Positions 1 through 64,000 of a stretch of 64,000 bases of DNA are shown piece after piece (positions within the stretch are counted from its first letter, which is position 1; each line of letters opens with the position of its first letter). Made by a program: the position numbers and the translations under genes. The notes under the pieces were generated by a model that saw only the letters and a list, made by a program, of their open reading frames with translations, searched no databases and was not told the DNA's origin. The stretch covers positions 2,080,001-2,144,000 of the forward strand of contig OZ243916.1 of NCBI GenBank assembly GCA_965213675.1, in the 5' to 3' direction. The stretch is from an uncultured Candidatus Binatia bacterium. GTDB taxonomy: Bacteria > Desulfobacterota > Binatia > UBA9968 > JAJDTQ01.

Positions 1-249
1 GGGCATGATGCCGAACTTCGTGGGCACGTCCGCGCCGGTGATGACCGCGTGGACGCCGGGCAGTTCCAGCGCCCGTTGCGCCGAGACCCCGTGCACCAAG
101 GCATGCGGATGCGGGCTCCGCAACAGACGGCAGAACAGCATGCGCGGCAGCGCCATGTCGTCGGCGTAGCGCGTGTCCCCCGCGCACTTGGCCGGGCCGT
201 CGATGCGCGGCAGCGGCTTGCCGATGACCGAGAACTCCGTTTTCTTCAT
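1..249 (-). CDS. Xanthine dehydrogenase-family molybdopterin-binding subunit, N-terminal part (runs off the window start); 4-hydroxybenzoyl-CoA reductase alpha-like
   Basis: Manual translation from ATG at 249: MKKTEFSVIGKPLPRIDGPAKCAGDTRYADDMALPRMLFCRLLRSPHPHA. Typical XdhB/CoxL N-terminus, downstream of a 2Fe-2S subunit gene. Confidence 0.88.
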   Translation of the reverse strand, partial: MKKTEFSVIGKPLPRIDGPAKCAGDTRYADDMALPRMLFCRLLRSPHPHALVHGVSAQRALELPGVHAVITGADVPTKFGIMP

Positions 250-536
250 GCCCGCGTCCCTTCCTCGCCCCGCATTCCCCCGGTTCTTTCGATGAGTACC
301 CGCATGGCGTCAGCCTGAGTGGCCAGCGACTGCATTGCTTCACGGTGACGCACATCCAGCGCCTGCATCGTTTCGCGGTGACGCGCATCCTCGCGCTTCT
401 CACGCTGGTCGCCAGCCCTGCGCATTTGCTGGAGGCCCCTCCACACGAGGATGACTCCCGTGATCCCGATGGCCAGTTGTCCGGCTCCGATGGCCAGTTG
501 TCCGGCGGCGAACCATTCCACCATTGTCATGTCCAT
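246..536 (-). CDS. Small single-TM/coiled-coil hypothetical protein
   Basis: 96-aa ORF with hydrophobic N-terminus (AGQLAIG x2) then a charged helix. GGAG upstream; ATGA overlap with the next gene. Confidence 0.65.
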   Translation of the reverse strand: MDMTMVEWFAAGQLAIGAGQLAIGITGVILVWRGLQQMRRAGDQREKREDARHRETMQALDVRHREAMQSLATQADAMRVLIERTGGMRGEEGTRA

Positions 537-557
537 CCCGACGCTTCTCCGGACCCC

Positions 558-1052
558 TTAACCGCGCATCGCCCCCACCGCCCGCTCCACCGCTTCGATG
601 ATCTTCGTGTATCCCGTGCAGCGGCACAGGTTGCCCGACAATGCCTCTTCGATGTCGGCGCGCTTGGGCTCCGGCTGCCTGTCCAGCAGCGCCTTGGCCG
701 CCAGCAGGATGCCGGGAATGCAGTAGCCGCATTGAGCCGCGCCCAAGTCCGAGAACGCCTCCTGCAAGGGGTGCGGCCGGCCTTGCCGGGCCAGCCCCTC
801 GACGGTGGTGATCTCCCGGCCCTCGGCCTCCAGCGCCAGCATCAGGCACGAGTAGACGGGCTCGCCGTCCACCAGCACCGTGCAGGCGCCGCATTCTCCC
901 AATTCGCAGCCGTGCTTGGTGCCGGTGAGGCCCAGATCCTCCCGGAGCACCTCCAGCAGGCTGTGGGCGATGTGGCCCGCCACCTCGTGCGGCTCGCCGT
1001 TGACCTGGAGCCGCATCAGACACTTGCCGGTAATGGTATCGCTGTCGGACAT
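558..1052 (-). CDS. (2Fe-2S)-binding subunit, CoxS/XdhC/HcrC family
   Basis: GTKHGCELGECGACTV, QCGYCIPG and GNLCRCTGY motifs. Alternative TTG start at 1064. Confidence 0.93.
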   Translation of the reverse strand: MSDSDTITGKCLMRLQVNGEPHEVAGHIAHSLLEVLREDLGLTGTKHGCELGECGACTVLVDGEPVYSCLMLALEAEGREITTVEGLARQGRPHPLQEAFSDLGAAQCGYCIPGILLAAKALLDRQPEPKRADIEEALSGNLCRCTGYTKIIEAVERAVGAMRG

Positions 1053-1060
1053 CGCGTAGC

Positions 1061-2302
1061 TCAACTTTGAAAGAACCTCCTGGCCTTCAATTCGAAGCGG
1101 GGCAGCGTCCCCGGCGCCACCACCACCACCTCCGGGCGCACATGCAGATTTTCCCGGATGGCCTCGGTGACGCGCGCCCCGAGCCCCGCCGGCGTCGCCG
1201 CCTCGCCCGGCTCCAACGTCACCTTCAACGCGGCCAGGCCCTCGGTCCGAACCACGTCCACGCGGAATTCCTCCACTTCCGCAAACCGCCGGACGATGTC
1301 CTCCAGCGCGCTCGGAAACACGTTGACGCCCCGCACCACCACCATATCATCCACACGCCCCAGAACACCCCCCTCCAGCACCAGCGAGTCGCGTCCGCAC
1401 GCGCAGCCGCGGCGCGGCTCCACCAGGTCGCCGGTGCGGTAGCGGATGACCGGGCTCCCGACCCGGCCCAGGTTGGTCAGCACCAGCTCGCCGCGGGCGC
1501 CGTCCGGCAGCCCCGCGCCGCTCTCCGGGTCCACCACCTCGGCGATGAACTCGTCCTCGTTGACATGCACGGCCCCGGGCCGGACGCCGCAGGCGAAACC
1601 GAAGGCGCCCACCTCGGTGGCGCCGGCGTGATCGAAACAGCGGGCGCCCCAAGCCTCCTCGATGCGCCGCCGGGTCGCCGCGATGCTCGCCCCGGGCTCC
1701 CCCGCGTGGACCGTGATGCGCACCGCCGACTCCCGCGCCAGGTCCAGGTCCGCCCGGCGCGCCTCCGCGGCCATGTGCAGCGCGTAGGTAGGCGTGCACA
1801 CCAGCACGGTGGCGCCGTATTCCACGAGGCTATTGAGCCGCTGCCGCGTGGACTGCCCGCCGCCGGAAATGGCCAGCGCGCCCAGCTTGCGCGCGCCCTC
1901 CCAACCGCTCCAGAATCCCACGAACGGCCCGAACGAAAACGGAAAGAATATGCGGTCGTCCGAGCGTGCTCCGGCCGCCTCCAGCACGGTCCTCCAGCAC
2001 TCGCCCCACCAATCCCACGACGCCTCGGTATCCAGCCAATACATGGGGCGCCCGGTGGTGCCCGAGGTCTGGTGCACGCGCACGTAGCGGTCCAGAGGAT
2101 ACGTCAGGCCGCTGCCGAACGGCGGATGGCGGCGTTGGTCGTCCACCAGCTCCTGCTTGGTCGTGAAGGGCCACTCCGAGATCTGGCGCAGCGCTTCCAG
2201 CGGCCGTTCGACGCACCCGGCGAGCTTGCGCCGGTAGAACGCGTTGGTCCGGAGGACCTCGTCGATCATGCCGTTGAGCCTGTCCAGCCGGTGGCATCCC
2301 AT
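1061..2302 (-). CDS. Phenylacetate-CoA ligase family (PaaK-like) AMP-forming enzyme
   Basis: PFTTKQEL, QTSGTTG, GATE, RYRTGD and GRVDDM..VRGVNVFPS motifs. Confidence 0.9.
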   Translation of the reverse strand: MGCHRLDRLNGMIDEVLRTNAFYRRKLAGCVERPLEALRQISEWPFTTKQELVDDQRRHPPFGSGLTYPLDRYVRVHQTSGTTGRPMYWLDTEASWDWWGECWRTVLEAAGARSDDRIFFPFSFGPFVGFWSGWEGARKLGALAISGGGQSTRQRLNSLVEYGATVLVCTPTYALHMAAEARRADLDLARESAVRITVHAGEPGASIAATRRRIEEAWGARCFDHAGATEVGAFGFACGVRPGAVHVNEDEFIAEVVDPESGAGLPDGARGELVLTNLGRVGSPVIRYRTGDLVEPRRGCACGRDSLVLEGGVLGRVDDMVVVRGVNVFPSALEDIVRRFAEVEEFRVDVVRTEGLAALKVTLEPGEAATPAGLGARVTEAIRENLHVRPEVVVVAPGTLPRFELKARRFFQS

Positions 2303-2578
2303 GTCCCGTCAACCTTGCCACGGAACCCCGGCCCGGCTCAACCAATGTCCAGGAATGCACCGCAAGGCATGGAACGCATCCGTGGCGATGACGTATCGCC
2401 AGGAAACCCACTGGCGTCATGTCATCGAATCCCTGACCGATGGTCCCTGGAATAGGGTGTCCGTCTGCACTATGGTACTTTGGTTTCGATTCCTGCTCCG
2501 CAAACCAAAAGACGTTCGGGCTGGTGGCGGACTGCCAGAAGCGGAACACGGGGAAGTGGCATCTGGAGGCATTTCGGG

Positions 2579-3505
2579 ATGGCCGACAAGCGTTGTTTCG
2601 TTCAATTTCCGCATCCTGGAGACGAGCACAAACCAGACCGCAATGGCAAGATCGGTTGGAACCAGAGGCGCTACGCTCACAAACGGAAGTTCATGCAGTT
2701 TCGTGGTGAGTGGATCGACGAGGACGGCGGCCGGCATCGTGGGGACCTGCGCGCGTGGGGCGAGTGGGAGCCCGAATCGGAGCTCATCCGCAGGCTCCAT
2801 CCCCCGAAGGGCAGTCCACGTCATCCCCGCTACCTTTGGAAACCGTATTGGGTTCCGAGGAGCAACTACGAGGGATTGCACGACACCGATCCATTCATCT
2901 TCGACAATGGCTTCCTTTATTCGAACTGCGGCCAGTCGGCCCCGAACAAGCGCGGGCTGAAGCGCCTTGCCGCAGGTTCCGTGATCGCCTTTGGAAGTTG
3001 CAAGAAGATCGACGGGACATGGAATTGGGTGCTCGATACCGTGTTGGTGGTCAGGAACAGTTGCCTGTACGAGCCGCGAGATCCACGGGAATCACTGGAG
3101 GGCAAGGTGTCTGACGCATTTCTGGATGTGACCGGCGGACCTTTGTCCGATAACGATGGGGAACCCTATTCTTCAGGGTATTGTGCCCCGACATCTGAAC
3201 CACTTCGGCTCTACCGGGGTGCGACACCCGACGATCCGGTGGACGGCATGTTCAGCTTCTTTCCCGCTATACCGGCTGATGGTGAATCGAGCTTCGCGCG
3301 GCCGGTCATCCAACTTTCGAGCGAACACCTCAATCCCGGAAATTTGCGGGCTCCCAAAGGGCACGGGCACAGTCGCCAGGCTCAAGAGTTGCGCGGCCTG
3401 TGGGACTCGCTCGTCAAACAGGTCCGCAAGAAACAACTCGTCCTGGGCACGCACGCTGCAATGCCGGAACCCAAGTCCGTTGGGCGCCAGTGTCGTGTCC
3501 CGTAA
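2579..3505 (+). CDS. Hypothetical protein with lower GC; weak resemblance to nucleotide-modification-associated domains
   Basis: ATG at 2579 with GGAGG upstream; motif TDPFIF..FLYSNCGQ...LAAGSVIAFGS. Stop codon lies inside the downstream repeat element. Confidence 0.7.
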   Translation: MADKRCFVQFPHPGDEHKPDRNGKIGWNQRRYAHKRKFMQFRGEWIDEDGGRHRGDLRAWGEWEPESELIRRLHPPKGSPRHPRYLWKPYWVPRSNYEGLHDTDPFIFDNGFLYSNCGQSAPNKRGLKRLAAGSVIAFGSCKKIDGTWNWVLDTVLVVRNSCLYEPRDPRESLEGKVSDAFLDVTGGPLSDNDGEPYSSGYCAPTSEPLRLYRGATPDDPVDGMFSFFPAIPADGESSFARPVIQLSSEHLNPGNLRAPKGHGHSRQAQELRGLWDSLVKQVRKKQLVLGTHAAMPEPKSVGRQCRVP

Positions 3506-3650
3506 ACAACTGCGACAAGTTGTGCAGGATTTTTGTTGTCGGCAAGGCGCGATGACGAGCAGTGGCGGTTACCACGCGAGGAAGAGCAACACAGCCGGCG
3601 GCGAATAAGGACAGCCAATTATCGCAGGAATTGGCGGGACACGACACCAG
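3487..3650 (+). mobile_element. Palindromic MITE-like element, family A, copy 1
   Basis: CCAG direct repeats flank 156 bp with TIR TGTCGTGTCCCG/CGGGACACGACA and core GGCAAGGCGCGATGACGAGCAGTGG..CCACGCGAGGAAGAGCAAC. Confidence 0.85.
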
Positions 3651-3714
3651 GCGCCTGCGCCGCAGGACGCATGGTGGCGAATCAAACGAAGGGAGTTGTT
3701 GCGCGGGAACCGCG

Positions 3715-3743
3715 TTGACAGCATTTGGCCGCTCTGGTAACGG
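3715..3743 (+). promoter_or_regulatory. Putative sigma70-type promoter of the VOC/IspH-like/UbiD cluster
   Basis: TTGACA, 17 nt, TAACGG, with a TG extended -10 motif. The -10 box is imperfect. Confidence 0.35.
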
Positions 3744-3821
3744 CGTGTCAGAGGTTGCGGCGGCGAAGACATGCTTCCGAAGTCATCCTGCAACCAACCC
3801 GCCGAAACGAGGAGGAAACCG

Positions 3822-4862
3822 ATGGAAGGACATGAACCGCGGGGCGTCGTGCATTGGATCGATCATTTTATCGTGGGCACCAACGACATGGTGAAATGGG
3901 TCGATTGGGCGGTGAACGCCACGGGCATCACCCGCAGGCCCATCGTCGGCATCACCACCACCGCGCGCAAGAAGGATGTCCCGATCATGTGCTTCCTGTG
4001 GTGGGATGGCGAGTCCTGCCGCATCGGCGCGTTCCTCCAACCCGAGGTCTACCCGCAGGCCAGGCCGCTGGGCGAGGAGTTGCCGCGGTGCGGCTTCTAC
4101 ATCCGGCCCGAGGATGTGGACCGGCACGTCAGGCGCCTCGACAGTCATGGAATTCCGCACACGGACCCGGTGCGGACCGCGGACGGCGGCGACGAGGGCA
4201 CGGTGATCTACTTCGCCGACCCCGACGGCAATCAGTTCGAGTTCTGGGCGCCGGAGCACATGCCCGAAGGCGCCATGGAAATGGCCACCACCGAGGGCGT
4301 GGGCCGCATCAGCCATGCCGTCTACGGTTCCCGGAACCTGGGCCGCACCGCCGACTTCTTCGGCAAGTATTGCGCCCTGGAGCCGGAAGTGAACCCCAAC
4401 GTGGCCGAGGGCAACCTGGTGCTGCGGCTGCACGCCGGCGGCCGGATCATCTACAAGCTCGTGGACCGGGTGGACGAACGCGTGGCCGGGCACGGTCCGT
4501 GGTGGGACATGCACACGGCGCTGACCGTGCGCGCCGATGAGTTCATGCCCAACTACCGGCGCATGTGGGAGACCCTGCCCGAGGAAGCCATGGCCAAGGA
4601 AGAAGACAGCCTGACCCTGGAGCAGGAGGACGCCCTGCCCGCCCGTACGGGCCTGCACCGGAGTCCGGTGGGCTACCGCTGGAAAGCCATGTTCGAGCGC
4701 GGCGACGAATTCTACGACTGGGACGGCCACGCATTCCATTTCTTCGGCGGCAAGCCCATTAAGGACGACGGTTCGCTGGCCCTGTACACCATCGTGGAGC
4801 AGCAAGAGTACCTCACCGAGGTGGCCGTGGAGGCCGGGAAGGCGCGGGCGGCCCACGGCTGA
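3822..4862 (+). CDS. Tandem VOC (glyoxalase/bleomycin resistance/extradiol dioxygenase) family protein
   Basis: GGAGG RBS; IDHFIV, IYFADPDGNQFEF, ISHAVY, MHTALTV and FYDWDGH motifs indicate two VOC domains. Confidence 0.82.
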   Translation: MEGHEPRGVVHWIDHFIVGTNDMVKWVDWAVNATGITRRPIVGITTTARKKDVPIMCFLWWDGESCRIGAFLQPEVYPQARPLGEELPRCGFYIRPEDVDRHVRRLDSHGIPHTDPVRTADGGDEGTVIYFADPDGNQFEFWAPEHMPEGAMEMATTEGVGRISHAVYGSRNLGRTADFFGKYCALEPEVNPNVAEGNLVLRLHAGGRIIYKLVDRVDERVAGHGPWWDMHTALTVRADEFMPNYRRMWETLPEEAMAKEEDSLTLEQEDALPARTGLHRSPVGYRWKAMFERGDEFYDWDGHAFHFFGGKPIKDDGSLALYTIVEQQEYLTEVAVEAGKARAAHG

Positions 4863-4987
4863 CGGCCATTTCACCCACGCTCAAGATCAGCCGCGGCCCA
4901 GTTTGGCCGTGGTCAAAGACGGCGCACAACCGGCCCGCACCCGTTTGCGACATCCGGCGACGCGTCCGGTTCAGCCAGGAGGCATTC

Positions 4988-5872
4988 ATGGAAGTGGTCA
5001 AGGTCGATTTCAGGGGCACCAAGGGTATTCCCCCCTCGGGGTTGTGCGTGGGCGTGCATCGTGCCGGGGCCGTGCACCAGAAGATGGTGGAGAAGTATGG
5101 CGACGGCATCGCCGTGTGGTCCCTGCGACCCGAGAACGACTTCATCGCGTTCAAATCGCTGGAAGACGAGGAGGGCATCCGCTCCACCAACGACATGGAC
5201 TCCATCAAGGATGAGAGACTCATCTATGGTGTGCGCGGCGCGCCTCCGGAAATTCGCAGGCAGGCCAGGGAGCAGGGGCTGGAGCTTCTGGCCGACGCCA
5301 CCTGCCCGTTCGTGGTGCAGCAGGAGGAGGCGGAGCTGGAGTTGCTGGAACAGGGTTGTCACCTCGTGATCCTGAGCAGCCGCACGCACCACGGCATCCC
5401 GCGCCTCATGGGCATCGCCAAGGAGAAGGAGCGGGAGGTGTTCATCGTCGAGACGGAAGCGGACGTGGCCGACATCCGCCTGACCCGCTTCGAGCCGGTG
5501 GGAGTCATCGTACAGACCACCTTCTGGATGGAGAGCTATACCGGGATCATGACCCGGATCCTCGAACGCTTCGCCAACGTGCGCATCCGCAACACCGCCT
5601 GCATCGACTCGCTGCAGCGCCTGCCCAAGGTGGAGGCGCTGGCGCGCGACGTGGAGGCGGTGGTCATCTTCGGCTGGACCGAGGGCATGACCAACCGCAT
5701 GGAGGAGGTGGCGCGGGCGTTCAACGACCATGTCCACCGCATCGAGAAGATCGACGACCTGGAGCGCTCGTGGTTCACGGGCAAGTCGCGGGTCGGCATC
5801 GTCGGCGCCAACGAGACCACCGACGAACTGGTGAACGAGGCCGTGGAACGCATCAAGTCCATGGCCGCCTGA
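4988..5872 (+). CDS. Divergent IspH/LytB-fold [4Fe-4S] protein
   Basis: AGGAGG RBS; GLCVGV.RA, DATCPFV, VQTT, NTAC and SWF.G..RVGI landmarks of IspH. Substrate-binding and catalytic motifs are altered. Confidence 0.85.
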   Translation: MEVVKVDFRGTKGIPPSGLCVGVHRAGAVHQKMVEKYGDGIAVWSLRPENDFIAFKSLEDEEGIRSTNDMDSIKDERLIYGVRGAPPEIRRQAREQGLELLADATCPFVVQQEEAELELLEQGCHLVILSSRTHHGIPRLMGIAKEKEREVFIVETEADVADIRLTRFEPVGVIVQTTFWMESYTGIMTRILERFANVRIRNTACIDSLQRLPKVEALARDVEAVVIFGWTEGMTNRMEEVARAFNDHVHRIEKIDDLERSWFTGKSRVGIVGANETTDELVNEAVERIKSMAA

Positions 5873-5916
5873 GGGCACAGCCGCCGGGAGAAACCCCACG
5901 CGGGAGGGAACCGCAC

Positions 5917-7383
5917 ATGTCGACGATCGAGACCATGGAAGCCAGACTCCCCTATCACGACCTCCGCGAGTGGATGGCCCGGGCCGACGCCTTGGGCGAG
6001 TTGCGCACTGTCACCGGCGCGAGCTGGGAAGAGGACATCGGGCTCGCCGCCGACGCGGTCATCCGCGTGGACGACGGCCCCGCGGTGCTGTTCGACGATA
6101 TTCCCGGATGCCCCAAGGGTTTCCGCGTGCTCATCAACGCGTTCGCCGGCAAGCGGCGGAACATGACCCTGGGGTTCCCGGAGCACCTCACCAAGCAGGA
6201 GCTGAGCCAGGCCTTCTTCGACCACTACATCAAGGTGCAGCGGCGCCTGCCCCACGTGGTGGTGGACGACGGACCGGTGTTCGAGAACATCCTTACCGGC
6301 GACGACATCGACGTCATGAAGTTCCCGACCCCCAAATGGCATCGGGACGATGGCGGCCGCTACATCGGCACGGGCTGCTTCTGCGTCACCATCGACCCGG
6401 AGGAGCGCTGGATCAACGTGGGCACCTACCGCGCCATGGTGCAGGATCCGAAGTCCGTGAGCCTGCTGTTCGTTCCGGGCAAACACGCCTACATGCACCG
6501 CAAGAAGTATTTCGACAAGGGACAACCCATGCCCGTGGCCCTGGTGGTGGGCAGCGACCCCATGTCGTTTTTCGTGGGCGGCACGGAGTTTCCCTACGGC
6601 GTGTGCGAGTTCGACGTGGTGGGGGGGTTGCGCGGCGCGCCCGTGGAGGTGGTGCGCGGCAAGGTGACGGGGCTGCCCATCCCGGCCAACGCGGAGATCG
6701 TGCTGGAGGGCTTCCTGACCCAGGACAAGCGCGCGGTGGAGGGCCCGTTCGGCGAGTGGACCGGCTACTATGCCGGCGGCGCCAGCGAACAGCCCACCCT
6801 CGACATCCGCGCCATCTACCACCGCAACGACCCCATCATCCTGGGCGTGCCGCCGCTGGGGGCCGGCTCCGACGAGATGGCGCGCTACCGCGCCATCATG
6901 CGCTCGGCCATGCTCAAGCACGAGTTGGTCAACGCCGGCGTTCCCGACGTCACCCAAGTGTGGTGCCACGAGGTCGGCGCCTCGCGCCTGCTGCACGGCA
7001 TCGGCATCAAACAGCGCTACCCCGGCCACGCGAGGCAGGCGGGCGTTCTGGCATCGTCGTGCGGCTCGGTGGTGTACGGCTGCAAGTTCGTCATCGTGGT
7101 GGACGACGACGTGGACGTGTCCAACCTGGATGAACTCATCTGGGCCATGCTCACTCGCACCGATCCCGAGACCTCCATCGAAATACTGCGAAAGATGCGC
7201 ACCTCCCCCGCCGACCCCCGGGTGACCCCGGACCAGCGCAAGGTCCAGGACCTCACCAATTCCCGCGTGGTGGTGGACGCCTGCCGTCCCTACGAGTGGT
7301 TCGACAAATACCCCAAGGTGAATGCGCCCGCCCCCGACGTGGTGCGCAAGGCGCGTGAGAAGTTCGGCTACCTGCTGGACTGA
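5917..7383 (+). CDS. UbiD-family prFMN-dependent (de)carboxylase
   Basis: DLREW, DGGRYIGT, NVGTYR, AEIVLEG, EGPFGEWTGYY and IVVDDDVD motifs; GGAGG RBS. Confidence 0.93.
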   Translation: MSTIETMEARLPYHDLREWMARADALGELRTVTGASWEEDIGLAADAVIRVDDGPAVLFDDIPGCPKGFRVLINAFAGKRRNMTLGFPEHLTKQELSQAFFDHYIKVQRRLPHVVVDDGPVFENILTGDDIDVMKFPTPKWHRDDGGRYIGTGCFCVTIDPEERWINVGTYRAMVQDPKSVSLLFVPGKHAYMHRKKYFDKGQPMPVALVVGSDPMSFFVGGTEFPYGVCEFDVVGGLRGAPVEVVRGKVTGLPIPANAEIVLEGFLTQDKRAVEGPFGEWTGYYAGGASEQPTLDIRAIYHRNDPIILGVPPLGAGSDEMARYRAIMRSAMLKHELVNAGVPDVTQVWCHEVGASRLLHGIGIKQRYPGHARQAGVLASSCGSVVYGCKFVIVVDDDVDVSNLDELIWAMLTRTDPETSIEILRKMRTSPADPRVTPDQRKVQDLTNSRVVVDACRPYEWFDKYPKVNAPAPDVVRKAREKFGYLLD

Positions 7384-7444
7384 ACGCCCGGCGCTGCCAA
7401 CGGCCCGTTCAGGGAACCCGTAGAAGCGCCATGGGAATCGATTC

Positions 7445-7993
7445 ATGACAACGGGCGCCGGACGTTTCGCACAAGCAGCCCTCATCGGGGACTCGGACGC
7501 CTCCGACCCGAACCTGGAGTTGGCCGAGCAGGCCGGCGAGTTGCTCGCGCGCCGCGGCGTGACGCTGGTCACTGGCGGCCGCGGCGGCGTCATGGAAGCG
7601 GCGTGTCGGGGCGCCGCCCGCGCTGGCGGCCTCACCGTCGGCATCATGCCTGGTTCGGACGCGCGTTCGGCCAACCCGTGGTGCGCTGTCGTCATCCCCA
7701 CCGGTCTGGGCCACGCGCGCAACGTGCTGACGGCGCTGGCCGGCGACTTCGTCGTGGCCGTGGGCGGCGGCGCCGGCACCCTTTCCGAACTGTGCTTCGG
7801 CTGGATCCACGGCCGGCCCCTCTACGTGCTTGGGGGATCCGGAGGATGGTCCGACCGGCTCGCAGGCGGCGACCTGGACCACCGCATGTCCTCGGTGATC
7901 GTCCGTTGCGACGGCATTCAGGCACTGGAACGCGAAGTCGTGCGCTTCTGTGCCACGAAGGGACTCCGTACCCGGGAGCCAGCGCCGGAATGA
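7445..7993 (+). CDS. LOG/TIGR00725-family (SLOG superfamily) protein
   Basis: GGRGGVMEAACRGA, IPTGLGHARN and GGGAGTLSE motifs. Confidence 0.88.
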   Translation: MTTGAGRFAQAALIGDSDASDPNLELAEQAGELLARRGVTLVTGGRGGVMEAACRGAARAGGLTVGIMPGSDARSANPWCAVVIPTGLGHARNVLTALAGDFVVAVGGGAGTLSELCFGWIHGRPLYVLGGSGGWSDRLAGGDLDHRMSSVIVRCDGIQALEREVVRFCATKGLRTREPAPE

Positions 7994-8048
7994 CCTGGGC
8001 GCTTGCGTCCCAAGCATCTCCTCGCTTTCAGATTCCGCAACATTGGGT

Positions 8049-8812
8049 TCACTGGGTGAGCTTGCGCTGCATCAGTCTGGCGGCGCAGGCCACCAGGACG
8101 GTGGAGAGGCCGAGGATGTAGGCGACGTCCCAGATGAGCGTGGCGGACGGCTGGCCCTGGAACGCGGCGCGGGCGAGGCGCACGGGGTGGAGCAGCGGCA
8201 GGCACTCGGCGACCCACAGCCAGGACGCGGACAGGCGTTCCTCCAGGGGAAAGAAGACCGACGAGAAGAGGAACAGCGGCGTCAGGAACAGGGTGAAGTA
8301 GAAGCTGTAGAGCTCGATGGTGCCAATGCGCAGGGTGAAGGCCAAGCCGATGGCGGAGAAGAGGAGGCCCGTGAGCGGTATCACCGGCAGCACCCAGAGG
8401 GCATGGGGCAGCGGCGCGAGCCCGGCCAGGGCCACGACGAGGGCGAAGCACAGCCCGTACATGCACGAACGCGTCATGGCCCAGAGCAACTCGCCGGCAA
8501 CCACGTCCACGGGCTGGATGGGGGTCGTGAGCATGGCGTCGTAGGCCTTCTCCATTTTCATGCGCACGTACACGTTGTAGGTCACCTCGAAACTGGCGCC
8601 GTTCATGGCGGCCACGCACACGAGCCCCGGAGCGAGGAACTGGATGTAGGAGGTGCCGCCCATGGTGGTGATGTAGGCGCCCAGGCCCACGCCAAGGGAA
8701 ACGAGGTAGAGCACCGGCTCGAAGAAGTTGGGCAGGAGGTTCCATTTCCAGGTGCGGCGGTACATGGCGGCGTTGCGCCGCCACACCGACAGAGCGTGCC
8801 GCCAGGACAGGT

Positions 8813-8816
<4 letters not shown>
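8049..8816 (-). CDS. ABC-2 type transporter permease (NodJ-like)
   Basis: GTG at 8816 overlaps the ATPase stop; VWRRN, EPVLYL, YIQFLAPG and LFSSVFFP motifs; multiple TM segments. Confidence 0.9.
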
Positions 8817-9736
<920 letters not shown>

Positions 9737-9764
9737 GCGCCGGCCGTGGGCATGGAGCGGCGCA

Positions 9765-10829
9765 TCAGTTGAGACCGTAGAAGCGGCGCGCGTTGTCCCC
9801 GAGGACGGCCGCCTTGTCTCCTTCCGACAGCCCCGTGTGATCGCGCGTCTCCTCGATCATCTTCCGCGCCGCGGGCAGATCCACCTCGTGGGGATAGTCC
9901 GAGGAATAGGCGAAGGGCTCGATGCCCACGCGCCCGGCCAGGTAGGGCAGACTCGCGTCGTTGCCCTCGCAGCCGATGAGGATCTGGCCGCTGGCGATGT
10001 ATTCGGGCAACGGCTTGCACGACAGCCCTTCCAGCTCCGCGTCCCGCTCCATGCGGTCGGCGATGCAGGTGAGCCAGGCGCATCCGCCCTCCAGGAACGC
10101 CACCTTGAGGGTCGGAAAACGGTCGAACCAGCCGTGGTAGATGAACGACACCAGGGCGATCATCAGCGGGATCGGGTGGTGCAGCAGGCGAGAGCCCAGG
10201 CGGCTGGTAAACGAATCCATGCCCACGCCGCGGTTGGAGCCGCCGTGGATGCCCAGCACACAGCCGAGCTCCGCCGCCTCCTCGTACACCGGCGCGAAGA
10301 ACGCGTGCCCCAGGTTCAACTCCAGGCCGGTGGACGGGAGCGTACCGCCCAAGAGCCCCAGCTCCTTCACGCACCGGCGCAGTTCCAGGGCCGCCGCCTT
10401 GGGATCCTGCATGGGCAGCAAGGCGATGGGATGCAGCCGCTTGCTGATGCCGCGGTAGCGCTCGGTGACGTAGTCGTTGTAGGCGCGGCACACTTTCACC
10501 GCGTAGCTGGGCTGCTGGATGAAGCCCATGGAGAGTCCCTCGGTGGCGTAGAGCACCGAGTCGGTGATCTCCGCCTTCTTGACGAACTCGAAGATGTCCT
10601 CGCCGGAGCCGGTGCGTTCGTCGCTGGCCCGGACCGGGTGGACGCGACTCTGCGCGGTCATCTCCTCGGTCTCGGGGTAGTGCATCCCATCGATGGACGG
10701 GAACACCCCCGCGCGGTTCCGCGGCGGATGCAGCGCGTAGTCCTTGGCATCCGGCGCCATGTACTCGGCCATCTCGGGTATGGATTCGATCAGATGGCCG
10801 TCGGCATCGACAACCGAAACATCGCTCAT
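9765..10829 (-). CDS. Amidohydrolase_2 family protein
   Basis: DADGH, AYNDY, FLEGG and SSDYPH motifs; GGAGG RBS. Confidence 0.9.
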   Translation of the reverse strand: MSDVSVVDADGHLIESIPEMAEYMAPDAKDYALHPPRNRAGVFPSIDGMHYPETEEMTAQSRVHPVRASDERTGSGEDIFEFVKKAEITDSVLYATEGLSMGFIQQPSYAVKVCRAYNDYVTERYRGISKRLHPIALLPMQDPKAAALELRRCVKELGLLGGTLPSTGLELNLGHAFFAPVYEEAAELGCVLGIHGGSNRGVGMDSFTSRLGSRLLHHPIPLMIALVSFIYHGWFDRFPTLKVAFLEGGCAWLTCIADRMERDAELEGLSCKPLPEYIASGQILIGCEGNDASLPYLAGRVGIEPFAYSSDYPHEVDLPAARKMIEETRDHTGLSEGDKAAVLGDNARRFYGLN

Positions 10830-10908
10830 GTCAAACCTCCGGTGGGGTCGGGATTCGAGAGTTGGCCTAACACCGGCGCGCCGGCGGCGTCAACCGGCGG
10901 GCTTCGCG

Positions 10909-11037
10909 CCGTCATTCCCGCGGGAGTGGCTGCGTCAGGACTCGGTCTGAACAGGAACCGGCAACAAGCCCCCGAATCGTCATTCCCGCGGAGGCCTGCC
11001 CCCGACCCTTGTCGGAGGAGGCTCTCGCGGAATGACG
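10909..11037. repeat. Degenerate GTCATTCCCGC-type REP units
   Basis: GTCATTCCCGCG twice and an inverted CGCGGAATGACG. Confidence 0.65.
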
Positions 11038-11080
11038 ATGTGGGGGCAGTTGCCTGATGCGAGGCATATCGCCGATGTTC

Positions 11081-12292
11081 TCAGTCTCTGCGGAGATTCA
11101 GGGGAATGACCATGCACGCGCCCACCAGCAGGCACACACCCGGGAAGAAGAAGGCTGCCATGATACCGAAGCGCTCGCTGAGAAATCCCGCCAGCGTGGG
11201 CGCCGGAACCACCAGGATATGTGTGCCCAGGGACACCAGTCCGAAGGAAGATGCCTGACTGTCCTTGTCCGCGACGTCGAGCGCCACCGTCGTGGTCACG
11301 TTGGCCACCGTGTAGAAGAGAAACCCCATGGCGAAGACGACGGCCCCCAGGGCCAGGCCCGGGGGCGCCCATCGCAGCAGGAAGTAGGTGAACCCAAGAG
11401 CCACCAGCGAGGGCGCCAGAACCACCTTGCGACCCAGCCGGTCCGACAAGACTCCCATGATGGGCTGGGCGATGAGGCCCGACACCGCCATCGGCGTCAG
11501 ATAAATTCCCATCTCGGGGTTGGACAGGCCCAGGTGCTCGACGAGGTAGATGGGCAGGAAGGTAATCGCCACCTGCCGCGCGATCTGATTGAAGCTTCGC
11601 ACCAGCGTCACCACCAGGATCGCCCGGTTTCGCGCCAGCACCTTGAGTTCCTGAAACGGTCTGGGTTTCTTCGTCGGGACCTCGTCGCCCTGGAACATGC
11701 GCGCGCCGTACAACCACACCAGGCCGGCGCACGCCAGCGCCACCAGGAGCTGGCTCTCCGCCAGGGCCTGCCACGAGAAGCTGGCCAGCATGAAGCCCAC
11801 GGTCACGTAGGTGACGGTGTTTCCCAAGGTGGCGCCCATGCCGTAGATCGCCACCGCGGTGCCCCGGCTCTCCGGGAACCGGTTCGACAGCGATGCCACC
11901 GACGCCGGATGGAACAGAGTGGTCCCGGTGGCGAGGAGCGCCACGGCGAAGAGCGCCCAGCCATACCCGGGCAACGTCCCCAACACCCAGTAGCAGAGCC
12001 CCATGCACACCAGCGAGGAAGTCACGATGAGTCCGCGCAGGCGCACCCAGGTATCGGCCAGGATGCCGGACGGAACGTCCAGGACAGCCTGACCGAACAT
12101 CCGCATGGAGGCCAGACCCCCCACCTGAACGTCGTTGAGCCCCATGCCGGCCTTGAGGGCGGGAAGGAGCATGGTGATGAGTTGCATGAACCAGTGGATG
12201 GCAAGGTGAGCCACGGTGATGAAGCCCAGGAACCGGAGGCGTTCCCGGCCCACCTGCGCGGTCAGCGTCCGGAGTTGGTCCAATGCCTTCAT
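11081..12292 (-). CDS. MFS transporter
   Basis: About 12 hydrophobic segments; GILAD, FHP and GVLSDRLGRK MFS motifs. Confidence 0.9.
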   Translation of the reverse strand: MKALDQLRTLTAQVGRERLRFLGFITVAHLAIHWFMQLITMLLPALKAGMGLNDVQVGGLASMRMFGQAVLDVPSGILADTWVRLRGLIVTSSLVCMGLCYWVLGTLPGYGWALFAVALLATGTTLFHPASVASLSNRFPESRGTAVAIYGMGATLGNTVTYVTVGFMLASFSWQALAESQLLVALACAGLVWLYGARMFQGDEVPTKKPRPFQELKVLARNRAILVVTLVRSFNQIARQVAITFLPIYLVEHLGLSNPEMGIYLTPMAVSGLIAQPIMGVLSDRLGRKVVLAPSLVALGFTYFLLRWAPPGLALGAVVFAMGFLFYTVANVTTTVALDVADKDSQASSFGLVSLGTHILVVPAPTLAGFLSERFGIMAAFFFPGVCLLVGACMVIPLNLRRD

Positions 12293-12337
12293 GGGGCGCC
12301 TTGAAAGGAGAGGATGGCGGTGCAGGCCGGGCGCGGG

Positions 12338-13816
12338 TCAGCCCGCACCGTTGACGCCGCGGGCCTGAAGGATCAGTTGCGTCTTCATATCGTGCAGCCG
12401 GGCCTCGAGCCCCACCGGGTATTCGTGCGGGTTCACCCGCCGCTTGATGCTGGCGTGGAAACCGGCCAGCTCGGTGCGGGCGCGCTCCCGGGCCTCATGC
12501 ACCGAGGGAACTTCATAAACCGGCTCCCCGCCGCGGAACACCGGCACCAGCAGATCCCGGCATGGCGTGCCGGCGGGAACGGGCTTCCGGCGGGTCATGT
12601 TCATGGGATCGACGATGGTGCAACCGTCGGCGATGCCCAAAGTCTCGTCGTAGACGGCGTCCGCCACGAAGCGGTCCCCTTGGCGAAAGCGCCGCGCTTG
12701 AAGAATGCCGGGCGTCGACACCTTGATGGCCTGCTCCGAGAGCTTCACCTTGTTGATCCATGCACCGCCGTCGGAACGCACGCACGACAGCTTGTAAACA
12801 CCCCCCAGCGCGGGCTGGTCATAGGCGGTGGCGAGCTTGGTGCCGACGCCCCAGACGTTGATGCGGGCGCCCTCCTCCTTGAGCGAGGCGATCACGTGCT
12901 CGTCGAGATCATTGCTGCCGACAATCACCGCGTCCGGGAAGCCGCCCTCATCCAGGATTTTCCGCGCCCCGATGCTGAGGAAGGCCAAGTCGCCGGAGTC
13001 CAACCGGATTCCCACCATCTCGTGCCCCCGCTCCCGAAGCCTGCGGCCGATCTCCACCGCCTTGCGCACGCCGTTCAGACTGTCGAAGGTGTCCACCAGC
13101 AGCAGGCAGTTGTTGGGCATGGCGTCGGCGTAGGTCTCGAAGGACTCCATTTCGTCGTCGAAGGACAACACCCAACTGTGTGCGTGGGTCCCCTTCACGG
13201 GTATATCGAAGAGCTTCCCGGCAAGCGCGTTGGAGGTCCCCGCGCACCCTCCCACATAGGCTGCCCGGCTCGCCGCCAAGGCGCCGTCGAAACCCTGGGC
13301 CCGCCGCAGACCGAACTCCAGCACCGGCTCGCCACGGGCGGACTGACAGACCCGCGCGGCCTTGGTGGCGATGAGCGTCTGGAAGCAGACGATGTTGAGC
13401 AGCACCGTTTCCAGGATCTGGCACTGCAGGATGGGACCCCGTACCCTCACCAGGGGCTCGTGCGGGAACACCACGGTCCCCTCGGGAATGGCGTCCACGT
13501 CGCAGGCGAAGCGGCAGTTCCTCAGATAGTCCAGGAACGCTGCGTCGAACAGCCGCTCTCCGTCATTGCCGCGCAACTGCGCCATGTAGTCGAGATCGCT
13601 GGCGTCGAACCCGAAACGGGTCAGCACCCCCATGGCGTGCCCTAGTCCGCACGCCACGGCGAATCCGCCCTGGTACGGGTTCTCACGGAAGGACAGGTGA
13701 AAGACCGCCTCTTTCCGGGCTGTGCCCGACTTCCAGTAGGCGTACGCCATGGTGAGCTGATAGAGGTCCGTCAGCAACGCCAGCGAGTTGCGGTAGAGCT
13801 GTTCGAGGGTATGCAT
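12338..13816 (-). CDS. pncB: Nicotinate phosphoribosyltransferase
   Basis: [33 protein letters not shown] and GVGTKL motifs. Confidence 0.95.
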
Positions 13817-14029
13817 CAGCGGCGTGGCCGACCGATCCTGTGTGACCGCCCGGAGGGAACGCGACCGCCAGTGTAGGGTCTGGCAGGCCGGTAATCAAGC
13901 GGCCTGATCAGGCGCGGTTGCGCCGTCCGCCCGATTGTTACACACTCGCCTGCGCGTGATTCGGGCCGCGCGCCCGGTTCGCGGCATCCGTCGAGGCAGG
14001 CGCGACGCCCGCGCCCAGGAGGAGCCATC

Positions 14030-14794
14030 GTGGTCAAGCGCAGGGACAGTCTTTCATACAACGGCGAAGCGGCCAGGCAGGCGCGTCTGGACCTCGCCGC
14101 CGCCTACCGGCTCGCGGTCCGCTTCGGCTTCCATGAGGCCATCGACAACCACTTCAGCCTGCTCTTGCCCGGACAGGACGAGCTGATGCTGCTGAACCCC
14201 TATCCGCTCCACTGGTCGGAGATCACCGCTGGCAATCTTATTCTCGCGGACTTCCAGGGCAACCGCGTCGAGGGGGAGCACGAGGTGGAGCCCACCGCGC
14301 TGCACATCCACGCGCCCCTGCACCAAGCCAACCCGCGCGGGTTTCGCTGCCTGCTGCACACCCACATGCCCTATGCCAGCGCCATCGCCTGCCGTCAGGG
14401 CGGACGCCTGGAGATGGTGCACCAGGTGAGTAGCCGATTCGACGGCGACGTCGCCTACCTCGAAGACTACAATGGACTCGTCCTGGACCGTACGGAAGGA
14501 CACCGCATCGCGCGCGTGATGGGCGACAGGAACGTGCTCTTCATGGCCAATCACGGCGTGATCACGGCCGGCCGAACCGTGGCGGAAGCCTTCGACCGAC
14601 TCTATTTCCTGGAACGCGCCTGCAAGGTGCAGGTGCTGGCAGAAACCGGCGGTCACCCGCTCCAGCGCATCGGCGGCGAAGCCCTCGACCTGCTGCGGCG
14701 CCAAAGGGGCGAAGGCGAGAACCGGGCGGCCGAGCGGCACTTCGCCGCCTTGAAACGCATCCTTGATCGGGACGAGCCCGACTATGCGAGTTGA
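14030..14794 (+). CDS. Class II aldolase/adducin family protein
   Basis: DLAAAYR, NHFS, HTH and NHG Zn-binding motifs; AGGAGG RBS. Confidence 0.9.
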   Translation: MVKRRDSLSYNGEAARQARLDLAAAYRLAVRFGFHEAIDNHFSLLLPGQDELMLLNPYPLHWSEITAGNLILADFQGNRVEGEHEVEPTALHIHAPLHQANPRGFRCLLHTHMPYASAIACRQGGRLEMVHQVSSRFDGDVAYLEDYNGLVLDRTEGHRIARVMGDRNVLFMANHGVITAGRTVAEAFDRLYFLERACKVQVLAETGGHPLQRIGGEALDLLRRQRGEGENRAAERHFAALKRILDRDEPDYAS

Positions 14795-14817
14795 TGCCGG
14801 CGCCGCGCGGCATCGCG

Positions 14818-15549
14818 CTACGCTTTGCGCCCGAAGAGATACGCCACGCCGATGCTCACGAGATAGAGACCGATGAGCGGTCCCGCCAGCAGCACCTGCG
14901 AGACGACGTCCGGCGGCGTCAACACCGCGGCAAGCACGAACATCACCAGAACTGCGTAGCGGAAATGGCGCCACAGGAAGCGGTGGTCCCAGATTCCCGC
15001 CCGCGCGAGGAAGAACGCGAACACCGGCATCTGGAAGGTGACGCCGAACGCCACGACAATGCGGAAGAAGAATGAGAAATACTCGGAGACGCGGATCTCC
15101 GGTTCAACGCGCAGGGACCCGTACTGATCGAGGAAATACAGGAACGCCACCGGCAGGACCGTCTGGTAGCAGAAGAGCGCGCCGGAAAGAAACAAGGCTG
15201 TGGTGGCGCCGACAAAGCCCCACATGTAACCGCTCTTCCCGGCGGCGCCGAACACCGGCGCCAGCATGCGCCACGACTGAAGGAAGATGACCGGACTTCC
15301 AGCGAGGACTCCAACGAGGAACGCCGCCTTGATCTGGACGAAGAAGACCTCCGCAACCCCCGTGCCGATAAGGCTCTGCCCCGGTTCAAGCCGGCTCTTG
15401 AGCGGCTCTACCCATATCTCGAAGATCTGCGGAGCAAGCAGGAAAGCCAGAACGAAGGGGACGAACACAGCGGCGAGGGACCATGCCAGACACGAACGGG
15501 CCCGCTCCATCTGGCGCATGAAGTCGGGCAGGATCGGGGCGTTGGTCAT
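14818..15549 (-). CDS. tatC: TatC-family protein, divergent and without adjacent tatA/tatB
   Basis: Six-TM layout, FGVTFQMP and AAVLTPPDVVSQ motifs. Signal-binding residues are altered. Confidence 0.82.
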   Translation of the reverse strand: MTNAPILPDFMRQMERARSCLAWSLAAVFVPFVLAFLLAPQIFEIWVEPLKSRLEPGQSLIGTGVAEVFFVQIKAAFLVGVLAGSPVIFLQSWRMLAPVFGAAGKSGYMWGFVGATTALFLSGALFCYQTVLPVAFLYFLDQYGSLRVEPEIRVSEYFSFFFRIVVAFGVTFQMPVFAFFLARAGIWDHRFLWRHFRYAVLVMFVLAAVLTPPDVVSQVLLAGPLIGLYLVSIGVAYLFGRKA

Positions 15550-15700
15550 TTGCGAACATTCCGGAAGCCGGCGGCCCGTATTCGTCCGTCGGAAGCGGCC
15601 TTCCTGTGTGTATCAGATCCTCGAATGTCACGCGACGGGATCGGCGCGAACGACCCCGGTGCCCGGGAGAGGCTGAACAGGCCTGGGCGCCTGCCACGCA

Positions 15701-15726
15701 TGGATTCCCGCTGCCGCGGGAATGAC
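15701..15726. repeat. REP unit
   Basis: TGGATTCCCGCTGCCGCGGGAATGAC. Confidence 0.75.
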
Positions 15727-15855
15727 CGGAAGATCCTGTGACAATTGCGACGAAACTGTTGAGTTTTGTCAGGATACCGGCTAAGTATGCCAGCTATCCA
15801 CGTCACCCTTAACGCGACGTCAACGGTTCATGTGACGTCCCAGAAGGAGGCATCT

Positions 15856-16188
15856 GTGAAGTTTTCAATGAAATCCGCCAGTTTGGTTGGCAAATCGGCC
15901 GTCGCAGTGGCGGCCCTCGCGTTGCTCGGCGCCGGCTGTACTCCCGAGCATGAGCATCCAGATTACAAAGTGAACGTCCAGGCGGTGGAAAACGCAACCA
16001 AGAAGGCGGAAGGCGCGGGCTCGGGCGCGAATGCCGCCGCCGGCAAGGCCCAAGCCGCGGCCGGGCAGGCTGCAGCGGCTGCAGCGGCGGCCGCCGACGC
16101 CGCCGCCAGAGCCGAGGCTGCCGCGGAACGCGCCGAGCGCGCGGCCGCGAAGGCGGAGGCCGCCTTCGAAAAGTCCATGACGAAGTAA
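15856..16188 (+). CDS. Alanine-zipper lipoprotein (Lpp/OprI-like)
   Basis: AAGGAGG RBS, GTG start, lipobox LGAGC, Ala-rich heptads, C-terminal FEKSMTK. Confidence 0.85.
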   Translation: MKFSMKSASLVGKSAVAVAALALLGAGCTPEHEHPDYKVNVQAVENATKKAEGAGSGANAAAGKAQAAAGQAAAAAAAAADAAARAEAAAERAERAAAKAEAAFEKSMTK

Positions 16189-16215
16189 GCGAGTCCGCTT
16201 ACTACCCGCTTCGCA

Positions 16216-17895
16216 TCATTTCCTCGCAGGAACGATGGTGAATCTCTCGATAAGAGAGCTTCCCATCTTCCTGGCCAGCGGCCAATCCGGACTACGCAAC
16301 AGCCAAGTGGCTGTGGCATACAGCACCACTCCGCCCACGAGCAGCGCAAGGAAACCCAACACTTGGGCAGACAGCGTTGCCGACCCCCACGGCATGCGTC
16401 CCGCCAGCAGCGCCAAGGGAGCCGCCATGGCGACAGCGGCGGCGAGATTGCGCCACAGGGACGATCCATAGTCACCCCAGCGGAATCCCTTGAGGCGCCG
16501 CGCCATGAGCCAAAACAGCGCCGCGAACTGGAAGGTCGCCGACAGTGAGTTGGCCAGCGCCAGCCCGGCGTAGGACAGGCTCAGCACGCCGATGCTCCCG
16601 CCGAGGGCGGTGACCGCCGCAACGAACGCGTTCGCCGACCCCGCCGTTTCCACCCGTCCCATCAACGCCAGGCTCAGAAGGAAGTTCACCGCGAAGGTCC
16701 AGAACGCCACCCGCATCGGCGTCCGCGTGTCCTGCATGGCGTGGAACATGGGAACCAGCACGCGCGTGGCGGACACGGCCCACAAGCCCAAGGCGAGAAA
16801 GATCAGCGCGCGCGCGCAAGCAGCGACATCGGCCGCGCCGAAGGCGCCCCGTTGAAACAGCAGGGAAAACGCCGGCACGGCGACAACCACCAGCCCAAGC
16901 GCGCACGGCAGCGCGATGAAATTCACCATCCGCAGGGCGTAGCCGAGGGCCGTCCGCAACCCGTCCACATCCCGGCGCGCCGCCAGCGAGGAAAAGCTCG
17001 GCAACGCGGCCGTACCCAGGGCCACGGCGAACACGCCCAAGGGAAACTGCAGCAGGCGGTCGGCATAGTAGAGATAGGAAACACTTCCGGGCTCCAGCAA
17101 CGAGGCCAGGATGGTGCTCACCAGCACGTTCAGCTGATAGACGGCGGCGCCGATGACCGCGGGACCCATGAGCCGCAGAAATCCGGAGAGCGCGGGGCTG
17201 CGGAAGTTCGCGCTGGGCATCCAGGAAAAACCGTACCGGCGCAGGAACGGCAGTTGCAACGCAAGCTGCGCGGCGCTGCCCAGCAGCACCCCGTAGGCCA
17301 GGCTCATGACCGGCTGCGACAGCAGCGGGACCAGCAGAAAGGCCGCCGCGATGATGGACAGGTTCTGGAGCACGGGCGCCAGTGAAGGCGCCATGAAGTG
17401 GCGAAACGTGTTCAGGTACCCCATGCACAGGGCCACGAGGCTCACGAAGAAGATGCTGGGGAACATGATGCGCACAAGGCGGACCGTGAGGGAGAACGTC
17501 TCGGGCGCGGCGGAGAAACCTGGCGCGAACAGCCACGTCAAGGGCGACGGGAAGAGCACGCCGGCGGCGGTCACCACAAGAAGGCTGAGGACCGCGAAGG
17601 TCATGATCACGCGGCTCGCCTCGATGGCCTCCTGGCGCCCCTGGGTGGCAAGTATGCGGGCCAGGACCGGCACGAAACCGGCGGACAAGGCGCCCTCCGC
17701 GGTCAATCGCCGCAACAGGTTGGGAATGCGGAAGGCAACGAAAAACGCGTCGGCGGCGCTCCGGGCGCCCAGCAGGTATCCGATGACGATATCCCTGGCA
17801 AGACCCGAGAAACGGCTCAACAGGGTCATCGAGCCCACGACCCCCGTGGCCTTCGCGACCCGGCCCAGCTCCCTCGCCGTTGACTCATCACCCAT
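16216..17895 (-). CDS. murJ: Lipid II flippase MurJ
   Basis: SRFSGLARD, DAFFVAFRIPNLLRRLTAEGA and YYADRLLQFPLG motifs. Confidence 0.96.
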   Translation of the reverse strand: MGDESTARELGRVAKATGVVGSMTLLSRFSGLARDIVIGYLLGARSAADAFFVAFRIPNLLRRLTAEGALSAGFVPVLARILATQGRQEAIEASRVIMTFAVLSLLVVTAAGVLFPSPLTWLFAPGFSAAPETFSLTVRLVRIMFPSIFFVSLVALCMGYLNTFRHFMAPSLAPVLQNLSIIAAAFLLVPLLSQPVMSLAYGVLLGSAAQLALQLPFLRRYGFSWMPSANFRSPALSGFLRLMGPAVIGAAVYQLNVLVSTILASLLEPGSVSYLYYADRLLQFPLGVFAVALGTAALPSFSSLAARRDVDGLRTALGYALRMVNFIALPCALGLVVVAVPAFSLLFQRGAFGAADVAACARALIFLALGLWAVSATRVLVPMFHAMQDTRTPMRVAFWTFAVNFLLSLALMGRVETAGSANAFVAAVTALGGSIGVLSLSYAGLALANSLSATFQFAALFWLMARRLKGFRWGDYGSSLWRNLAAAVAMAAPLALLAGRMPWGSATLSAQVLGFLALLVGGVVLYATATWLLRSPDWPLARKMGSSLIERFTIVPARK

Positions 17896-17909
17896 GCGGT
17901 GCTACACAG

Positions 17910-18026
17910 CTAGTGCTCCGCGTCACAAGGAAACGCATGAATCCGCCAGCGCAGGTCGCAAGGCGTGACGAGCAGCGGTGTCGGCACCCGCGGATTCACA
18001 GGCTTCTTTGCGACCCGGGACACAAG
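17910..18026 (+). mobile_element. Degenerate, internally deleted family A element in the murJ-rpsT intergenic region
   Basis: CTAG, then imperfect 33-bp inverted arms (TGCTCCGCGTCACAAGG..TGAATCCGC / GCGGATTCA..TTTGCGACCCGGGACA) and core remnant GCAAGGCGTGACGAGCAGCGG. Confidence 0.55.
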
Positions 18027-18043
18027 ACTCCAGGAGGTACATC

Positions 18044-18364
18044 TTGGCGAACCACAAGTCGGCCATCAAACGGCACAAGCAAAGCGAGCAACGCCATCTG
18101 CGCAACCAGGCGTTTCGCTCACGCGTCAGAACCTTGGTCAAGAAGACACGGGTAGCGATCGAGAGCAAGGACCGCGATGCCATCGCGGAGCGTATCAGGG
18201 AAGTGAACGGGTTGCTGGACAGGGCCGTGCTCAAGGGTGTGCTCAAGCGCAACACGGCCTCCCGCAAGATGGCGCGGTTGGCGCGGGCCGCGCACCAGGC
18301 GGTTCCCCAGGAGTCGCCCGCAGAGACATCCGTCAGTACCCCTCCGCCATCCGCTGCCGGATGA
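18044..18364 (+). CDS. rpsT: 30S ribosomal protein S20 with C-terminal extension
   Basis: AGGAGG plus TTG start; ANHKSAIKR, KGVLKRNTASRKMARL. Confidence 0.93.
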   Translation: MANHKSAIKRHKQSEQRHLRNQAFRSRVRTLVKKTRVAIESKDRDAIAERIREVNGLLDRAVLKGVLKRNTASRKMARLARAAHQAVPQESPAETSVSTPPPSAAG

Positions 18365-18926
18365 CACGGGCCAGCCGCAGCAGCAACCGTTCCCTCGCAG
18401 CCATTCGAGAACTCTCCGCGACCACGGCGTCGCTCAGACGGCCGACATCCCCGGCATCCAGATTGTCGCGCAGAAACTCTCCGGAGCCCGGGACCACGGC
18501 CCCACGGGCGCCTGCGTAGACTTCCTGCAACCGCACTCCCTGTCGCGGCCACAAGACTTCCCGCGGCGAACGCCGCCGCAGCGTGATCTCCACGTCGAGT
18601 TGGGCTTCGGACTGCAACACCCGCTCCGCTCTGTCCACCGCGAGATTCCGGGTGCGGTAGTGCCGGATCACTCCGGACAGGACCGCATCGGCATCCTCGA
18701 ACCGCTCCACAACCCGTGGCCGCTCCATGCCGGCAAACTCCCGTCGCAACGCCAGCCCGAGCCCGTGCTCCAGTCCGGTGATACCGGTCTGATTGAGGAA
18801 ACGCTCAAGGTAGACGGTTCGGACGCCGTCCGGCAATCCGGCGCCGGAGCCCACGAACCGGTAGCCGCAGGCCCCCGCCAGCAGCGTGGCCGCCAGCGCC
18901 AACGCCAGACCCAGGGCGCCACGCAA
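18333..18926 (-). CDS. lptE: LPS assembly lipoprotein LptE family
   Basis: Lipobox LAGACGY followed by FLNQT; canonical position after leuS. Confidence 0.82.
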   Translation of the reverse strand: MRGALGLALALAATLLAGACGYRFVGSGAGLPDGVRTVYLERFLNQTGITGLEHGLGLALRREFAGMERPRVVERFEDADAVLSGVIRHYRTRNLAVDRAERVLQSEAQLDVEITLRRRSPREVLWPRQGVRLQEVYAGARGAVVPGSGEFLRDNLDAGDVGRLSDAVVAESSRMAARERLLLRLARVIRQRMAEGY

Positions 18927-18930
18927 GCCT

Positions 18931-21420
18931 TCAACCCCCGATCACGATATTGACCAAGCGCCCGGGCACCTGAATGATCCGCTTGACGGAGCGGCCGTCC
19001 AGGAAACCCGCCACCTTGGGATCCGCCAGCGCCGCCGACTCGATTGCCTCCCCGGCGGCGTCGGCCGGCACCGATATCTTGCCGCGCAGCTTGCCGTTGA
19101 CCTGGACGACGATGAGCCGGGTCTCCTGCACGAGGGCGGCTTCGGAGTAGCCGGGCCAGGCCACGTCCGCCAGAGAGTCGTCGTGTCCCAGGCGTTGCCA
19201 CAGTTCGCTCGCCACGTGCGGCACGAACGGCGCCAGCAGCACCACCTCGGTCTCCAGCGCCGCCTTCATCAGCGCGGCGCTTTCGTCCCGCTCCAACTCC
19301 CCGGCGCTCAATGCATTGAGAGCGTTGTGCAATTCCATGACCGCGGCGATGGCCGTGTTGAAGTGGAAGCGCTCGACGTCTTCGGTGACTTTCTTGATGG
19401 TCCGGTGGATACGCCGGCGCAGCTCCCTCAATGGGTCCGACGCAGGCTCGCCGCCGGCGTCGGCCGTGACCGCCGCCAGCCGCTGGCCATGGCGCATGGC
19501 GAAGCGCCACACCCGGTTCAGGAAACGGTGCGCCCCCTCGACGCCCTGATCGCTCCAGTCCAGGTCCTTCTCGGGCGGGGCCGCGAACAACGTGAACAGG
19601 CGCGCGGTATCCGCGCCGTAGCGCTGGATCAACTCGTCCGGATCCACCACGTTGTTCTTGGACTTGGACATCTTGGCGCCGTCCTTGATGACCATGCCCT
19701 GGGTCAACAGGTTGCTGAAGGGCTCGTCCACGGCAAGCCAGCCCATGTCCCGCAGGACACGGGTGAAAAAGCGCGCGTACAGCAGATGCAGCACCGCGTG
19801 CTCGACGCCGCCGACATACTGGTCCACGGCCATCCAGTAGCGGGTCCGCGCCCGGTCCAGCGGTTGCCCATCCTCGTCCGGGCAGGCATAGCGCGCGAAG
19901 TACCACGACGACTCCACAAACGTGTCCATGGTATCGGTCTCGCGACGGGCCGTCCCTTGGCACGTGGGACAGGCCGTCTCATGGAACTCCGGCAGATTCG
20001 CCAGCGGTGAGCCGCCGGCCCCGGTGAACTCCACCTGGATGGGCAGCCGCACCGGCAACTCGTCTTCCGGCACCGGCACCATGCCGCACGCGTCGCAATA
20101 CACCACCGGGATGGGCGCACCCCAATAGCGCTGGCGCGAGATGCCCCAGTCCCGCAGCCGGTAGCGCACCGTGCCCTTGCCCCAGCCTTTCTCCTCGAGC
20201 CAGTCGGCGATGCGGGCGCGCCCCTCGGCGCTGGCGAGCCCACTGAAGGGGCCGCTGCCGGCCATCACCCCGTCGGCCACGAATGCCTCGGTCATGTCTT
20301 CGGCCACCAGCTCGGCCCCGGCGGGATGGATCACCGGACGCACCGGGAGGTCGTATTTCCGGGCGAACTCGAAGTCCCGCTGATCGTGGGCCGGGACGGC
20401 CATGACCGCCCCGGTGCCGTACTCCATCAGCACGAAGTTGGCCACGTAGATGGGGATCTTCTCTCCGGTGAAGGGGTTGACACAGCAGGATCCGGTGAAG
20501 ACGCCCTCCTTTTCCATGTCCACGTCATCGCGCCGGGAATGACTCATGCGCTTCACGTTCCCGGCGAACTCCCGGACCGCCTGCTGTTGCGACGTGCCCT
20601 CCGCGAGTTCCAGCGCCAGCGGGTGCTCCGCCGCCAGGGAGACGAAGGTCGCGCCATAGATCGTATCCTGACGGGTGGTGAAAACCGTGAGGTCGCCGTC
20701 CCGTTCCACCAGCGGAAAACGGATCTCCGCGCCAATGGACTTCCCGATCCAGTTGCGCTGCATGGTGAGGACCTTGTCGGGCCAACCGCCTGCAAGATCG
20801 TCGCACGCCGCCAGCAGTTCCTCGGCGTAGTCCGTGATGCGGAAGAACCACTGCGGCAGCTCGCGCATGACCACATTCTGCTCGCAGCGCCAGCAGACCC
20901 CGTCCACCACCTGTTCATTGGCCAGAACGGTTTGGCACCCGGTGCACCAGTTGACCGCCGAACTGCGCTTGTAGGCGAGTCCGCGCTTGAGCATCTCCAG
21001 GAAGAACAACTGCTCCCAGCGGTAGTAGTCGGCGTCGCACGTGGCCAGTTCCCGGCGCCAGTCGTAGCTGAAGCCCATCTTCTTGAGCTGGCCGCGCATG
21101 TAGTCGATATTTTCCACGGTCCAGCGGGCGGGGTGCACCTTGTTGGCGATGGCCGCGTTCTCGGCGGGCAGTCCGAAAGCGTCCCAGCCCATGGGATGGA
21201 GGACGTTGAAACCGCGCATGCGCTTGTAGCGCGCGATGACGTCGCCGATGGAGTAGTTGCGCACGTGTCCCATGTGGATGCGCCCGGACGGATACGGGAA
21301 CATCTCCAGCAGATAGTACTTGGGGCGGGGCGAGTCTTCGTCCACCCGGAAGGTCTCCTCGCCCTCCCACTGGCTCTGCCACTTCTCTTCGATCTTCCAG
21401 AACTCGTACTTCTCGATCAT
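18931..21420 (-). CDS. leuS: Leucine--tRNA ligase
   Basis: [26 protein letters not shown] and KMSKS motifs. Confidence 0.98.
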
Positions 21421-21869
21421 GGTTCCGGCCGCTCGCTCTCCTTGGTCTCGTCTGCCTCCTTGAGGCCGTTGGCACGGGCCACCTGGTCGAGCACCCCGTT
21501 GATGAAGGCGGGGGAATCATCCGAACCGTAGCGGTTGCCGATTTCGATGGCTTCGTCGATGCTTACCTTCAGCGGGACGTCCGGACAGTCGAGCATCTCG
21601 TAGGTGGCGAGGCGAAGAATGATCAGATCCACCCGGGACATGCGCCCAAGCTTCCAATGCACCACCGCGCTCTCGATGAACCCGTCGATCGCGTCACGAC
21701 GCGTCGTGACGCCGGCGATCAGGCGCTGGGCGAAATCCCGCGCCGCCGGGCGCGAAGGGAAATGGCCCCAGAAGCCTTCCGAACCGAGGGGGGCCGGTTC
21801 GCCGGTGATCTCCATCTGGTAGAGCACCTGCAATGCCAGCTCCCGGGCCTTGCGGCGGATACTTGCCAT
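21417..21869 (-). CDS. nusB: Transcription antitermination factor NusB
   Basis: [19 protein letters not shown] and FINGVLD motifs. Confidence 0.96.
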
Positions 21870-21891
21870 CCACGAAGGAAGGTTGTCGAGG

Positions 21892-22359
21892 TCAGGCCAG
21901 CTGCTTGCCCAAGCTCGCCATCTCGATGGCGGTGACCGCGGCCTCGAACCCCTTGTTACCCATTTTCGCGCCGGCGCGGTCCACCGCCTGCTCCACCGTG
22001 TTGGTGGTGAGCAGGCCGAAGGCGATGGGGACGCCGTGCTGGTTCATGGCGTGGCCCACCCCGCGGGAGGCTTCCGCACAGATGTAGTCGAAGTGGGGGG
22101 TATCGCCGCGGATGACCGCACCGACGCAGATCAGCGCGTCGTACCTGCCGCTGGCCGCCATCTTGTGGGCGCAAAAGGAGATTTCGAAAGCGCCGGGGAC
22201 CCACGCGACGTCGACGTTCTCATCCATGTCGGCGCCGTGCCGCCTCAAGCCGTCCACGGCGCCTTGAAGAAGCCGCTCGGTAATGAAGCTATTGAAGCGG
22301 CTGGCGATGATCCCGACACGCATCCCCGTCGCGTCCAGTTGCCCTTCGATCAATCGCAT
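21892..22359 (-). CDS. ribH: 6,7-dimethyl-8-ribityllumazine synthase
   Basis: [22 protein letters not shown] and GNKG motifs. Confidence 0.97.
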
Positions 22360-22380
22360 GGCCGGTCCTCTCGGGACAAC

Positions 22381-23619
22381 TCACTTCCCTTCCAGGTGGG
22401 TGAGGAGGTGTCCGAGCTTGTCGCGCTTGGTCCGCAAATAGCGAGCATTGCCGTCGTTGGGCTGGATCTCCAGCGGCATGCGTTCGCTCACCGACAAGCC
22501 ATAGCCTTCGAGGCTGACGATCTTGCGCGGATTGTTGGTCAACAGGCGCAGGCGCTGGATACCGAGATTCCGCAATATCTCGGCCGCCACCCCGTAGTCC
22601 CGCAGGTCCACGTCGAAGCCAAGCTCCAGATTCGCCTCGGCGGTATCACGTCCCTGGTCCTGCAGCGCGTACGCCTTGATCTTGTTGGTCAGACCGATGC
22701 CGCGCCCTTCCTGATGCATGTACACGATGGCGCCGCACTCCTCGTCGTCGATGAGGCGCAGGGCCGCGCGCAACTGTTCGCCACAGTCGCACCGCTCCGA
22801 CGAGAACACGTCGCCGGTGAGACACTCGGAATGCACCCGTACCAGGACGTTGTCACTGCCGCTGACGTCGCCCTTGACCAAGGCCATGTGCTCGAATGGA
22901 TCGAGGTTCGTGCGGTAGAGAATCGCCTTGAAGGAACGGCCGTGAATGCTCGGGAGGTCCTCTTCCCAGACCCTGCGTATGGTGGCTTCATGGCGCAGGC
23001 GGTGCGAGATGATATCCACGACGGAAACCATCCGCAGATCATGCGCACGCGCGAATTCCCGAAGCGCCGGCCCAACGGCGACGGCGCCGTCCTCGCCCAG
23101 CACCTGGCAAAACGCCGCCGCCGGCTGCAGGCCGCCAAGTGTTGCCAGATCCACCGAAGCCTCGGCCGCGCTTGCCCGGACCAGCACGCCCCCTTCGCTG
23201 GCTTGCACCGGCAACACGTTGCCCGGCATCACGAAATCACGGGAACCCGCGTCGGGGCGAACGCACGAGCGGATGGTATGGGCCCGGCCCGCGGCGGACA
23301 CCTCCAGCCCCAGCGCCGAATTGGCGCCCACGGGGACGCCCACCGGAGCATGACCCGGAACCAGGTTGGCAGGCTCCTCGGCGCGGAACCCCAGCCGCTG
23401 CATGTACGAAGGATGCAGCGCCAGGTAGAGAACGCCCCGGGCATGGCGCAACATGAAGTTGATGGACTCGGGGGTCACCCTTTCCGCAGGCATGCACACG
23501 AAGCCCACGCCGTTATCGCTTGGCTCGTCCACCAGCAGGATCGGGCGACCGTGACGGAGTTCTTCCGAGATTTCTTCAATGGGAGTCAGAGACATGGGGG
23601 TTCGAGGCGCCGTTCCCAT
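22381..23619 (-). CDS. ribBA: RibBA fusion: degenerate DHBP synthase domain plus intact GTP cyclohydrolase II
   Basis: C-terminal RVHSECLTGD..CDC, EGRGIGL and LLTNNP intact. N-terminal RibB fold lacks catalytic motifs. TGATG coupling to ribE. Confidence 0.9.
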   Translation of the reverse strand: MGTAPRTPMSLTPIEEISEELRHGRPILLVDEPSDNGVGFVCMPAERVTPESINFMLRHARGVLYLALHPSYMQRLGFRAEEPANLVPGHAPVGVPVGANSALGLEVSAAGRAHTIRSCVRPDAGSRDFVMPGNVLPVQASEGGVLVRASAAEASVDLATLGGLQPAAAFCQVLGEDGAVAVGPALREFARAHDLRMVSVVDIISHRLRHEATIRRVWEEDLPSIHGRSFKAILYRTNLDPFEHMALVKGDVSGSDNVLVRVHSECLTGDVFSSERCDCGEQLRAALRLIDDEECGAIVYMHQEGRGIGLTNKIKAYALQDQGRDTAEANLELGFDVDLRDYGVAAEILRNLGIQRLRLLTNNPRKIVSLEGYGLSVSERMPLEIQPNDGNARYLRTKRDKLGHLLTHLEGK

Positions 23620-24239
23620 CACCGGGTTTCCGGCGTGCGCGACGGAGTGCGATAGGCCTTCACGAATTGCTGCACGTATTTGCCGATGATGTCGGCTTCC
23701 AGGTTGACTCTATCACCAACACCCCGCTCCTGCAAATTCGTGTGCGCCAGCGTGAACGGGATGATAGCCACCGAAAAGGCGCGCGACGTGCACTCGTTGA
23801 CGGTCAGACTGATGCCGTCCACGGCGATGGAACCCTTGGCCACCAGCAGGCGGCCCACGGGCGCGGGCGCTCGGAAGCGGAAGGAGGTGAAGTCGCCGCT
23901 CGGCTCCACCCGGGTGATCTGCCCCACGGTATCGACATGTCCGGTGACCATGTGACCGCCGAGCCGGTCGTTGAGTTGAAGCGGCCGCTCCAGGTTGATG
24001 CGGCCTCCTTCACGCAGGTCCGCCAGGTTCGTGCGCTTGAGCGTCTCGGGCGAGACCTCCACCGTAAGCCGCCGGCCAGCCTTCTTCACCACCGTCAGGC
24101 AACAGCCGTTCACCGCGATGCTGTCGCCCAGCGACACCTCCCGCCCGGGAAGCGCCGTCTCGAAGGTCAGTTCGCCGCCGTCGGCGCCCGCGCGCCAGCG
24201 GCGCACCCGCCCCACGTCCTCGATCAGTCCAGTAAACAT
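23619..24239 (-). CDS. ribE: Riboflavin synthase (alpha chain)
   Basis: MFTGLIE, SIAVNGCCLTV, GGHMVTGH and KGSIAVDGISLT motifs. Confidence 0.96.
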   Translation of the reverse strand: MFTGLIEDVGRVRRWRAGADGGELTFETALPGREVSLGDSIAVNGCCLTVVKKAGRRLTVEVSPETLKRTNLADLREGGRINLERPLQLNDRLGGHMVTGHVDTVGQITRVEPSGDFTSFRFRAPAPVGRLLVAKGSIAVDGISLTVNECTSRAFSVAIIPFTLAHTNLQERGVGDRVNLEADIIGKYVQQFVKAYRTPSRTPETR

Positions 24240-24393
24240 GATGGATAGTACGGCTCTTGAAAGTACGAGTTGGTGTCGCCGATCCCTTGTTCGAAATCAG
24301 CCATCCCACCCTCCCGTTGTCGTTGCAGCGGATCATATCAACCGGCCAAGTCCACGGCAAATCGTTCCGGTGTGTTTCCCGGCCCCACCCCAC

Positions 24394-24623
24394 CTGGATT
24401 CCCGCTTTCGCGGGAATGACGTGCCGGGGGTAGGAGGTGTCATTTCCTGTTCGTGCCAAGTTCAGCACCACGCTTTCGCGGGAATGACGCGCCGGGGGGT
24501 AGGATGTGCCATTTCCTGTTCGTGCCAAGTTCGGCACCACGCCTTCGCGGGAATGACGCGCCGGGGGGTAGGATGTGCCATTTTCTGTTCATGCCAGGTT
24601 CGGTACCACGCCTTCGCGGGAAT
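24394..24623. repeat. Tandem array of about 3.3 copies of a 68-69 bp unit anchored on a REP half-site
   Basis: GCYTTCGCGGGAAT begins at 24404, 24472, 24541 and 24610, with near-identical intervening sequence. Confidence 0.9.
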
Positions 24624-24679
24624 CATCCAGGTCGGTTGGGAGCCGACGCACGAGGGGATGAAATCGGCCCCACAGTCAT

Positions 24680-24802
24680 GTCATTCCCGCGAAAGCGGGA
24701 ATCCAGATTTGGGGTCGGCCCCCATACAAGGCGTGATTGGTCCACGGTCATGTCATTCCCGCGAAAGCTTGCCCTCGACCCCGATCGGGGGCGGGAATCC
24801 AG
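24680..24802. repeat. Two REP units (short and long form)
   Basis: GTCATTCCCGCGAAAGCGGGAATCCAG (24680-24706); long form with an extra TTGCCCTCGACCCCGATCGGGG segment (24752-24802). Confidence 0.88.
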
Positions 24803-24825
24803 GGGGTGGGGAATGGTGTCCCGCG

Positions 24826-25923
24826 TCACAGATACGCCGACACCAGGATGTCCTCGCCCAAACGCCGGACCGCAGGGGTCTTCAGTCGTGGCGTCTGGCG
24901 CATGCGCTCGATGCCGAGGTCGCCCACCATGGGCAGACCCTCGGCGCCGACGAACTTGGGGGCGTAGAAGCACAGCACCTTGTCCACGGCCTTCTCGGAT
25001 ATGGCGCGGGCAGCGGTCACGGCGCCGCCTTCCAGCAGGACACTGAGCACACCGGCGCGGGCGAGCCGGCGGAACACGCGCCGGAAAGAGATGCGGCCGC
25101 GGTTCACAGGGAAGCGCCACACCTGGACGCCCAGATCTTCCAGGGGTTTGCAGGCGTCCGCGGACGTGTCGTTGCCGGTGATCAACACGGTGTTCTCGGA
25201 GTGGGGCTGGGTGACGAGTCTGGCGGTCACGGGGGTGCGCAGCCGCCGGTCCAGAACGATGCGCAACGGGTCGCGACCGCCCGGCAGGCGGCAGGTGAGC
25301 TGCGGGTCGTCGGCGAGGACGGTGCCCGAGCCTACCATCACGGCATCCAACTGGTTGCGCAGGCGGTGTACGTAACGGCGCGCCGCCGGTCCGGTGACCC
25401 AACGGGAGTCTCCCGTGGCGGTGGCGATGCGGCCGTCCAGGGACGCGGCCAGCTTGAGGGTAACGAAGGGCAACCCGCGGGTGACGTACTTGACGAAGGC
25501 CTCGTTAAACTGCCGGCACGCATCTTCCCGCACCGGCGCGTCCACGCGGACGCCGGCCTCGCGCAGCGCCTGCAGGCCGCGGCCCGCCACCGCAGGGTTG
25601 GGGTCGACCATGCCCGCCACCACCCGCGTGACGCCCGCCTCAAGGACGGCGCGAACGCATGGAGGGGTGCGTCCGAAGTGACTGCAGGGTTCCAGGTTGA
25701 CGTAGAGGGTGGCGCCGCGCGCGGCGCTTCCGGCTTCGCGCAGGGCCACCACCTCCGCATGGTCCGCGCCGGCGCGGGCATGATGGCCGCACCCCACCAC
25801 CCGGCCGTCCCGCACCACCAACGCCCCCACCATGGGGTTGGGACTGGTCCTGCCCGCTGCCCGGCGCGCGAGCCGCAGGGACGCGCCCATGTAGCGCTGA
25901 TCGCTCTCCTCGGATGCGTGCAT
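24826..25923 (-). CDS. ribD: Riboflavin biosynthesis deaminase/reductase
   Basis: SPNPMVG, HAE, LEPCSH..TPPC, SLDGRIA and LEGG motifs. Confidence 0.96.
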   Translation of the reverse strand: MHASEESDQRYMGASLRLARRAAGRTSPNPMVGALVVRDGRVVGCGHHARAGADHAEVVALREAGSAARGATLYVNLEPCSHFGRTPPCVRAVLEAGVTRVVAGMVDPNPAVAGRGLQALREAGVRVDAPVREDACRQFNEAFVKYVTRGLPFVTLKLAASLDGRIATATGDSRWVTGPAARRYVHRLRNQLDAVMVGSGTVLADDPQLTCRLPGGRDPLRIVLDRRLRTPVTARLVTQPHSENTVLITGNDTSADACKPLEDLGVQVWRFPVNRGRISFRRVFRRLARAGVLSVLLEGGAVTAARAISEKAVDKVLCFYAPKFVGAEGLPMVGDLGIERMRQTPRLKTPAVRRLGEDILVSAYL

Positions 25924-25976
25924 GTCGGTGCCGAAATAGCGGCGCTCAAGGGGACACTGCGCAATCGGAACAGCGC

Positions 25977-26080
25977 CTTTCGTGTTCGCTCCGCTTGCGC
26001 TCCACCACGCTCAGGACGAACGATGAATCAGGAGACCGATCGAATATCCTCGTTCGTCCGGAGCCCGTCAAAGGGCTCAG
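25977..26080. repeat. Degenerate REP-like pair of a second type (GCTCAGGACGAACG ... CGTTCGTCCGGAGC)
   Basis: Inverted half-sites flanking a short spacer. Confidence 0.5.
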
Positions 26081-26093
26081 GACACCCTCGGGT

Positions 26094-26256
26094 CCAGGAG
26101 CCTGTCGGATTTATCGAATCGTAGCGAGAGGCAGAGAAAGGCCAGTTTTGGGCGGATTTGAGGAAAACATTGGTAATATTGGACGAAAATCCAACCGGAA
26201 ATGGACCCATTTCCCTGCCTCGCAGTAGATTCTTGATAAACCCGACAGGCTCCCAG
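26094..26256 (+). mobile_element. Palindromic MITE-like element, family B, copy 1
   Basis: CCAG direct repeats flank 155 bp with TIR GAGCCTGTCGG(A/G)TTTATC. Confidence 0.87.
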
Positions 26257-26416
26257 TGTCGTGTTCCACGTAAATGTTGACAAATTTGCTGGTCTTTACC
26301 GTCGTCGGCTGCGTTGCTCTTCCTCGCGTGGTAACGGCCACTGCTCGTCATCGCGCCTTGCCGACAACGAAAAATCCTGCGCATCTCTGTCAAGATTTAC
26401 GTGGACACGACACTGG
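26253..26416 (-). mobile_element. Family A element abutting the family B element (shared CCAG)
   Basis: 156 bp; arms TGTCGTGTTCCACGTAAATGTTGACA / TGTCAAGATTTACGTGGACACGACA; conserved core in reverse orientation. Confidence 0.85.
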
Positions 26417-26527
26417 CTCGGAACAGGCCCTGCACCAGGCACGGAAAAGGCGTGCGGAGCGCAAACCGAGCGACGTTGAAGAGCGGCCATGAATCAGAGC
26501 TTCTCCGGTGTCCCGTCACATGAGATC

Positions 26528-27061
26528 TCACGCTGTGGGCTCATCCGCGGGCGCCGACTTCCGCCGCGTCTTGCGCGGGGCTTTGCGCTTGCGCGGGGCG
26601 CGCCTGGTGCGCTCGTTCAGCAGGTCTTCCAATTCCGCCATGAATTCGTCGAGGTCCTTGAAGGAACGGTATACCGAGGCGAAGCGAACGTAGGCCACAG
26701 GATCGGTGTCGTGCAGCTCGCGCATGGCGGACTCGCCGATGATGGAGCCCGGCACTTCCTTCTCGCCCCGTTCCTGTAAACCGCGCTCGATGCGGTCGGC
26801 CATGGCCTCGATGGCGTCCATGCTGACCGGACGCTTCTGACACGCGCGTTTGAGGCCGTTGGTGATCTTGAGACGGTCGAAGGCTTCCCGGCGTCCATCC
26901 TTTTTCACCACCATGGGCATGGCTTCTTCCACGCGCTCGTAGGTGGTGAAGCGGCGCGCGCAGACCATGCACTCCCGCCGCCGCCGGATCATTTCGCCGT
27001 CCTTCCCGAGCCGGGAATCGATGACGTGGCTATTGGACTGGCGGCAAAAGGGGCATTTCAT
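26528..27061 (-). CDS. nrdR: Transcriptional repressor NrdR
   Basis: MKCPFC, IRRRREC..C..RFTTYE, ATP cone and AYVRFASVY motifs. Confidence 0.97.
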
Positions 27062-27097
27062 GGCGAAGCCCGACCGCGCGGCCGCATGGCAACGAGG

Positions 27098-28375
27098 TCA
27101 GATCTGGGTGTCCCGGCCCGGCGCCGTTGCCTTGCCGCGGTACACGGGGAAGCGCCCGCACAGCGCCCGCACGTCGGCGGCAACGGCCGCGAGGCCCGCG
27201 TCATCTCCGACGTGGGCAAGAGCGCGCTGGATCAGTTCGGCGACGAGCCGCATCTCCGGCTCTTTCATGCCGCGGGTGGTGACGGCCGGGGTGCCGATAC
27301 GCACCCCGCTGGTGACGAAAGGCGAGCGGGTGTCGAAGGGCACGGTGTTGCGGTTGGCGGTGATTCCCGCCTGCTCCAGAGTCTCCTGCGCGAGCTTGCC
27401 CGTCAACTCGGATTCCCGGAAGTCCACCAGCATCAGGTGGTTGTCGGTACCCGCGGAAACCAACCGGAAGCCGCGCTCCATCAACGCGCCGGCCAGGGTC
27501 CCGGCGTTGGCGACGATCTGCCGCTGGTAGTCGGCGAACTCCGGGGTCGCCGCTTCTTTCAAGCCCACGGCCTTGGCCGCGATGACGTGCATCAGGGGCC
27601 CGCCCTGCATGCCCGGGAACACCCGGCTGTTGAGGGTCTTGGCGTGTTCCTCGCGGCACAGGATCATGCCCCCGCGCGGTCCGCGCAGGGTCTTGTGCGT
27701 GGTGGTGGTGACGAAGTCCGCGTAGGGCACCGGACTCGGGTGGCATCCGGCGGCGACCAAGCCGGCGATGTGCGCCATGTCCACCATCAACAGCGCCCCC
27801 ACTTCATCCGCGACTTCGCGGAACCGGGCGTAGTCGATGGTGCGTGGATAAGCGCTCGCCCCGGCCACGATAAGGCGCGGGCGATGCTCCCGGGCGAGGT
27901 CCGCCAGCGCGTCGTAGTCGATGGTCTCGGTTTCCTCCGAGACGCCGTAGGGCACGACGTTGTACAACCGCCCGGAGAAGTTCACGGGACTGCCCATGGA
28001 CAGATGTCCGCCGTGGGACAGATTCATGCCGAGGTAGGAGTCGCCGGGATTCAACACCGCGAAGTACACGGCCATGTTCGCCTGGGAACCCGAGTGCGGC
28101 TGGACGTTGACGTGCTCCGCACCGAACAGCGCCCTGGCCCGATCCACCGCCAGACGCTCCACCACGTCGACGTACTCGCAGCCGCCGTAGTAGCGCCGCC
28201 CCGGATAGCCCTCCGCGTACTTGTTGGTCATGAGCGAGCCCTGGGCCTCGAGCACCGCCTCGCTCACCACGTTCTCGGAGGCGATCAGCTCCAGGTTGGA
28301 CTCGAGGCGCTCGCTCTCATCGGCGATCGCTTGAAACACCTCGGGATCGACTTGCTCCAGGCTGGCTGAAATCAC
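27098..28375 (-). CDS. glyA: Serine hydroxymethyltransferase
   Basis: [22 protein letters not shown] and [13 protein letters not shown] motifs. Confidence 0.98.
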
Positions 28376-28431
28376 TCTGAATTCCTCGTCGTGGAGCGTG
28401 ATGACACGCCCACGCTGTATCCATGTCCGCC

Positions 28432-28617
28432 CTGGGAGCCTGTCGGGTCTATCAAGAATCTACAGCGAGGCATGGGAATGGGTCCATTTCCGGTTGGATT
28501 TTTCGTCGGATATTACCGGGATATTACCAGTGTCATACCAATATCATCCGCAAATCCGCCCAAAACCGGCCTTCCCCTGCCTGTCGCTACGATTCGACAA
28601 ACCCGGCAGTCTCCTGG
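28432..28617 (-). mobile_element. Family B element, copy 2 (with internal micro-duplication)
   Basis: CTGG direct repeats; GAGCCTGTCGGG TIR; duplicated GGATATTACC in the centre; 178 bp. Confidence 0.82.
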
Positions 28618-28669
28618 ACAACGTTCCCGCCGGACTCGTGAGATCGGGGGTGAACGGCCGTTCCGGACG

Positions 28670-28906
28670 CTACCGGTGGCTCTCGATGTAATCGATGACG
28701 TCTTGCACGGTCTTGATCTTTTCCGCATCCTCGTCCGAGATTTCCATCTCGTACTCTTCCTCCAACGCCATGACCAGCTCGACGATGTCCAGAGAGTCGG
28801 CCCCCAGGTCCTCGATGAACGAGGCTTCCGGGCTTACTTCTCCGTCGCTCACTCCCAGTTGCTCACAGATGATCTCCTTGACCCTCGCCTCGACGTCTGT
28901 CGCCAT
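28670..28906 (-). CDS. acpP: Acyl carrier protein
   Basis: [18 protein letters not shown] motif; GAGGAGG RBS. Confidence 0.97.
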
Positions 28907-28987
28907 CTTGTACCCTCCTCTTCGTATCCGTGCCCTGTTCGTGGTGACGGGCGCCCCGTGCTCGCCGCCGGTGGTGGCGTCACGGGG

Positions 28988-29740
28988 TCACATATACAGG
29001 CCGCCATTGACCGCGACGGTCTGCCCCGTGATGTACTCGCCTCCCGGTCCCGCCAGAAACGCCACGGCCCGCGCGACATCGGCGCCGCTGCCGAACCGCC
29101 CCAAGGGAATCGCCTCGAGATAACGGCCGCGGGTTTCCTCGTTCAGGCTCGCCGTCATCTCCGTCTCGATGAAGCCCGGGGCCACCGCGTTGACGGTAAT
29201 GCCGCGGGGCGCGAGCTCCCGGGCCATGGACTTGGTGAACCCCTCGATGCCCGCCTTGGAAGCGGCATACACCGACTGGCCAACGTTTCCCATTTGTCCG
29301 GCCACCGAAGTCAGGTTCACGATCCGGCCGTACCGTTGCCGGATCATCCGCCTCGCGGCCGCTTTGGTGCAGTGGAAAAGGCCCCTCAGATTGACGTCGA
29401 TGATCCGATCCCAGTCCGGGGACGATTGGCGCAGCAGCAAACCGTCGACGGTTACCCCCGCGTTATTGATTAAAATATCAAGTTTTTCGTGCCGGTCAAT
29501 GATTCCCTTGACGGCCTCGTCCACCTCGTCGGCGCGTCCCACGTCGAACGGCGCCAACTCGGCCTGGCCGTTCCCGCTCAGGACTTCCTCCAGCACCTGT
29601 CGGGCCGCGGCATGGTTTTCCCGGTAATTGATGACAACGCGCACACCCAGCCCGGCCAGGCACAGGACCACCGCCCGTCCGATGCCTCTGCTCCCGCCCG
29701 TGACCAGCGCGACTCTGTCCGCCAGCGGTGCCGCTTCCAT
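28988..29740 (-). CDS. fabG: 3-oxoacyl-ACP reductase
   Basis: TGGSRGIG, NNAG, YAASK and VNGGLYM motifs; ATG at 29740. Confidence 0.95.
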   Translation of the reverse strand: MEAAPLADRVALVTGGSRGIGRAVVLCLAGLGVRVVINYRENHAAARQVLEEVLSGNGQAELAPFDVGRADEVDEAVKGIIDRHEKLDILINNAGVTVDGLLLRQSSPDWDRIIDVNLRGLFHCTKAAARRMIRQRYGRIVNLTSVAGQMGNVGQSVYAASKAGIEGFTKSMARELAPRGITVNAVAPGFIETEMTASLNEETRGRYLEAIPLGRFGSGADVARAVAFLAGPGGEYITGQTVAVNGGLYM

Positions 29741-29745
29741 GCGCG

Positions 29746-30696
29746 TCAGGCTCCCGGCTCCGTCAGGAGCTTGTCCACGTCCTCCGGCGCCTCCACGTGG
29801 AGGCTGCGCACCCCCCGGTCGATGCGCCGGATGAGTCCCGAGAGGACCCTGCCCGGACCCAGTTCCACGGCGCGCTCGCAACCCAAGTCTACCAGCGTGC
29901 GCACCGACTCGTCCCATCGAACCGGCGCCACCACCTGTTCCACCAACAGGGGCTTGACCCGCGCCGGATCCGTGTTCACCGTCGCCTCCACGTTGGTGAC
30001 CACCCCCACCGACAAGGAATTCACCTCCACGTCCTCCAGCACCTCCCGCAAGCCCTCCGCCGCGGGCTGCATCAACGCGCAGTGGAACGGCGCGCTCACC
30101 GCCAGTTCCACGACCTTGCGCGCGCCTCGCTCTCGCGCCAGTTGCGCCACCCGTCGCACGGCCGCGCGCGCGCCCGACACCACCACCTGCCCGCCGCCGT
30201 TGAGGTTGGCCGGGGCCACCACCTCGCCGTCCGCCGCCTCGGCGCAAACGTCCCGTACGTCAGCCGCCTCCAGCCCGAGAATGGCGGCCATGCCCCCCTC
30301 TCCCTCGGGCACGGCCCGCTGCATCAGACGGCCGCGCTCCCGCACGACCCTCACCGCGTCCGCCAGCCGGAGCGCGCCCGCGCACACCAAAGCGCTGTAC
30401 TCCCCGAGGCTGTGCCCGGCCACCCACGCAGGCTTGAGGCCCGTCCGGCCTTCCAGCGCACGCAGGGCGGCCACGGACGCCGTCAGGATCGCCGGCTGGG
30501 TGTTTTCCGTGCGGTCGAGGTCAGCCTTCGGGCCGTGGAAGCAAAGCTCACGCAAACCGAAGCGCACGGCATCTTCCGCCTCCTCGAATACGGCCGTGGC
30601 TTCCGGGAACCGATCACACAAGGCTTGGCCCATGCCCACGTGCTGGGAGCCTTGCCCGGGAAAGACAAAGGCGGTTTGTGTCTGATCCGTCGCCAT
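29746..30696 (-). CDS. fabD: Malonyl CoA-ACP transacylase
   Basis: FPGQGSQ, GHSLGE and VSAPFH motifs. Confidence 0.96.
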   Translation of the reverse strand: MATDQTQTAFVFPGQGSQHVGMGQALCDRFPEATAVFEEAEDAVRFGLRELCFHGPKADLDRTENTQPAILTASVAALRALEGRTGLKPAWVAGHSLGEYSALVCAGALRLADAVRVVRERGRLMQRAVPEGEGGMAAILGLEAADVRDVCAEAADGEVVAPANLNGGGQVVVSGARAAVRRVAQLARERGARKVVELAVSAPFHCALMQPAAEGLREVLEDVEVNSLSVGVVTNVEATVNTDPARVKPLLVEQVVAPVRWDESVRTLVDLGCERAVELGPGRVLSGLIRRIDRGVRSLHVEAPEDVDKLLTEPGA

Positions 30697-30698
30697 TC

Positions 30699-31685
30699 TC
30701 AACCAAGCGCGCTCACGATATCGTTGTTGATGTCTTGCGACGCGGCCTCGGCCGCGACCCGGACGGCGTTCTTGATGGCCTTGGCGGAAGAGCCGCCGTG
30801 GGCGACGATGGCAATACCGTTCAAGCCGATCAGCGGCGCACCGCCGTAGTGCGCGTAGTCGAGACGGTCGTAAGCGCGTCTGATGGCGCTGCGGCTCAAC
30901 AGGTAACCCAACCGGCTCGACAGACTGCTGCGGAACGAGTCCTTGAGCACCGTGGAAACGAACTGTCCGAGACCCTCCATGGTCTTCAGCGCGACATTGC
31001 CCGTGAAGCCGTCGCAGACCACCACGTGCACCCGCCCGTTGGTTATATCCCGGCCCTCCACGTAACCCACGAAGTTCAAGTCCGAACCGCGCAACTCACC
31101 AAGCGCGTCACGCGTGAGGTCATTGCCCTTGCTCTCCTCCTCGCCGTTGCTCAACACACCCACGCGCGGGCGCGCGACGCCGAGGATCTTCTCGGAATAA
31201 ATGGCGCCCATATGCGCGAACTGCACAAGCTGCCGGGGCTTGCAGTCGGTATTGGCGCCCCCGTCCACCAACACCGTCCCCCCGGATAGCGAAGGGCTTA
31301 CCGCCAGGATCGCTGGCCGGTCCACGCCTGGCAACCGGCCCAGCACCAGCATGCCGATGGCCATCATGGCCCCGGAATTGCCCGCGCTCACCACCGCGTC
31401 CCCTTCCCCGGCCTTCAGCCGGTCGAAGGCGACTCTCATGGAGGAGTCCTTCTGCTTCAACGCGCGACTGGGCGAGTCGTGCATGTCGATGAAGGTCGCC
31501 GCGGAAAGGACGTGTACAGCCGACGGGTCGTACCTGCGCGCCGACAGTTCAGACTCCACGGCGTCTCCCTGGCTGACCAGCGTCACCTCCACCCCATACT
31601 CCGCCGCGGCTTCCAGAGTTCCGGCCACAACGACGCCCGAGCCGTGGTCACCGCCCATCGCGTCAACGATGATCCGCCGCATCAC
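30699..31685 (-). CDS. plsX: Phosphate acyltransferase PlsX
   Basis: DAMGGD, SAGNSGA, GEEESKG and DGFTGNVALK motifs. Confidence 0.96.
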   Translation of the reverse strand: MMRRIIVDAMGGDHGSGVVVAGTLEAAAEYGVEVTLVSQGDAVESELSARRYDPSAVHVLSAATFIDMHDSPSRALKQKDSSMRVAFDRLKAGEGDAVVSAGNSGAMMAIGMLVLGRLPGVDRPAILAVSPSLSGGTVLVDGGANTDCKPRQLVQFAHMGAIYSEKILGVARPRVGVLSNGEEESKGNDLTRDALGELRGSDLNFVGYVEGRDITNGRVHVVVCDGFTGNVALKTMEGLGQFVSTVLKDSFRSSLSSRLGYLLSRSAIRRAYDRLDYAHYGGAPLIGLNGIAIVAHGGSSAKAIKNAVRVAAEAASQDINNDIVSALG

Positions 31686-31715
31686 GCACCGGGGACAGGC
31701 GCACTCCGGGACACC

Positions 31716-31898
31716 CTAGGTGTCTTCGCCGGTCGTCACCGGCCGCGCCTTGTAGTAGCCGCAAGCGTCACAGACCCTGTGCCGCAGCATCGCCGCGCCA
31801 CAACGGGAACAAGTCACCCACTGCGGCGCGGCGATGGCGTCATGGGAGCGGCGCTTGTTGCGTTTGCTGTTGGAAGTTCTTCTTTTGGGTACGGGCAT
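31716..31898 (-). CDS. rpmF: 50S ribosomal protein L32 (Zn-ribbon form)
   Basis: MPVPKRRTS..KRNKRRSH..CSRC..HRVCDACGYY. Confidence 0.95.
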   Translation of the reverse strand: MPVPKRRTSNSKRNKRRSHDAIAAPQWVTCSRCGAAMLRHRVCDACGYYKARPVTTGEDT

Positions 31899-31911
31899 GT
31901 CCTTGTCCTGC

Positions 31912-32096
31912 CTGGTGTGGCGTGCCGCAAATACGTTGATGCATATGCGCAGGAATTCTTGTCGCCGGCAAGGCGCCATGCCTTGCCGGAGCGGCCGGCG
32001 ATCACTCCTGCGTGACGGGCGCCACGCGTGAAGGAGCCACGCAGCCGGCGGCGAAACCCGCATTTACGTCTACGAATTTACGGTACGCAACATCGG
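31912..32096 (+). mobile_element. Remodelled family A element between yceD and rpmF
   Basis: CTGG + TGTGGCGTGCCGCAAATACGTTGA arm; GGCAAGGCGC and ACGCAGCCGGCGGCGAA core ends; added hairpin CCGGCAAGGC-GCCAT-GCCTTGCCGG. Confidence 0.7.
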
Positions 32097-32120
32097 TTCG
32101 TGGTTGCCGACCTGCCGGAG

Positions 32121-32642
32121 CTACGACCGGTCCAGTCGGAGGTTGCGAAAAACGGCCATACGGGGATCCCCCGGCAACGTGCACCCGCACGTGGTCCGGT
32201 TCAATTCAGCGCCGCAGTCGGGGCACAGGCCGCGGCAATTCTCACTGCACAGGGGCCGGAGGGGAAGGGCGAGCAGCGTCTGCTCACGGACGAAGGGCGC
32301 GAGGTCGATGTCCTCCCCGGTGTAGAAGCTCAAGCCCATTTCGTCCGCCGTCAACTCCTTGCTCTTGTTAGTCGGAAGGGGGTCCGGGGTCAATACGAAG
32401 TCGAACGATTTCTCGATCACGAAGCCGCACGCTTCCAGACAGCGGCTGCACTCGGCTTCCGCCTCCCCCTTGAGACTCCCGTGGAAGAAGACCTCCCGTC
32501 CAGACCGATAGTAGGAGACCTCCACCTGAATCGGTGACGGGAGGCGGACCCCCGCTGGAACTCCTTCCCGAACAACGTCGAGAACTTCGGCGAAACGCGT
32601 CTCCCTGGGTACGGTGTCGATACGGCTAAGGGGGATTCTCAA
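32121..32642 (-). CDS. yceD: DUF177/YceD family protein
   Basis: ECSRCL and LCSENCRGLCPDCGAELN..C.C..DPR motifs; TTG start with GGAG; upstream of rpmF. Confidence 0.9.
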   Translation of the reverse strand: MRIPLSRIDTVPRETRFAEVLDVVREGVPAGVRLPSPIQVEVSYYRSGREVFFHGSLKGEAEAECSRCLEACGFVIEKSFDFVLTPDPLPTNKSKELTADEMGLSFYTGEDIDLAPFVREQTLLALPLRPLCSENCRGLCPDCGAELNRTTCGCTLPGDPRMAVFRNLRLDRS

Positions 32643-32663
32643 GGCCGCTCCAGTCAAACAATC

Positions 32664-32693
32664 TTCATAGCTGGCAGCCGCGAAGCCTGTCAA
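32664..32693 (-). promoter_or_regulatory. Putative sigma70 promoter of the yceD-rpmF-plsX-fab operon
   Basis: TTGACA, 18 nt, TATGAA on the minus strand. Confidence 0.5.
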
Positions 32694-32837
32694 TCTCCCG
32701 GGCTCTGCGGCCACCGGCGCGCCTTGTGCAGGTGAATCGTTTCTGTTAACGCATGTCTCCGTGAGTTTTCCTCCGCACGTCCGACACGCTTGGCCTCGAA
32801 GCCCCGCCCGCTCGCGCCACACCGTGGGAGCGGCCGC

Positions 32838-33746
32838 GTGAACGCCCGCCTCGGACTGGTGCACGCCGTGCTGCTGGCCACGGCGGACCTCGGCGCCACG
32901 GTGCCGCCGCAGCACCCATCCGCCCGGAACCTCGGCACCGAGCGCATGGGCTCGGGAACCGTCGTCGATCCGGCCGGCGTCATCCTGACGGTGAATTATG
33001 TCGTGAACGGCGCCGACTCCATCACTGTAACGCTCTCCGACGGGAAACAATACCCCGGACAGATCATGGCGCAGGACTTCGACAGCGGCATCGCGCTGGT
33101 GAAGATCGACGCCCGCGACCTGCCCTTTCTGCGCCCGGCGGAAACCGTGACCGTGGGTCAGCCCGCCTTCATGATCGCCAGCAGCGGCGACCACAACCGG
33201 CGCGTCAGCGACGGCTACGTGACCTCGCTGGAAGGGTACGACGGACAGTGGGAGTACATGCTGGAGAAGTCCATCCGTGTGAGCGCCTTCAATCCGGGCT
33301 TCGGCGGCGGCACCCTGGCGGACTCCCGCGGACGGCTGCTGGGGGTCGTGTCGCTGAACCTCAACGAAATCGGAAAGTTCACCATGGCCATCCCGGTGGA
33401 GTTCTACCTCCGGGACGCGGATGAGCTGCGGAATTTCGGCCGGGTACGCAGCCGCCCCGCGCGCCCCTGGCTCGGCCTGTACTCGCAGGCCATGGGCGGG
33501 CACCTGCTGGTCACCGGCGTGACGCCGTCCGGGCCCGCGGAAACGGCGGGGCTCAAGCAGGGCGACATCATTCTGGCCGTGGAGGACCAGGACGTGCAGA
33601 CCCGACCCCAGCTCTACCGGGAAATGTGGAAGAGGCAGGCGGGCGATGTCATCACCTTCCGCGTGATCCGGGGCAACGGCTCCATGGACATCGCGGTTCC
33701 CAGCATCGACCGCTGGGAGCGCAACAACCCGCCAAGCGGCGCCTGA
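32838..33746 (+). CDS. Trypsin-like (S1C/HtrA) + PDZ protein lacking the catalytic triad
   Basis: GSG.VVD..GVILTVNYVV, SGIALV and NPGFGGG; C-terminal PDZ (PWLGL, SGPAETAGLKQGDII). Confidence 0.85.
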   Translation: MNARLGLVHAVLLATADLGATVPPQHPSARNLGTERMGSGTVVDPAGVILTVNYVVNGADSITVTLSDGKQYPGQIMAQDFDSGIALVKIDARDLPFLRPAETVTVGQPAFMIASSGDHNRRVSDGYVTSLEGYDGQWEYMLEKSIRVSAFNPGFGGGTLADSRGRLLGVVSLNLNEIGKFTMAIPVEFYLRDADELRNFGRVRSRPARPWLGLYSQAMGGHLLVTGVTPSGPAETAGLKQGDIILAVEDQDVQTRPQLYREMWKRQAGDVITFRVIRGNGSMDIAVPSIDRWERNNPPSGA

Positions 33747-33829
33747 GAACGGCGCAAGCTCCCAGGCCGTGCCGGCCACGGTCCGGGCCCGGAGCGCTGG
33801 ACACGGTCATTGACGAAGCGGTGCGCCGC

Positions 33830-34231
33830 GTGAAGAACGTCACCTCCTATCGCGTCATCTACGGCGACACGGACCAGATGGGCGTCGCCTACTACGCCAA
33901 CTATCTTCGCTGGTTCGAGATCGGCAGGACCGAGTTCATGCGCGAGGCCGGCGTTCCGTATGACCAGGCCGAACGGGAGGGCATCTTCTTCCCCGTGACC
34001 GAAGTGCAGTGCCGCTATCGCAAGCCGGCCCTCTACGACCACCTGCTGTGGATCGAGACCACCATCGAATCCGTGAGTCCGGTGGCGGTGCGGTTCCATT
34101 ACCGCATCGGTCTCGAAGGGGAGCGCACCGCGCTGGCGTCGGGCTGGACGAAGCACGCCTGCCTGGGCCGCGAGCGCCGGCTGACGCCGTTGCCCGAAAC
34201 CTATGTCCGCCGCCTGGGGCTCACGGTCTGA
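33830..34231 (+). CDS. YbgC/FadM-like acyl-CoA thioesterase
   Basis: RVIYGDTDQMGVAYYANYLRWFEIGR motif. Start may be 33821. Confidence 0.9.
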   Translation: MKNVTSYRVIYGDTDQMGVAYYANYLRWFEIGRTEFMREAGVPYDQAEREGIFFPVTEVQCRYRKPALYDHLLWIETTIESVSPVAVRFHYRIGLEGERTALASGWTKHACLGRERRLTPLPETYVRRLGLTV

Positions 34232-34270
34232 CCGCGGCTCCGACCCAAGGGCGCTGTTCCAAACGATGTA

Positions 34271-35605
34271 TCAGGGAGCCGGCTCCACCGCGGCTTGCAG
34301 GCCGGCGGCGGCTTCGAGGCGAGGGGCGCCGTAGGTCTCCGCGACACACCGCAAGAGCGCAATATTGTTCGCGTGTCCCGTCATCCGCGCGCTCACCCGG
34401 CCCCGGATCGGACGGCCGATGAGCGAGAAGTCGCCAACGATGTCCAGTATCTTGTGACGTACGAACTCGTCGTCGAAGCGCAGGGCGGTGTTGATGACCC
34501 GCTCGTCGTCAATGAGGATACAGTTGCCGAGGCGGCCGCCCTTGATCAACCCCATCCGTTCGAGTTTCTCGAAATCGCGCAGGAAGCCGAAGGTCCGCGC
34601 CGGGGCGATCTCGTCCCGAAACGATCCCGCCCCCTCGTGGACGTAGGTGTATTCCTGGGTGCCCACGGGGCTCGGATAACTCAGGTGATAGCGCACCGTG
34701 AAGACGTCCGCCGGTTCGATGACGATCTCCTCCGGTCCGCTGCCGCGAACACGCAGGGTTCGATCGATGACGATCTCCGGACACACCCCCTCCTGTTCTT
34801 CCACCCCCGCTTCCTCGATCAGGCGGCAAAACTCCAGGGCCGAGCCGTCCAGGATGGGGATCTCGCCGTACATCTTGATCAGCAGATTGGTGATGCCATA
34901 GGCGTGAAGGGCCGCCATCAGGTGCTCGACGGTACCCACCACCGCGCCGCCACGGCGCAACGACGTGGCGAAGTCGGTGGAGCGCACGAAGTCCAGGTGG
35001 GCCGGAACGGTGGCGTCGCCGGAGATGCCGCCGAAGTGAATGCCGCTGTCGGCCGGCAACGGGTGCAGGATCACGCCGGTGCTGACGCCCGAGTGCAACC
35101 CCAGCCCGCATGCCACGACGCTCTTGCGGAGGGTTCTCTGGCGTGCGCCGCCGTCCGCGCCAACAGCCGTGGCCGACGGCGCGGGCATCCGGCACAACCG
35201 CGGCCGTTCCCCGGCCGCCGGACCCTCGCGCCCCGCGTTGCCGCAGGCGCGCTCGATGGTGGCCAGCAACCCGTCCAGGGAAAGCGGCTTCTCGATGAAG
35301 TCGAAGGCGCCGAGCTTGGTCGCCGTGACCGCCGTGTGGATGCTTCCATGACCTGAAATCATGATGACGCGGGCCTCGGGATGCGCGCTCTTGATCTGCT
35401 TCAACAGCACGATTCCGTCCATCTCGGGCATCCAGATGTCCAGCAGGATCACGTCGGGCGCCTCTTGCGCCACCCGTTGCAGGACCTCGGACCCCTCGGT
35501 CGCCGCGATCACCCGGTAACCCTCGTCGGCAAGGATCTCGCGTACGGTCTCGCGGATGACGTCCTCGTCATCCACCACCAGCACGGTTCGTTGCGCTGCC
35601 TGCAT
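34271..35605 (-). CDS. lpxC: Response-regulator receiver domain fused to UDP-3-O-acyl-GlcNAc deacetylase (REC-LpxC)
   Basis: REC: VDDE, LLDIWMP, ISGHG, FIEKP. LpxC: QRTL, GLHSG, TVEHLMAAL, DGSA, ARTFGF, HKILD..GD, GH..N. One uninterrupted frame. Confidence 0.92.
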   Translation of the reverse strand: MQAAQRTVLVVDDEDVIRETVREILADEGYRVIAATEGSEVLQRVAQEAPDVILLDIWMPEMDGIVLLKQIKSAHPEARVIMISGHGSIHTAVTATKLGAFDFIEKPLSLDGLLATIERACGNAGREGPAAGERPRLCRMPAPSATAVGADGGARQRTLRKSVVACGLGLHSGVSTGVILHPLPADSGIHFGGISGDATVPAHLDFVRSTDFATSLRRGGAVVGTVEHLMAALHAYGITNLLIKMYGEIPILDGSALEFCRLIEEAGVEEQEGVCPEIVIDRTLRVRGSGPEEIVIEPADVFTVRYHLSYPSPVGTQEYTYVHEGAGSFRDEIAPARTFGFLRDFEKLERMGLIKGGRLGNCILIDDERVINTALRFDDEFVRHKILDIVGDFSLIGRPIRGRVSARMTGHANNIALLRCVAETYGAPRLEAAAGLQAAVEPAP

Positions 35606-35670
35606 GGTCCTTGATCCCTCCACAAAAGGCGCGGGGCCGAACCCCGGCTTCCGCGCTCGCGCGTCACGCG

Positions 35671-37914
35671 TCACGACGCCTCGCTCACGCGCACCTCCAG
35701 CGGTTCCGCCTGCGCCGCCACCGGAAACTCGATGATGAAGCGTGTGCCGCGGGGCTGGTTCTGGCGCACGCGAATGTAGCCCCGATGGTCGGCCACGATG
35801 GTGCCGACTATGGAGAGCCCCAGTCCCGTGCCCTCGTCCTTGGTCGAATAGTACGGTTCGAAGATCCGACCCCGATCCTCCCGGGCGATGCCCCCGCCCT
35901 CGTCCGCCACCTCCAGCCGCACCATGCCGAAGGCCTCATCGAAACGCGTGGTGATCTCGATGCGTCCGCTGCCGCCCAGGGACGCCACCGCATTGTCCAG
36001 CAGGTTGAACAAGGCGCGCTTGATCTGCTCGCGGTCCAGCTCCACCAGCGGAATGGCGTCCCGCTCCAGGAAATCGAATTCCACTTCCCGGTGGCCTTCC
36101 TTGAAGAGGAACAGCGCCTCCCGCACCACCTCGTTCAGGTCGTCGGCGCCGAGCCTGGCCGTGGGCAGGCGCGCGAAATTCGAGAACTCGTTCACCAGTG
36201 TCTTGAGCTCGTCCACCTGGCGGATAATCGTGGAAGTGCACTTGTCGAGCACCGCGCCGTCTCCGTCCAGAACGTTCTCGTAGCGCTTGCGCAGACGCTG
36301 CGCCGATAGCTGAATCGGCGTCAGCGGGTTCTTGATCTCGTGGGCGATGCGGCGCGCCACCTCGCGCCATGCCTCCACGCGCTGCATGCTCTGGATCTCG
36401 GTGAGATCTTCCATAAACACCATGACCCCGAGCGTGTGGCCCTCGTCATCGCGCAGGTCGGCGGCCACGGTCATAAGCGTCCGGCCGCGCTCAGCGCCGC
36501 CGATACGCACGCCGCACTCCACCGTGACGCCGTCCTTCACCTGCTCGATGACCTCGAGCAGGGGCTGCAACTCCGGCGCCTCCAGCGCCTCCTCGTAGCG
36601 CCGCTGCAGGATGTCCGGGGCGCGGAGATCCAGGATCTGCTCCGCGGCCTTGTTGACGATGGTCACCTTGCCGAACCGATCCACCGAGATCACCCCGGCG
36701 GTGATGTTGGCGAGCAGCGTCTCCATGTATTGCCGCCGCTGCTCCAGTTCGGAGTGTGTGCGCTTGAGGTCCTCGGTCATCTGGTTGAATGAGGTCACCA
36801 GCGTGCCGATCTCGTCGTCGCCACCGCTCTCGATGCGGTAGTCCAGGTTGCCGTGGGCGACTTCGTGGGTGCCCTCGGCCAACTGCTGAATCGGCACGGT
36901 GATGCCCTTGGCCAGCGCAAAGCCGAACCACGACGCCGCGAAGATCATCACCAGGGTGATGAGCAGCAGCGTCAGCATGTACGCGTTCTTCACCGGCTCG
37001 TTGAGGATGGCCATGTGTTTGTACTCTTCGTACGAACGGGCGATGGCCTGCGCCTTCTTGCTGACGCTCACGGGCACGAAGTAGTCCACCACCACCGCGC
37101 CGATGATCCGCCTGCCCTCGCCGTAGACCGGCACCGCGCCGCGCAGCACGTCGCCATCACCCAGCGCCTCGCTCCGCGTCACCTCGAGGCCGCGCAACGC
37201 GCTATCGAGGAAATCCGCCCGGGGCCTGACCATCACTCCCGTGGGCACCTGGTCGTTGAACGCCTTCACCAACGCCGTGCCGTCCGGCTTGTAGACCTCC
37301 ACCGTGCCGAGGTTGTATTCCCGCTGCTTCTCCTCCACCAGGCGCTTCAACCGGTCTGCGTTCCGGGACTCGAAGAGATCCGCGTCACCGATGCGGTAGC
37401 TCAGCTCGCGGGCGAAGAAGAGCGCGTTGTCGGCCGAGTTCCGGTAGTAGGCGGAGCTGATGTCAAGGGAGCCGCTGAGCGCGTTGACCACCTGGGCGTC
37501 GAACCATTTGTCCACGGAACGGGTCACGAGGCTTCCGGCTGTCAGGAACAGCAGCACCGTGGGCACGAGCGAGAGACCGATGAACGCCAGCACCAAGCGG
37601 GCCTGGAGGCGCGAACCCAGAATGCGCCGGCGCCGGTCCAGCACCAGTTTCAGGAGGTTCCGCGCCACCAGGAACACCAGCAGCGCCAGCAGGATGATGT
37701 TGATGTTGACCAGCAGGAAGAACGCGATGTTGCTGACGAGGGTGTAGTCCGCGGAAACCTCGGGCAGGATATCCTCGAAAAACGCGAACAGCAGAATCAT
37801 CAGGGCGGCGATGAGAATCAGCCACCATTCGCGCCGGCGGCGCCTGCCTTCCGCGAATTGAAGCGCCTGCGCCTTTCCTTCGTCGGCTTTGGCTGTGCTC
37901 ATTGGAGTGGCCAT
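35671..37914 (-). CDS. ntrY: NtrY-like membrane sensor histidine kinase (TM-periplasmic-HAMP-PAS-HisKA-HATPase)
   Basis: WREVARRIAHEIKNPLTPIQLSAQRL H-box, NLLDNA, D.G.G, FEPYYSTK and GTGLGL motifs. Confidence 0.9.
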   Translation of the reverse strand: MATPMSTAKADEGKAQALQFAEGRRRRREWWLILIAALMILLFAFFEDILPEVSADYTLVSNIAFFLLVNINIILLALLVFLVARNLLKLVLDRRRRILGSRLQARLVLAFIGLSLVPTVLLFLTAGSLVTRSVDKWFDAQVVNALSGSLDISSAYYRNSADNALFFARELSYRIGDADLFESRNADRLKRLVEEKQREYNLGTVEVYKPDGTALVKAFNDQVPTGVMVRPRADFLDSALRGLEVTRSEALGDGDVLRGAVPVYGEGRRIIGAVVVDYFVPVSVSKKAQAIARSYEEYKHMAILNEPVKNAYMLTLLLITLVMIFAASWFGFALAKGITVPIQQLAEGTHEVAHGNLDYRIESGGDDEIGTLVTSFNQMTEDLKRTHSELEQRRQYMETLLANITAGVISVDRFGKVTIVNKAAEQILDLRAPDILQRRYEEALEAPELQPLLEVIEQVKDGVTVECGVRIGGAERGRTLMTVAADLRDDEGHTLGVMVFMEDLTEIQSMQRVEAWREVARRIAHEIKNPLTPIQLSAQRLRKRYENVLDGDGAVLDKCTSTIIRQVDELKTLVNEFSNFARLPTARLGADDLNEVVREALFLFKEGHREVEFDFLERDAIPLVELDREQIKRALFNLLDNAVASLGGSGRIEITTRFDEAFGMVRLEVADEGGGIAREDRGRIFEPYYSTKDEGTGLGLSIVGTIVADHRGYIRVRQNQPRGTRFIIEFPVAAQAEPLEVRVSEAS

Positions 37915-37955
37915 GACGGCTTCCCAAGCGCGGAATACGAATGCACCGGATCACA

Positions 37956-38120
37956 CTAGTGTCGCGTTCCGCAAATACGTTGACAAATCTGCTTGTCCTT
38001 TCTGCCGTCCGCTGCGTTGCTCTTCCTCGCGTGGCACACGCCACTGCTCGCCATCGCGCCTTGCCGACAACAAAATTTCCTGCGCATCTTCGTCAACGTA
38101 CTTGCGGAACGCAACACTAG
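37956..38120 (-). mobile_element. Family A element (first of a tandem pair)
   Basis: CTAG flanks; 157 bp; arms TGTCGCGTTCCGCAAATACGTTGAC / GTCAACGTACTTGCGGAACGCAACA. Confidence 0.9.
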
Positions 38121-38281
38121 TGTGGTGTCTGGTTAATTCGCGTCATAATCTGCGGGTCATTTTCGCCGTCGGCTGCGTTGCTCTTCCTCGCGTGGTACAC
38201 GCCACTGCTCGTCATCGCGCCTTGCCGACAACAAAATTTCCTCCGCACATTATGACGCGAATTAACCAGACGCCACACTAG
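38117..38281 (-). mobile_element. Family A element (second of the tandem pair, different arm sequence)
   Basis: CTAG flanks (left one shared); 157 bp; arms TGTGGTGTCTGGTTAATTCGCGTCATAAT / ATTATGACGCGAATTAACCAGACGCCACA. Confidence 0.9.
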
Positions 38282-38360
38282 ACCTTCCACCCGCAAAGCA
38301 CAAAGGGAAAGATCGTCCAGGGAAGAGCCTGATCATGCGCGCCAGCGCTTCGCAGCGCGC

Positions 38361-39398
38361 CTACAAGAGCCGCTTCTGGCGCTTCTCCCGATCCACGCGG
38401 GACGCCGACTGCGACCGTCCCAAGTGGCGGTAGGCCACCGGCGTGGCCACCCGGCCCTGGGGACGGCGCTCGAGAAAGCCCGCCTGAATGAGGTAAGGCT
38501 CGTAGGCGTCCTCCACGGTGCCGCGCTCCTCACCGATGGCGGCGGCCAGCGTGTCCAGGCCCACGGGACCGCCATCGAATTTGTCGATGATGGTGGCGAG
38601 GATCAGCGTATCCATCTTGTCGCACCCCTGCTCATCCACCTCCAGCATCTCCAGTGCCCGGCACGCCACCGGGCGGGTGATCCGTCCCTGTCCATGGACC
38701 TCCGCGTAGTCTCGCACCCGGCGCAGCAGCCGGTTGGCGATGCGCGGCGTGCCGCGGGAACGACGCGCGATCTCCAGGAAGCCGTCATCGTCGCCGCCCA
38801 CGCGCAACAGTGCCGCCGAGCGGGACAACAACCGGGCCAGCACTTCCGGTTCGTAGAAGTCGAGGCGGAACACCGCGCCGAACCGGTTGCGCAAGGCCGG
38901 CGTCAAGAGGCCGGAGCGCGTGGTGGCGCCGACGAGGGTAAAGCGCTTGAGATCGAGCTTGATGGACTTGGCGCCCGGCCCCTGGCCGATCATCACGTCC
39001 ACCTGGAAATCCTCCATGGCCGGGTAGAGCACCTCCTCCACCACGTGGTTGAGCCGGTGGATCTCGTCGATAAACAGGATGTCGCCGGCATCGAGGTTGG
39101 TGAGCAACGCGGCGAGATCGCCGGGGCGTTCGATCACCGGACCCGAGGTGGGGCGGATATTCACGCCCATCTCGTGCGAGACGAGGTGCGCCAGGGAGGT
39201 CTTGCCAAGCCCGGGCGGGCCGTGGAAGAGCAGATGATCGAGGACGTCGCCGCGCTGTTTGGCGGCGGTGATGGCGATGGCGAGGTTGGCCTTGACCTTG
39301 TCCTGCCCGACGTATTCGTCGAAGTACTGAGGACGCAGGCTCGAATCGAAGACAACGTCCTCTTCCGTGCCCGTGGGCGCAATGGTCCTGCTTTCCAT
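38361..39398 (-). CDS. ruvB: Holliday junction branch migration ATPase RuvB
   Basis: [24 protein letters not shown] and [17 protein letters not shown] motifs. Confidence 0.98.
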
Positions 39399-39419
39399 GA
39401 ACGGGGTTCCGCCGGCGCG

Positions 39420-39592
39420 CTAGTGTGGCGTTGGGAGAATCCGTGGACCCGGACGCCCTGGAACTCTTCTTGCCGGCAAGACACGATGATTCGCAGGGGC
39501 GACCGGCGGTCGCCCCCATGTGGCGGGCGCCACACAGCCGATGGCGACAAGGACCCACAGATGGTTCAACGTATTCTCCCGAAGCAACACTA
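39420..39592 (+). mobile_element. Degenerate family A element between ruvA and ruvB, with a REP-like hairpin replacing the centre
   Basis: CTAG + TGTGGCGTTGGGAGAATCCGTGGA / TCAACGTATTCTCCCGAAGCAACA + CTA (ruvA stop); core remnants GCCGGCAAG..CGATGA and CACAGCCGATGGCGA; central GGGGCGACCGGCGGTCGCCCC. Confidence 0.6.
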
Positions 39593-40177
39593 AAGGCCGA
39601 GCTGACGCAGGGCACCCTTGAGCACCGTCTCCAGATCGGCGGCGCCCTCGTCCAGCAACCGGCGCACGACCTTGTCCGCGTCCGTGCGCCGGTAGCCCAG
39701 GTTCACCAGCGCCGACACGGCGTCGCCCCGGATTCCCGGATCCAGCGCCGGAGCCTCCGGACCGACATCCGGCAACAACGTAATTTTATCACGCAGTTCC
39801 ACGATCATGCGATCCGCCATGCGTTTGCCGATTCCCGGGATCGAGACCAGGCGGGCGACGTCGCCATCGCGCAGAGCGGCCAGCAACTCCGCCGCGGCAA
39901 GGCCCGAAAGGATGTTGAGCGCCAGCCGTGGACCGATGCCCGACACCCCGGTGAGCAGCATGAACGCCTGCTTCTCCGCCGGCTCGAAGAAGCCGAACAA
40001 CTGGATGGCGTCTTCCCGAACGTGGGTGTGTACCCACAGGCTCACCGGCTCGCCCACATCCGGCAGCCGATAGAAGACGCTCAACGCCGTGAAGAGCTGA
40101 TAGCCGACGCCGCCGACGTCGACAATGACTTCGCCCGGCGCCTTGTGGTCCAATGTACCGCGAATCCTGGCGATCAC
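39590..40177 (-). CDS. ruvA: Holliday junction binding protein RuvA
   Basis: IARIRG, VGGVGY, HVRED..LFGF, VSGIGPRLA and IPGIGKR motifs; GTG at 40177. Confidence 0.96.
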   Translation of the reverse strand: MIARIRGTLDHKAPGEVIVDVGGVGYQLFTALSVFYRLPDVGEPVSLWVHTHVREDAIQLFGFFEPAEKQAFMLLTGVSGIGPRLALNILSGLAAAELLAALRDGDVARLVSIPGIGKRMADRMIVELRDKITLLPDVGPEAPALDPGIRGDAVSALVNLGYRRTDADKVVRRLLDEGAADLETVLKGALRQLGL

Positions 40178-40266
40178 GATCAAGACTCGGAACGGTTCGG
40201 CGCGCCGTCGCCCGGCTTGGTCACCGGCGCGCACCGGGACACGACACTACGGAAGCCATCCGGCCC

Positions 40267-40860
40267 TCACCCCTTGGCCCCGGGGACGGCCTCAACCGGC
40301 CAGCGCAGCCCACGGGAACTTCTCCCGCCGCGGAACGACAGCGCGGCGCCGGTGCGGAACGCGCCCAGGTGACCGTGGCACAGGGCCATCGCCAGCGCGT
40401 CGGCGGCGTCCTCCTGAGGTTCCGCGGGCAGTTCCAGGAGGGCGGCGACCATCTGCTGTATCTGTGCCTTGCTCGCGTGCCCGTAGCCCGTCACGGCCTT
40501 CTTCACCTGGACCGAGTTGTACTCGGCCACCGGCAGATCGCCTTCAGCCGCCGCCAGCAGCGCCACGCCGCGCACCTGACCGAGCTTCAACGCGCTCTGC
40601 ACGTTGCGCGCGAGAAAGACTTTCTCCAGACTGACGCAAGTCGGCTGGTGTTCCCGGGTGACGCGGGTCAACTCGGTGAAGACGCGGTGGAGGCGACGGT
40701 CCTGCGACAGGCGGGCGGCGGCCCGCACCGTCCCGTGGGCGACGTGCCGGAGCCGGTTTCCCTCGGCGCGGATGACGCCCCAGCCGGTCTTGATGGTTCC
40801 AGGGTCTATCCCGAGGATCGTTTCGATAGGACCTTCTCCGATCCCGCCAGCCGGCATCAA
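40267..40860 (-). CDS. ruvC: Crossover junction endodeoxyribonuclease RuvC
   Basis: [18 protein letters not shown] and DAADALA.A.CH motifs. Confidence 0.96.
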
Positions 40861-41603
40861 CCGGCCTTCTCGAGCATCTCGTCCGAAATGTCGAAGTTCG
40901 CGGCGACGCTCTGGACGTCGTCGTGGTCCTCAAGCTCCTCGGTGAGAGTGAGGGTGCGCTCGGCCTCCTTGTCGCCAAGGGTCGTGGTGGTCTTGGGGAT
41001 CATGGTGACTTCGGCCGACACCACGGCGACTTTGGCGTTGTCGAGGCTCTCCCGGACCGCGTTGAAATCCTCGGGCGCGGTGACAATCTCGAAGACATCG
41101 TCGCTCTCGGTGACGTCCTCGGCGCCGGCCTCGAGCGCCACGCCGATCAACTCGTCCTCGTCCACCGTGTCCCGGGACACGACGATAAGCCCCTTGCTGT
41201 CAAACATCCACGCCACGCAGCCGGTCTCGCCGAGGCTGCCGCCGTGCTTGTTGAACAGCCGGCGAATGTCCGACACCGTACGGTTGCGGTTGTCCGTCAG
41301 CACCTGCACCAGGAAGGCGGCGCCGCCCGGCCCATAACCCTCGTAGTGGATTTCCTCGTAGGACACCCCTTCGAGCTCGCCCGTACCCTTCTTGATGGCG
41401 CGCTCGATGTTGTCGTTGGGCATGCTGTTCTCACGGGCCGTCTGCACCGCGGTGCGCAGGCGCGGGTTGTTCGTCAGGTCCCCGCCGCCCATGCGCGCGG
41501 CCACCGTGATCTCCTTGATGAACTTGGTGAACAGCTTTCCGCGCTTGGCGTCCTTGGCCGCCTTCTTGTGCTTGATGGTGCTCCATTTCGAATGTCCGGA
41601 CAT
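40857..41603 (-). CDS. yebC: YebC/PmpR family protein
   Basis: [22 protein letters not shown] and TDNRNRT motifs. Confidence 0.97.
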
Positions 41604-41980
41604 GGCGCGACACGCTCCTCCAACAAAATCCGCCGACAGCGGCCGCCAAGTCGCGGTTGCGAGGTTGCCGGAGTGCTTGCCAACCGGTTCCCGCGGACAG
41701 CGGCAGACTTGTCGACAGGATAAAAGCTACCATAACTGGCGCCGGCCCGTAAACGGAGCCGGGAGAGCGGAACCGGTGGGAGGGCAACGATTCCCGGCTG
41801 GGCCCTGGATCGCCTCGGCAAGCGTGGCGAGCGTGATGCGGACCGAGCGGGATGCGGGCTTTGGGCGCGGCCGATTTCCCTTTCCGAGGTCGATCCGGGG
41901 GCGAAATGGGGATCGCCGGACGAGTCGGCGGCCCCGGCAGCGCTTCCATGAGGCTGGCATTCCGGTATAATTCAGAGTCG

Positions 41981-42736
41981 ATGGCTCCCCCACCCTCACG
42001 GCGACCATGCGCCCGCGTTTGGCCTTGGGTCATCGCATCCCTCGTGGCGCTTGCGGCGTGCGCGCCCACGAACCCGAACCCCACGAATCGGGATTCTTCA
42101 CGGCCCGACGTCTCACGGTCGGTTCCCACGATGCCGCCGGACACGCCGCGTGTCCCCACCTCTCCCAAGGTTCCGCTGGCGCAGGAGGGCGTCGCGTCCT
42201 GGTACGGCCCGGGCTTTCACGGCAGGAAGACCAGCAGCGGCGCCGTCTTCGACCAGCACGGCATGACCGCCGCGCACCAGACCCTGCCGCTGGGATCCAG
42301 CGTTCACGTCACCAATCTCACCAACGGCAAGTCCGTCACCGTTCTGATCAACGACCGCGGCCCGTTCGTCAAGAATCGGGTGATCGACCTCTCCTACGCC
42401 GCGGCCCGCGCGGTGGACATGATCCGGCCCGGCATCGTGCCGGTACGGCTGAAGGTCGTGGACACGGGCGGTCACGACCTCCAGGCCATCCCGGACCGCC
42501 TCGACTACACCTTGCAGGTGGGGGCCTTTACCGTGCTGGCCAAGGCGGAGAATCTGAAGACACGGCTCCAGAGCCGTTACAACCGCCCCGTCGTCATCGA
42601 AGCCCACGGAGACTACTACCGCGTCCGCCTCGGCATCTTCGCCGACTACTCCGCCGCCAAGGACTACGGCGCCCGATTGAATCGGGACGGCCTGCCCGCG
42701 GTAGTGGTGGAGAAATGGCCGCCAGCGGGGCCGTGA
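41981..42736 (+). CDS. rlpA: Septal ring lytic transglycosylase RlpA (DPBB + SPOR) lipoprotein
   Basis: Lipobox LAAC; ASWYG..FHG, TAAH.TLP, INDRGP and IDLS motifs; SPOR LQVGAF. Start approximate. Confidence 0.9.
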   Translation: MAPPPSRRPCARVWPWVIASLVALAACAPTNPNPTNRDSSRPDVSRSVPTMPPDTPRVPTSPKVPLAQEGVASWYGPGFHGRKTSSGAVFDQHGMTAAHQTLPLGSSVHVTNLTNGKSVTVLINDRGPFVKNRVIDLSYAAARAVDMIRPGIVPVRLKVVDTGGHDLQAIPDRLDYTLQVGAFTVLAKAENLKTRLQSRYNRPVVIEAHGDYYRVRLGIFADYSAAKDYGARLNRDGLPAVVVEKWPPAGP

Positions 42737-42960
42737 CGCCGGTCACCGAATCGGTGCGGACACCGCGTCGACGGCTGAATGGAACTCGTTCCAGCCCCAC
42801 GAGGCCTCGTTCCGAGGAAATGGTGCTGTCCGAACCCCCCACTGCCGTGCGAATCGGCAGCGTGGAATAGTCCCGTCAGCCGGCCGGATAGTCCCTTCGG
42901 CCGGCCGAGCGGACGGCGAAGGCTTGCTGATCTGGCAGTATGATGCCGGATTTACAAGGA

Positions 42961-43785
42961 TCAGACAGGTGGGGGAGTTCTCAAGAGGTACCGGTTGCCT
43001 TCCACATACACCCGCTCCTCGGCGATCAATTTCAACAGGTGGGCTTCGACGGAGGAGTGGGCCACGCGCATGAGCGCTGCGGGATAGTCCACGTAAATGA
43101 GCGCCACCAAGTCGTCGATGGACTGGCGCCCTTCGCGCAGGCCCTGCAGGATCTGTTCCTCCCGCATCAGCCGATGGTCGATGTATTCCCGGATCTTGGC
43201 CATGGGCTCGGTCACGAACGGACCGTGACCGGGAAGCAGCAACTCGATGTCGAGCGAAAGGAGCTTCTCCAGGGACTCCATGTAGTGGAGCATGTTCCCT
43301 TCGCCCGCCGGCACCACCGTGGTGCCCTTGCCGAGGATGTGGTCTCCGGAGAAGAGGATCTTCTTTTCCCGCTCGTAGAAGCAGCAATGCCCGGCCTCGT
43401 GGCCCGGAGTGAACACCACCTCCAGCTCGCCGCCGTCATACGGGATGCGGTCACCCTCGTCGTAGGTGAAGTCCTCGCCGCCCAAGTGCCCCGCGCGCAC
43501 CCGTGAAATCCCGACCTCGGCGCCGCTGCGCTCCTTGAGGGCCAGCGCGCCGCCGCAGTGGTCCATGTGGATGTGGGTCAGCAGAATGCGGGAAATGCGC
43601 GTCCCGCCCAACGCCGCCATCTCGGACAACAAGCCGTCGATGTTCTCATTCGAACCAAGCGCCACGTCGATGACCGTGATCGCCTCGCGGCCCAGGAGGT
43701 ACTGGTTCGTCCCCCGGAGCGTCATGTAGCCGGGATTGGTGGCGGTGAGGCAGCGTATGTTGTCAGCGTTCTCTACCTTGGGCAT
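42961..43785 (-). CDS. MBL-fold metallohydrolase (LACTB2-like, C-terminal winged helix)
   Basis: GTN.Y, THIHMDHCGG, TPGH, SGDH and PGHG motifs. Confidence 0.9.
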   Translation of the reverse strand: MPKVENADNIRCLTATNPGYMTLRGTNQYLLGREAITVIDVALGSNENIDGLLSEMAALGGTRISRILLTHIHMDHCGGALALKERSGAEVGISRVRAGHLGGEDFTYDEGDRIPYDGGELEVVFTPGHEAGHCCFYEREKKILFSGDHILGKGTTVVPAGEGNMLHYMESLEKLLSLDIELLLPGHGPFVTEPMAKIREYIDHRLMREEQILQGLREGRQSIDDLVALIYVDYPAALMRVAHSSVEAHLLKLIAEERVYVEGNRYLLRTPPPV

Positions 43786-43874
43786 GGGCAGGTGTTCTCC
43801 TCAGTTTCGGGCCATCACGGACACCGGATCCACGCCTGGACACGACCCGATCTCACATGCCTGGCCCACGCCGG

Positions 43875-44747
43875 TCATGCGCCGCCCAAGGCCTCGGCCA
43901 ATTCCAGGGTACGGCGCGCCCGTTCGATGATGGGTCGGTCGATGAGCTGGCCGCCGAAGGCCACGGAGCCGTCGCCGCGGGCGGCGGCCTCTTCGTAGGC
44001 CTCGATGACCTTGCGGGCGTAGTCGATCTCTTCGGGGCCGGGGCTGAAGGCGGCGTTGATGGGCGCGATCTGCCCCGGATGGATGGACGACATGCCGGTG
44101 AAGCCCAAGCGCCGCGACTGCAGCGCGAACCGGGTGAGGCCGTCCGCGTCCTGGAGATCCACCCAGACCCCGTCCACCGCCTGGACATGGGCCGAAGCCG
44201 CCGCCACCACCAGTGCCGAGCGGGCGTAGAGCAGCTCCTGGGCCTCTCCCTCGCGGGACGCGGGCAGGCCCAGTTCCCGGCCGAAGTCCTCCGCGCCGAA
44301 CATGAGCCCCACGACGCGAGGCGAGCACCCGGCGATGGCCGGAGCGGCCAGGAGTCCCCGGGGACTCTCGATGGCCACCAGCATCTTCACCGTCGTGCCC
44401 GTGGACGCCTCGTGCGCCGCCACCAGCGACTCCACCGTGGCGATCTCTTCCGGCGATTCCACCTTGGGCAGCACCAGCCCGTCGAGCCCCGGCCGCAGCA
44501 CCGCGGCGAGGTCGTCCGCCATGCGCTGGTGGCCGATGGCGTTGATGCGCACGTAGCGCAACGGTTGCCCCGGGCTCCGCTCGCGCCCCAGGGCCTCGCC
44601 GATGAGACGCCGGGCCTCCGCCTTCTCCGCCGGCGCCACGCCGTCCTCGATGTCCAGCATGAGCGCGTCCGCGTCCAGCCCCAGGGCCTTGTCGATCATC
44701 CGCTGCCGGTGGCCCGGCACGAACATCCAGGAACGTTGCAAATCCAT
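43875..44747 (-). CDS. CitE/HpcH-family acyl-CoA lyase (citrate lyase beta-like)
   Basis: RSWMFVPG, LDIEDGV, LPKVES, IES, FGAED and IHPGQ motifs. Confidence 0.92.
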   Translation of the reverse strand: MDLQRSWMFVPGHRQRMIDKALGLDADALMLDIEDGVAPAEKAEARRLIGEALGRERSPGQPLRYVRINAIGHQRMADDLAAVLRPGLDGLVLPKVESPEEIATVESLVAAHEASTGTTVKMLVAIESPRGLLAAPAIAGCSPRVVGLMFGAEDFGRELGLPASREGEAQELLYARSALVVAAASAHVQAVDGVWVDLQDADGLTRFALQSRRLGFTGMSSIHPGQIAPINAAFSPGPEEIDYARKVIEAYEEAAARGDGSVAFGGQLIDRPIIERARRTLELAEALGGA

Positions 44748-44840
44748 GGTCAGCCGTTTCCTTCGACGGTTCAGGTCACGGGAAGCCACGGGTTGCGGCC
44801 GGCTCCGGCGCGAACAACGCCGTCCTTCTCCGCGCGTCCG

Positions 44841-46004
44841 TCAATACGACCGTGGCATGCCCAGAACGTGCTGCCCGAGGTAGGCCAGCACCAGGTTGTT
44901 GCTCACCGGCGCGATGGTCAGGAGCCGGGTCTCGCGGAACTTGCGCTCCACGTCGTAGTCCACCGACAGGCCGTAGCCGCCGTGGGTGGTGATGCAGGCG
45001 TTGGCCGCCTCCCACGCGGCTTCGGAGGCCAGCAGCTTGGCCATGTTGGCCTCGGCGCCGCAGCGCTCGCCTCGGTCGAACTTCGACGCCGCGTGCCAGC
45101 GCACCAAGTCCGCCGCCTCGATGTGGGCGTAGGCCTGGGCGATGGGAAACTGAATCCCCTGGTTGGCGCCAATGGGGCGGCCGAACACTTGGCGCTCGCT
45201 GGCGTAGCGCGACGCCCGCTCCACGAACCAGCGCCCGTCCCCCACCGCCTCCGCGGCGATGAGCACCCGTTCCGCGTTCCAGCCATCGATAATGTAGCGG
45301 AAGCCCATGCCCTCCTCACCGATGAGGTTCTCCGCCGGCACCTCCAGGTCGGAGAAGAACAGCGCGTTGGTGTGATGGTTGATCATCATGTCCAGGGGCT
45401 TCACTTCCAGCGCGTCCCCGGCTTCCCTCAAGTCCACCAGAAACGCCGACAATCCGCGGGTCTTGTCCTCGAGCTCGTCGTAGGGGGTGGTGCGGGCCAG
45501 CAGCAGCATCAGGTCCGACTGCAACACCCGCGAGATGAAGATCTTCTGCCCGTTCACCACGTAGCGGTCGCCCTTGCGCACCGCCGTGGTGCGGATGCGC
45601 GTGGTCTCGGAGCCGGAGTCGGGCTCGGTGACGCCGAACGCCTGGAGGCGGATCTCGCCGCTGGCCACCCCGGGCAGGTAACGCCGCTTCTGCTCCTCGC
45701 TGCCGTGCCGCAGCACGGTGCCCATGGTGTACATCTGCGCGTGGCAGGCGGTGGCGTTGCCGCCCCAGCGGTTGATCTCCTCCAGGATGATGCTGGCCTC
45801 GGTGATGCCGAGTCCGATGCCGCCGTATTCCTCGGGAATCAGCGCCGCCAGCCAGCCCAGCTCCGTGAGCTTGGCCACGAACGCCTCGGGATACTCGTTA
45901 CGGGCATCGACGTCACGCCAATACGGATCGGAATAGTCCTGGCAGACCTTGCGGATCTCCTCCCGGAGCTGCACCTGGTCTTCGGTAGGGGTGAAATCCA
46001 TCAT
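44841..46004 (-). CDS. Acyl-CoA dehydrogenase
   Basis: IPEEYGG, FGVTEP..GS, NGQK, R.VFGRPIG.NQ and THGGYG motifs. Confidence 0.95.
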   Translation of the reverse strand: MMDFTPTEDQVQLREEIRKVCQDYSDPYWRDVDARNEYPEAFVAKLTELGWLAALIPEEYGGIGLGITEASIILEEINRWGGNATACHAQMYTMGTVLRHGSEEQKRRYLPGVASGEIRLQAFGVTEPDSGSETTRIRTTAVRKGDRYVVNGQKIFISRVLQSDLMLLLARTTPYDELEDKTRGLSAFLVDLREAGDALEVKPLDMMINHHTNALFFSDLEVPAENLIGEEGMGFRYIIDGWNAERVLIAAEAVGDGRWFVERASRYASERQVFGRPIGANQGIQFPIAQAYAHIEAADLVRWHAASKFDRGERCGAEANMAKLLASEAAWEAANACITTHGGYGLSVDYDVERKFRETRLLTIAPVSNNLVLAYLGQHVLGMPRSY

Positions 46005-46062
46005 GGGTGTGCGGTACTATACAGAGTGGAAGTCACGAATGCCAATTTCACCCGGCTACGGC

Positions 46063-46092
46063 TTGCAGTACGAGGTCTCGGCCCGATAACAT
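46063..46092 (+). promoter_or_regulatory. Putative promoter of the toxin-antitoxin operon
   Basis: TTGCAG, 18 nt, TAACAT upstream of a GGAGG RBS. Confidence 0.4.
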
Positions 46093-46113
46093 TTGAATCG
46101 GAGGTTTCGCCAA

Positions 46114-46347
46114 ATGAATCAAGCCGTAAAACGCTCGACCATCTACTTGGACTCCGATCTTCACCAGGCTTTGAGATTCAAGGCAACAGCGACCAAACGG
46201 TCGGTTTCCGCTTTGGTAAATCAAGCAGTCCGCGAGGCCTTGCGGGAAGATCAGGAAGACGTTTCGGCCTTTGATGAGCGGGCGTCCGAACCGACGTTGT
46301 CCTTCGAAGAACTGTTAAACGACCTCAAGGCCCATGGCCGGCTTTGA
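46114..46347 (+). CDS. CopG/RHH-family antitoxin
   Basis: KRSTIYLDSDLHQALR..SVSALVNQAVREAL.EDQED; acidic tail; overlaps the toxin gene. Confidence 0.85.
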   Translation: MNQAVKRSTIYLDSDLHQALRFKATATKRSVSALVNQAVREALREDQEDVSAFDERASEPTLSFEELLNDLKAHGRL

Positions 46348-46597
46348 GATCGTCTTCAAACAGTCCGTCGCGAAGGACCTCCGTCGTATCTCCACACGGG
46401 ACATTGCGAGAATTCTGTCACGCATACGTGGGCTCGCCTCGGAACCTCGTCCCAACGGCGTAGAGAAACTACCCGGTCAGCAACGGTACCGGATCAGGCA
46501 AGGCGCCTATCGGATCATCTATGAAGTCAAGGATAGCCAATCACTCGTGGTTGTCGTTAAAGTCGGCCATCGCCGCGACGTGTACAGGAGCCGCTGA
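46334..46597 (+). CDS. RelE/ParE (RelE/StbE) family toxin
   Basis: KDLRRI, PRPNGVEKL, YRIRQGAYRIIYEV and VGHRRDVY motifs. Confidence 0.92.
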   Translation: MAGFEIVFKQSVAKDLRRISTRDIARILSRIRGLASEPRPNGVEKLPGQQRYRIRQGAYRIIYEVKDSQSLVVVVKVGHRRDVYRSR

Positions 46598-46665
46598 CCT
46601 GTGACAATCATAGGGTTGGAACGAACAGGGAAATTCAGCGTCACGGCCTGCAATCCAAGGACTCG

Positions 46666-47433
46666 ATGGGTAGCGTGACGAACCGCGCGAGTCGTCGGTT
46701 TCTCTTCGTTGCCTCCGCTGGAATGGCTTTGGTGCTAAACCTGACGGCGACCCCTGGCGCGCAGGATACAACTACGCTCGAGGTCGGCAAATTCTCCGCC
46801 GCCAAGGCCGGCGGCGCGTTACCGGACTCCTGGGAGCCGCTCACCTTCGACAAGATCGAGAAGCACACGGAATACTCGCTGGTGGACGACGGCGGCATCG
46901 TCGCGGTCAAGGCGGTCAGCCGGGCTTCGGCGTCGGGCCTGGTGCGCCAGGTGGACATCGACCCCATGCAATACCCCGTGGTGGAGTGGCGCTGGAAGGT
47001 CGAAAATGTCCTGAAGAAGGGCGACGTCACCCGCAAGGACGGCGACGACTACCCCGCCCGGGTGTACATCACGTTCAGGTATGACAGCAGCAAGGTGGGG
47101 TTCTTCGAACGTGCCAAGTACGAAGCCGTCCGCTTGGCCCATGGGGAATACCCCCCCTTGGGGGCGATCAACTACATCTGGGAGAGCAAGAGTCCGGTGG
47201 GAACCGTTGTCCCCAACCCCTACACCGGCCGCGTCCGGATGTTCGTGCTGCAGAGCGGCAACGGCAAGTCCGGCGAGTGGGTGACGGAGTCGCGCAATCT
47301 CGTCGAGGACTACCGGAGTGCCTTCGGCGGCGACCCGCCACGCATCTCCGGCGTGGCGGTGATGACCGATACCGACAACACCGGCGAATCCGCGGTGGCC
47401 TGGTTCGGGGACATCGTGTTCAAGAGGCAGTGA
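46666..47433 (+). CDS. DUF3047-family exported protein
   Basis: Signal-like N-terminus; ASASGL, WRWKV, DDYPARVY, INYIW and MTDTDNT motifs. Confidence 0.85.
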   Translation: MGSVTNRASRRFLFVASAGMALVLNLTATPGAQDTTTLEVGKFSAAKAGGALPDSWEPLTFDKIEKHTEYSLVDDGGIVAVKAVSRASASGLVRQVDIDPMQYPVVEWRWKVENVLKKGDVTRKDGDDYPARVYITFRYDSSKVGFFERAKYEAVRLAHGEYPPLGAINYIWESKSPVGTVVPNPYTGRVRMFVLQSGNGKSGEWVTESRNLVEDYRSAFGGDPPRISGVAVMTDTDNTGESAVAWFGDIVFKRQ

Positions 47434-47524
47434 CGGCCGCCCGGGTTGTCACTGTTCGGCGTGGCCTGTGCTACCCTGTGGTGGCAGCGCACACACCCTC
47501 CTCCGGGTCATTCCCTCCCCCCAC

Positions 47525-47575
47525 CTGGATTCCCGCCCCCGATCGGGGTCGAGGGCAAGCTTTCGCGGGAATGAC
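47525..47575. repeat. Long-form REP unit (inverted orientation)
   Basis: CTGGATTCCCGCCCCCGATCGGGGTCGAGGGCAAGCTTTCGCGGGAATGAC. Confidence 0.88.
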
Positions 47576-47609
47576 GGAGGAGGAGGAGAGGGAATGATGA
47601 TGTGCGAAA

Positions 47610-47774
47610 CTAGTGTGGTGTCTGGTTAATTCGCGTCATAATCTGCGGAGGATTTTTTGTCGTCGGCAAGGCGCGATGACGAGCAGTGGCGGGTACCACG
47701 CGAGGAAGAGCAACGCAGCCGACGGCGAATAAGACCCGCAGATTATGACGCGAATTATCCAGACACCACACTAG
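47610..47774 (+). mobile_element. Family A element
   Basis: CTAG flanks; 157 bp; arms TGTGGTGTCTGGTTAATTCGCGTCATAATCTGCG / CGCAGATTATGACGCGAATTATCCAGACACCACA. Confidence 0.9.
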
Positions 47775-47792
47775 CACGGAAGGAGATTCCCC

Positions 47793-48299
47793 ATGGCCGT
47801 CGTACAGGGCTGGGAAGGACGTTACTTCGAGGACTTCAACGTCGGCGATGTGTACCGCTGCCGGGTGGGGCGCACGGTGACGGAAAACGACAACATCTGG
47901 TTTACGCTGCTCACCAACAACACCAACCAGATCCACTTCAACAACGAGTACGGCAAACGCACCGAGTTCGGGAAGTGCCTGATCAACAGCGCCCTCACAC
48001 TGGCCATCGTGGCGGGCATGGGTGTGGCGGACGTGAGCGAGAACGGCTTCGCCCTGGGCTGGGACCAGATCACGCTGCCCAACCCCTTGTTCGCCGGGGA
48101 CACGCTCTACTCCGAATCCGAGGTGCTGGAAAAGCGCGACTCCAGGTCGAAACCGCAGTGGGGCATCGTCAAGGTGCGCACCCGGGGCGTGCAGCAGGAA
48201 GGCAAGGTGGTCATCGACTACGCCCGCAGCGTCATGGTCTGGCGCAAGGAGTTCGCGCCCCGGCGGGACATCTTTCCGGAGATCGTCGATGGGGAATAG
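47793..48299 (+). CDS. MaoC-family (hotdog) acyl-CoA hydratase/dehydratase
   Basis: GRYFEDF.VG, RTVTENDNIWFTLLT.N.NQIH and PLFAGDTL motifs; AAGGAG RBS. Confidence 0.92.
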   Translation: MAVVQGWEGRYFEDFNVGDVYRCRVGRTVTENDNIWFTLLTNNTNQIHFNNEYGKRTEFGKCLINSALTLAIVAGMGVADVSENGFALGWDQITLPNPLFAGDTLYSESEVLEKRDSRSKPQWGIVKVRTRGVQQEGKVVIDYARSVMVWRKEFAPRRDIFPEIVDGE

Positions 48300-49479
48300 C
48301 GGCCTCGCATTGAGCGGCGTGCGCGTCATGGCCTTCGAGCAGGTGCTCGCCGGCCCCTTCGGCACCGGCCTGCTGGGAGAGATGGGGGCCGAGGTCATCA
48401 AGATCGAGCGCCCGGGCGTGGGCGACCTGATCCGCCACTGGGACACCGCCGTGAAGGGCCTGTCCTCCGGCTACGTGTGGCTCAACCGCAACAAGCGGAG
48501 CCTCACGGTGGACGTCAAGAAGCCGGAGGGCCTGGAGGTCCTGCACAAGCTCGCCGAAACTACCGACGTCTTCTTCGAGAACTACGCCCCGGGAGTGGCC
48601 GAGCGCGTGGGGCTGGGCTGGGAGACCCTCCACGAATTGAACCCGCGGCTCATCTATTGCTCGCTTTCGGGCTACGGCCAGGACGGCCCCTATCGCGACG
48701 TCAAGGCCTACGACCTGCTCATCCAAGGGGAGGCCGGCATCATCGCCACCACTGGCTATCCCGACAAGCCCGCCCGGGCCGGCGTGTCCGTTTCCGACAT
48801 CGCCTCCGGCATGTACGCGGCCTTGGCCATTGTGCTGGCTTTGTTCCAGCGGGAGAAAACCGGTGAGGGGCAAGTCATCGACATCTCCATGTTCGAGAGC
48901 ATTCTCTCCTGGCTCGGCTACTTCCCGCACCACTACTGGCACCGGGGCGAGGAGCCCGACCGGGTGGGCATGCGCCACCACTACGTCACCCCCTACGGAC
49001 CCTACATGGCCGGGGACGGCGAGTACGTGAACCTCGCCGTGGCCACGCCCAAGGACTGGGAGGCCTTCTGCCTCAAGGTGATGGAAAACAAATCGCTGAT
49101 GGAAGACCCTCGGTTCGCCACGGTGGAGGCCCGCAGGGAGAACCGCGCCGCGCTGGAGGAAACCATTGAGCAGCTCTTCCTGGAGCACGGCCACGAGACT
49201 TGGCTCCAGCGCCTGCAGACAGCCGAACTGCCCAACGGCAAGGTCCGGGGCATCGCCCAGGTGCTCGCCCATCCCCAGGCGGCCGCCCGCAAGATGGTCC
49301 GGGAAGTGGACTCCCCCGTGGGCAAGGTGCCGGTCATCGGCAGCCCGCTCAACCTGTCCGGCAGCCCGGCCCGCTACGGCCCCATCCCCGAGCTCGGCGA
49401 CGCCACCGACTCAATCCTGCAAGAGCTCGGCTACGACGCCGAGGGCATCGCGCGATTGCACCGGGACAAGGCGGTCTGA
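48289..49479 (+). CDS. Class III CoA transferase (CaiB/BaiF)
   Basis: LAGPF, GAEVIKIE, NRNKRS, SGYGQDGP and AYDLLIQ (catalytic Asp) motifs. Confidence 0.94.
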   Translation: MGNSGLALSGVRVMAFEQVLAGPFGTGLLGEMGAEVIKIERPGVGDLIRHWDTAVKGLSSGYVWLNRNKRSLTVDVKKPEGLEVLHKLAETTDVFFENYAPGVAERVGLGWETLHELNPRLIYCSLSGYGQDGPYRDVKAYDLLIQGEAGIIATTGYPDKPARAGVSVSDIASGMYAALAIVLALFQREKTGEGQVIDISMFESILSWLGYFPHHYWHRGEEPDRVGMRHHYVTPYGPYMAGDGEYVNLAVATPKDWEAFCLKVMENKSLMEDPRFATVEARRENRAALEETIEQLFLEHGHETWLQRLQTAELPNGKVRGIAQVLAHPQAAARKMVREVDSPVGKVPVIGSPLNLSGSPARYGPIPELGDATDSILQELGYDAEGIARLHRDKAV

Positions 49480-49510
49480 GTCTCCGCCGACATCATTGCC
49501 GCCTTCCGCC

Positions 49511-49561
49511 GTCATTCCCGCGAAAGCTTGCCCTCGACCCCGGTCGGGGGCGGCAATCCAG
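49511..49561. repeat. Long-form REP unit
   Basis: GTCATTCCCGCGAAAGCTTGCCCTCGACCCCGGTCGGGGGCGGCAATCCAG. Confidence 0.85.
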
Positions 49562-49725
49562 GGGTGACGGGCGGCGTCCCGATCGAGTCCGGGAAGGCTT
49601 CGCCGCTGATTTGGCAAGCCGCACCGGTTACGGTAGAAAGAGGAGTTTCAAGGCCCCGCGGCATCCATCCGCCTGCGTCCTTCCGGGCCGCCCGAAACCG
49701 ACAAATCCATATCAAGGAGCCTGGC

Positions 49726-52419
<2,694 letters not shown>

Positions 52420-52524
52420 CCCGGTCTCCAGCGCCCCGGCCCGCGTCTCCGCGCGCGGGCCGTCGGCGCGCCTCCGGAAACACCCCGCAAACGGTATCCG
52501 AGAGAGGCCACGACTCCCCGAAGC

Positions 52525-52575
52525 GTCATTCCCGCAAAAGCTTGTCCTCGGCCCTGATCGAGGACGGGAATCCAG
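52525..52575. repeat. Long-form REP unit (variant loop)
   Basis: GTCATTCCCGCAAAAGCTTGTCCTCGGCCCTGATCGAGGACGGGAATCCAG. Confidence 0.82.
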
Positions 52576-52614
52576 GTGGGGCGAGGCGGCGGAACCCCGC
52601 CCAGTCTAAACCTC

Positions 52615-53517
52615 ATGAAGCCGATTGTCCGTACTCTCACAGTTGTGACCGCTGGCGTGATGCTGTTTGCCGCGACCGTGGATGCGCAACGGACGGGGCG
52701 CCGGCAGGCCCGCTACCACACCGCCACCGAAAGAGCCCCGGTGACCTTGGTGCCCGCGAACGAGACCGCCGGTTCTCCGCGAGCGTCCATCGAGGTGTCC
52801 GGCGCCACTCGGACGATCCGTTCCAACGGCATCCCGGCGCACGCGGTGGGAGCCTTCCCGAACCGCGGCAACCCCCACACGATCAGCCCGCAAGACTACG
52901 GGTTCACCGTCACCACCGAACCGGCGCCGGCAGGGAAAACCACCGCGTCGCGTCGCTGGCTTTGGGGCGTGGCCGTCAACGGCGTTCCGTTCGAGGCCGG
53001 CACCGCGGAATACTGGCATGGCGAGCGCCGGGGCCCCTGGAACTACGACGCCCTCGGGGGCGCCGTCCGGCTCGGGCTGGATTCCAACCACGCCCACGTC
53101 CAACGGACCGGCGCCTACCATTATCACGCGCTGCCCACGGGCCTTCTGCGGCAACTGGGCTGGAGCGCGGATGCTCACTCGCCCCTGATCGGCTGGGCAG
53201 CGGACGGCTTTCCCATCTATGCAATCACCGGCGACCTGGGCAACGGCATACAGAGGGTCCGCGCTTCCTACCGGCTGAAATCCGCCGCGCGCCCCGGCGG
53301 GGATGAACCGGACGGCACCCATGACGGGGCCTTCGTGCAGGACTGGCAATACGTCGCCGGCAGCGGCGACCTGGATGAATGCAACGGCGCCGTGACCCGG
53401 TCCGCCGAGTTCCCGGACGGCTCCTACGCCTACTTCATCACCGAAGGCTATCCCTTCGTCGCCCGCTGTTGGAAAGGGACGCCCGACCCCAGCTTCCAGA
53501 AGCGCCGGCGAAGGTGA
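52615..53517 (+). CDS. Secreted YHYH-domain protein
   Basis: Signal peptide; SNGIP.H, GVAVNGVP, AHVQ..GAYHYH, DGFPIY and DLDECNG motifs. Confidence 0.9.
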   Translation: MKPIVRTLTVVTAGVMLFAATVDAQRTGRRQARYHTATERAPVTLVPANETAGSPRASIEVSGATRTIRSNGIPAHAVGAFPNRGNPHTISPQDYGFTVTTEPAPAGKTTASRRWLWGVAVNGVPFEAGTAEYWHGERRGPWNYDALGGAVRLGLDSNHAHVQRTGAYHYHALPTGLLRQLGWSADAHSPLIGWAADGFPIYAITGDLGNGIQRVRASYRLKSAARPGGDEPDGTHDGAFVQDWQYVAGSGDLDECNGAVTRSAEFPDGSYAYFITEGYPFVARCWKGTPDPSFQKRRRR

Positions 53518-53527
53518 AGCCCGCGGA

Positions 53528-54403
53528 TCAGGGCGCCGTTCCACTCGTCACGATCAGCACCAGGCCCAGTGTCATGCTTGCCGCAGCCGGCAGGCGGACC
53601 CTGGCGCCTCTCTCGCCCAGCAGACGTATCCCCATGAGCGAACCGATCAGGATGCTGACCTCGCGCGCGGGCGCGATGTGGCTCACCGGGGTGATCTGCA
53701 AGGCTGTCAGCACGAGGATGTAGGCCAGGGGATTCAACAATGCCACGCCCAGGGCCTCGCGCCGATGGTCCAGCCATGCGGTGCGCAACTCGCGCCGGCG
53801 GCGCATGGCGACCCCCGCCAGCAAGATGGCGCGGCCGCAGTTGGTGCCCCAGTCGAGCAGCAACGGCGCGATGGCCATGCCGGTGACCGCGTTCTTGTCC
53901 CAAAGTGTATAGCTTGCGATCACCACTCCGGTGGCCAAGCCGTACAACACCGCCGCTCGTGACGACCCCCTGGCGCGGGACCACACGGCCCCGCCGCTCA
54001 GCAGGAAAACCCCCAGGACGATGAACATGCCGCCAACGAGAACCCCGGCCCCGGGACGCTCCCCCAGAATCAGCATCGCGCCGATGACGGCCAGAAAAGG
54101 CCCGGTGCCCCGCGCCAGCGGATAGACCACCGACAGGTCGCCGGCGCGGTAGCCGCGCTGGAGGACGCCATAGTAGAGCGTGTGCAGCAGGCTGCTGCCG
54201 GCGATCACCGCGACCACCTCGGCGCCCACGGCAACGGCGCGATACCAAGTCCACACCAGCACCGCGGGCAGGTACAGGACCACGGACAGCACGGCGAACA
54301 GCCACTGGAACACTGGCCCGCCCTCGGCTCGCTTGAGCAGGAGGTTCCAGGTGGCGTGGATGAAGGCGGCCGCCAGGAGGAGGGTCAGAGCGAAAAGGGT
54401 CAC
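53528..54403 (-). CDS. EamA/DMT family transporter
   Basis: HATWNLLLK, GDLSVVYPLARG and AREVS motifs; about 10 TM segments. Confidence 0.92.
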   Translation of the reverse strand: MTLFALTLLLAAAFIHATWNLLLKRAEGGPVFQWLFAVLSVVLYLPAVLVWTWYRAVAVGAEVVAVIAGSSLLHTLYYGVLQRGYRAGDLSVVYPLARGTGPFLAVIGAMLILGERPGAGVLVGGMFIVLGVFLLSGGAVWSRARGSSRAAVLYGLATGVVIASYTLWDKNAVTGMAIAPLLLDWGTNCGRAILLAGVAMRRRRELRTAWLDHRREALGVALLNPLAYILVLTALQITPVSHIAPAREVSILIGSLMGIRLLGERGARVRLPAAASMTLGLVLIVTSGTAP

Positions 54404-54415
54404 GGTCTCTACTGA

Positions 54416-54580
54416 CTAGGGTTGCGTTCCGCCAATACGTTGACAAATCCGCTTGTCCTTTCTGCCGTCGGCTGCGTTGCTCTTCCGCGCGTGGCACACG
54501 CCACTGCTCGTCATCGCGCCTTGCCGACAACAAAAATTCCTGCGCATCTTCGTCAACGTATTGGCGGAACGCAACCCTAG
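54416..54580 (-). mobile_element. Family A element with perfect 25-bp TIR
   Basis: CTAG flanks; 157 bp; GGTTGCGTTCCGCCAATACGTTGAC / GTCAACGTATTGGCGGAACGCAACC. Confidence 0.9.
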
Positions 54581-54615
54581 ACCTGCTCCGGCCCTTCTGG
54601 CAAGAAGGTGGGGCC

Positions 54616-55782
54616 ATGGGGGAGGAACAGCTTTCGGTCCGCATCGTCCGCCGCATCAACGAGGTGCCGCGAGAGGCGTGGGACTCGCTGCTGCGGGACG
54701 GCTCGCCGTTCATGCGCTGGGACTGGCTGGACTGCCTGGAGGAAACGGGCTGCGTCTGTGACAAAACCGGCTGGGCGCCGCACCACCTCGTAGTCGAACG
54801 GGGCAAGGAGCTCCTCGGCGCCTGCCCCATGTACCTGAAGTCCCACAGCATGGGGGAGTTCGTCTTCGACCACCAGTGGGCCGGCTACGCCATGCAGGCG
54901 GGCATCGAGTACTATCCCAAGATACTCGTGGGCGTGCCCTTCACGCCGGTGGTAGGGTCGCGCTTCCTCACCGCTCCCGGGATCGACCGCCGGAGCGTCA
55001 TCGCCATCCTGGGCCGGGCGCTGGTAGAAATCTGCGGCGGCAACGAGTTGTCGTCCATCCACATCAACTTCTGCGACCAGGAAGAGATGGAGGCGCTGGA
55101 GGACCTGGACTACATCCCGAAGATCGGGCTCCAGTTCCACTGGCAGAACCGGAACTACGGCACGTTCGACGACTACCTGGGAGCGTTCCGCAGCGGTCGG
55201 CGCAACAAGATCAAGCACGAGCGGCGGGAACTGGAAAAACAGGGAATCCTCGTCCGCGCTCTGCCCTACGACGACATAACCCCGGACATCCAGCGCACCC
55301 TGTTCGAGCTGTACAAGCACCACATCGACCGCCTCTACTACGGCCACCAATACCTGAACGGCCGCTTCTTCGACGAACTGCTGAAGCGGCCCTACCCGTT
55401 CCTCTGCCCCATCGTCGCCCAACGCGACGGCCGCATCATCGCCGGCACCTTCAACATCCGCGGCCCCGACACCCTCTACGGCCGCTACTGGGGCGCCTTC
55501 GAGGACCACCGCTACCTGCACTTCAACGTCTGCTACTACGCCGCCATCGAGCACTGCATCGACGAATCGCTGGTCCGCTTCGAGGCCGGCGCCGGCGGCA
55601 GCTTCAAGAACCTCCGTGGACTTGAGCCCGCCAAGACCTACAGCGCCCACTACATCCGCGACAAACGCTTCCGGCAGGCGCTGGAGCGCTACCTGCAGGA
55701 AGAACGCTCCGAGACCCTGGCGCGGCAGGAGTATCTGCTGGATGGAAGCCCGCTGAAGAAGGGGGAGGGGTCAGGGGCATAG
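54616..55782 (+). CDS. DUF482 / FemAB-like GNAT-fold protein
   Basis: YLKSHSMGEFVFD..WA, YYPK..VPFTPV.G.R, LYGRYWG, LHF.VCYY.AIE and FEAGAGG motifs. Confidence 0.9.
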   Translation: MGEEQLSVRIVRRINEVPREAWDSLLRDGSPFMRWDWLDCLEETGCVCDKTGWAPHHLVVERGKELLGACPMYLKSHSMGEFVFDHQWAGYAMQAGIEYYPKILVGVPFTPVVGSRFLTAPGIDRRSVIAILGRALVEICGGNELSSIHINFCDQEEMEALEDLDYIPKIGLQFHWQNRNYGTFDDYLGAFRSGRRNKIKHERRELEKQGILVRALPYDDITPDIQRTLFELYKHHIDRLYYGHQYLNGRFFDELLKRPYPFLCPIVAQRDGRIIAGTFNIRGPDTLYGRYWGAFEDHRYLHFNVCYYAAIEHCIDESLVRFEAGAGGSFKNLRGLEPAKTYSAHYIRDKRFRQALERYLQEERSETLARQEYLLDGSPLKKGEGSGA

Positions 55783-55821
55783 TCCCAGCTACACTGGGAG
55801 ACAAACGACTCAGTCTCAAAC

Positions 55822-55869
55822 TTGGTCAATGGGCAATGACTAAATTTAGTCAATGGGTAATGACTAAAT
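55822..55869. repeat. AT-rich 24-bp tandem duplication between convergent genes
   Basis: TTGGTCAATGGGCAATGACTAAAT followed by TTAGTCAATGGGTAATGACTAAAT. Confidence 0.8.
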
Positions 55870-55891
55870 CTCCCACTCACTTGGCCCGCCG

Positions 55892-58135
<2,244 letters not shown>

Positions 58136-58136
58136 G

Positions 58137-58451
58137 TCATTCCTCTTCGATGGAGCACTTGAGCGGATATTCGTACTGCCGCGCCAGGCCCTCCACGGTC
58201 TTCACCTTGGTCTCCGCCACCTCGTAGGGATAGACCCCGGCCACGCCGATGCCGTTCCGGTGCACGTGCAGCATGATCTGCACCGCCTCGGTATTGTCCT
58301 TGTTGAAGACGTACTCCAGGATCTGCACCACGAACTCCCGGGTGGTGTAGTCGTCGTTGTGCAGCAGCACCTTGAAAAGCGACGGCCGCTTCAGCTTCTT
58401 CCTGGTTTCGACGGCTACGTCGCGATCCACATCGTATTCGCGCCTGCTCAT
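58137..58451 (-). CDS. clpS: Clp protease adaptor ClpS
   Basis: KVLLHNDDYT..FV, IMLHVH..G and EVAETK motifs. Confidence 0.96.
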   Translation of the reverse strand: MSRREYDVDRDVAVETRKKLKRPSLFKVLLHNDDYTTREFVVQILEYVFNKDNTEAVQIMLHVHRNGIGVAGVYPYEVAETKVKTVEGLARQYEYPLKCSIEEE

Positions 58452-58483
58452 GGAGGCCCTCCTGAAGTATCAACCAGACGCCC

Positions 58484-58512
58484 ATGTTAGTACGCGCCGG
58501 GCGAGGGTTCAA
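58484..58512 (-). promoter_or_regulatory. Putative promoter of clpS-clpA
   Basis: TTGAAC, 17 nt, TAACAT on the minus strand. Confidence 0.45.
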
Positions 58513-58547
58513 TGTCCAGGTCGAAAACGCAGGCCAACTCCACGACA

Positions 58548-58712
58548 CCAGGAGCCTGCGTCGCAGGAACTTGCGAACGCGAAAATTCGCCATCGCCGTC
58601 CCTTCGGCCGGTGGATTGAGGAGAATATCAGGTCAAATTTGATGAAATCGAGCGGCCGAAGGGCCGGATGAGCCCTTGAGCCTCACGAGCCGTTTTCAAG
58701 GTATCGATGCGT
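58548..58712 (+). mobile_element. Possible eroded family B-like element
   Basis: Starts CCAG-GAGCCTG; stem CCCTTCGGCCG/CGGCCGAAGGG encloses GGATTGAGGAGAATAT...TTTGATGAAATC, resembling the family B core. Right end uncertain. Confidence 0.4.
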
Positions 58713-58827
58713 TGATCAAGTAGGCAGGTCGTCACGATCCATTAAAACAGATCATGGGCTGGAAATTCATGTCAAGACCTATCGAACCGGCGTACCCGCT
58801 TGCCGAACCGCTGTTGTGCGATTCCGC

Positions 58828-59232
58828 TCACGCCTTCTCCCAGCGCGGCACCGTGTCCCGGTACGGTATGCCGTCACCGAAGAGCGTGCGGCCGCCCAAG
58901 GGGAAGTCCTTCGGCGGGACCCCGCCCATGATGAGGAAAACCACGTCGTACGTCGAGTCATTGCCGATGGCGCGCTTGACCTCCGGGCTCACGCGGATGA
59001 TCGTCCCCTCGGGCATGGGAATGCGAACGCCGTCAAGGATGATGGTCCCCTCGCCCTGGAGGGTCATGAACACCTCCTCCTGCACCTCGTGCTGGTGCAC
59101 GTACTCCGCGCCCTGGCCCGGCTTGATACGCACGAGGCCGAAGCCGACGCCCGTGCAATCGAGCTTGCGCGCGAGAAACTCCTTGTCCTTTACGTCCTTC
59201 AAGGGCATGGACATCTGGTTGTACTTGGCCAT
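58828..59232 (-). CDS. Cupin domain protein
   Basis: HQHEVQEEVF..LQGEG and IRVSPEVKRAIGN motifs; AAGGAGG RBS. Confidence 0.88.
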   Translation of the reverse strand: MAKYNQMSMPLKDVKDKEFLARKLDCTGVGFGLVRIKPGQGAEYVHQHEVQEEVFMTLQGEGTIILDGVRIPMPEGTIIRVSPEVKRAIGNDSTYDVVFLIMGGVPPKDFPLGGRTLFGDGIPYRDTVPRWEKA

Positions 59233-59260
59233 GGCAACCTCCTTGAAAACAGACCCGACC

Positions 59261-59284
59261 CATCCCGCGAAAGCGGGAATCCAG
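59261..59284. repeat. REP unit
   Basis: CATCCCGCGAAAGCGGGAATCCAG. Confidence 0.75.
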
Positions 59285-59379
59285 GGATGGTGACGCGGAA
59301 ATGACGATTCGCCGAGCGCCTGCCCTGGGACGCTTCGACAGACCCTGGTCCCCCGGCATCCCGGCTCTGGAGACCCCGG

Positions 59380-61053
59380 CTACCGCGTGACCGCACCCTC
59401 CGACGCCGAGGACACCAGCCGGGCGTACTTGGCCATGACCCCGCTGGCGTAGCGCGGCGCCGGCGCCTGCCATTCGCGCAGCCGCTTGGCCATCTCTTCC
59501 GCCGGAATCTCCAGGTCCAGGCGCCGGGCATCGACGTCGAAGGTGATGGTGTCGCCGTCCCGCACCGCGGCAATGGGACCGCCCCGCGCCGCCTCGGGGG
59601 CTACGTGGCCCGCCATGAGGCCGTGGGTGGCGCCGGAGAAGCGGCCGTCGGTGAGGAGCGCCACGGACTCGCCCAGGCCCGCGCCCACCAAGGCCGCGGT
59701 GACCCCCAGCATCTCGCGCATGCCGGGTCCGCCCATGGGCCCCTCGTAGCGGATCACCACCACGTCGCCCGCCTGGATCTCGCCCTGCTGCACCGCCTTG
59801 AAGGAGTCCTCCTCGCGGTTGAACACCCGCGCCGGCCCACTGTGGCGCGTGCGCCCGTGGCCCGCCACCTTGACCACGCAGCCCTCGGGGGCGAGGTTGC
59901 CCTTGAGAATCACCAGCCCGCCGGTGGGCTTCAGCGGCTCGGACACCGCCCGCACCACTTCCTGCCCGGGCGTCTCTTCGGCGGACCCCACCTCCTCGGC
60001 GAGGGTGCGGCCGGTGACGGTCAAACAGCCGCCGTGGAGCTTGCCGGCGTCCAGCAACCGGCGCGCCACCAGCGGAATGCCGCCAGCCCGGTATAGGTCG
60101 TTGGCCACGAAGCGGCCGCCGGGCTTCAGGTCCGCGATCAGCGGAGTGTTGGAGCTGATGCGGTCGAAGTCGTCGATGCGCAGGTCCACCTCCGCCTCCC
60201 GCGCCACCCCGAGCAGGTGCAGCACGCCGTTGGTGGAGCCGCCGGTGGCCGCGATGGACGCCACCGCGTTCTCCAGCGCCTCGCGGGTGATGACCTGGCG
60301 CGCGGTGAGGTTCTTGCGCACCAGTTCCATGACCATCTCACCGACCCGGTAGGCGACGTCGTCCTTGCTGTCGTCCATGGCGGGCACACTGGCGCTGCCG
60401 ATGGGCGAGATCCCCAGGATCTCGAAGGCCGTGGCCATGGTGTTGGCGGTGAACTGGCCGCCGCACGCCCCGGGCCCCGGACAGGCGTTGCTCTCCAGGT
60501 CCAGCAACTCGGCGTCGGTCATCTTGTTGGCGGCATGGGCGCCCACCCCTTCGAACACGTCCTGGATGGTGACGTCGCGTCCCTGGAAACGGCCTGGCAT
60601 GATCGACCCGCCGTAGAGCATCAGCGACGGCAGGTCCAGCCGCGCCAGCGCCATCACCGTGCCTGGGATGGTCTTGTCGCAGCCCGAAAGCGCTACCACC
60701 GCGTCGAACAGGTGCCCGCGGGTCACCAACTCGATGGAGTCGGCGATGACCTCGCGGCTGATGAGCGACGCCTTCATCCCCTCGGTGCCCATGGAGATGC
60801 CGTCGGACACCGCCACGGTATTGAACTCGATGGGCGTGCCGCCGGCCGCGCGCACCCCTTCCTTCACCTTGGCCGAGAGCCGGCGCAGGTGGAGGTTGCA
60901 CGGCATCACCTCGATCCAGGTGTTGGCGATGCCCACCAGCGGCTTGTTGAGATCGTCATCCGTCAGCCCCACCGCCTTGAGCATGGCGCGGGACGGCGCC
61001 CGGTCAGGTCCCTGGGTGATGGTCCGGCTGTGCCGGTTGAGTGGTTCGGCCAT
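59380..61053 (-). CDS. ilvD: Dihydroxy-acid dehydratase
   Basis: [33 protein letters not shown] and TDGRFSG motifs; ATG at 61053 with AAGGAG. Confidence 0.96.
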
Positions 61054-61196
61054 GGTTCGTTCTGCTCCTTCCCTGCAATTCCTGGAAGCCCGCGCTACGG
61101 TGGTCCCGGCAAGGGCGACCGCACCCTTCTCCCTGCCGATCCCGGATACACACGTTACGGCCGATTCCCGCAGGGGCGGCCGCGCCCTTGCCGCGG

Positions 61197-62237
61197 CTAC
61201 GAGTCGCTGACTCGGTCGGACTCCTGGTCGTCCAGCCACATGAGCCGGGCCGGGTTGTCCTTGAGCATGATGGAGATCTGCTCCTTGGTGATGCCGAAGC
61301 CCAGCAACGCGCGGATGAACACGCGCATGCCGTCCACGGCGTTCAGGTGCAGCACCTGGCCGAAGTCGCTGCCGATGATGCAGCGTTCGGGGCCGATCTC
61401 GGCAATGGTCTTGACCGTCTCCATGGGGTCGGCCACCGGCTGGTACAGGCTCGGGATCATGGGCTGGCAGTAGGTGCCCACGTACACGCCCAGGTCCGCC
61501 AGTTCCTTCATCTCGTCCAGCAACAGCTTGTTGAGCTCCAGCAGCGGGTGGTCCAGGGTGGCGCGCACGCCCAGTTCCCTTGCCTTCTGGCACAGCGGCA
61601 GCAGCTCCTGAAAGTCGGTATGGCCGAAGCCGATGCCCACCTTTTTCTCCACCGCCATTTTCATGATCTCCACCACCTCCGGCAACACCTCGCCCTCCTC
61701 GCTCACCAGCCGTACGCCGCCCTTCTCCGGGTGGCCGGCGCTGCGCCAGAACCCGAACGAGGTGAAGGTCGGGAACCAGATCATCTTGGCGTTGGGGTAC
61801 TGGAGCGCGATGCGCACGTACTCCGGGTTCATGCCGTAGCACATGCCGCAGCCGCCGTAGACCTCCACCCGGTGCTCCAGCTCCCCCGTCTCCACAAGGT
61901 GGTCGATGTGGCGCTGCACCACGTAGCAGGCGTTGGCGCTGACGTTCCAGTGGTCCTTGAAGGCCAGCGCGCGCATGCCCGCCTTTGAGGCGTCGATGGC
62001 GATCTGGATCATGTCCTGGGAGCGGTGCACGAAGTCGGGATAGGCGTGGATGTGGCAATCGATGGCGTTCTCAAGCAACTCGTCCTCGATGCCGGGATAA
62101 ATCTTGAGCATCTCGGGGTTGTCCTTGAGCATCTGGTAGAAATAGTCCTTGGCATTGAGCTGACGGACGCGTTCCACGGTGAGGGTACGGCCCACCAGGA
62201 TGCCGGCGGCCTCGGCGTCTGCTGCGAAATCACACAT
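61197..62237 (-). CDS. DUF6282-like amidohydrolase/TIM-barrel metalloprotein
   Basis: IDCHIH..PD..RS.D, FKDH, WFPT, GH, DHP and SDFGQ motifs. Confidence 0.82.
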
Positions 62238-62371
62238 GCTTTTCCTCGCTTTCCAGTAGTTGAATGAATTTGCCCCGGACCCTGGGAACTTGCGCCGCAA
62301 GCTCCTGGCCCCGCTCACGCACACACGCGCGTGTGTCGTCCGTGCGGCACTCCCCGACCGCCAGCCCGACC

Positions 62372-62534
62372 CTGGGAGCCTGTCGGGTTTATCAAGAATC
62401 TGCTGCGAGGCAGCGAAATGGGTCCAGTTCCGGTTGGATTTTCGTCCAATATTACCAATATTCTCCTCAAATCCACCCGAAACTGGCCTTTCTCTGCCGC
62501 TCGCTACGATTCGATAATCCCGACAGGCTCCTGG
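62372..62534 (-). mobile_element. Family B element, copy 3
   Basis: CTGG direct repeats; 155 bp; TIR GAGCCTGTCGGG/CCCGACAGGCTC. Confidence 0.88.
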
Positions 62535-62542
62535 ACACGGCC

Positions 62543-63544
62543 TCAGCCGGACGCCTTTTCCCAGGCGGCAATGAAGCGCGCCGCGTCTTCGGCGGCAGGC
62601 TCGCTTACCGGCACGTAGGGCACCACCATCCGCGTCACGCCGGCCTCGACGTAGGGCGCGAGCCGGTCCTTGATCTCTTCCACCGAGGTGGCCGGGATCA
62701 CCGGCAGCCGGTCCATGTAGTCATCGGTGAGAGCGCCCATGGCGGCCTTGAAGCCGCCGCTCCGGAACCTCTCCTGCACCGCGTCCACCTCCGCCACGAA
62801 ACCCTGCTCGCGCAGCATGGCGCTGTAGTGGTCGGCGATGTTGTAGAAGGTCAGCGCCTGACGCAACTTCGAACGCGCCACCTCGCGGTCGGGGTTGAGG
62901 GACACGCGAACCTTGCCGATGACGTCCACCGGGCCGCGCCCCACCGCGTTGGCGGCGGCCCGGGTGCGCTCGGCGATCTCGCGGATCTTGTCCGCCGTGG
63001 CCATGTTGATGAAGACGCCGTCCGAGATCCTTCCCGCCAACCGCGTCATCTGCGGCCCCAGGCCGGCCAGAAAGACCGGCACGCGGGGGTGGCGCGGCTT
63101 CCACGAAAGCTGGAAGCGCTTGCCGGTGCCGTAGATCTCCCCGTCGTACTCGACGCGCTCCCCCGCGGCGACCTTGCGCACGATTTCCATGTATTCGCGC
63201 GCGCGCCGCAACGGGCGGTCGAAGACTCCGCCATGCCACGCCGCAATAGCCTTGTTGGCCACGCCGAGCCCCAGCAGCACACGCCCGCCCGACAGGTCCT
63301 GCAAGGTCGCCGCCTGCACCCCCAGCGTCACCGGACTGCGGCCGTAAATGTGATAAATCGCGGTCCCCAGCTTGATGGTGCTCGTGCGGCTCGCCGCCGC
63401 CGAGATCAGCACCATGGGATCGGTGCTGTTGGACTCGCCCTTCCAGAACGCGCCGAAGCCCGCCTGTTCCGCCCGCTCCACCAGGTCCACCACGTCCGCC
63501 GCCGGATAGTGCGCCGCGGAATTGATTTCAATGTCGTATATCAC
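62543..63544 (-). CDS. LLM-class flavin/F420-dependent oxidoreductase
   Basis: AEQAGF..W.GE, T.TIKLGTAI, LSGGRVLLGLG and AGLGPQM..LAG..DG motifs. Confidence 0.9.
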   Translation of the reverse strand: MIYDIEINSAAHYPAADVVDLVERAEQAGFGAFWKGESNSTDPMVLISAAASRTSTIKLGTAIYHIYGRSPVTLGVQAATLQDLSGGRVLLGLGVANKAIAAWHGGVFDRPLRRAREYMEIVRKVAAGERVEYDGEIYGTGKRFQLSWKPRHPRVPVFLAGLGPQMTRLAGRISDGVFINMATADKIREIAERTRAAANAVGRGPVDVIGKVRVSLNPDREVARSKLRQALTFYNIADHYSAMLREQGFVAEVDAVQERFRSGGFKAAMGALTDDYMDRLPVIPATSVEEIKDRLAPYVEAGVTRMVVPYVPVSEPAAEDAARFIAAWEKASG

Positions 63545-63626
63545 GAGCCTCCCTCGCCTTGGTTGTTGCAGCGCCCTTCGAAATGGTTCACGGCAGGCGA
63601 AGCGAAGTCGAAGGACGCCATGCCTG

Positions 63627-64000
63627 TCAAGGAGTCCGGTTCCCCGTGGCTTGGCGCGCGGTCATGAAATTGATCATCTTCATGCTCATGACCACATCGC
63701 CGTCCTGGTTCAGCGTCTCCAGGAACGAGTTTACGATGCCGCGGTCGGGCTTCGAGCTCGACCGCCGCGTCTCCAGCACCGTGACCCGCACCGTCAACGC
63801 ATCCCCCGGGCGCACCGGCTTGCTCCAGCGCAGTTCATCCACGCCGGGCGAGCCCAGATTCGCCACCGCCGAAAGATAGTTGTCCGAATAGACCCGCATC
63901 ATGGCCGCGGCCGTATGCCAGCCGCTGGCAATGAGCCCCTTGTAGAGGGTATTCTTCGCCAGTTCCCGATCAATATGATACGGCTGCGGCACGAACCGCT
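63627..64000 (-). CDS. MaoC/NodN-like dehydratase (5' end outside the window)
   Basis: PQPYHID, GLIASGWHT, SPGVDELRW.KPVRPGD and S.SKPDRG motifs. Confidence 0.88.
   Translation of the reverse strand, partial: RFVPQPYHIDRELAKNTLYKGLIASGWHTAAAMMRVYSDNYLSAVANLGSPGVDELRWSKPVRPGDALTVRVTVLETRRSSSKPDRGIVNSFLETLNQDGDVVMSMKMINFMTARQATGNRTP

Follow-up and report, generated by a model that had tools for sequence, protein, structure and literature searches.

A LytB/IspH-fold paralogue with a rebuilt substrate pocket and a 2Fe-2S ferredoxin partner in an uncultured Binatia bacterium

Genes at the locus

The window analysed here is the whole stretch of 64,000 nucleotides from an uncultured Candidatus Binatia bacterium (contig OZ243916.1, positions 2,080,001 to 2,144,000). 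Four genes on its + strand are considered, and the open reading frames and coordinates given for them in a first-pass annotation hold:

3822..4862, + strand: VOC (glyoxalase/bleomycin/dioxygenase superfamily) protein, 346 aa; PF00903, 28.2 bits, residues 13-141
4988..5872, + strand: IspH-like [4Fe-4S] protein, 294 aa; open reading frame with a LYTB match, the subject of this report
5917..7383, + strand: UbiD-family decarboxylase (Pfam UbiD, UbiD_C and UbiD_N), 44 bp downstream of the IspH-like gene
7445..7993, + strand: SLOG cluster 4/TIGR00725 protein; PF18306, 137.5 bits; TIGR00725, 129.7 against a cut-off of 106.9

The IspH-like gene has an AGGAGG 7 nt before its ATG. The UbiD ATG lies at 5917 and not at 5911, where our UbiD queries started, so that these carried two extra N-terminal residues. 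The EGPFGE motif noted earlier is indeed present in this ORF, and TIGR00148 is matched above its cut-off (269.6 vs 244.85 bits). The closest solved relative is PDB 7PDA (369.7 bits), the phenazine-1-carboxylate decarboxylase PhdA of M. fortuitum (PMC10850782). Like PhdA, the best match among solved structures, the window's UbiD has all three UbiD domains and EGPFGE; unlike PhdA and other UbiD enzymes, it scores under all specific NCBIfam equivalog cut-offs, and the genome encodes 31 UbiD paralogues in all, this one included.

The gene downstream of UbiD had been described as LOG-family. Its product really belongs to SLOG cluster 4/TIGR00725, a family that contains the Moco carrier protein. Among solved structures it comes closest to 1rcu, 6y01 and the Chlamydomonas Moco carrier protein 2iz5 (E 4e-19). 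LOG proper was considered and rejected: in contrast to the cytokinin-activating LOG, the protein is under the cut-offs of TIGR00730 (46.6 vs 96.35) and PF03641 (23.2 vs 27). Five genomes from outside the genus gave no close orthologue of the SLOG gene, the best match having 48% identity.

Across the genus, 24/24 loci keep the order IspH-like/UbiD/SLOG between variable flanks; the block is tight and probably co-transcribed. One contig from an RNA library, derived from a relative with ~92% identity, spans 5027-6041 and bridges the IspH-like gene and UbiD, though the library may contain DNA and the contig is no proof of a single transcript. The VOC gene, which has an alternative ATG at 3771, is covered by a separate RNA-library contig and is linked only loosely: it lies upstream of the IspH-like gene in 14/24 genus loci at distances of 29 to 6522 bp, is absent from the upstream sequence examined in 9/24, and one locus is cut by a contig edge. 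Its product was thought to have two VOC domains, but the model match is confined to the N-terminal half, and the FosB/FosX-like matches are weak.

A paralogue of IspH with a different pocket

The IspH-like protein has the LytB/IspH fold. Pfam LYTB covers residues 16-290 at 138.3 bits (cut-off 24.5), and its AF2 model (pLDDT 93) superposes on E. coli IspH structures with TM 0.82-0.86. On the other hand, all seven NCBIfam IspH models score it under their cut-offs (e.g. TIGR00216, 116.2 vs 187.85). A canonical IspH (326 bits) and IspG are present elsewhere in the same genome; thus, the IspH-like protein is a paralogue, and the earlier statement that it is not the housekeeping IspH is borne out. 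In the tree, a branch with SH-aLRT 99 separates 18 non-canonical rows from 62 canonical ones. The family occurs in 57/121 genomes sampled from one order and in 0/200 genomes taken from elsewhere in the phylum. Homologues are labelled HMBPP reductase in the source databases. The gene is under strong purifying selection, with dN/dS of 0.05 outside the genus, 0.13 inside it and 0.11 in comparisons across the two groups.

The cluster motifs GLCVGV, DATCPF and NTACID, as well as QTT, were read correctly before. All 116 unique family sequences have C20, C106 and C205, and they share no fourth conserved Cys. The diphosphate pocket of IspH consists of H41, H74, H124, S225, S269, T168, N227 and Q166 according to the review PMC8837944. 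We placed these residues by HMMER alignments to E. coli and Aquifex IspH plus MAFFT, and the assignments below depend on these alignments. Canonical T167, H124 (here H134), Q166 and T168 are all retained. Of the eight side chains in the diphosphate pocket, five differ, and at three of these positions the residue is now acidic: H41 becomes E49 (D/E across the family), H74 becomes R83, S225/S226/N227 become E232/G233/M234 and S269 becomes E276. Each replacement (D/E, R, E, M and E for H41, H74, S225, N227 and S269) is conserved in at least 114 of the 116 unique sequences. P125/E126 align with H135/G136 in HMMER, whereas MAFFT sets the invariant R139, past a three-residue insert, opposite E126; the residue replacing the catalytic Glu may therefore be G136 or R139. 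R47, R83, H134, H135, G136, R139, T177, G233 and N275 line the pocket and are invariant in the 116 sequences.

The loss of the catalytic Glu and of most diphosphate ligands, noticed in the first-pass annotation, is therefore upheld, with two corrections. The change of GAS to GAN was off by one residue in register, since S269 stands opposite E276, and the reported absence of VHN is right for the His (E49) but not for the Asn, which is kept in the window's genus (N50). With the pocket for the normal substrate lost, the IspH-like protein very probably catalyses a different reaction.

Ferredoxin and UbiD in the neighbourhoods

The one constant partner of the IspH-like gene is not UbiD but a 2Fe-2S ferredoxin, which had been overlooked. 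Outside the window's genus, a gene for a ~94-aa ferredoxin lies directly downstream in 96/108 loci, usually after a gap of 6-12 bp. Of the 121 genomes sampled from the order, 52 have the ferredoxin, each of them among the 57 with the IspH-like gene, and the ferredoxin is found in 0/64 genomes without that gene (counting the unpublished genomes G274 and G279 in each case). At E<=1e-15 it was not detected in five of the 57, whose completeness is 93%, 76%, 91%, 94% and 66%. In the window's genus the ferredoxin gene is unlinked, ~400 kb from the IspH-like gene, and is kept in 25/27 genomes and in the window's own, at 84-97% identity. Like plant-type and ISC-type 2Fe-2S ferredoxins, the protein matches PF00111 (40-43 bits, cut-off 21) and has the C-x4-C-x2-X...C spacing. 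Unlike them, it has an invariant Asp instead of Cys at the third ligand position (Cys36, Cys41, Asp44 and Cys79 are invariant in 24 diverse sequences), and its family occurs, among the 121 genomes searched, only where the IspH-like gene does.

On the other hand, the UbiD/VOC/LOG clustering noted before is confined to one genus (24/24 loci; 27/27 genomes of the genus), where the synteny counts as one evolutionary event. At the 108 loci outside the genus, five UbiD genes were observed in 926 kb against 6.3 expected from UbiD density. This chance level arises because genomes outside the genus carry 27-63 UbiD paralogues each. Three of these genomes have a 71-74% identical orthologue of the window's UbiD elsewhere, without an IspH-like or SLOG gene. 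At one locus (L051, Rhodospirillaceae-labelled MAG), a 30% identical UbiD is directly upstream of a 52% identical IspH-like homologue and its ferredoxin; that genome has 34 UbiD genes in 2.9 Mb, so that the chance of such an adjacency is ~2% at any one locus, and 108 were looked at. A functional tie between the IspH-like protein and UbiD is conceivable, but we lean against it.

Other genes at these 108 loci include GSTs of two families directly upstream of the IspH-like gene (31 loci), OCD/mu-crystallin (26), a reductive-dehalogenase/QueG-like protein (21), CMD/AhpD-like proteins (20-23) and nitroreductase (15). We count these reductive surroundings in favour of a reductase. The neighbourhoods vary widely, however, and thus no single pathway emerges.

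Proposed reaction and alternatives

We propose, at roughly even odds, that the IspH-like protein is a two-component Fe-S reductase that works with its own ferredoxin on a non-phosphorylated substrate. It would be a neofunctionalised IspH paralogue in which the three-domain fold and the three-cysteine [4Fe-4S] cluster are unchanged, one cluster iron being presumably open to a ligand. The polar site that takes up the HMBPP diphosphate in IspH has been rebuilt with invariant R47, R83, R139, D/E49, E232 and E276, and the proton-donating Glu126 is gone. The substrate would accordingly carry no diphosphate and is probably a small charged molecule with carboxylate and/or amine groups. The dedicated ferredoxin would feed electrons to the protein; most likely, the substrate would bind the unique iron through a hydroxyl or another oxygen function and then be dehydroxylated or deoxygenated in a two-electron reduction. 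The ferredoxin gene would have moved away in the window's genus, where the IspH-like gene now precedes those for the PhdA-like UbiD and the SLOG protein. Compared with canonical IspH, the Pfam family, the fold, the cluster cysteines and T167, H124, Q166 and T168 are shared, probably together with the principle of an oxygen function on the unique iron; the identity of only 22-24%, the loss of E126, the five replaced pocket residues and an adjacent Cys3Asp ferredoxin of its own set the protein apart.

A ferredoxin adjoining an Fe-S enzyme can also mean cluster repair or activation and not turnover. It is less likely, though worth serious attention, that the protein is a non-redox Fe-S (de)hydratase or lyase, whose free iron would act as a Lewis acid on a hydroxyl, as it does in quinolinate synthase, and whose ferredoxin would only keep the cluster reduced or repaired. 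Dph2 and quinolinate synthase come next after IspH in the Foldseek ranking (probability 0.6-0.9), suggesting that the fold is used for other chemistry. Quinolinate synthase NadA performs a dehydration and Dph2 radical chemistry, so that clusters of this kind, held by three Cys and with one iron free, serve quite different reactions on a related fold; the fold matches to our protein are weak (TM about 0.2-0.3) and no sequence relation to either was detected. An OCD/mu-crystallin gene of imine-reductase type follows the pair in the 26 loci mentioned, as would fit a dehydratase making an imine or keto acid; such genes pair with AcnX-type hydroxyproline dehydratases. The invariant Arg and Glu in the pocket would suit a zwitterionic substrate. 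The IspH fold also supports non-redox chemistry, in that IspH hydrates alkynes to aldehydes or ketones, as summarized in PMC8837944. Against this, the near-obligate ferredoxin (96/108 loci; 52/57 vs 0/64 genomes) exceeds a usual repair factor, and the loss of the general acid Glu126 alone is no argument for hydration.

A role in prFMN precursor supply or maturation had been suggested before. The protein might make dimethylallyl monophosphate for UbiX from a hydroxymethylbutenyl phosphate or, together with the SLOG protein, aid in loading or maturing prFMN for the genome's many UbiD enzymes. The tight block in 24/24 genus loci with variable flanks, the different UbiD at L051, the 31 UbiD matches against one UbiX in the genome and the relation of the SLOG protein to a cofactor carrier (2iz5) agree with this, and the UbiD accessory proteins LpdD, a prFMNH2 chaperone, and PhdC, a prFMN maturase, were recently discovered (PMC10865409, PMC13040415), the LpdD paper anticipating that more UbiD chaperones are still to be identified (PMC10865409). 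As in those systems, the IspH-like and SLOG genes adjoin a particular UbiD in the genus; LpdD (Pba3/4-like) and PhdC (an HpaC-like flavin reductase), as far as these sources describe them, have no sequence or fold relation to the two proteins. The three acidic replacements in the phosphate-binding positions and a UbiX ~770 kb away make precursor supply unlikely. Moreover, with the chance-level UbiD frequency outside the genus, the ~2% expectation for the L051 adjacency, the single event behind the genus synteny and a pocket that is identical with or without a neighbouring UbiD, we consider cofactor service as a whole very improbable.

We are just as sceptical of the idea that the protein has given up catalysis and acts as an Fe-S sensor, a regulator or a mere electron carrier. 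The lost catalytic Glu and the varied surroundings, as might fit a general redox module, speak for it, and a signalling role was proposed for IspH fusions in PMC4746011; however, the nine invariant pocket-lining positions point to a particular small-molecule ligand, and it would be unusual for a pure carrier to have a three-Cys cluster with one iron free. The protein also lacks any DNA-binding or signalling domain, and a search for longer, fused forms gave none, which is weak evidence. That the protein has remained an HMBPP reductase and serves as a second IspH, either redundant or used under particular conditions, is hardly credible: the LytB fold, the cluster cysteines, the four retained residues and the database annotation of the homologues would agree with it, but E126 is absent, and E. 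coli IspH E126Q/D/A mutants are almost inactive according to the review (PMC8837944). The five changed diphosphate-pocket side chains, the scores under every NCBIfam IspH cut-off, the separate clade and the canonical IspH in the same genome point the same way.

Fold and pocket of the IspH-like protein

To our knowledge, the whole LytB/IspH family is equated with a single enzyme, HMBPP reductase (EC 1.17.7.4), a drug target that catalyses the final step of the MEP pathway. In IspH, the [4Fe-4S] cluster is ligated by three cysteines and its fourth iron is free. The IspH-like protein of the window matches the Pfam LYTB model (PF02401) over almost its full length (138.3 bits against a cut-off of 24.5), and its AlphaFold2 model, built from an 80-row alignment (pLDDT 93), had IspH structures as its top Foldseek matches, with TM scores of 0.82-0.86 to the E. 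coli IspH chains. C20, C106 and C205 (C12, C96 and C197 in E. coli) are invariant in 116 unique family sequences, which share no fourth invariant cysteine, and a three-cysteine [4Fe-4S] cluster site with a free iron is predicted.

The first-pass annotation had stated that these cysteines are kept and that most HMBPP-binding and catalytic motifs are replaced, which was borne out by alignment with HMMER to the E. coli and Aquifex enzymes and with MAFFT to canonical sequences. Besides the cluster cysteines, Q166, T167, T168 and H124 (H134 in the IspH-like protein) are retained. H41 is changed to E49 (Asp or Glu in the family), H74 to R83, S225/S226/N227 to E232/G233/M234 and S269 to E276; the last pair corrects by one residue the register in which GAS had been read as GAN. 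Of the eight side chains listed for the diphosphate pocket in section 4.2 of PMC8837944 (H41, H74, H124, S225, S269, T168, N227, Q166), only H124, Q166 and T168 remain. The catalytic E126 has no acidic counterpart, being aligned to G136 by HMMER and to R139, after a three-residue insert, by MAFFT; both residues are invariant. The passages of PMC8837944 on these residues describe Glu126 as the catalytic proton donor together with His124, and the E126Q, E126D, E126A, H124A and H124F mutants as having almost no or very low activity.

The HMM search against LytB suggested in that annotation gave the Pfam match, yet all seven NCBIfam IspH models stayed below their cut-offs (best 128.6 against 276; TIGR00216 116.2 against 187.85). 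Judged by these comparisons, the protein is a member of the LytB/IspH superfamily but lacks the catalytic and substrate-binding features by which IspH is defined. It should not be filed as an HMBPP reductase, and it is very probably not one. Databases label its homologues with that name, and a protein-cluster atlas search matched only clusters called 'LytB protein domain-containing protein'.

Paralogy, conservation and distribution

The window spans 2,080,001-2,144,000 of contig C1 in a 4.53-Mb genome (G000). This genome encodes a canonical IspH elsewhere on the contig (C1:3,156,379-3,157,209; 326 bits to Pfam LYTB, all canonical motifs present), and IspG as well. In a tree of 80 sequences (quick search, LG+G4, midpoint root for drawing only), 18 non-canonical rows split from 62 canonical ones on a branch with an SH-aLRT of 99, and the canonical IspH of this genome groups among the 62. 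The IspH-like protein is thus a paralogue and not the housekeeping IspH, as had been proposed from the sequence. A redundant IspH, the reading that would agree with the database labels, is scarcely credible for a protein of this clade with Glu126 lost.

Among 1.84 billion representatives of 50% identity clusters, full-length relatives above the level of canonical IspH were few, at 74%, 42%, 39% and 35% identity, and below them the list consists of ordinary IspH at 33% identity or less. The 35% relative (P0141) is without the first cluster cysteine. The 42% relative (P0124, JGI, 310 aa) is very acidic in composition, which may suggest a halophile source. When metagenomes were scanned for P0124, P0130 and P0144, which are 30-42% identical, the only loci recovered were the group at 70-76% identity and one from the window's genus; no fused, longer form (516-2000 aa) appeared at E<=1e-40, in a search that is itself weak evidence.

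For the conservation analysis, 132 loci yielded 127 full-length coding sequences; with two distant proteins added, the set comprised 116 unique proteins. Forty-three of the 294 positions are invariant, among them R47, R83, H134, H135, G136, R139, Q176, T177, T178, D207, S208, G233, N275 and T277, and E232 (115/116), M234 (115/116) and E276 (114/116) are nearly so. Purifying selection, whose absence together with a lack of conserved UbiD/VOC linkage had been named as grounds for abandoning the idea, is present. Within the window's genus the median pairwise dN/dS (NG86) was 0.13 (60 pairs). Pairs from outside the genus gave 0.05 (56 of 80 were usable, and dS was close to saturation), and pairs spanning the two groups gave 0.11 (50 of 80 usable). 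This invariance and low dN/dS indicate that the rebuilt pocket is a conserved feature rather than decay, and the pocket is unchanged whatever genes adjoin the IspH-like gene. At one locus (L050 468-1732, equivalent to G229:C427) the gene lies in two overlapping pieces covering residues 1-220 and 85-294, which could reflect duplication, a frameshift or an assembly fault.

At E<=1e-60, the protein was detected in 57 of the 121 genomes that represent the window's order, with the unpublished G274 and G279 counted: the window's own and all 27 others of its genus, four of the five from a second family and 25 of the 88 from a third. A further 200 genomes, drawn from the remainder of the phylum, gave no match.

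Partner ferredoxin and gene neighbourhoods

Outside the window's genus, a gene of about 94 aa lies directly 3' of the IspH-like gene in 96 of 108 loci, typically at a gap of 6-12 bp. Where it is missing, the contig in several cases stops there, whereas three loci (L046, L076, L077) lack it despite room downstream. The product matches Pfam Fer2 (PF00111) with 40-43 bits, and its ligand pattern, C36-x4-C41-x2-D44...C79, is invariant in 24 diverse sequences; plant-type 2Fe-2S ferredoxins have C-x4-C-x2-C...C, whereas an invariant Asp takes the third position here. The window's genome has one orthologue (C1:2,482,005-2,482,286), 61% identical to a soil copy and 397 kb from the IspH-like gene.

This ferredoxin was present in 52 of the 121 genomes of the order, every one of them among the 57 with the IspH-like protein, and in 0 of the 64 without it, though kin are not independent in such counts. 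The five genomes with the enzyme but without the ferredoxin are 93%, 76%, 91%, 94% and 66% complete. Outside the genus the two co-occur because they are adjacent, so the informative part is the retention of the unlinked gene within the genus: 25 of the 27 genomes still carry it, 84-97% identical and hundreds of kb from the enzyme gene. One genus genome carries two copies about 2.2 kb apart (G264:C1:472002-474776). Around the unlinked gene of the window's genome (L067, G000:C1:2474000-2490000) are an adjoining PEP mutase/isocitrate lyase family gene, a nearby SDR and defence-type genes (Schlafen AlbA_2 with a HATPase_c_4 domain, GmrSD); these surroundings gave no lead on function.

In the window itself the IspH-like gene belongs to a block of co-oriented genes, listed with its flanks.

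Genes of the block and its flanks (window coordinates, strand, product)
1-249, minus, start of the large subunit of a xanthine-dehydrogenase-family molybdoenzyme
558-1064, minus, 2Fe-2S subunit of the xanthine-dehydrogenase family, upstream of the block
1061-2302, minus, PaaK-like ligase, adjoining the molybdoenzyme genes
3822-4862, plus, VOC-superfamily protein
4988-5872, plus, IspH-like protein; AGGAGG lies 7 nt 5' of the ATG
5917-7383, plus, UbiD
7445-7993, plus, SLOG protein
Downstream: ABC-2 exporter, Amidohydro_2 protein, MFS transporter, nicotinate phosphoribosyltransferase

The gaps from VOC to SLOG are 125, 44 and 61 bp. A 1008-nt contig from a sponge-metagenome RNA library, about 92% identical, spans 5027-6041 and so crosses the IspH-like/UbiD junction, and a separate contig, whose downstream end diverges from the window, covers the VOC gene; DNA may be present in such a library, and contigs cannot be equated with transcripts. 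No RNA-library contig covers the SLOG gene, an absence that is not evidence in itself. A promoter and terminator scan of 3400-8300 gave nothing exceeding shuffled expectation. The IspH-like, UbiD and SLOG genes may well form an operon in this genus.

The UbiD carries the central, C-terminal and N-terminal UbiD domains (PF01977, PF20696 and PF20695; 214.3, 95.7 and 32.8 bits). It passes TIGR00148 only (269.6 against 244.85) and reaches no specific equivalog cut-off. Its closest solved structure is 7PDA (369.7 bits), described in PMC10850782 as the phenazine-1-carboxylate decarboxylase PhdA of Mycolicibacterium fortuitum; by analogy this is a hint, no more, that the window's enzyme may act on a (hetero)aromatic acid. 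The last gene of the block had been called LOG-family. It falls under the LOG cut-offs (TIGR00730 46.6 against 96.35; PF03641 23.2 against 27) and passes those of TIGR00725 (129.7 against 106.9) and SLOG cluster 4 (PF18306, 137.5 against 26.3), and among solved structures the Chlamydomonas Moco carrier protein is one of its nearest relatives. VOC proteins are built of paired beta-alpha-beta-beta-beta modules, and that of the window had been described as two-domain: its N-terminal half was verified (PF00903, residues 13-141 only), but the C-terminal half has no Pfam match and only a weak likeness to the first (E 0.25). An AF2 model computed with 14 close orthologues as input was too poor to use (pLDDT 38).

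Several genomes of the genus share the molybdoenzyme and PaaK-like arrangement (1-2302) upstream of the block, and a tie between this molybdoenzyme and the nearby Moco-carrier-like SLOG gene is conceivable. Between this arrangement and the block, a 341-aa ORF (2480-3505, plus) without Pfam or NCBIfam match sits in a stretch of lower G+C content (0.59-0.62, against 0.64-0.71 in the segments on either side) and has a partial second copy at C1:2,773,478-2,773,999 (53% identity over 175 aa). The window's Amidohydro_2 protein has 77 tblastn matches in the genome.

The clustering with UbiD, VOC and LOG-family genes that had been noticed in the window stood for one part of the block and in one genus. 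In 24 loci at 86-95% identity, assigned to the genus by identity bands, the IspH-like, UbiD and SLOG genes are consecutive in all 24 (gaps of 12-148 and 22-259 bp by tblastn ends). The flanks vary: VOC precedes the three genes by 29 to 6522 bp in 14 loci, is unseen in nine and meets a contig edge in one, and the ABC-2 gene, where seen, is 1.1-3.6 kb downstream. In the 108 loci outside the genus (52-78% identity, 926 kb in total), UbiD was found only five times: four cases (L041, L086, L125, L126) are one common arrangement with UbiD about 7 kb upstream, and the fifth, in a Rhodospirillaceae-labelled MAG (L051), is a different, adjoining UbiD of 30% identity. The UbiD family is greatly expanded: Pfam UbiD matches number 31 in the window's genome, where only one UbiX was found, and 27-63 in each of five related or IspH-like-bearing genomes (G001-G005), 63 of them in one genome of 4.5 Mb; at the resulting density of 6.8 per Mb over the six genomes, about 6.3 would be expected by chance. 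Orthologues of the window's UbiD (71-74% identical) lie elsewhere in three of the genomes outside the genus, with no IspH-like or SLOG gene within 1.5 kb, and no close orthologue of the SLOG protein was found in five such genomes searched (best 48% identity). The chance-level UbiD, unlinked orthologues and lack of a close SLOG orthologue indicate that the UbiD/SLOG linkage is one genus-level event. Function should not be read from UbiD neighbours in genomes with dozens of UbiD paralogues. The word 'UbiD' does not occur in the main text of a Binatota genome survey (PMC8262859).

Other neighbours recur outside the genus: OCD/mu-crystallin in 26 of the 108 loci, a reductive-dehalogenase/QueG-like protein in 21 (119 bits to TIGR02486, under its cut-off of 160), CMD/AhpD-like small proteins in 20-23, GSTs of two families directly upstream in 21 and 10, and a GntR/UTRA regulator and a nitroreductase in 15 each, as well as cupins, LLM oxidoreductases, a different two-domain VOC and NMT1-type binding proteins. 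These surroundings are reductive and catabolic or detoxifying in flavour, and no one pathway stands out.

Candidate reaction and alternatives

With an established IspH fold and three-cysteine cluster site, a rebuilt, conserved Arg/Glu-rich pocket that has lost Glu126, and a private ferredoxin, the IspH-like protein and its partner may form a two-electron reductase of a non-phosphorylated, charged small molecule. The substrate would bind through an oxygen function at the unique iron, the ferredoxin would supply two electrons, and an IspH-type reductive dehydroxylation or deoxygenation would follow, with proton delivery taken over by H134/H135 or another residue in place of the lost Glu126. This is the likeliest of the readings considered, and for it as a whole we judge the chances to be evenly balanced. 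A non-redox (de)hydratase or lyase, in which the ferredoxin would serve only to keep the cluster reduced or repaired, we regard as unlikely. A sensor or carrier is a distant prospect.

That the IspH-like protein shares a pathway with the adjoining UbiD in the window's genus is possible, if somewhat doubtful. The step from there to prenylated FMN (prFMN) is attractive yet not supported. A role in prFMN supply or UbiD activation is very unlikely. The same low expectation holds for a genus-level activation module for the adjoining PhdA-like UbiD, comprising the IspH-like protein, the unlinked ferredoxin and the Moco-carrier-like SLOG protein; the module could provide oxygen-independent prFMN supply or maturation with the SLOG protein as prFMN carrier. 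If true, such a module would tie the IspH fold to prFMN biology and bear on UbiD activation where autocatalytic, oxygen-driven maturation fails.

If the clade catalyses a new reaction, this would be the first non-isoprenoid function of the IspH fold and would illustrate how IspH-type organometallic chemistry can be turned to another substrate; homologues in metagenomes from soil, sponges and other sources would then prove to be systematically misannotated. Our literature search, with most subscription journals outside its scope, found no paper on a clade of this kind, on its ferredoxin or on a cluster of IspH-like and UbiD genes, and a term search of the IspH sequence-network paper (PMC4746011) gave no match. 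Specialists would not expect an IspH that is conserved, retargeted and equipped with its own redox partner, and the idea is open to direct test, the enzyme and ferredoxin being a concrete pair for reconstitution.

Some substrates were considered and dropped. The zeatin side chain (a hydroxymethylbutenyl group) was prompted by the 'LOG' label, which proved wrong, and hydroxymethylpyrimidine, organosulfur and glutathione-conjugate substrates by the NMT1-type proteins, LLM oxidoreductases and GSTs of some neighbourhoods. One metagenome contig (L125 1-13357) holds an 11-kb gene island, on one strand except for the NMT1 binding-protein gene, with similar islands in L126, L086 and L041; its order is ABC ATPase, UbiD (45% identical to that of the window), LLM oxidoreductase, two-domain VOC, NMT1 binding protein, cupin, CMD-like proteins, IspH-like protein, ferredoxin, OCD, RDH/QueG-like protein and GST.

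Follow-up and report, generated by a model that had tools for sequence, protein, structure and literature searches.

The window analyzed here, a 64,000-nucleotide stretch of DNA from an uncultured Candidatus Binatia bacterium, encodes a response-regulator receiver (REC) domain joined in a single reading frame to a complete LpxC, with the gene for an NtrY-like sensor histidine kinase directly upstream. LpxC catalyzes the committed, flux-controlling step of lipid A/LPS synthesis and is a long-standing antibiotic target. We propose that the two genes form a two-component system in which LpxC itself is the response-regulator output, such that phosphorylation of the receiver would set lipid A flux. 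Our rough probability for this reading is 60%. No description of a receiver-LpxC fusion as a signaling switch was found in the searchable literature. Public annotation lists these fused proteins as plain LpxC, so the receiver has been overlooked. The features of the locus are as follows.

35671..37914, minus strand: NtrY-like sensor histidine kinase, 747 aa (Pfam domains, hydropathy, H-box)
~residues 27-55, 57-93, 103-131, and 307-340 of the kinase: four predicted TM helices (hydropathy)
36997-37521, minus strand: extracytoplasmic loop of the kinase, ~175 aa
36763-36915, minus strand: kinase HAMP (Pfam)
36397-36729, minus strand: kinase PAS (Pfam)
36340-36342, minus strand: codon of His525 in the kinase HisKA (Pfam, H-box)
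35716-36036, minus strand: kinase HATPase_c (Pfam)
35606..35670, minus strand: gap between kinase and REC-LpxC, with a terminator-like hairpin at 35632-35646 and the ribosome-binding motif GGAGGG
34271-35605, minus strand: REC-LpxC gene, 444 aa, comprising the receiver, a disordered linker of 32 aa, and the whole of LpxC
35240..35587, minus strand: REC, residues 7-122 of 444 aa (Pfam match)
35144..35239, minus strand: linker, residues 123-154, Pro/Ala/Gly-rich and predicted disordered
34331..35143, minus strand: LpxC (UDP-3-O-acyl-GlcNAc deacetylase) domain, residues 155-425 (domain models)
34271..34330, minus strand: C-terminal tail (residues 426-444, low confidence) and stop codon

Domain architecture of the fused protein

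The frame is open over 34271..35674 on the minus strand (467 aa), and translation probably begins at the ATG at 35605, which is preceded by a Shine-Dalgarno-like GGAGGG and agrees with the public 444-aa gene call (P0001). In the numbering of the 467-aa frame, Pfam Response_reg (PF00072) matched residues 31-140 (1.6e-32; 112 bits against a cut-off of 30.2) and Pfam LpxC (PF03331) matched residues 179-444 (1.6e-81; 274 bits against a cut-off of 27), the latter over model positions 1-266 of 268. NCBIfam TIGR00325 lpxC scored 245 bits, above its cut-off of 187. A preliminary description of this DNA had claimed that REC, linker, and LpxC share one frame, as the open frame and domain models bear out, and every motif quoted there (DDE, LLDIWMP, ISGHG, FIEKP, TVEHLM, HKILD, and TGH) was present in the translation. 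The linker, put at ~35 Pro/Ala/Gly residues, measured 32 aa with that composition.

Together with its above-cut-off profile, the receiver carries the Asp-Asp/Asp/Thr-Ser/Lys quintet: the acidic pair D12/D13, the phospho-acceptor D56 (codon 35438-35440), S84, and K106, along with the switch residue F103. Its closest solved structures were the receivers 4d6x and 5m7n, which we take to be Brucella NtrX, in accord with an NtrX/NtrC type. The protein as a whole was rejected as NtrX (NF051870): that model matched the REC only, with 127 bits where the cut-off is 600, a score that no protein in the window's genome reached. An NCBIfam RssB-type receiver model also matched the REC at 86 bits, far under its cut-off. 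On the LpxC side, the key residues E227-H228, T338, H384-K385, D388, D392, and H411 align with the same motifs in P. aeruginosa LpxC chains. The zinc ligands and catalytic residues are presumably the EH pair, HKxxD, a further Asp, the GH His, and ARTFGF. Both domain models and this alignment uphold the original assignment of a full LpxC with its zinc ligands and catalytic residues.

The window's genome (G000; 4.53 Mb, 97.7% complete, 8% estimated contamination) carries the locus on a 3.97-Mb contig. REC-LpxC is its sole LpxC match, which settles that lpxC is single in this genome; lpxA (two matches) and lpxB (one match) are also present. We confirmed the fusion to be genuine and not an assembly artifact. 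Logan contigs from four public runs (at most three samples of one study, possibly the source sample) covered the REC-LpxC gene with zero insertions or deletions, and 34000-35931 lay within one contig, with one substitution, in each of two cases (X1 record 1 and X4 record 18). A stop or frameshift in the linker, raised earlier as a concern, was thus absent from these independently assembled contigs.

Structure prediction with AF2 gave the short protein a pLDDT of 88.8 and a pTM of 0.87 despite its disordered linker. By block, the REC had pLDDT values of 81-96, residues 121-150 values of 50-54, and residues 433-444 values <50. The pTM, the one quantity from which the docked state is read, implies that REC and LpxC are confidently packed together in the model.

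Distribution and forms of the fusion

In a sample of 401 genomes from the window's phylum, 103 (in 28 of 112 sampled families) carried the fused LpxC clade, as did 57 of 61 genomes of a second phylum (that of G401), in which sample no stand-alone LpxC was detected at E<=1e-35. Judging by these counts, the fused state seems to be the norm for entire lineages in two phyla. REC and LpxC share one frame in 100 of the 103 loci (the exceptions being one contig end and two missing N-termini), in all 57 second-phylum matches, and in 80 of the 80 best named loci, one of them a cultured isolate; relatives therefore do not always encode the two apart. Syntrophorhabdus aromaticivorans UI is a cultured carrier. 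The fused gene was the only Pfam LpxC match in 99 of 103 carriers and, as the sole LpxC in nearly all of them, is presumably the working enzyme. Fused and stand-alone LpxC domains split at a branch with SH-aLRT 100 in both trees (55 versus 20 rows and 79 versus 20 rows).

Of the 103 fused loci, all of which were retrieved, 72 had the short form and 30 the long form, and one was cut by a contig end. Short forms are REC-LpxC, as in the window, while long forms are REC-AAA+-HTH-LpxC, a whole NtrX-like regulator without GAFTGA plus LpxC. Some relatives keep AAA+ and HTH between REC and LpxC, which reinforces the earlier remark that LpxC follows the window's REC where an AAA+/HTH output would be expected. 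Long forms could not be classed as sigma-54 enhancer-binding proteins. GAFTGA was absent from all 27 long forms of the window's phylum and from 13 of 13 others (11 from the second-phylum sample plus L013 and L014). The Walker B Asp-Glu was found in none of the 14 long forms (of 27) where the pattern located the strand, and when L082 was aligned against ZraR the pair was Lys-Ala. The Walker A lysine is invariant in long forms (n=27), and their HTH region is Fis-type and aligns with ZraR. For a long form, AF2 gave a pTM of 0.42, with three short helices ahead of the LpxC domain.

Residues of both domains are conserved. Across 79 short forms, D13, D56, S84, and K106 are invariant, as are E227, H228, H384, K385, D388, D392, and H411; D12 is present in 76, F103 in 73, and T338 in 76. 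The long-form equivalents of the invariant residues are invariant in 27 of 27, and this constancy in both forms points to selection on both functions. LpxC catalytic residues were at least 97% conserved over 124 fused and 73 stand-alone domains. Adaptation to the fusion is visible only on the LpxC side, with eight fused-specific residues. Compared with 19 canonical activator RECs, the fused RECs had no fused-specific position, so that the receiver shows no obvious adaptation to its new partner. Most fused LpxCs terminate about 20-35 residues past the catalytic His. The linker ranges over 22-64 aa in the 79 short forms (median 34) and its sequence is unconserved; such length and variability argue against rigid allosteric coupling.

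The kinase and the origin of the fusion

The kinase matched NtrY_N (PF19312) weakly, at 29.4-29.9 bits against a cut-off of 23.2, and was the only protein in the window's genome to do so; its domains follow the order HAMP-PAS-HisKA-HATPase. With its stop 65 nt from the REC-LpxC start, it substantiates the proposal of an NtrY-like kinase beside the fusion. The one hairpin counted in the 65-nt gap did not exceed shuffled sequences (mean 2.4). A test of whether fusion and kinase co-occur had also been suggested. All 14 genomes examined from the window's class have the kinase gene immediately upstream of the fusion, as do 29 of 103 fused loci overall. Some of the other 74 loci are cut by contig ends. 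Among non-adjacent cases, five of five tested genomes encoded a single kinase ortholog elsewhere, with no REC gene in its ~1.1-1.5 kb flanks.

Unfused relatives point to the source of both partners. A kinase ortholog lies immediately downstream of lpxC in six of eight stand-alone lpxC loci, followed by a GAFTGA activator in all three loci with a flank long enough. Among 38 further unfused kinase loci, lpxC was upstream in 18 and a GAFTGA activator downstream in 17. The kinase of unfused lpxC-kinase-regulator loci found the window kinase as its best match in the window's genome (524 bits; next 96), and the RECs of unfused activators likewise found that of the fusion (127-129 bits; next 83-87). 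Kinase and REC are orthologous to an lpxC-linked kinase/sigma-54-activator pair. As the window REC is the best match of the lpxC-linked activator's REC, the fusion appears to have arisen when a two-component system linked to lpxC acquired the enzyme that it had targeted.

A two-component system governing lpxC transcription would have taken up lpxC by gene fusion, giving the long form, after which the fused AAA+ domain would have lost its sigma-54 and ATP-hydrolysis motifs. Deletion of AAA+ and HTH would then have left REC-LpxC in certain lineages, that of the window among them. In full, this scenario has a sigma-54 activator absorbing its target lpxC, control passing from transcriptional to phospho-dependent and post-translational in place of the LapB/FtsH circuit, and useless AAA+ and DNA-binding domains being shed. 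We hold it tentatively, at slightly below even odds.

A candidate phospho-switch and its alternatives

Passages of the 2025 review PMC12444477 describe several controls on LpxC: LapB/FtsH proteolysis in E. coli, possibly Lon, transcription under NtrYX and ChvGI in alphaproteobacteria, and Ght-dependent localization in Neisseria. How LpxC activity is matched to envelope demand is an active question, and a receiver-fused LpxC would be a different kind of answer, namely a direct phospho-switch on the enzyme. We envisage that the membrane kinase, with its four TM helices, ~175-aa outward loop, HAMP, and cytoplasmic PAS, senses an envelope or metabolic cue. It would autophosphorylate on His525 and pass the phosphate to Asp56 of the receiver, whose phosphorylation state would fix UDP-3-O-acyl-GlcNAc deacetylation and hence lipid A flux, with a sign that is likewise provisional. 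The receiver of CheB, when unphosphorylated, obstructs the active site, an inhibition that phosphorylation lifts. By analogy, the unphosphorylated receiver may pack on LpxC in the predicted docked state and be released or rearranged upon phosphorylation, and such CheB-like relief of autoinhibition would be the likeliest mechanism for the fusion. The sequence data strongly suggest that LpxC activity or stability is controlled by phosphorylation, which fits all observations.

The strongest competitor, unlikely in our view at about one chance in five, is that the receiver sets LpxC abundance, not catalysis. Phosphorylation would expose or hide the protein for Lon, FtsH, or ClpXP, and the receiver would replace the LapB/FtsH route. 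RssB-type receivers gate proteolysis, and a model of this type was among the NCBIfam matches to the REC, far below its cut-off as noted. The flexible, unconserved linker would suit a tethered degron or adaptor. A search for LapB in the window's genome yielded no ortholog: the best match scored 33 bits (cut-off 363), and the sole hit to a LapB-type zinc ribbon was RadA. A strong LapB match occurred in 0 of 30 fused versus 10 of 30 stand-alone genomes, although it was absent from 19 of the 30 stand-alone genomes too and related genomes are not independent. LpxC is, moreover, proteolytically controlled in E. coli and, according to a passage of PMC12444477, possibly by Lon in alphaproteobacteria. 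Against this reading, the pTM of 0.87 points to a packed REC-LpxC pair and not a free tag. No protease or adaptor gene adjoins REC-LpxC at the locus; the nearby DegP-like protease gene is convergent and of exported type.

Less probable still is a receiver that acts without phosphorylation, through dimerization, scaffolding, or localization (e.g. holding LpxC at the kinase), or that persists as a relic. Consistent with this, the kinase does not adjoin most fused loci, the REC lacks fused-specific residues, and N. meningitidis Ght is reported in a passage of PMC12444477 to place LpxC at the inner membrane. However, a relic or pure scaffold would lose its phospho-chemistry residues, and these are kept in the 27 long forms as well as in short forms down to 31% identity. 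Single kinase orthologs were also retained in all five tested genomes with a non-adjacent fusion.

We regard as slightly more improbable a trigger enzyme, in which the LpxC moiety of long forms, and ancestrally, would sense a lipid A precursor for a DNA-binding regulator, the signal running from LpxC to transcription. Long forms do retain the Fis-type HTH and the invariant Walker A lysine, and the three short helices predicted before their LpxC domain fit such a role. Conversely, a DNA-binding domain is missing from the window protein and from 71 other short forms, in all of which the REC and LpxC residues are nonetheless retained, and the fused gene is the sole LpxC in nearly all carriers. 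Finally, an assembly or annotation artifact, or LpxC translated alone from the ATG at 35188, a refuting case named earlier, is effectively refuted: the linker does contain an in-frame ATG (35186-35188; Met140) and a MAG with contamination might carry errors, but the frame is shared across loci of both phyla and the best named loci, the Logan contigs have no indel, and Met140 is non-conserved (a linker Met in only 26 of 79 short forms) with no Shine-Dalgarno motif before it in the window's gene.

If the scenario of an activator absorbing its target lpxC is right, the locus would reveal a new principle of LPS homeostasis and offer a clear worked example of rewiring by regulator-target fusion. 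The series from lpxC-kinase-activator gene order, through regulator-enzyme fusion, to a minimal REC-enzyme is testable, and one kinase with one enzyme makes a simple in vitro system.

Comparison with known systems

One close parallel is NtrY/NtrX of alphaproteobacteria. The kinase shares the multi-TM NtrY_N region, HAMP, PAS, HisKA, and HATPase of NtrY, and long forms share with NtrX, described as an atypical enhancer-binding protein in a passage of PMC6158489, a GAFTGA-less AAA+ and an HTH. Passages of PMC7240162 and PMC12444477 name NtrYX as a repressor of lpxC transcription in R. sphaeroides and C. crescentus. Here, in contrast, the enzyme itself is the regulator output, the window protein lacks AAA+ and HTH, and the regulator's unfused orthologs are activators of the canonical, GAFTGA-bearing kind.

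A second parallel is the DVU2931-DVU2934 system of D. vulgaris, for whose NtrC-family regulator lpxC was the single mapped target; in S. fumaroxidans, lpxC adjoins the ortholog operon (Rajeev et al. 2011, passages of PMC3333781). This matches the lpxC, kinase, sigma-54-activator order of the unfused relatives, probably through direct orthology, whereas control in D. vulgaris is transcriptional and the proteins are separate.

In bifunctional LpxC/FabZ (NF009667), LpxC is also naturally fused to a further domain, but the partner there is a C-terminal metabolic enzyme; the window protein was rejected as a member, with 207 bits against a cut-off of 465 over the LpxC part only. LapB(YciM)/FtsH of E. 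coli likewise acts on LpxC, and thus on the committed step, after translation, whereas the signal here would come by phosphotransfer. CheB identity was also rejected, as NCBIfam CheB models matched the REC only (70-77 bits against cut-offs of ~293-342), and the catalytic fold and pathway of CheB are unrelated to those of LpxC. Nevertheless, both proteins join an N-terminal receiver through a flexible linker to a C-terminal hydrolase, and CheB provides our working model for the fusion.

A receiver–LpxC fusion behind an NtrY-like kinase

The lpxC gene of the window encodes a 444-residue protein in which a receiver domain (REC) and LpxC share one reading frame (Pfam Response_reg, 1.6e-32; LpxC, 1.6e-81, spanning model positions 1-266 of 268). 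A 32-residue linker rich in Pro, Ala, and Gly separates the two domains, and the protein cleared the NCBIfam lpxC equivalog model (245 bits against a cut-off of 187). Its LpxC part aligned with P. aeruginosa LpxC chains at ~1e-53, matching all of the EH, ARTFGF, HKxxD...D, and GH motifs, which we take to play their familiar roles in LpxC.

Features of the locus
34271-35674, minus strand: open frame of 467 aa
35605, minus strand: start ATG, with a GGAGGG motif 5' of it; the public gene call P0001 is the 444-aa product
35671-37914, minus strand: histidine kinase, 747 aa, with NtrY_N (weak, above cut-off), HAMP, PAS, HisKA, and HATPase_c domains (Pfam)
upstream, same strand as the fusion: ruvC, ruvA, ruvB
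downstream of the fusion: convergent thioesterase and DegP-like protease, then yceD and rpmF

Contigs assembled from public sequencing runs (Logan) covered the gene in four runs with substitutions alone, and two single contigs bridged REC, linker, and LpxC. The four runs belong to one study, possibly of the source sample, such that they back the frame but are not independent. Contigs of different runs carried T>A at 34376, A>G at 34436, T>C at 35657, and C>G at 35983. These single-base differences look like strain variants; none is an indel.

The kinase stop lies 65 nt from the REC-LpxC start. Hydropathy predicts four transmembrane segments and an outward-facing loop of ~175 residues, and His525 falls within an HEIKNPL box. 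This kinase is the one NtrY_N protein in all of the window's genome (G000). Inside the 65-nt gap, a GC-rich hairpin with a T-rich run after it (35632-35646, minus strand) could attenuate read-through into REC-LpxC, although this is one hairpin and the count is not above that of shuffled sequences. No sigma-70-like site was found within 33800-38600 (shuffle mean 0.7), by a scan too weak to exclude an internal promoter.

The preliminary description had proposed, from the DNA alone, that an NtrY-like kinase directly precedes a REC joined in frame, through a Pro/Ala/Gly linker, to a full LpxC with intact motifs. Domain searches, the Logan contigs, and the P. aeruginosa alignment bear out each of these elements.

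Distribution of short and long forms

The best 120 matches in a word-index protein search all carried both Pfam domains. Overall, 7917 proteins among 8000 scored candidates reached E<=0.001, a set that includes more than fusions. We then surveyed an even sample of 401 genomes of the window's phylum, using E<=2.9e-83 as the criterion for the fused clade. Matches occurred in 103 of the 401 genomes and in 28 of 112 sampled families. All 103 loci were fetched and analyzed by local BLAST, giving 72 short forms (REC-LpxC), 30 long forms (REC-AAA+-HTH-LpxC), and one locus cut at a contig end. This contradicts the possibility, raised in the preliminary description, that relatives always encode REC and LpxC separately.

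Long-form open frames spanned about 685-745 aa and contained Response_reg, Sigma54_activat, AAA_lid_14, and LpxC domains (Pfam). REC was wholly or partly missing from the open frame in two of them (L162 and L170). Comparison of one long form (L082) with ZraR (PDB 1ojl) revealed that Walker A and the Fis-type HTH stretch are kept, while GAFTGA is absent and Lys-Ala occupies the Walker B Asp-Glu position. GAFTGA was found in none of 27 long forms. The Walker A glycines and lysine were invariant, and given the invariant lysine, long forms may still bind nucleotide.

Long forms (685-743 aa) with a complete NtrX-like regulator joined in frame to LpxC (REC, AAA+ lacking GAFTGA and the Walker B Asp-Glu, Fis-type HTH)
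L082, 4768-6954, minus strand
L084, 3827-6052, plus strand
L085, 4913-7096, minus strand
L087, 4743-6851, minus strand
23 more loci

In a second phylum (G401, NCBI label Nitrospinaceae, and G406-G465; loci L278-L293 and L014), the fused clade was present in 57 of 61 genomes, mostly in the long form. Open frames of 675-797 aa accounted for 52 of the 57, and no stand-alone LpxC was detected at E<=1e-35 among the 61 genomes. Fusion looks like the norm in this phylum. When a distant short form was used as the query, all 80 of the best matches listed were full-length fusions. Carriers included the cultured strain Syntrophorhabdus aromaticivorans UI, 'Spirochaetes bacterium COTS27', Thermodesulfovibrionia MAGs, and many Ca. 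Binatia MAGs, with MAG labels being no more reliable than their submitters' classifications. In the ESM Atlas, both domains occurred together in 17 clusters with 50 or more members, and a 50%-identity library contained about 45 fusion clusters, short and long.

The kinase lies directly upstream of the fusion in all 14 genomes of the window's class, and in 29 of 103 fused loci overall, some of which end at a contig edge. In five genomes whose kinase was not adjacent, one full-length ortholog lay elsewhere, and the fetched flanks contained no receiver gene. Apparent kinase-REC-LpxC triple fusions (frames of 1007-1423 aa; L096, L098, and L113) were rejected because the kinase is in another frame; these are alternative-frame artefacts of GC-rich DNA.

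Copy number and conserved residues

G000 (4.53 Mb, 97.7% complete) contains exactly one LpxC match, the fusion gene, in addition to two lpxA-type matches and one lpxB match. This settles whether the fusion is the only lpxC match in the genome, a question posed in the preliminary description. Alignment of 79 short fusions, with identities to the window protein down to 31%, revealed invariant D13, D56, S84, K106, E227, H228, H384, K385, D388, D392, and H411 (numbered as in the 444-aa protein). D12 (76 of 79), F103 (73 of 79), and T338 (76 of 79) were kept in most. The linker was unconserved, ranging from 22 to 64 aa. As it included a Met in only 26 of the 79, separate translation of LpxC from an internal ATG, also considered at the outset, is not a conserved feature. 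Judged from sequence, kinase, receiver, and enzyme are intact, residues of both chemistries are under purifying selection, and the fusion is the sole copy.

Across the 401-genome sample, the Pfam LpxC count was one in 372 of the 377 genomes having any. Among fused carriers, a stand-alone lpxC was also present in three genomes only: G034 (fusion L090, stand-alone L184), G312 (L091, L185), and G199 (L143, L186). G074 had two partial matches. The kinase is found just downstream of the stand-alone gene in these three, and only L185 showed a GAFTGA activator beyond the kinase. They are possible intermediates, with one kinase serving two receivers.

Several 99-100% complete genomes of family f49 had zero LpxC matches. 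These belong to genus g78 (e.g. G079, G146, G177, G207, G237, G265, and G293) and genus g211 (G319), while a sister genus (G041) has one. They may represent a lineage of the window's phylum that lacks lipid A.

Phylogeny of the fused LpxC domains

A branch with SH-aLRT 100 divided all of the fused LpxC domains from the stand-alone domains. The split was the same in a tree of 55 fused and 20 stand-alone rows (LG+G4) and in one of 79 fused and 20 stand-alone rows (LG+C20 PMSF). Stand-alone rows came from the window's phylum and other phyla, and both trees were 'quick' searches with several long-branch rows. Eight residues (V164, T176, G177, H234, Y236, K244, C260, and T409; within 34331-35143) were present in at least 90% of the 124 fused domains compared but in no more than 5% of the 73 stand-alone domains, with K244 standing where Glu is usual. 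These residues mark the fused clade and are candidate contact sites for REC. The corresponding comparison of 129 fused with 19 canonical RECs, the latter from unfused GAFTGA-bearing sigma-54 activators of relatives, returned no fused-specific residues (>=85% fused and <=15% canonical required).

Starred branches imply at least 3-4 interchanges between long and short forms. The only well-supported case of a short form among long forms is L288, which sits inside a long-form clade (supports 99 and 100), and its position indicates that AAA+ and HTH have been deleted at least once. Both basal clades consist of short forms, with the deep forks unsupported. The fused LpxCs of two MAGs labelled Thermodesulfovibrionia, of Nitrospirota (L204 and L207), grouped with L104 and L105 of family f82 in the window's phylum (SH-aLRT 100), which suggests either that the kinase and REC-LpxC pair was transferred laterally or that these bins are mislabelled.

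Origin of the receiver and kinase

Of eight stand-alone lpxC genes in the window's phylum, six are followed on the same strand by the kinase ortholog. In the three loci with enough flank, a REC-AAA+ regulator comes after the kinase, with an Asp-Glu Walker B and either GAFTGA or GSFTGA. A further 38 unfused kinase loci had lpxC upstream in 18 cases and a GAFTGA regulator downstream in 17. The order lpxC, kinase, GAFTGA sigma-54 activator is represented by L184-L187, L189, L191, and L294-L332. RECs of the canonical regulators were 51-57% identical to that of the window, which was also their best match in G000 (127-129 bits vs 83-87 for the next). Similarly, the best G000 match of the unfused kinase was the window's kinase (524 bits vs 96).

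Possible control of LpxC by phosphorylation

In the proposed mechanism, His525 of the kinase would transfer phosphate to Asp56 of the receiver, and phosphorylation of Asp56 would affect LpxC. We consider phospho-control of LpxC function in general to be probable (roughly 0.6). AF2 modelling of the short form (79 sequences) yielded pLDDT 88.8 and pTM 0.87, with residues 121-150 disordered. The long form (27 sequences) reached pTM 0.42, a comparison that is indicative only as the alignments differ in depth. A free two-domain chain would not reach pTM 0.87, which suggests that the model confidently places REC against LpxC. By analogy, CheB-like docking and release is our favoured mechanism.

The main rival to such docking and release is that the receiver controls LpxC turnover instead. 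No LapB ortholog was found in G000; a PF18073 zinc-ribbon match considered as a candidate turned out to be RadA. Among 60 genomes of the window's phylum, strong full-length LapB (NF008757, 270-322 bits) was present in 10 of the 30 with stand-alone LpxC and in none of the 30 with fused LpxC, counts in which related genomes are not independent. Weaker LapB-like proteins with TPR and zinc-ribbon regions (54-85 bits) occurred in several fused genomes.

Comparison with known systems

The preliminary description knew of no characterised example, and our search of full-text literature outside subscription journals likewise turned up no account of a receiver-LpxC protein. A search of that literature for Binatota and LPS returned nothing relevant. 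Databases name the fusion proteins plainly as LpxC. Enzymatic outputs are already known among response regulators, and LpxC as such an output is, to our knowledge, new. Under 'other organisms', a 2025 review of lipid A regulation covers Lon, transcription by NtrYX and ChvGI, and Ght, with zero fusions, and its main text uses none of 'fusion', 'fused', or 'response regulator' (PMC12444477).

Published work describes transcriptional control of lpxC, with NtrYX acting as a repressor in R. sphaeroides (8.8-fold) and C. crescentus (PMC7240162, PMC12444477). The sole target of the NtrC-family regulator DVU2934 in D. vulgaris is lpxC, and in S. fumaroxidans the ortholog operon has lpxC as its neighbour (PMC3333781). 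A scan with the unfused kinase retrieved no locus named as D. vulgaris or S. fumaroxidans, so the connection to the DVU2934 system is drawn from gene order and from what the paper states. Our reading is that an lpxC-dedicated two-component system joined its regulator to its target, and the published control of lpxC by DVU2934 fits the unfused lpxC-kinase-activator order of the relatives.
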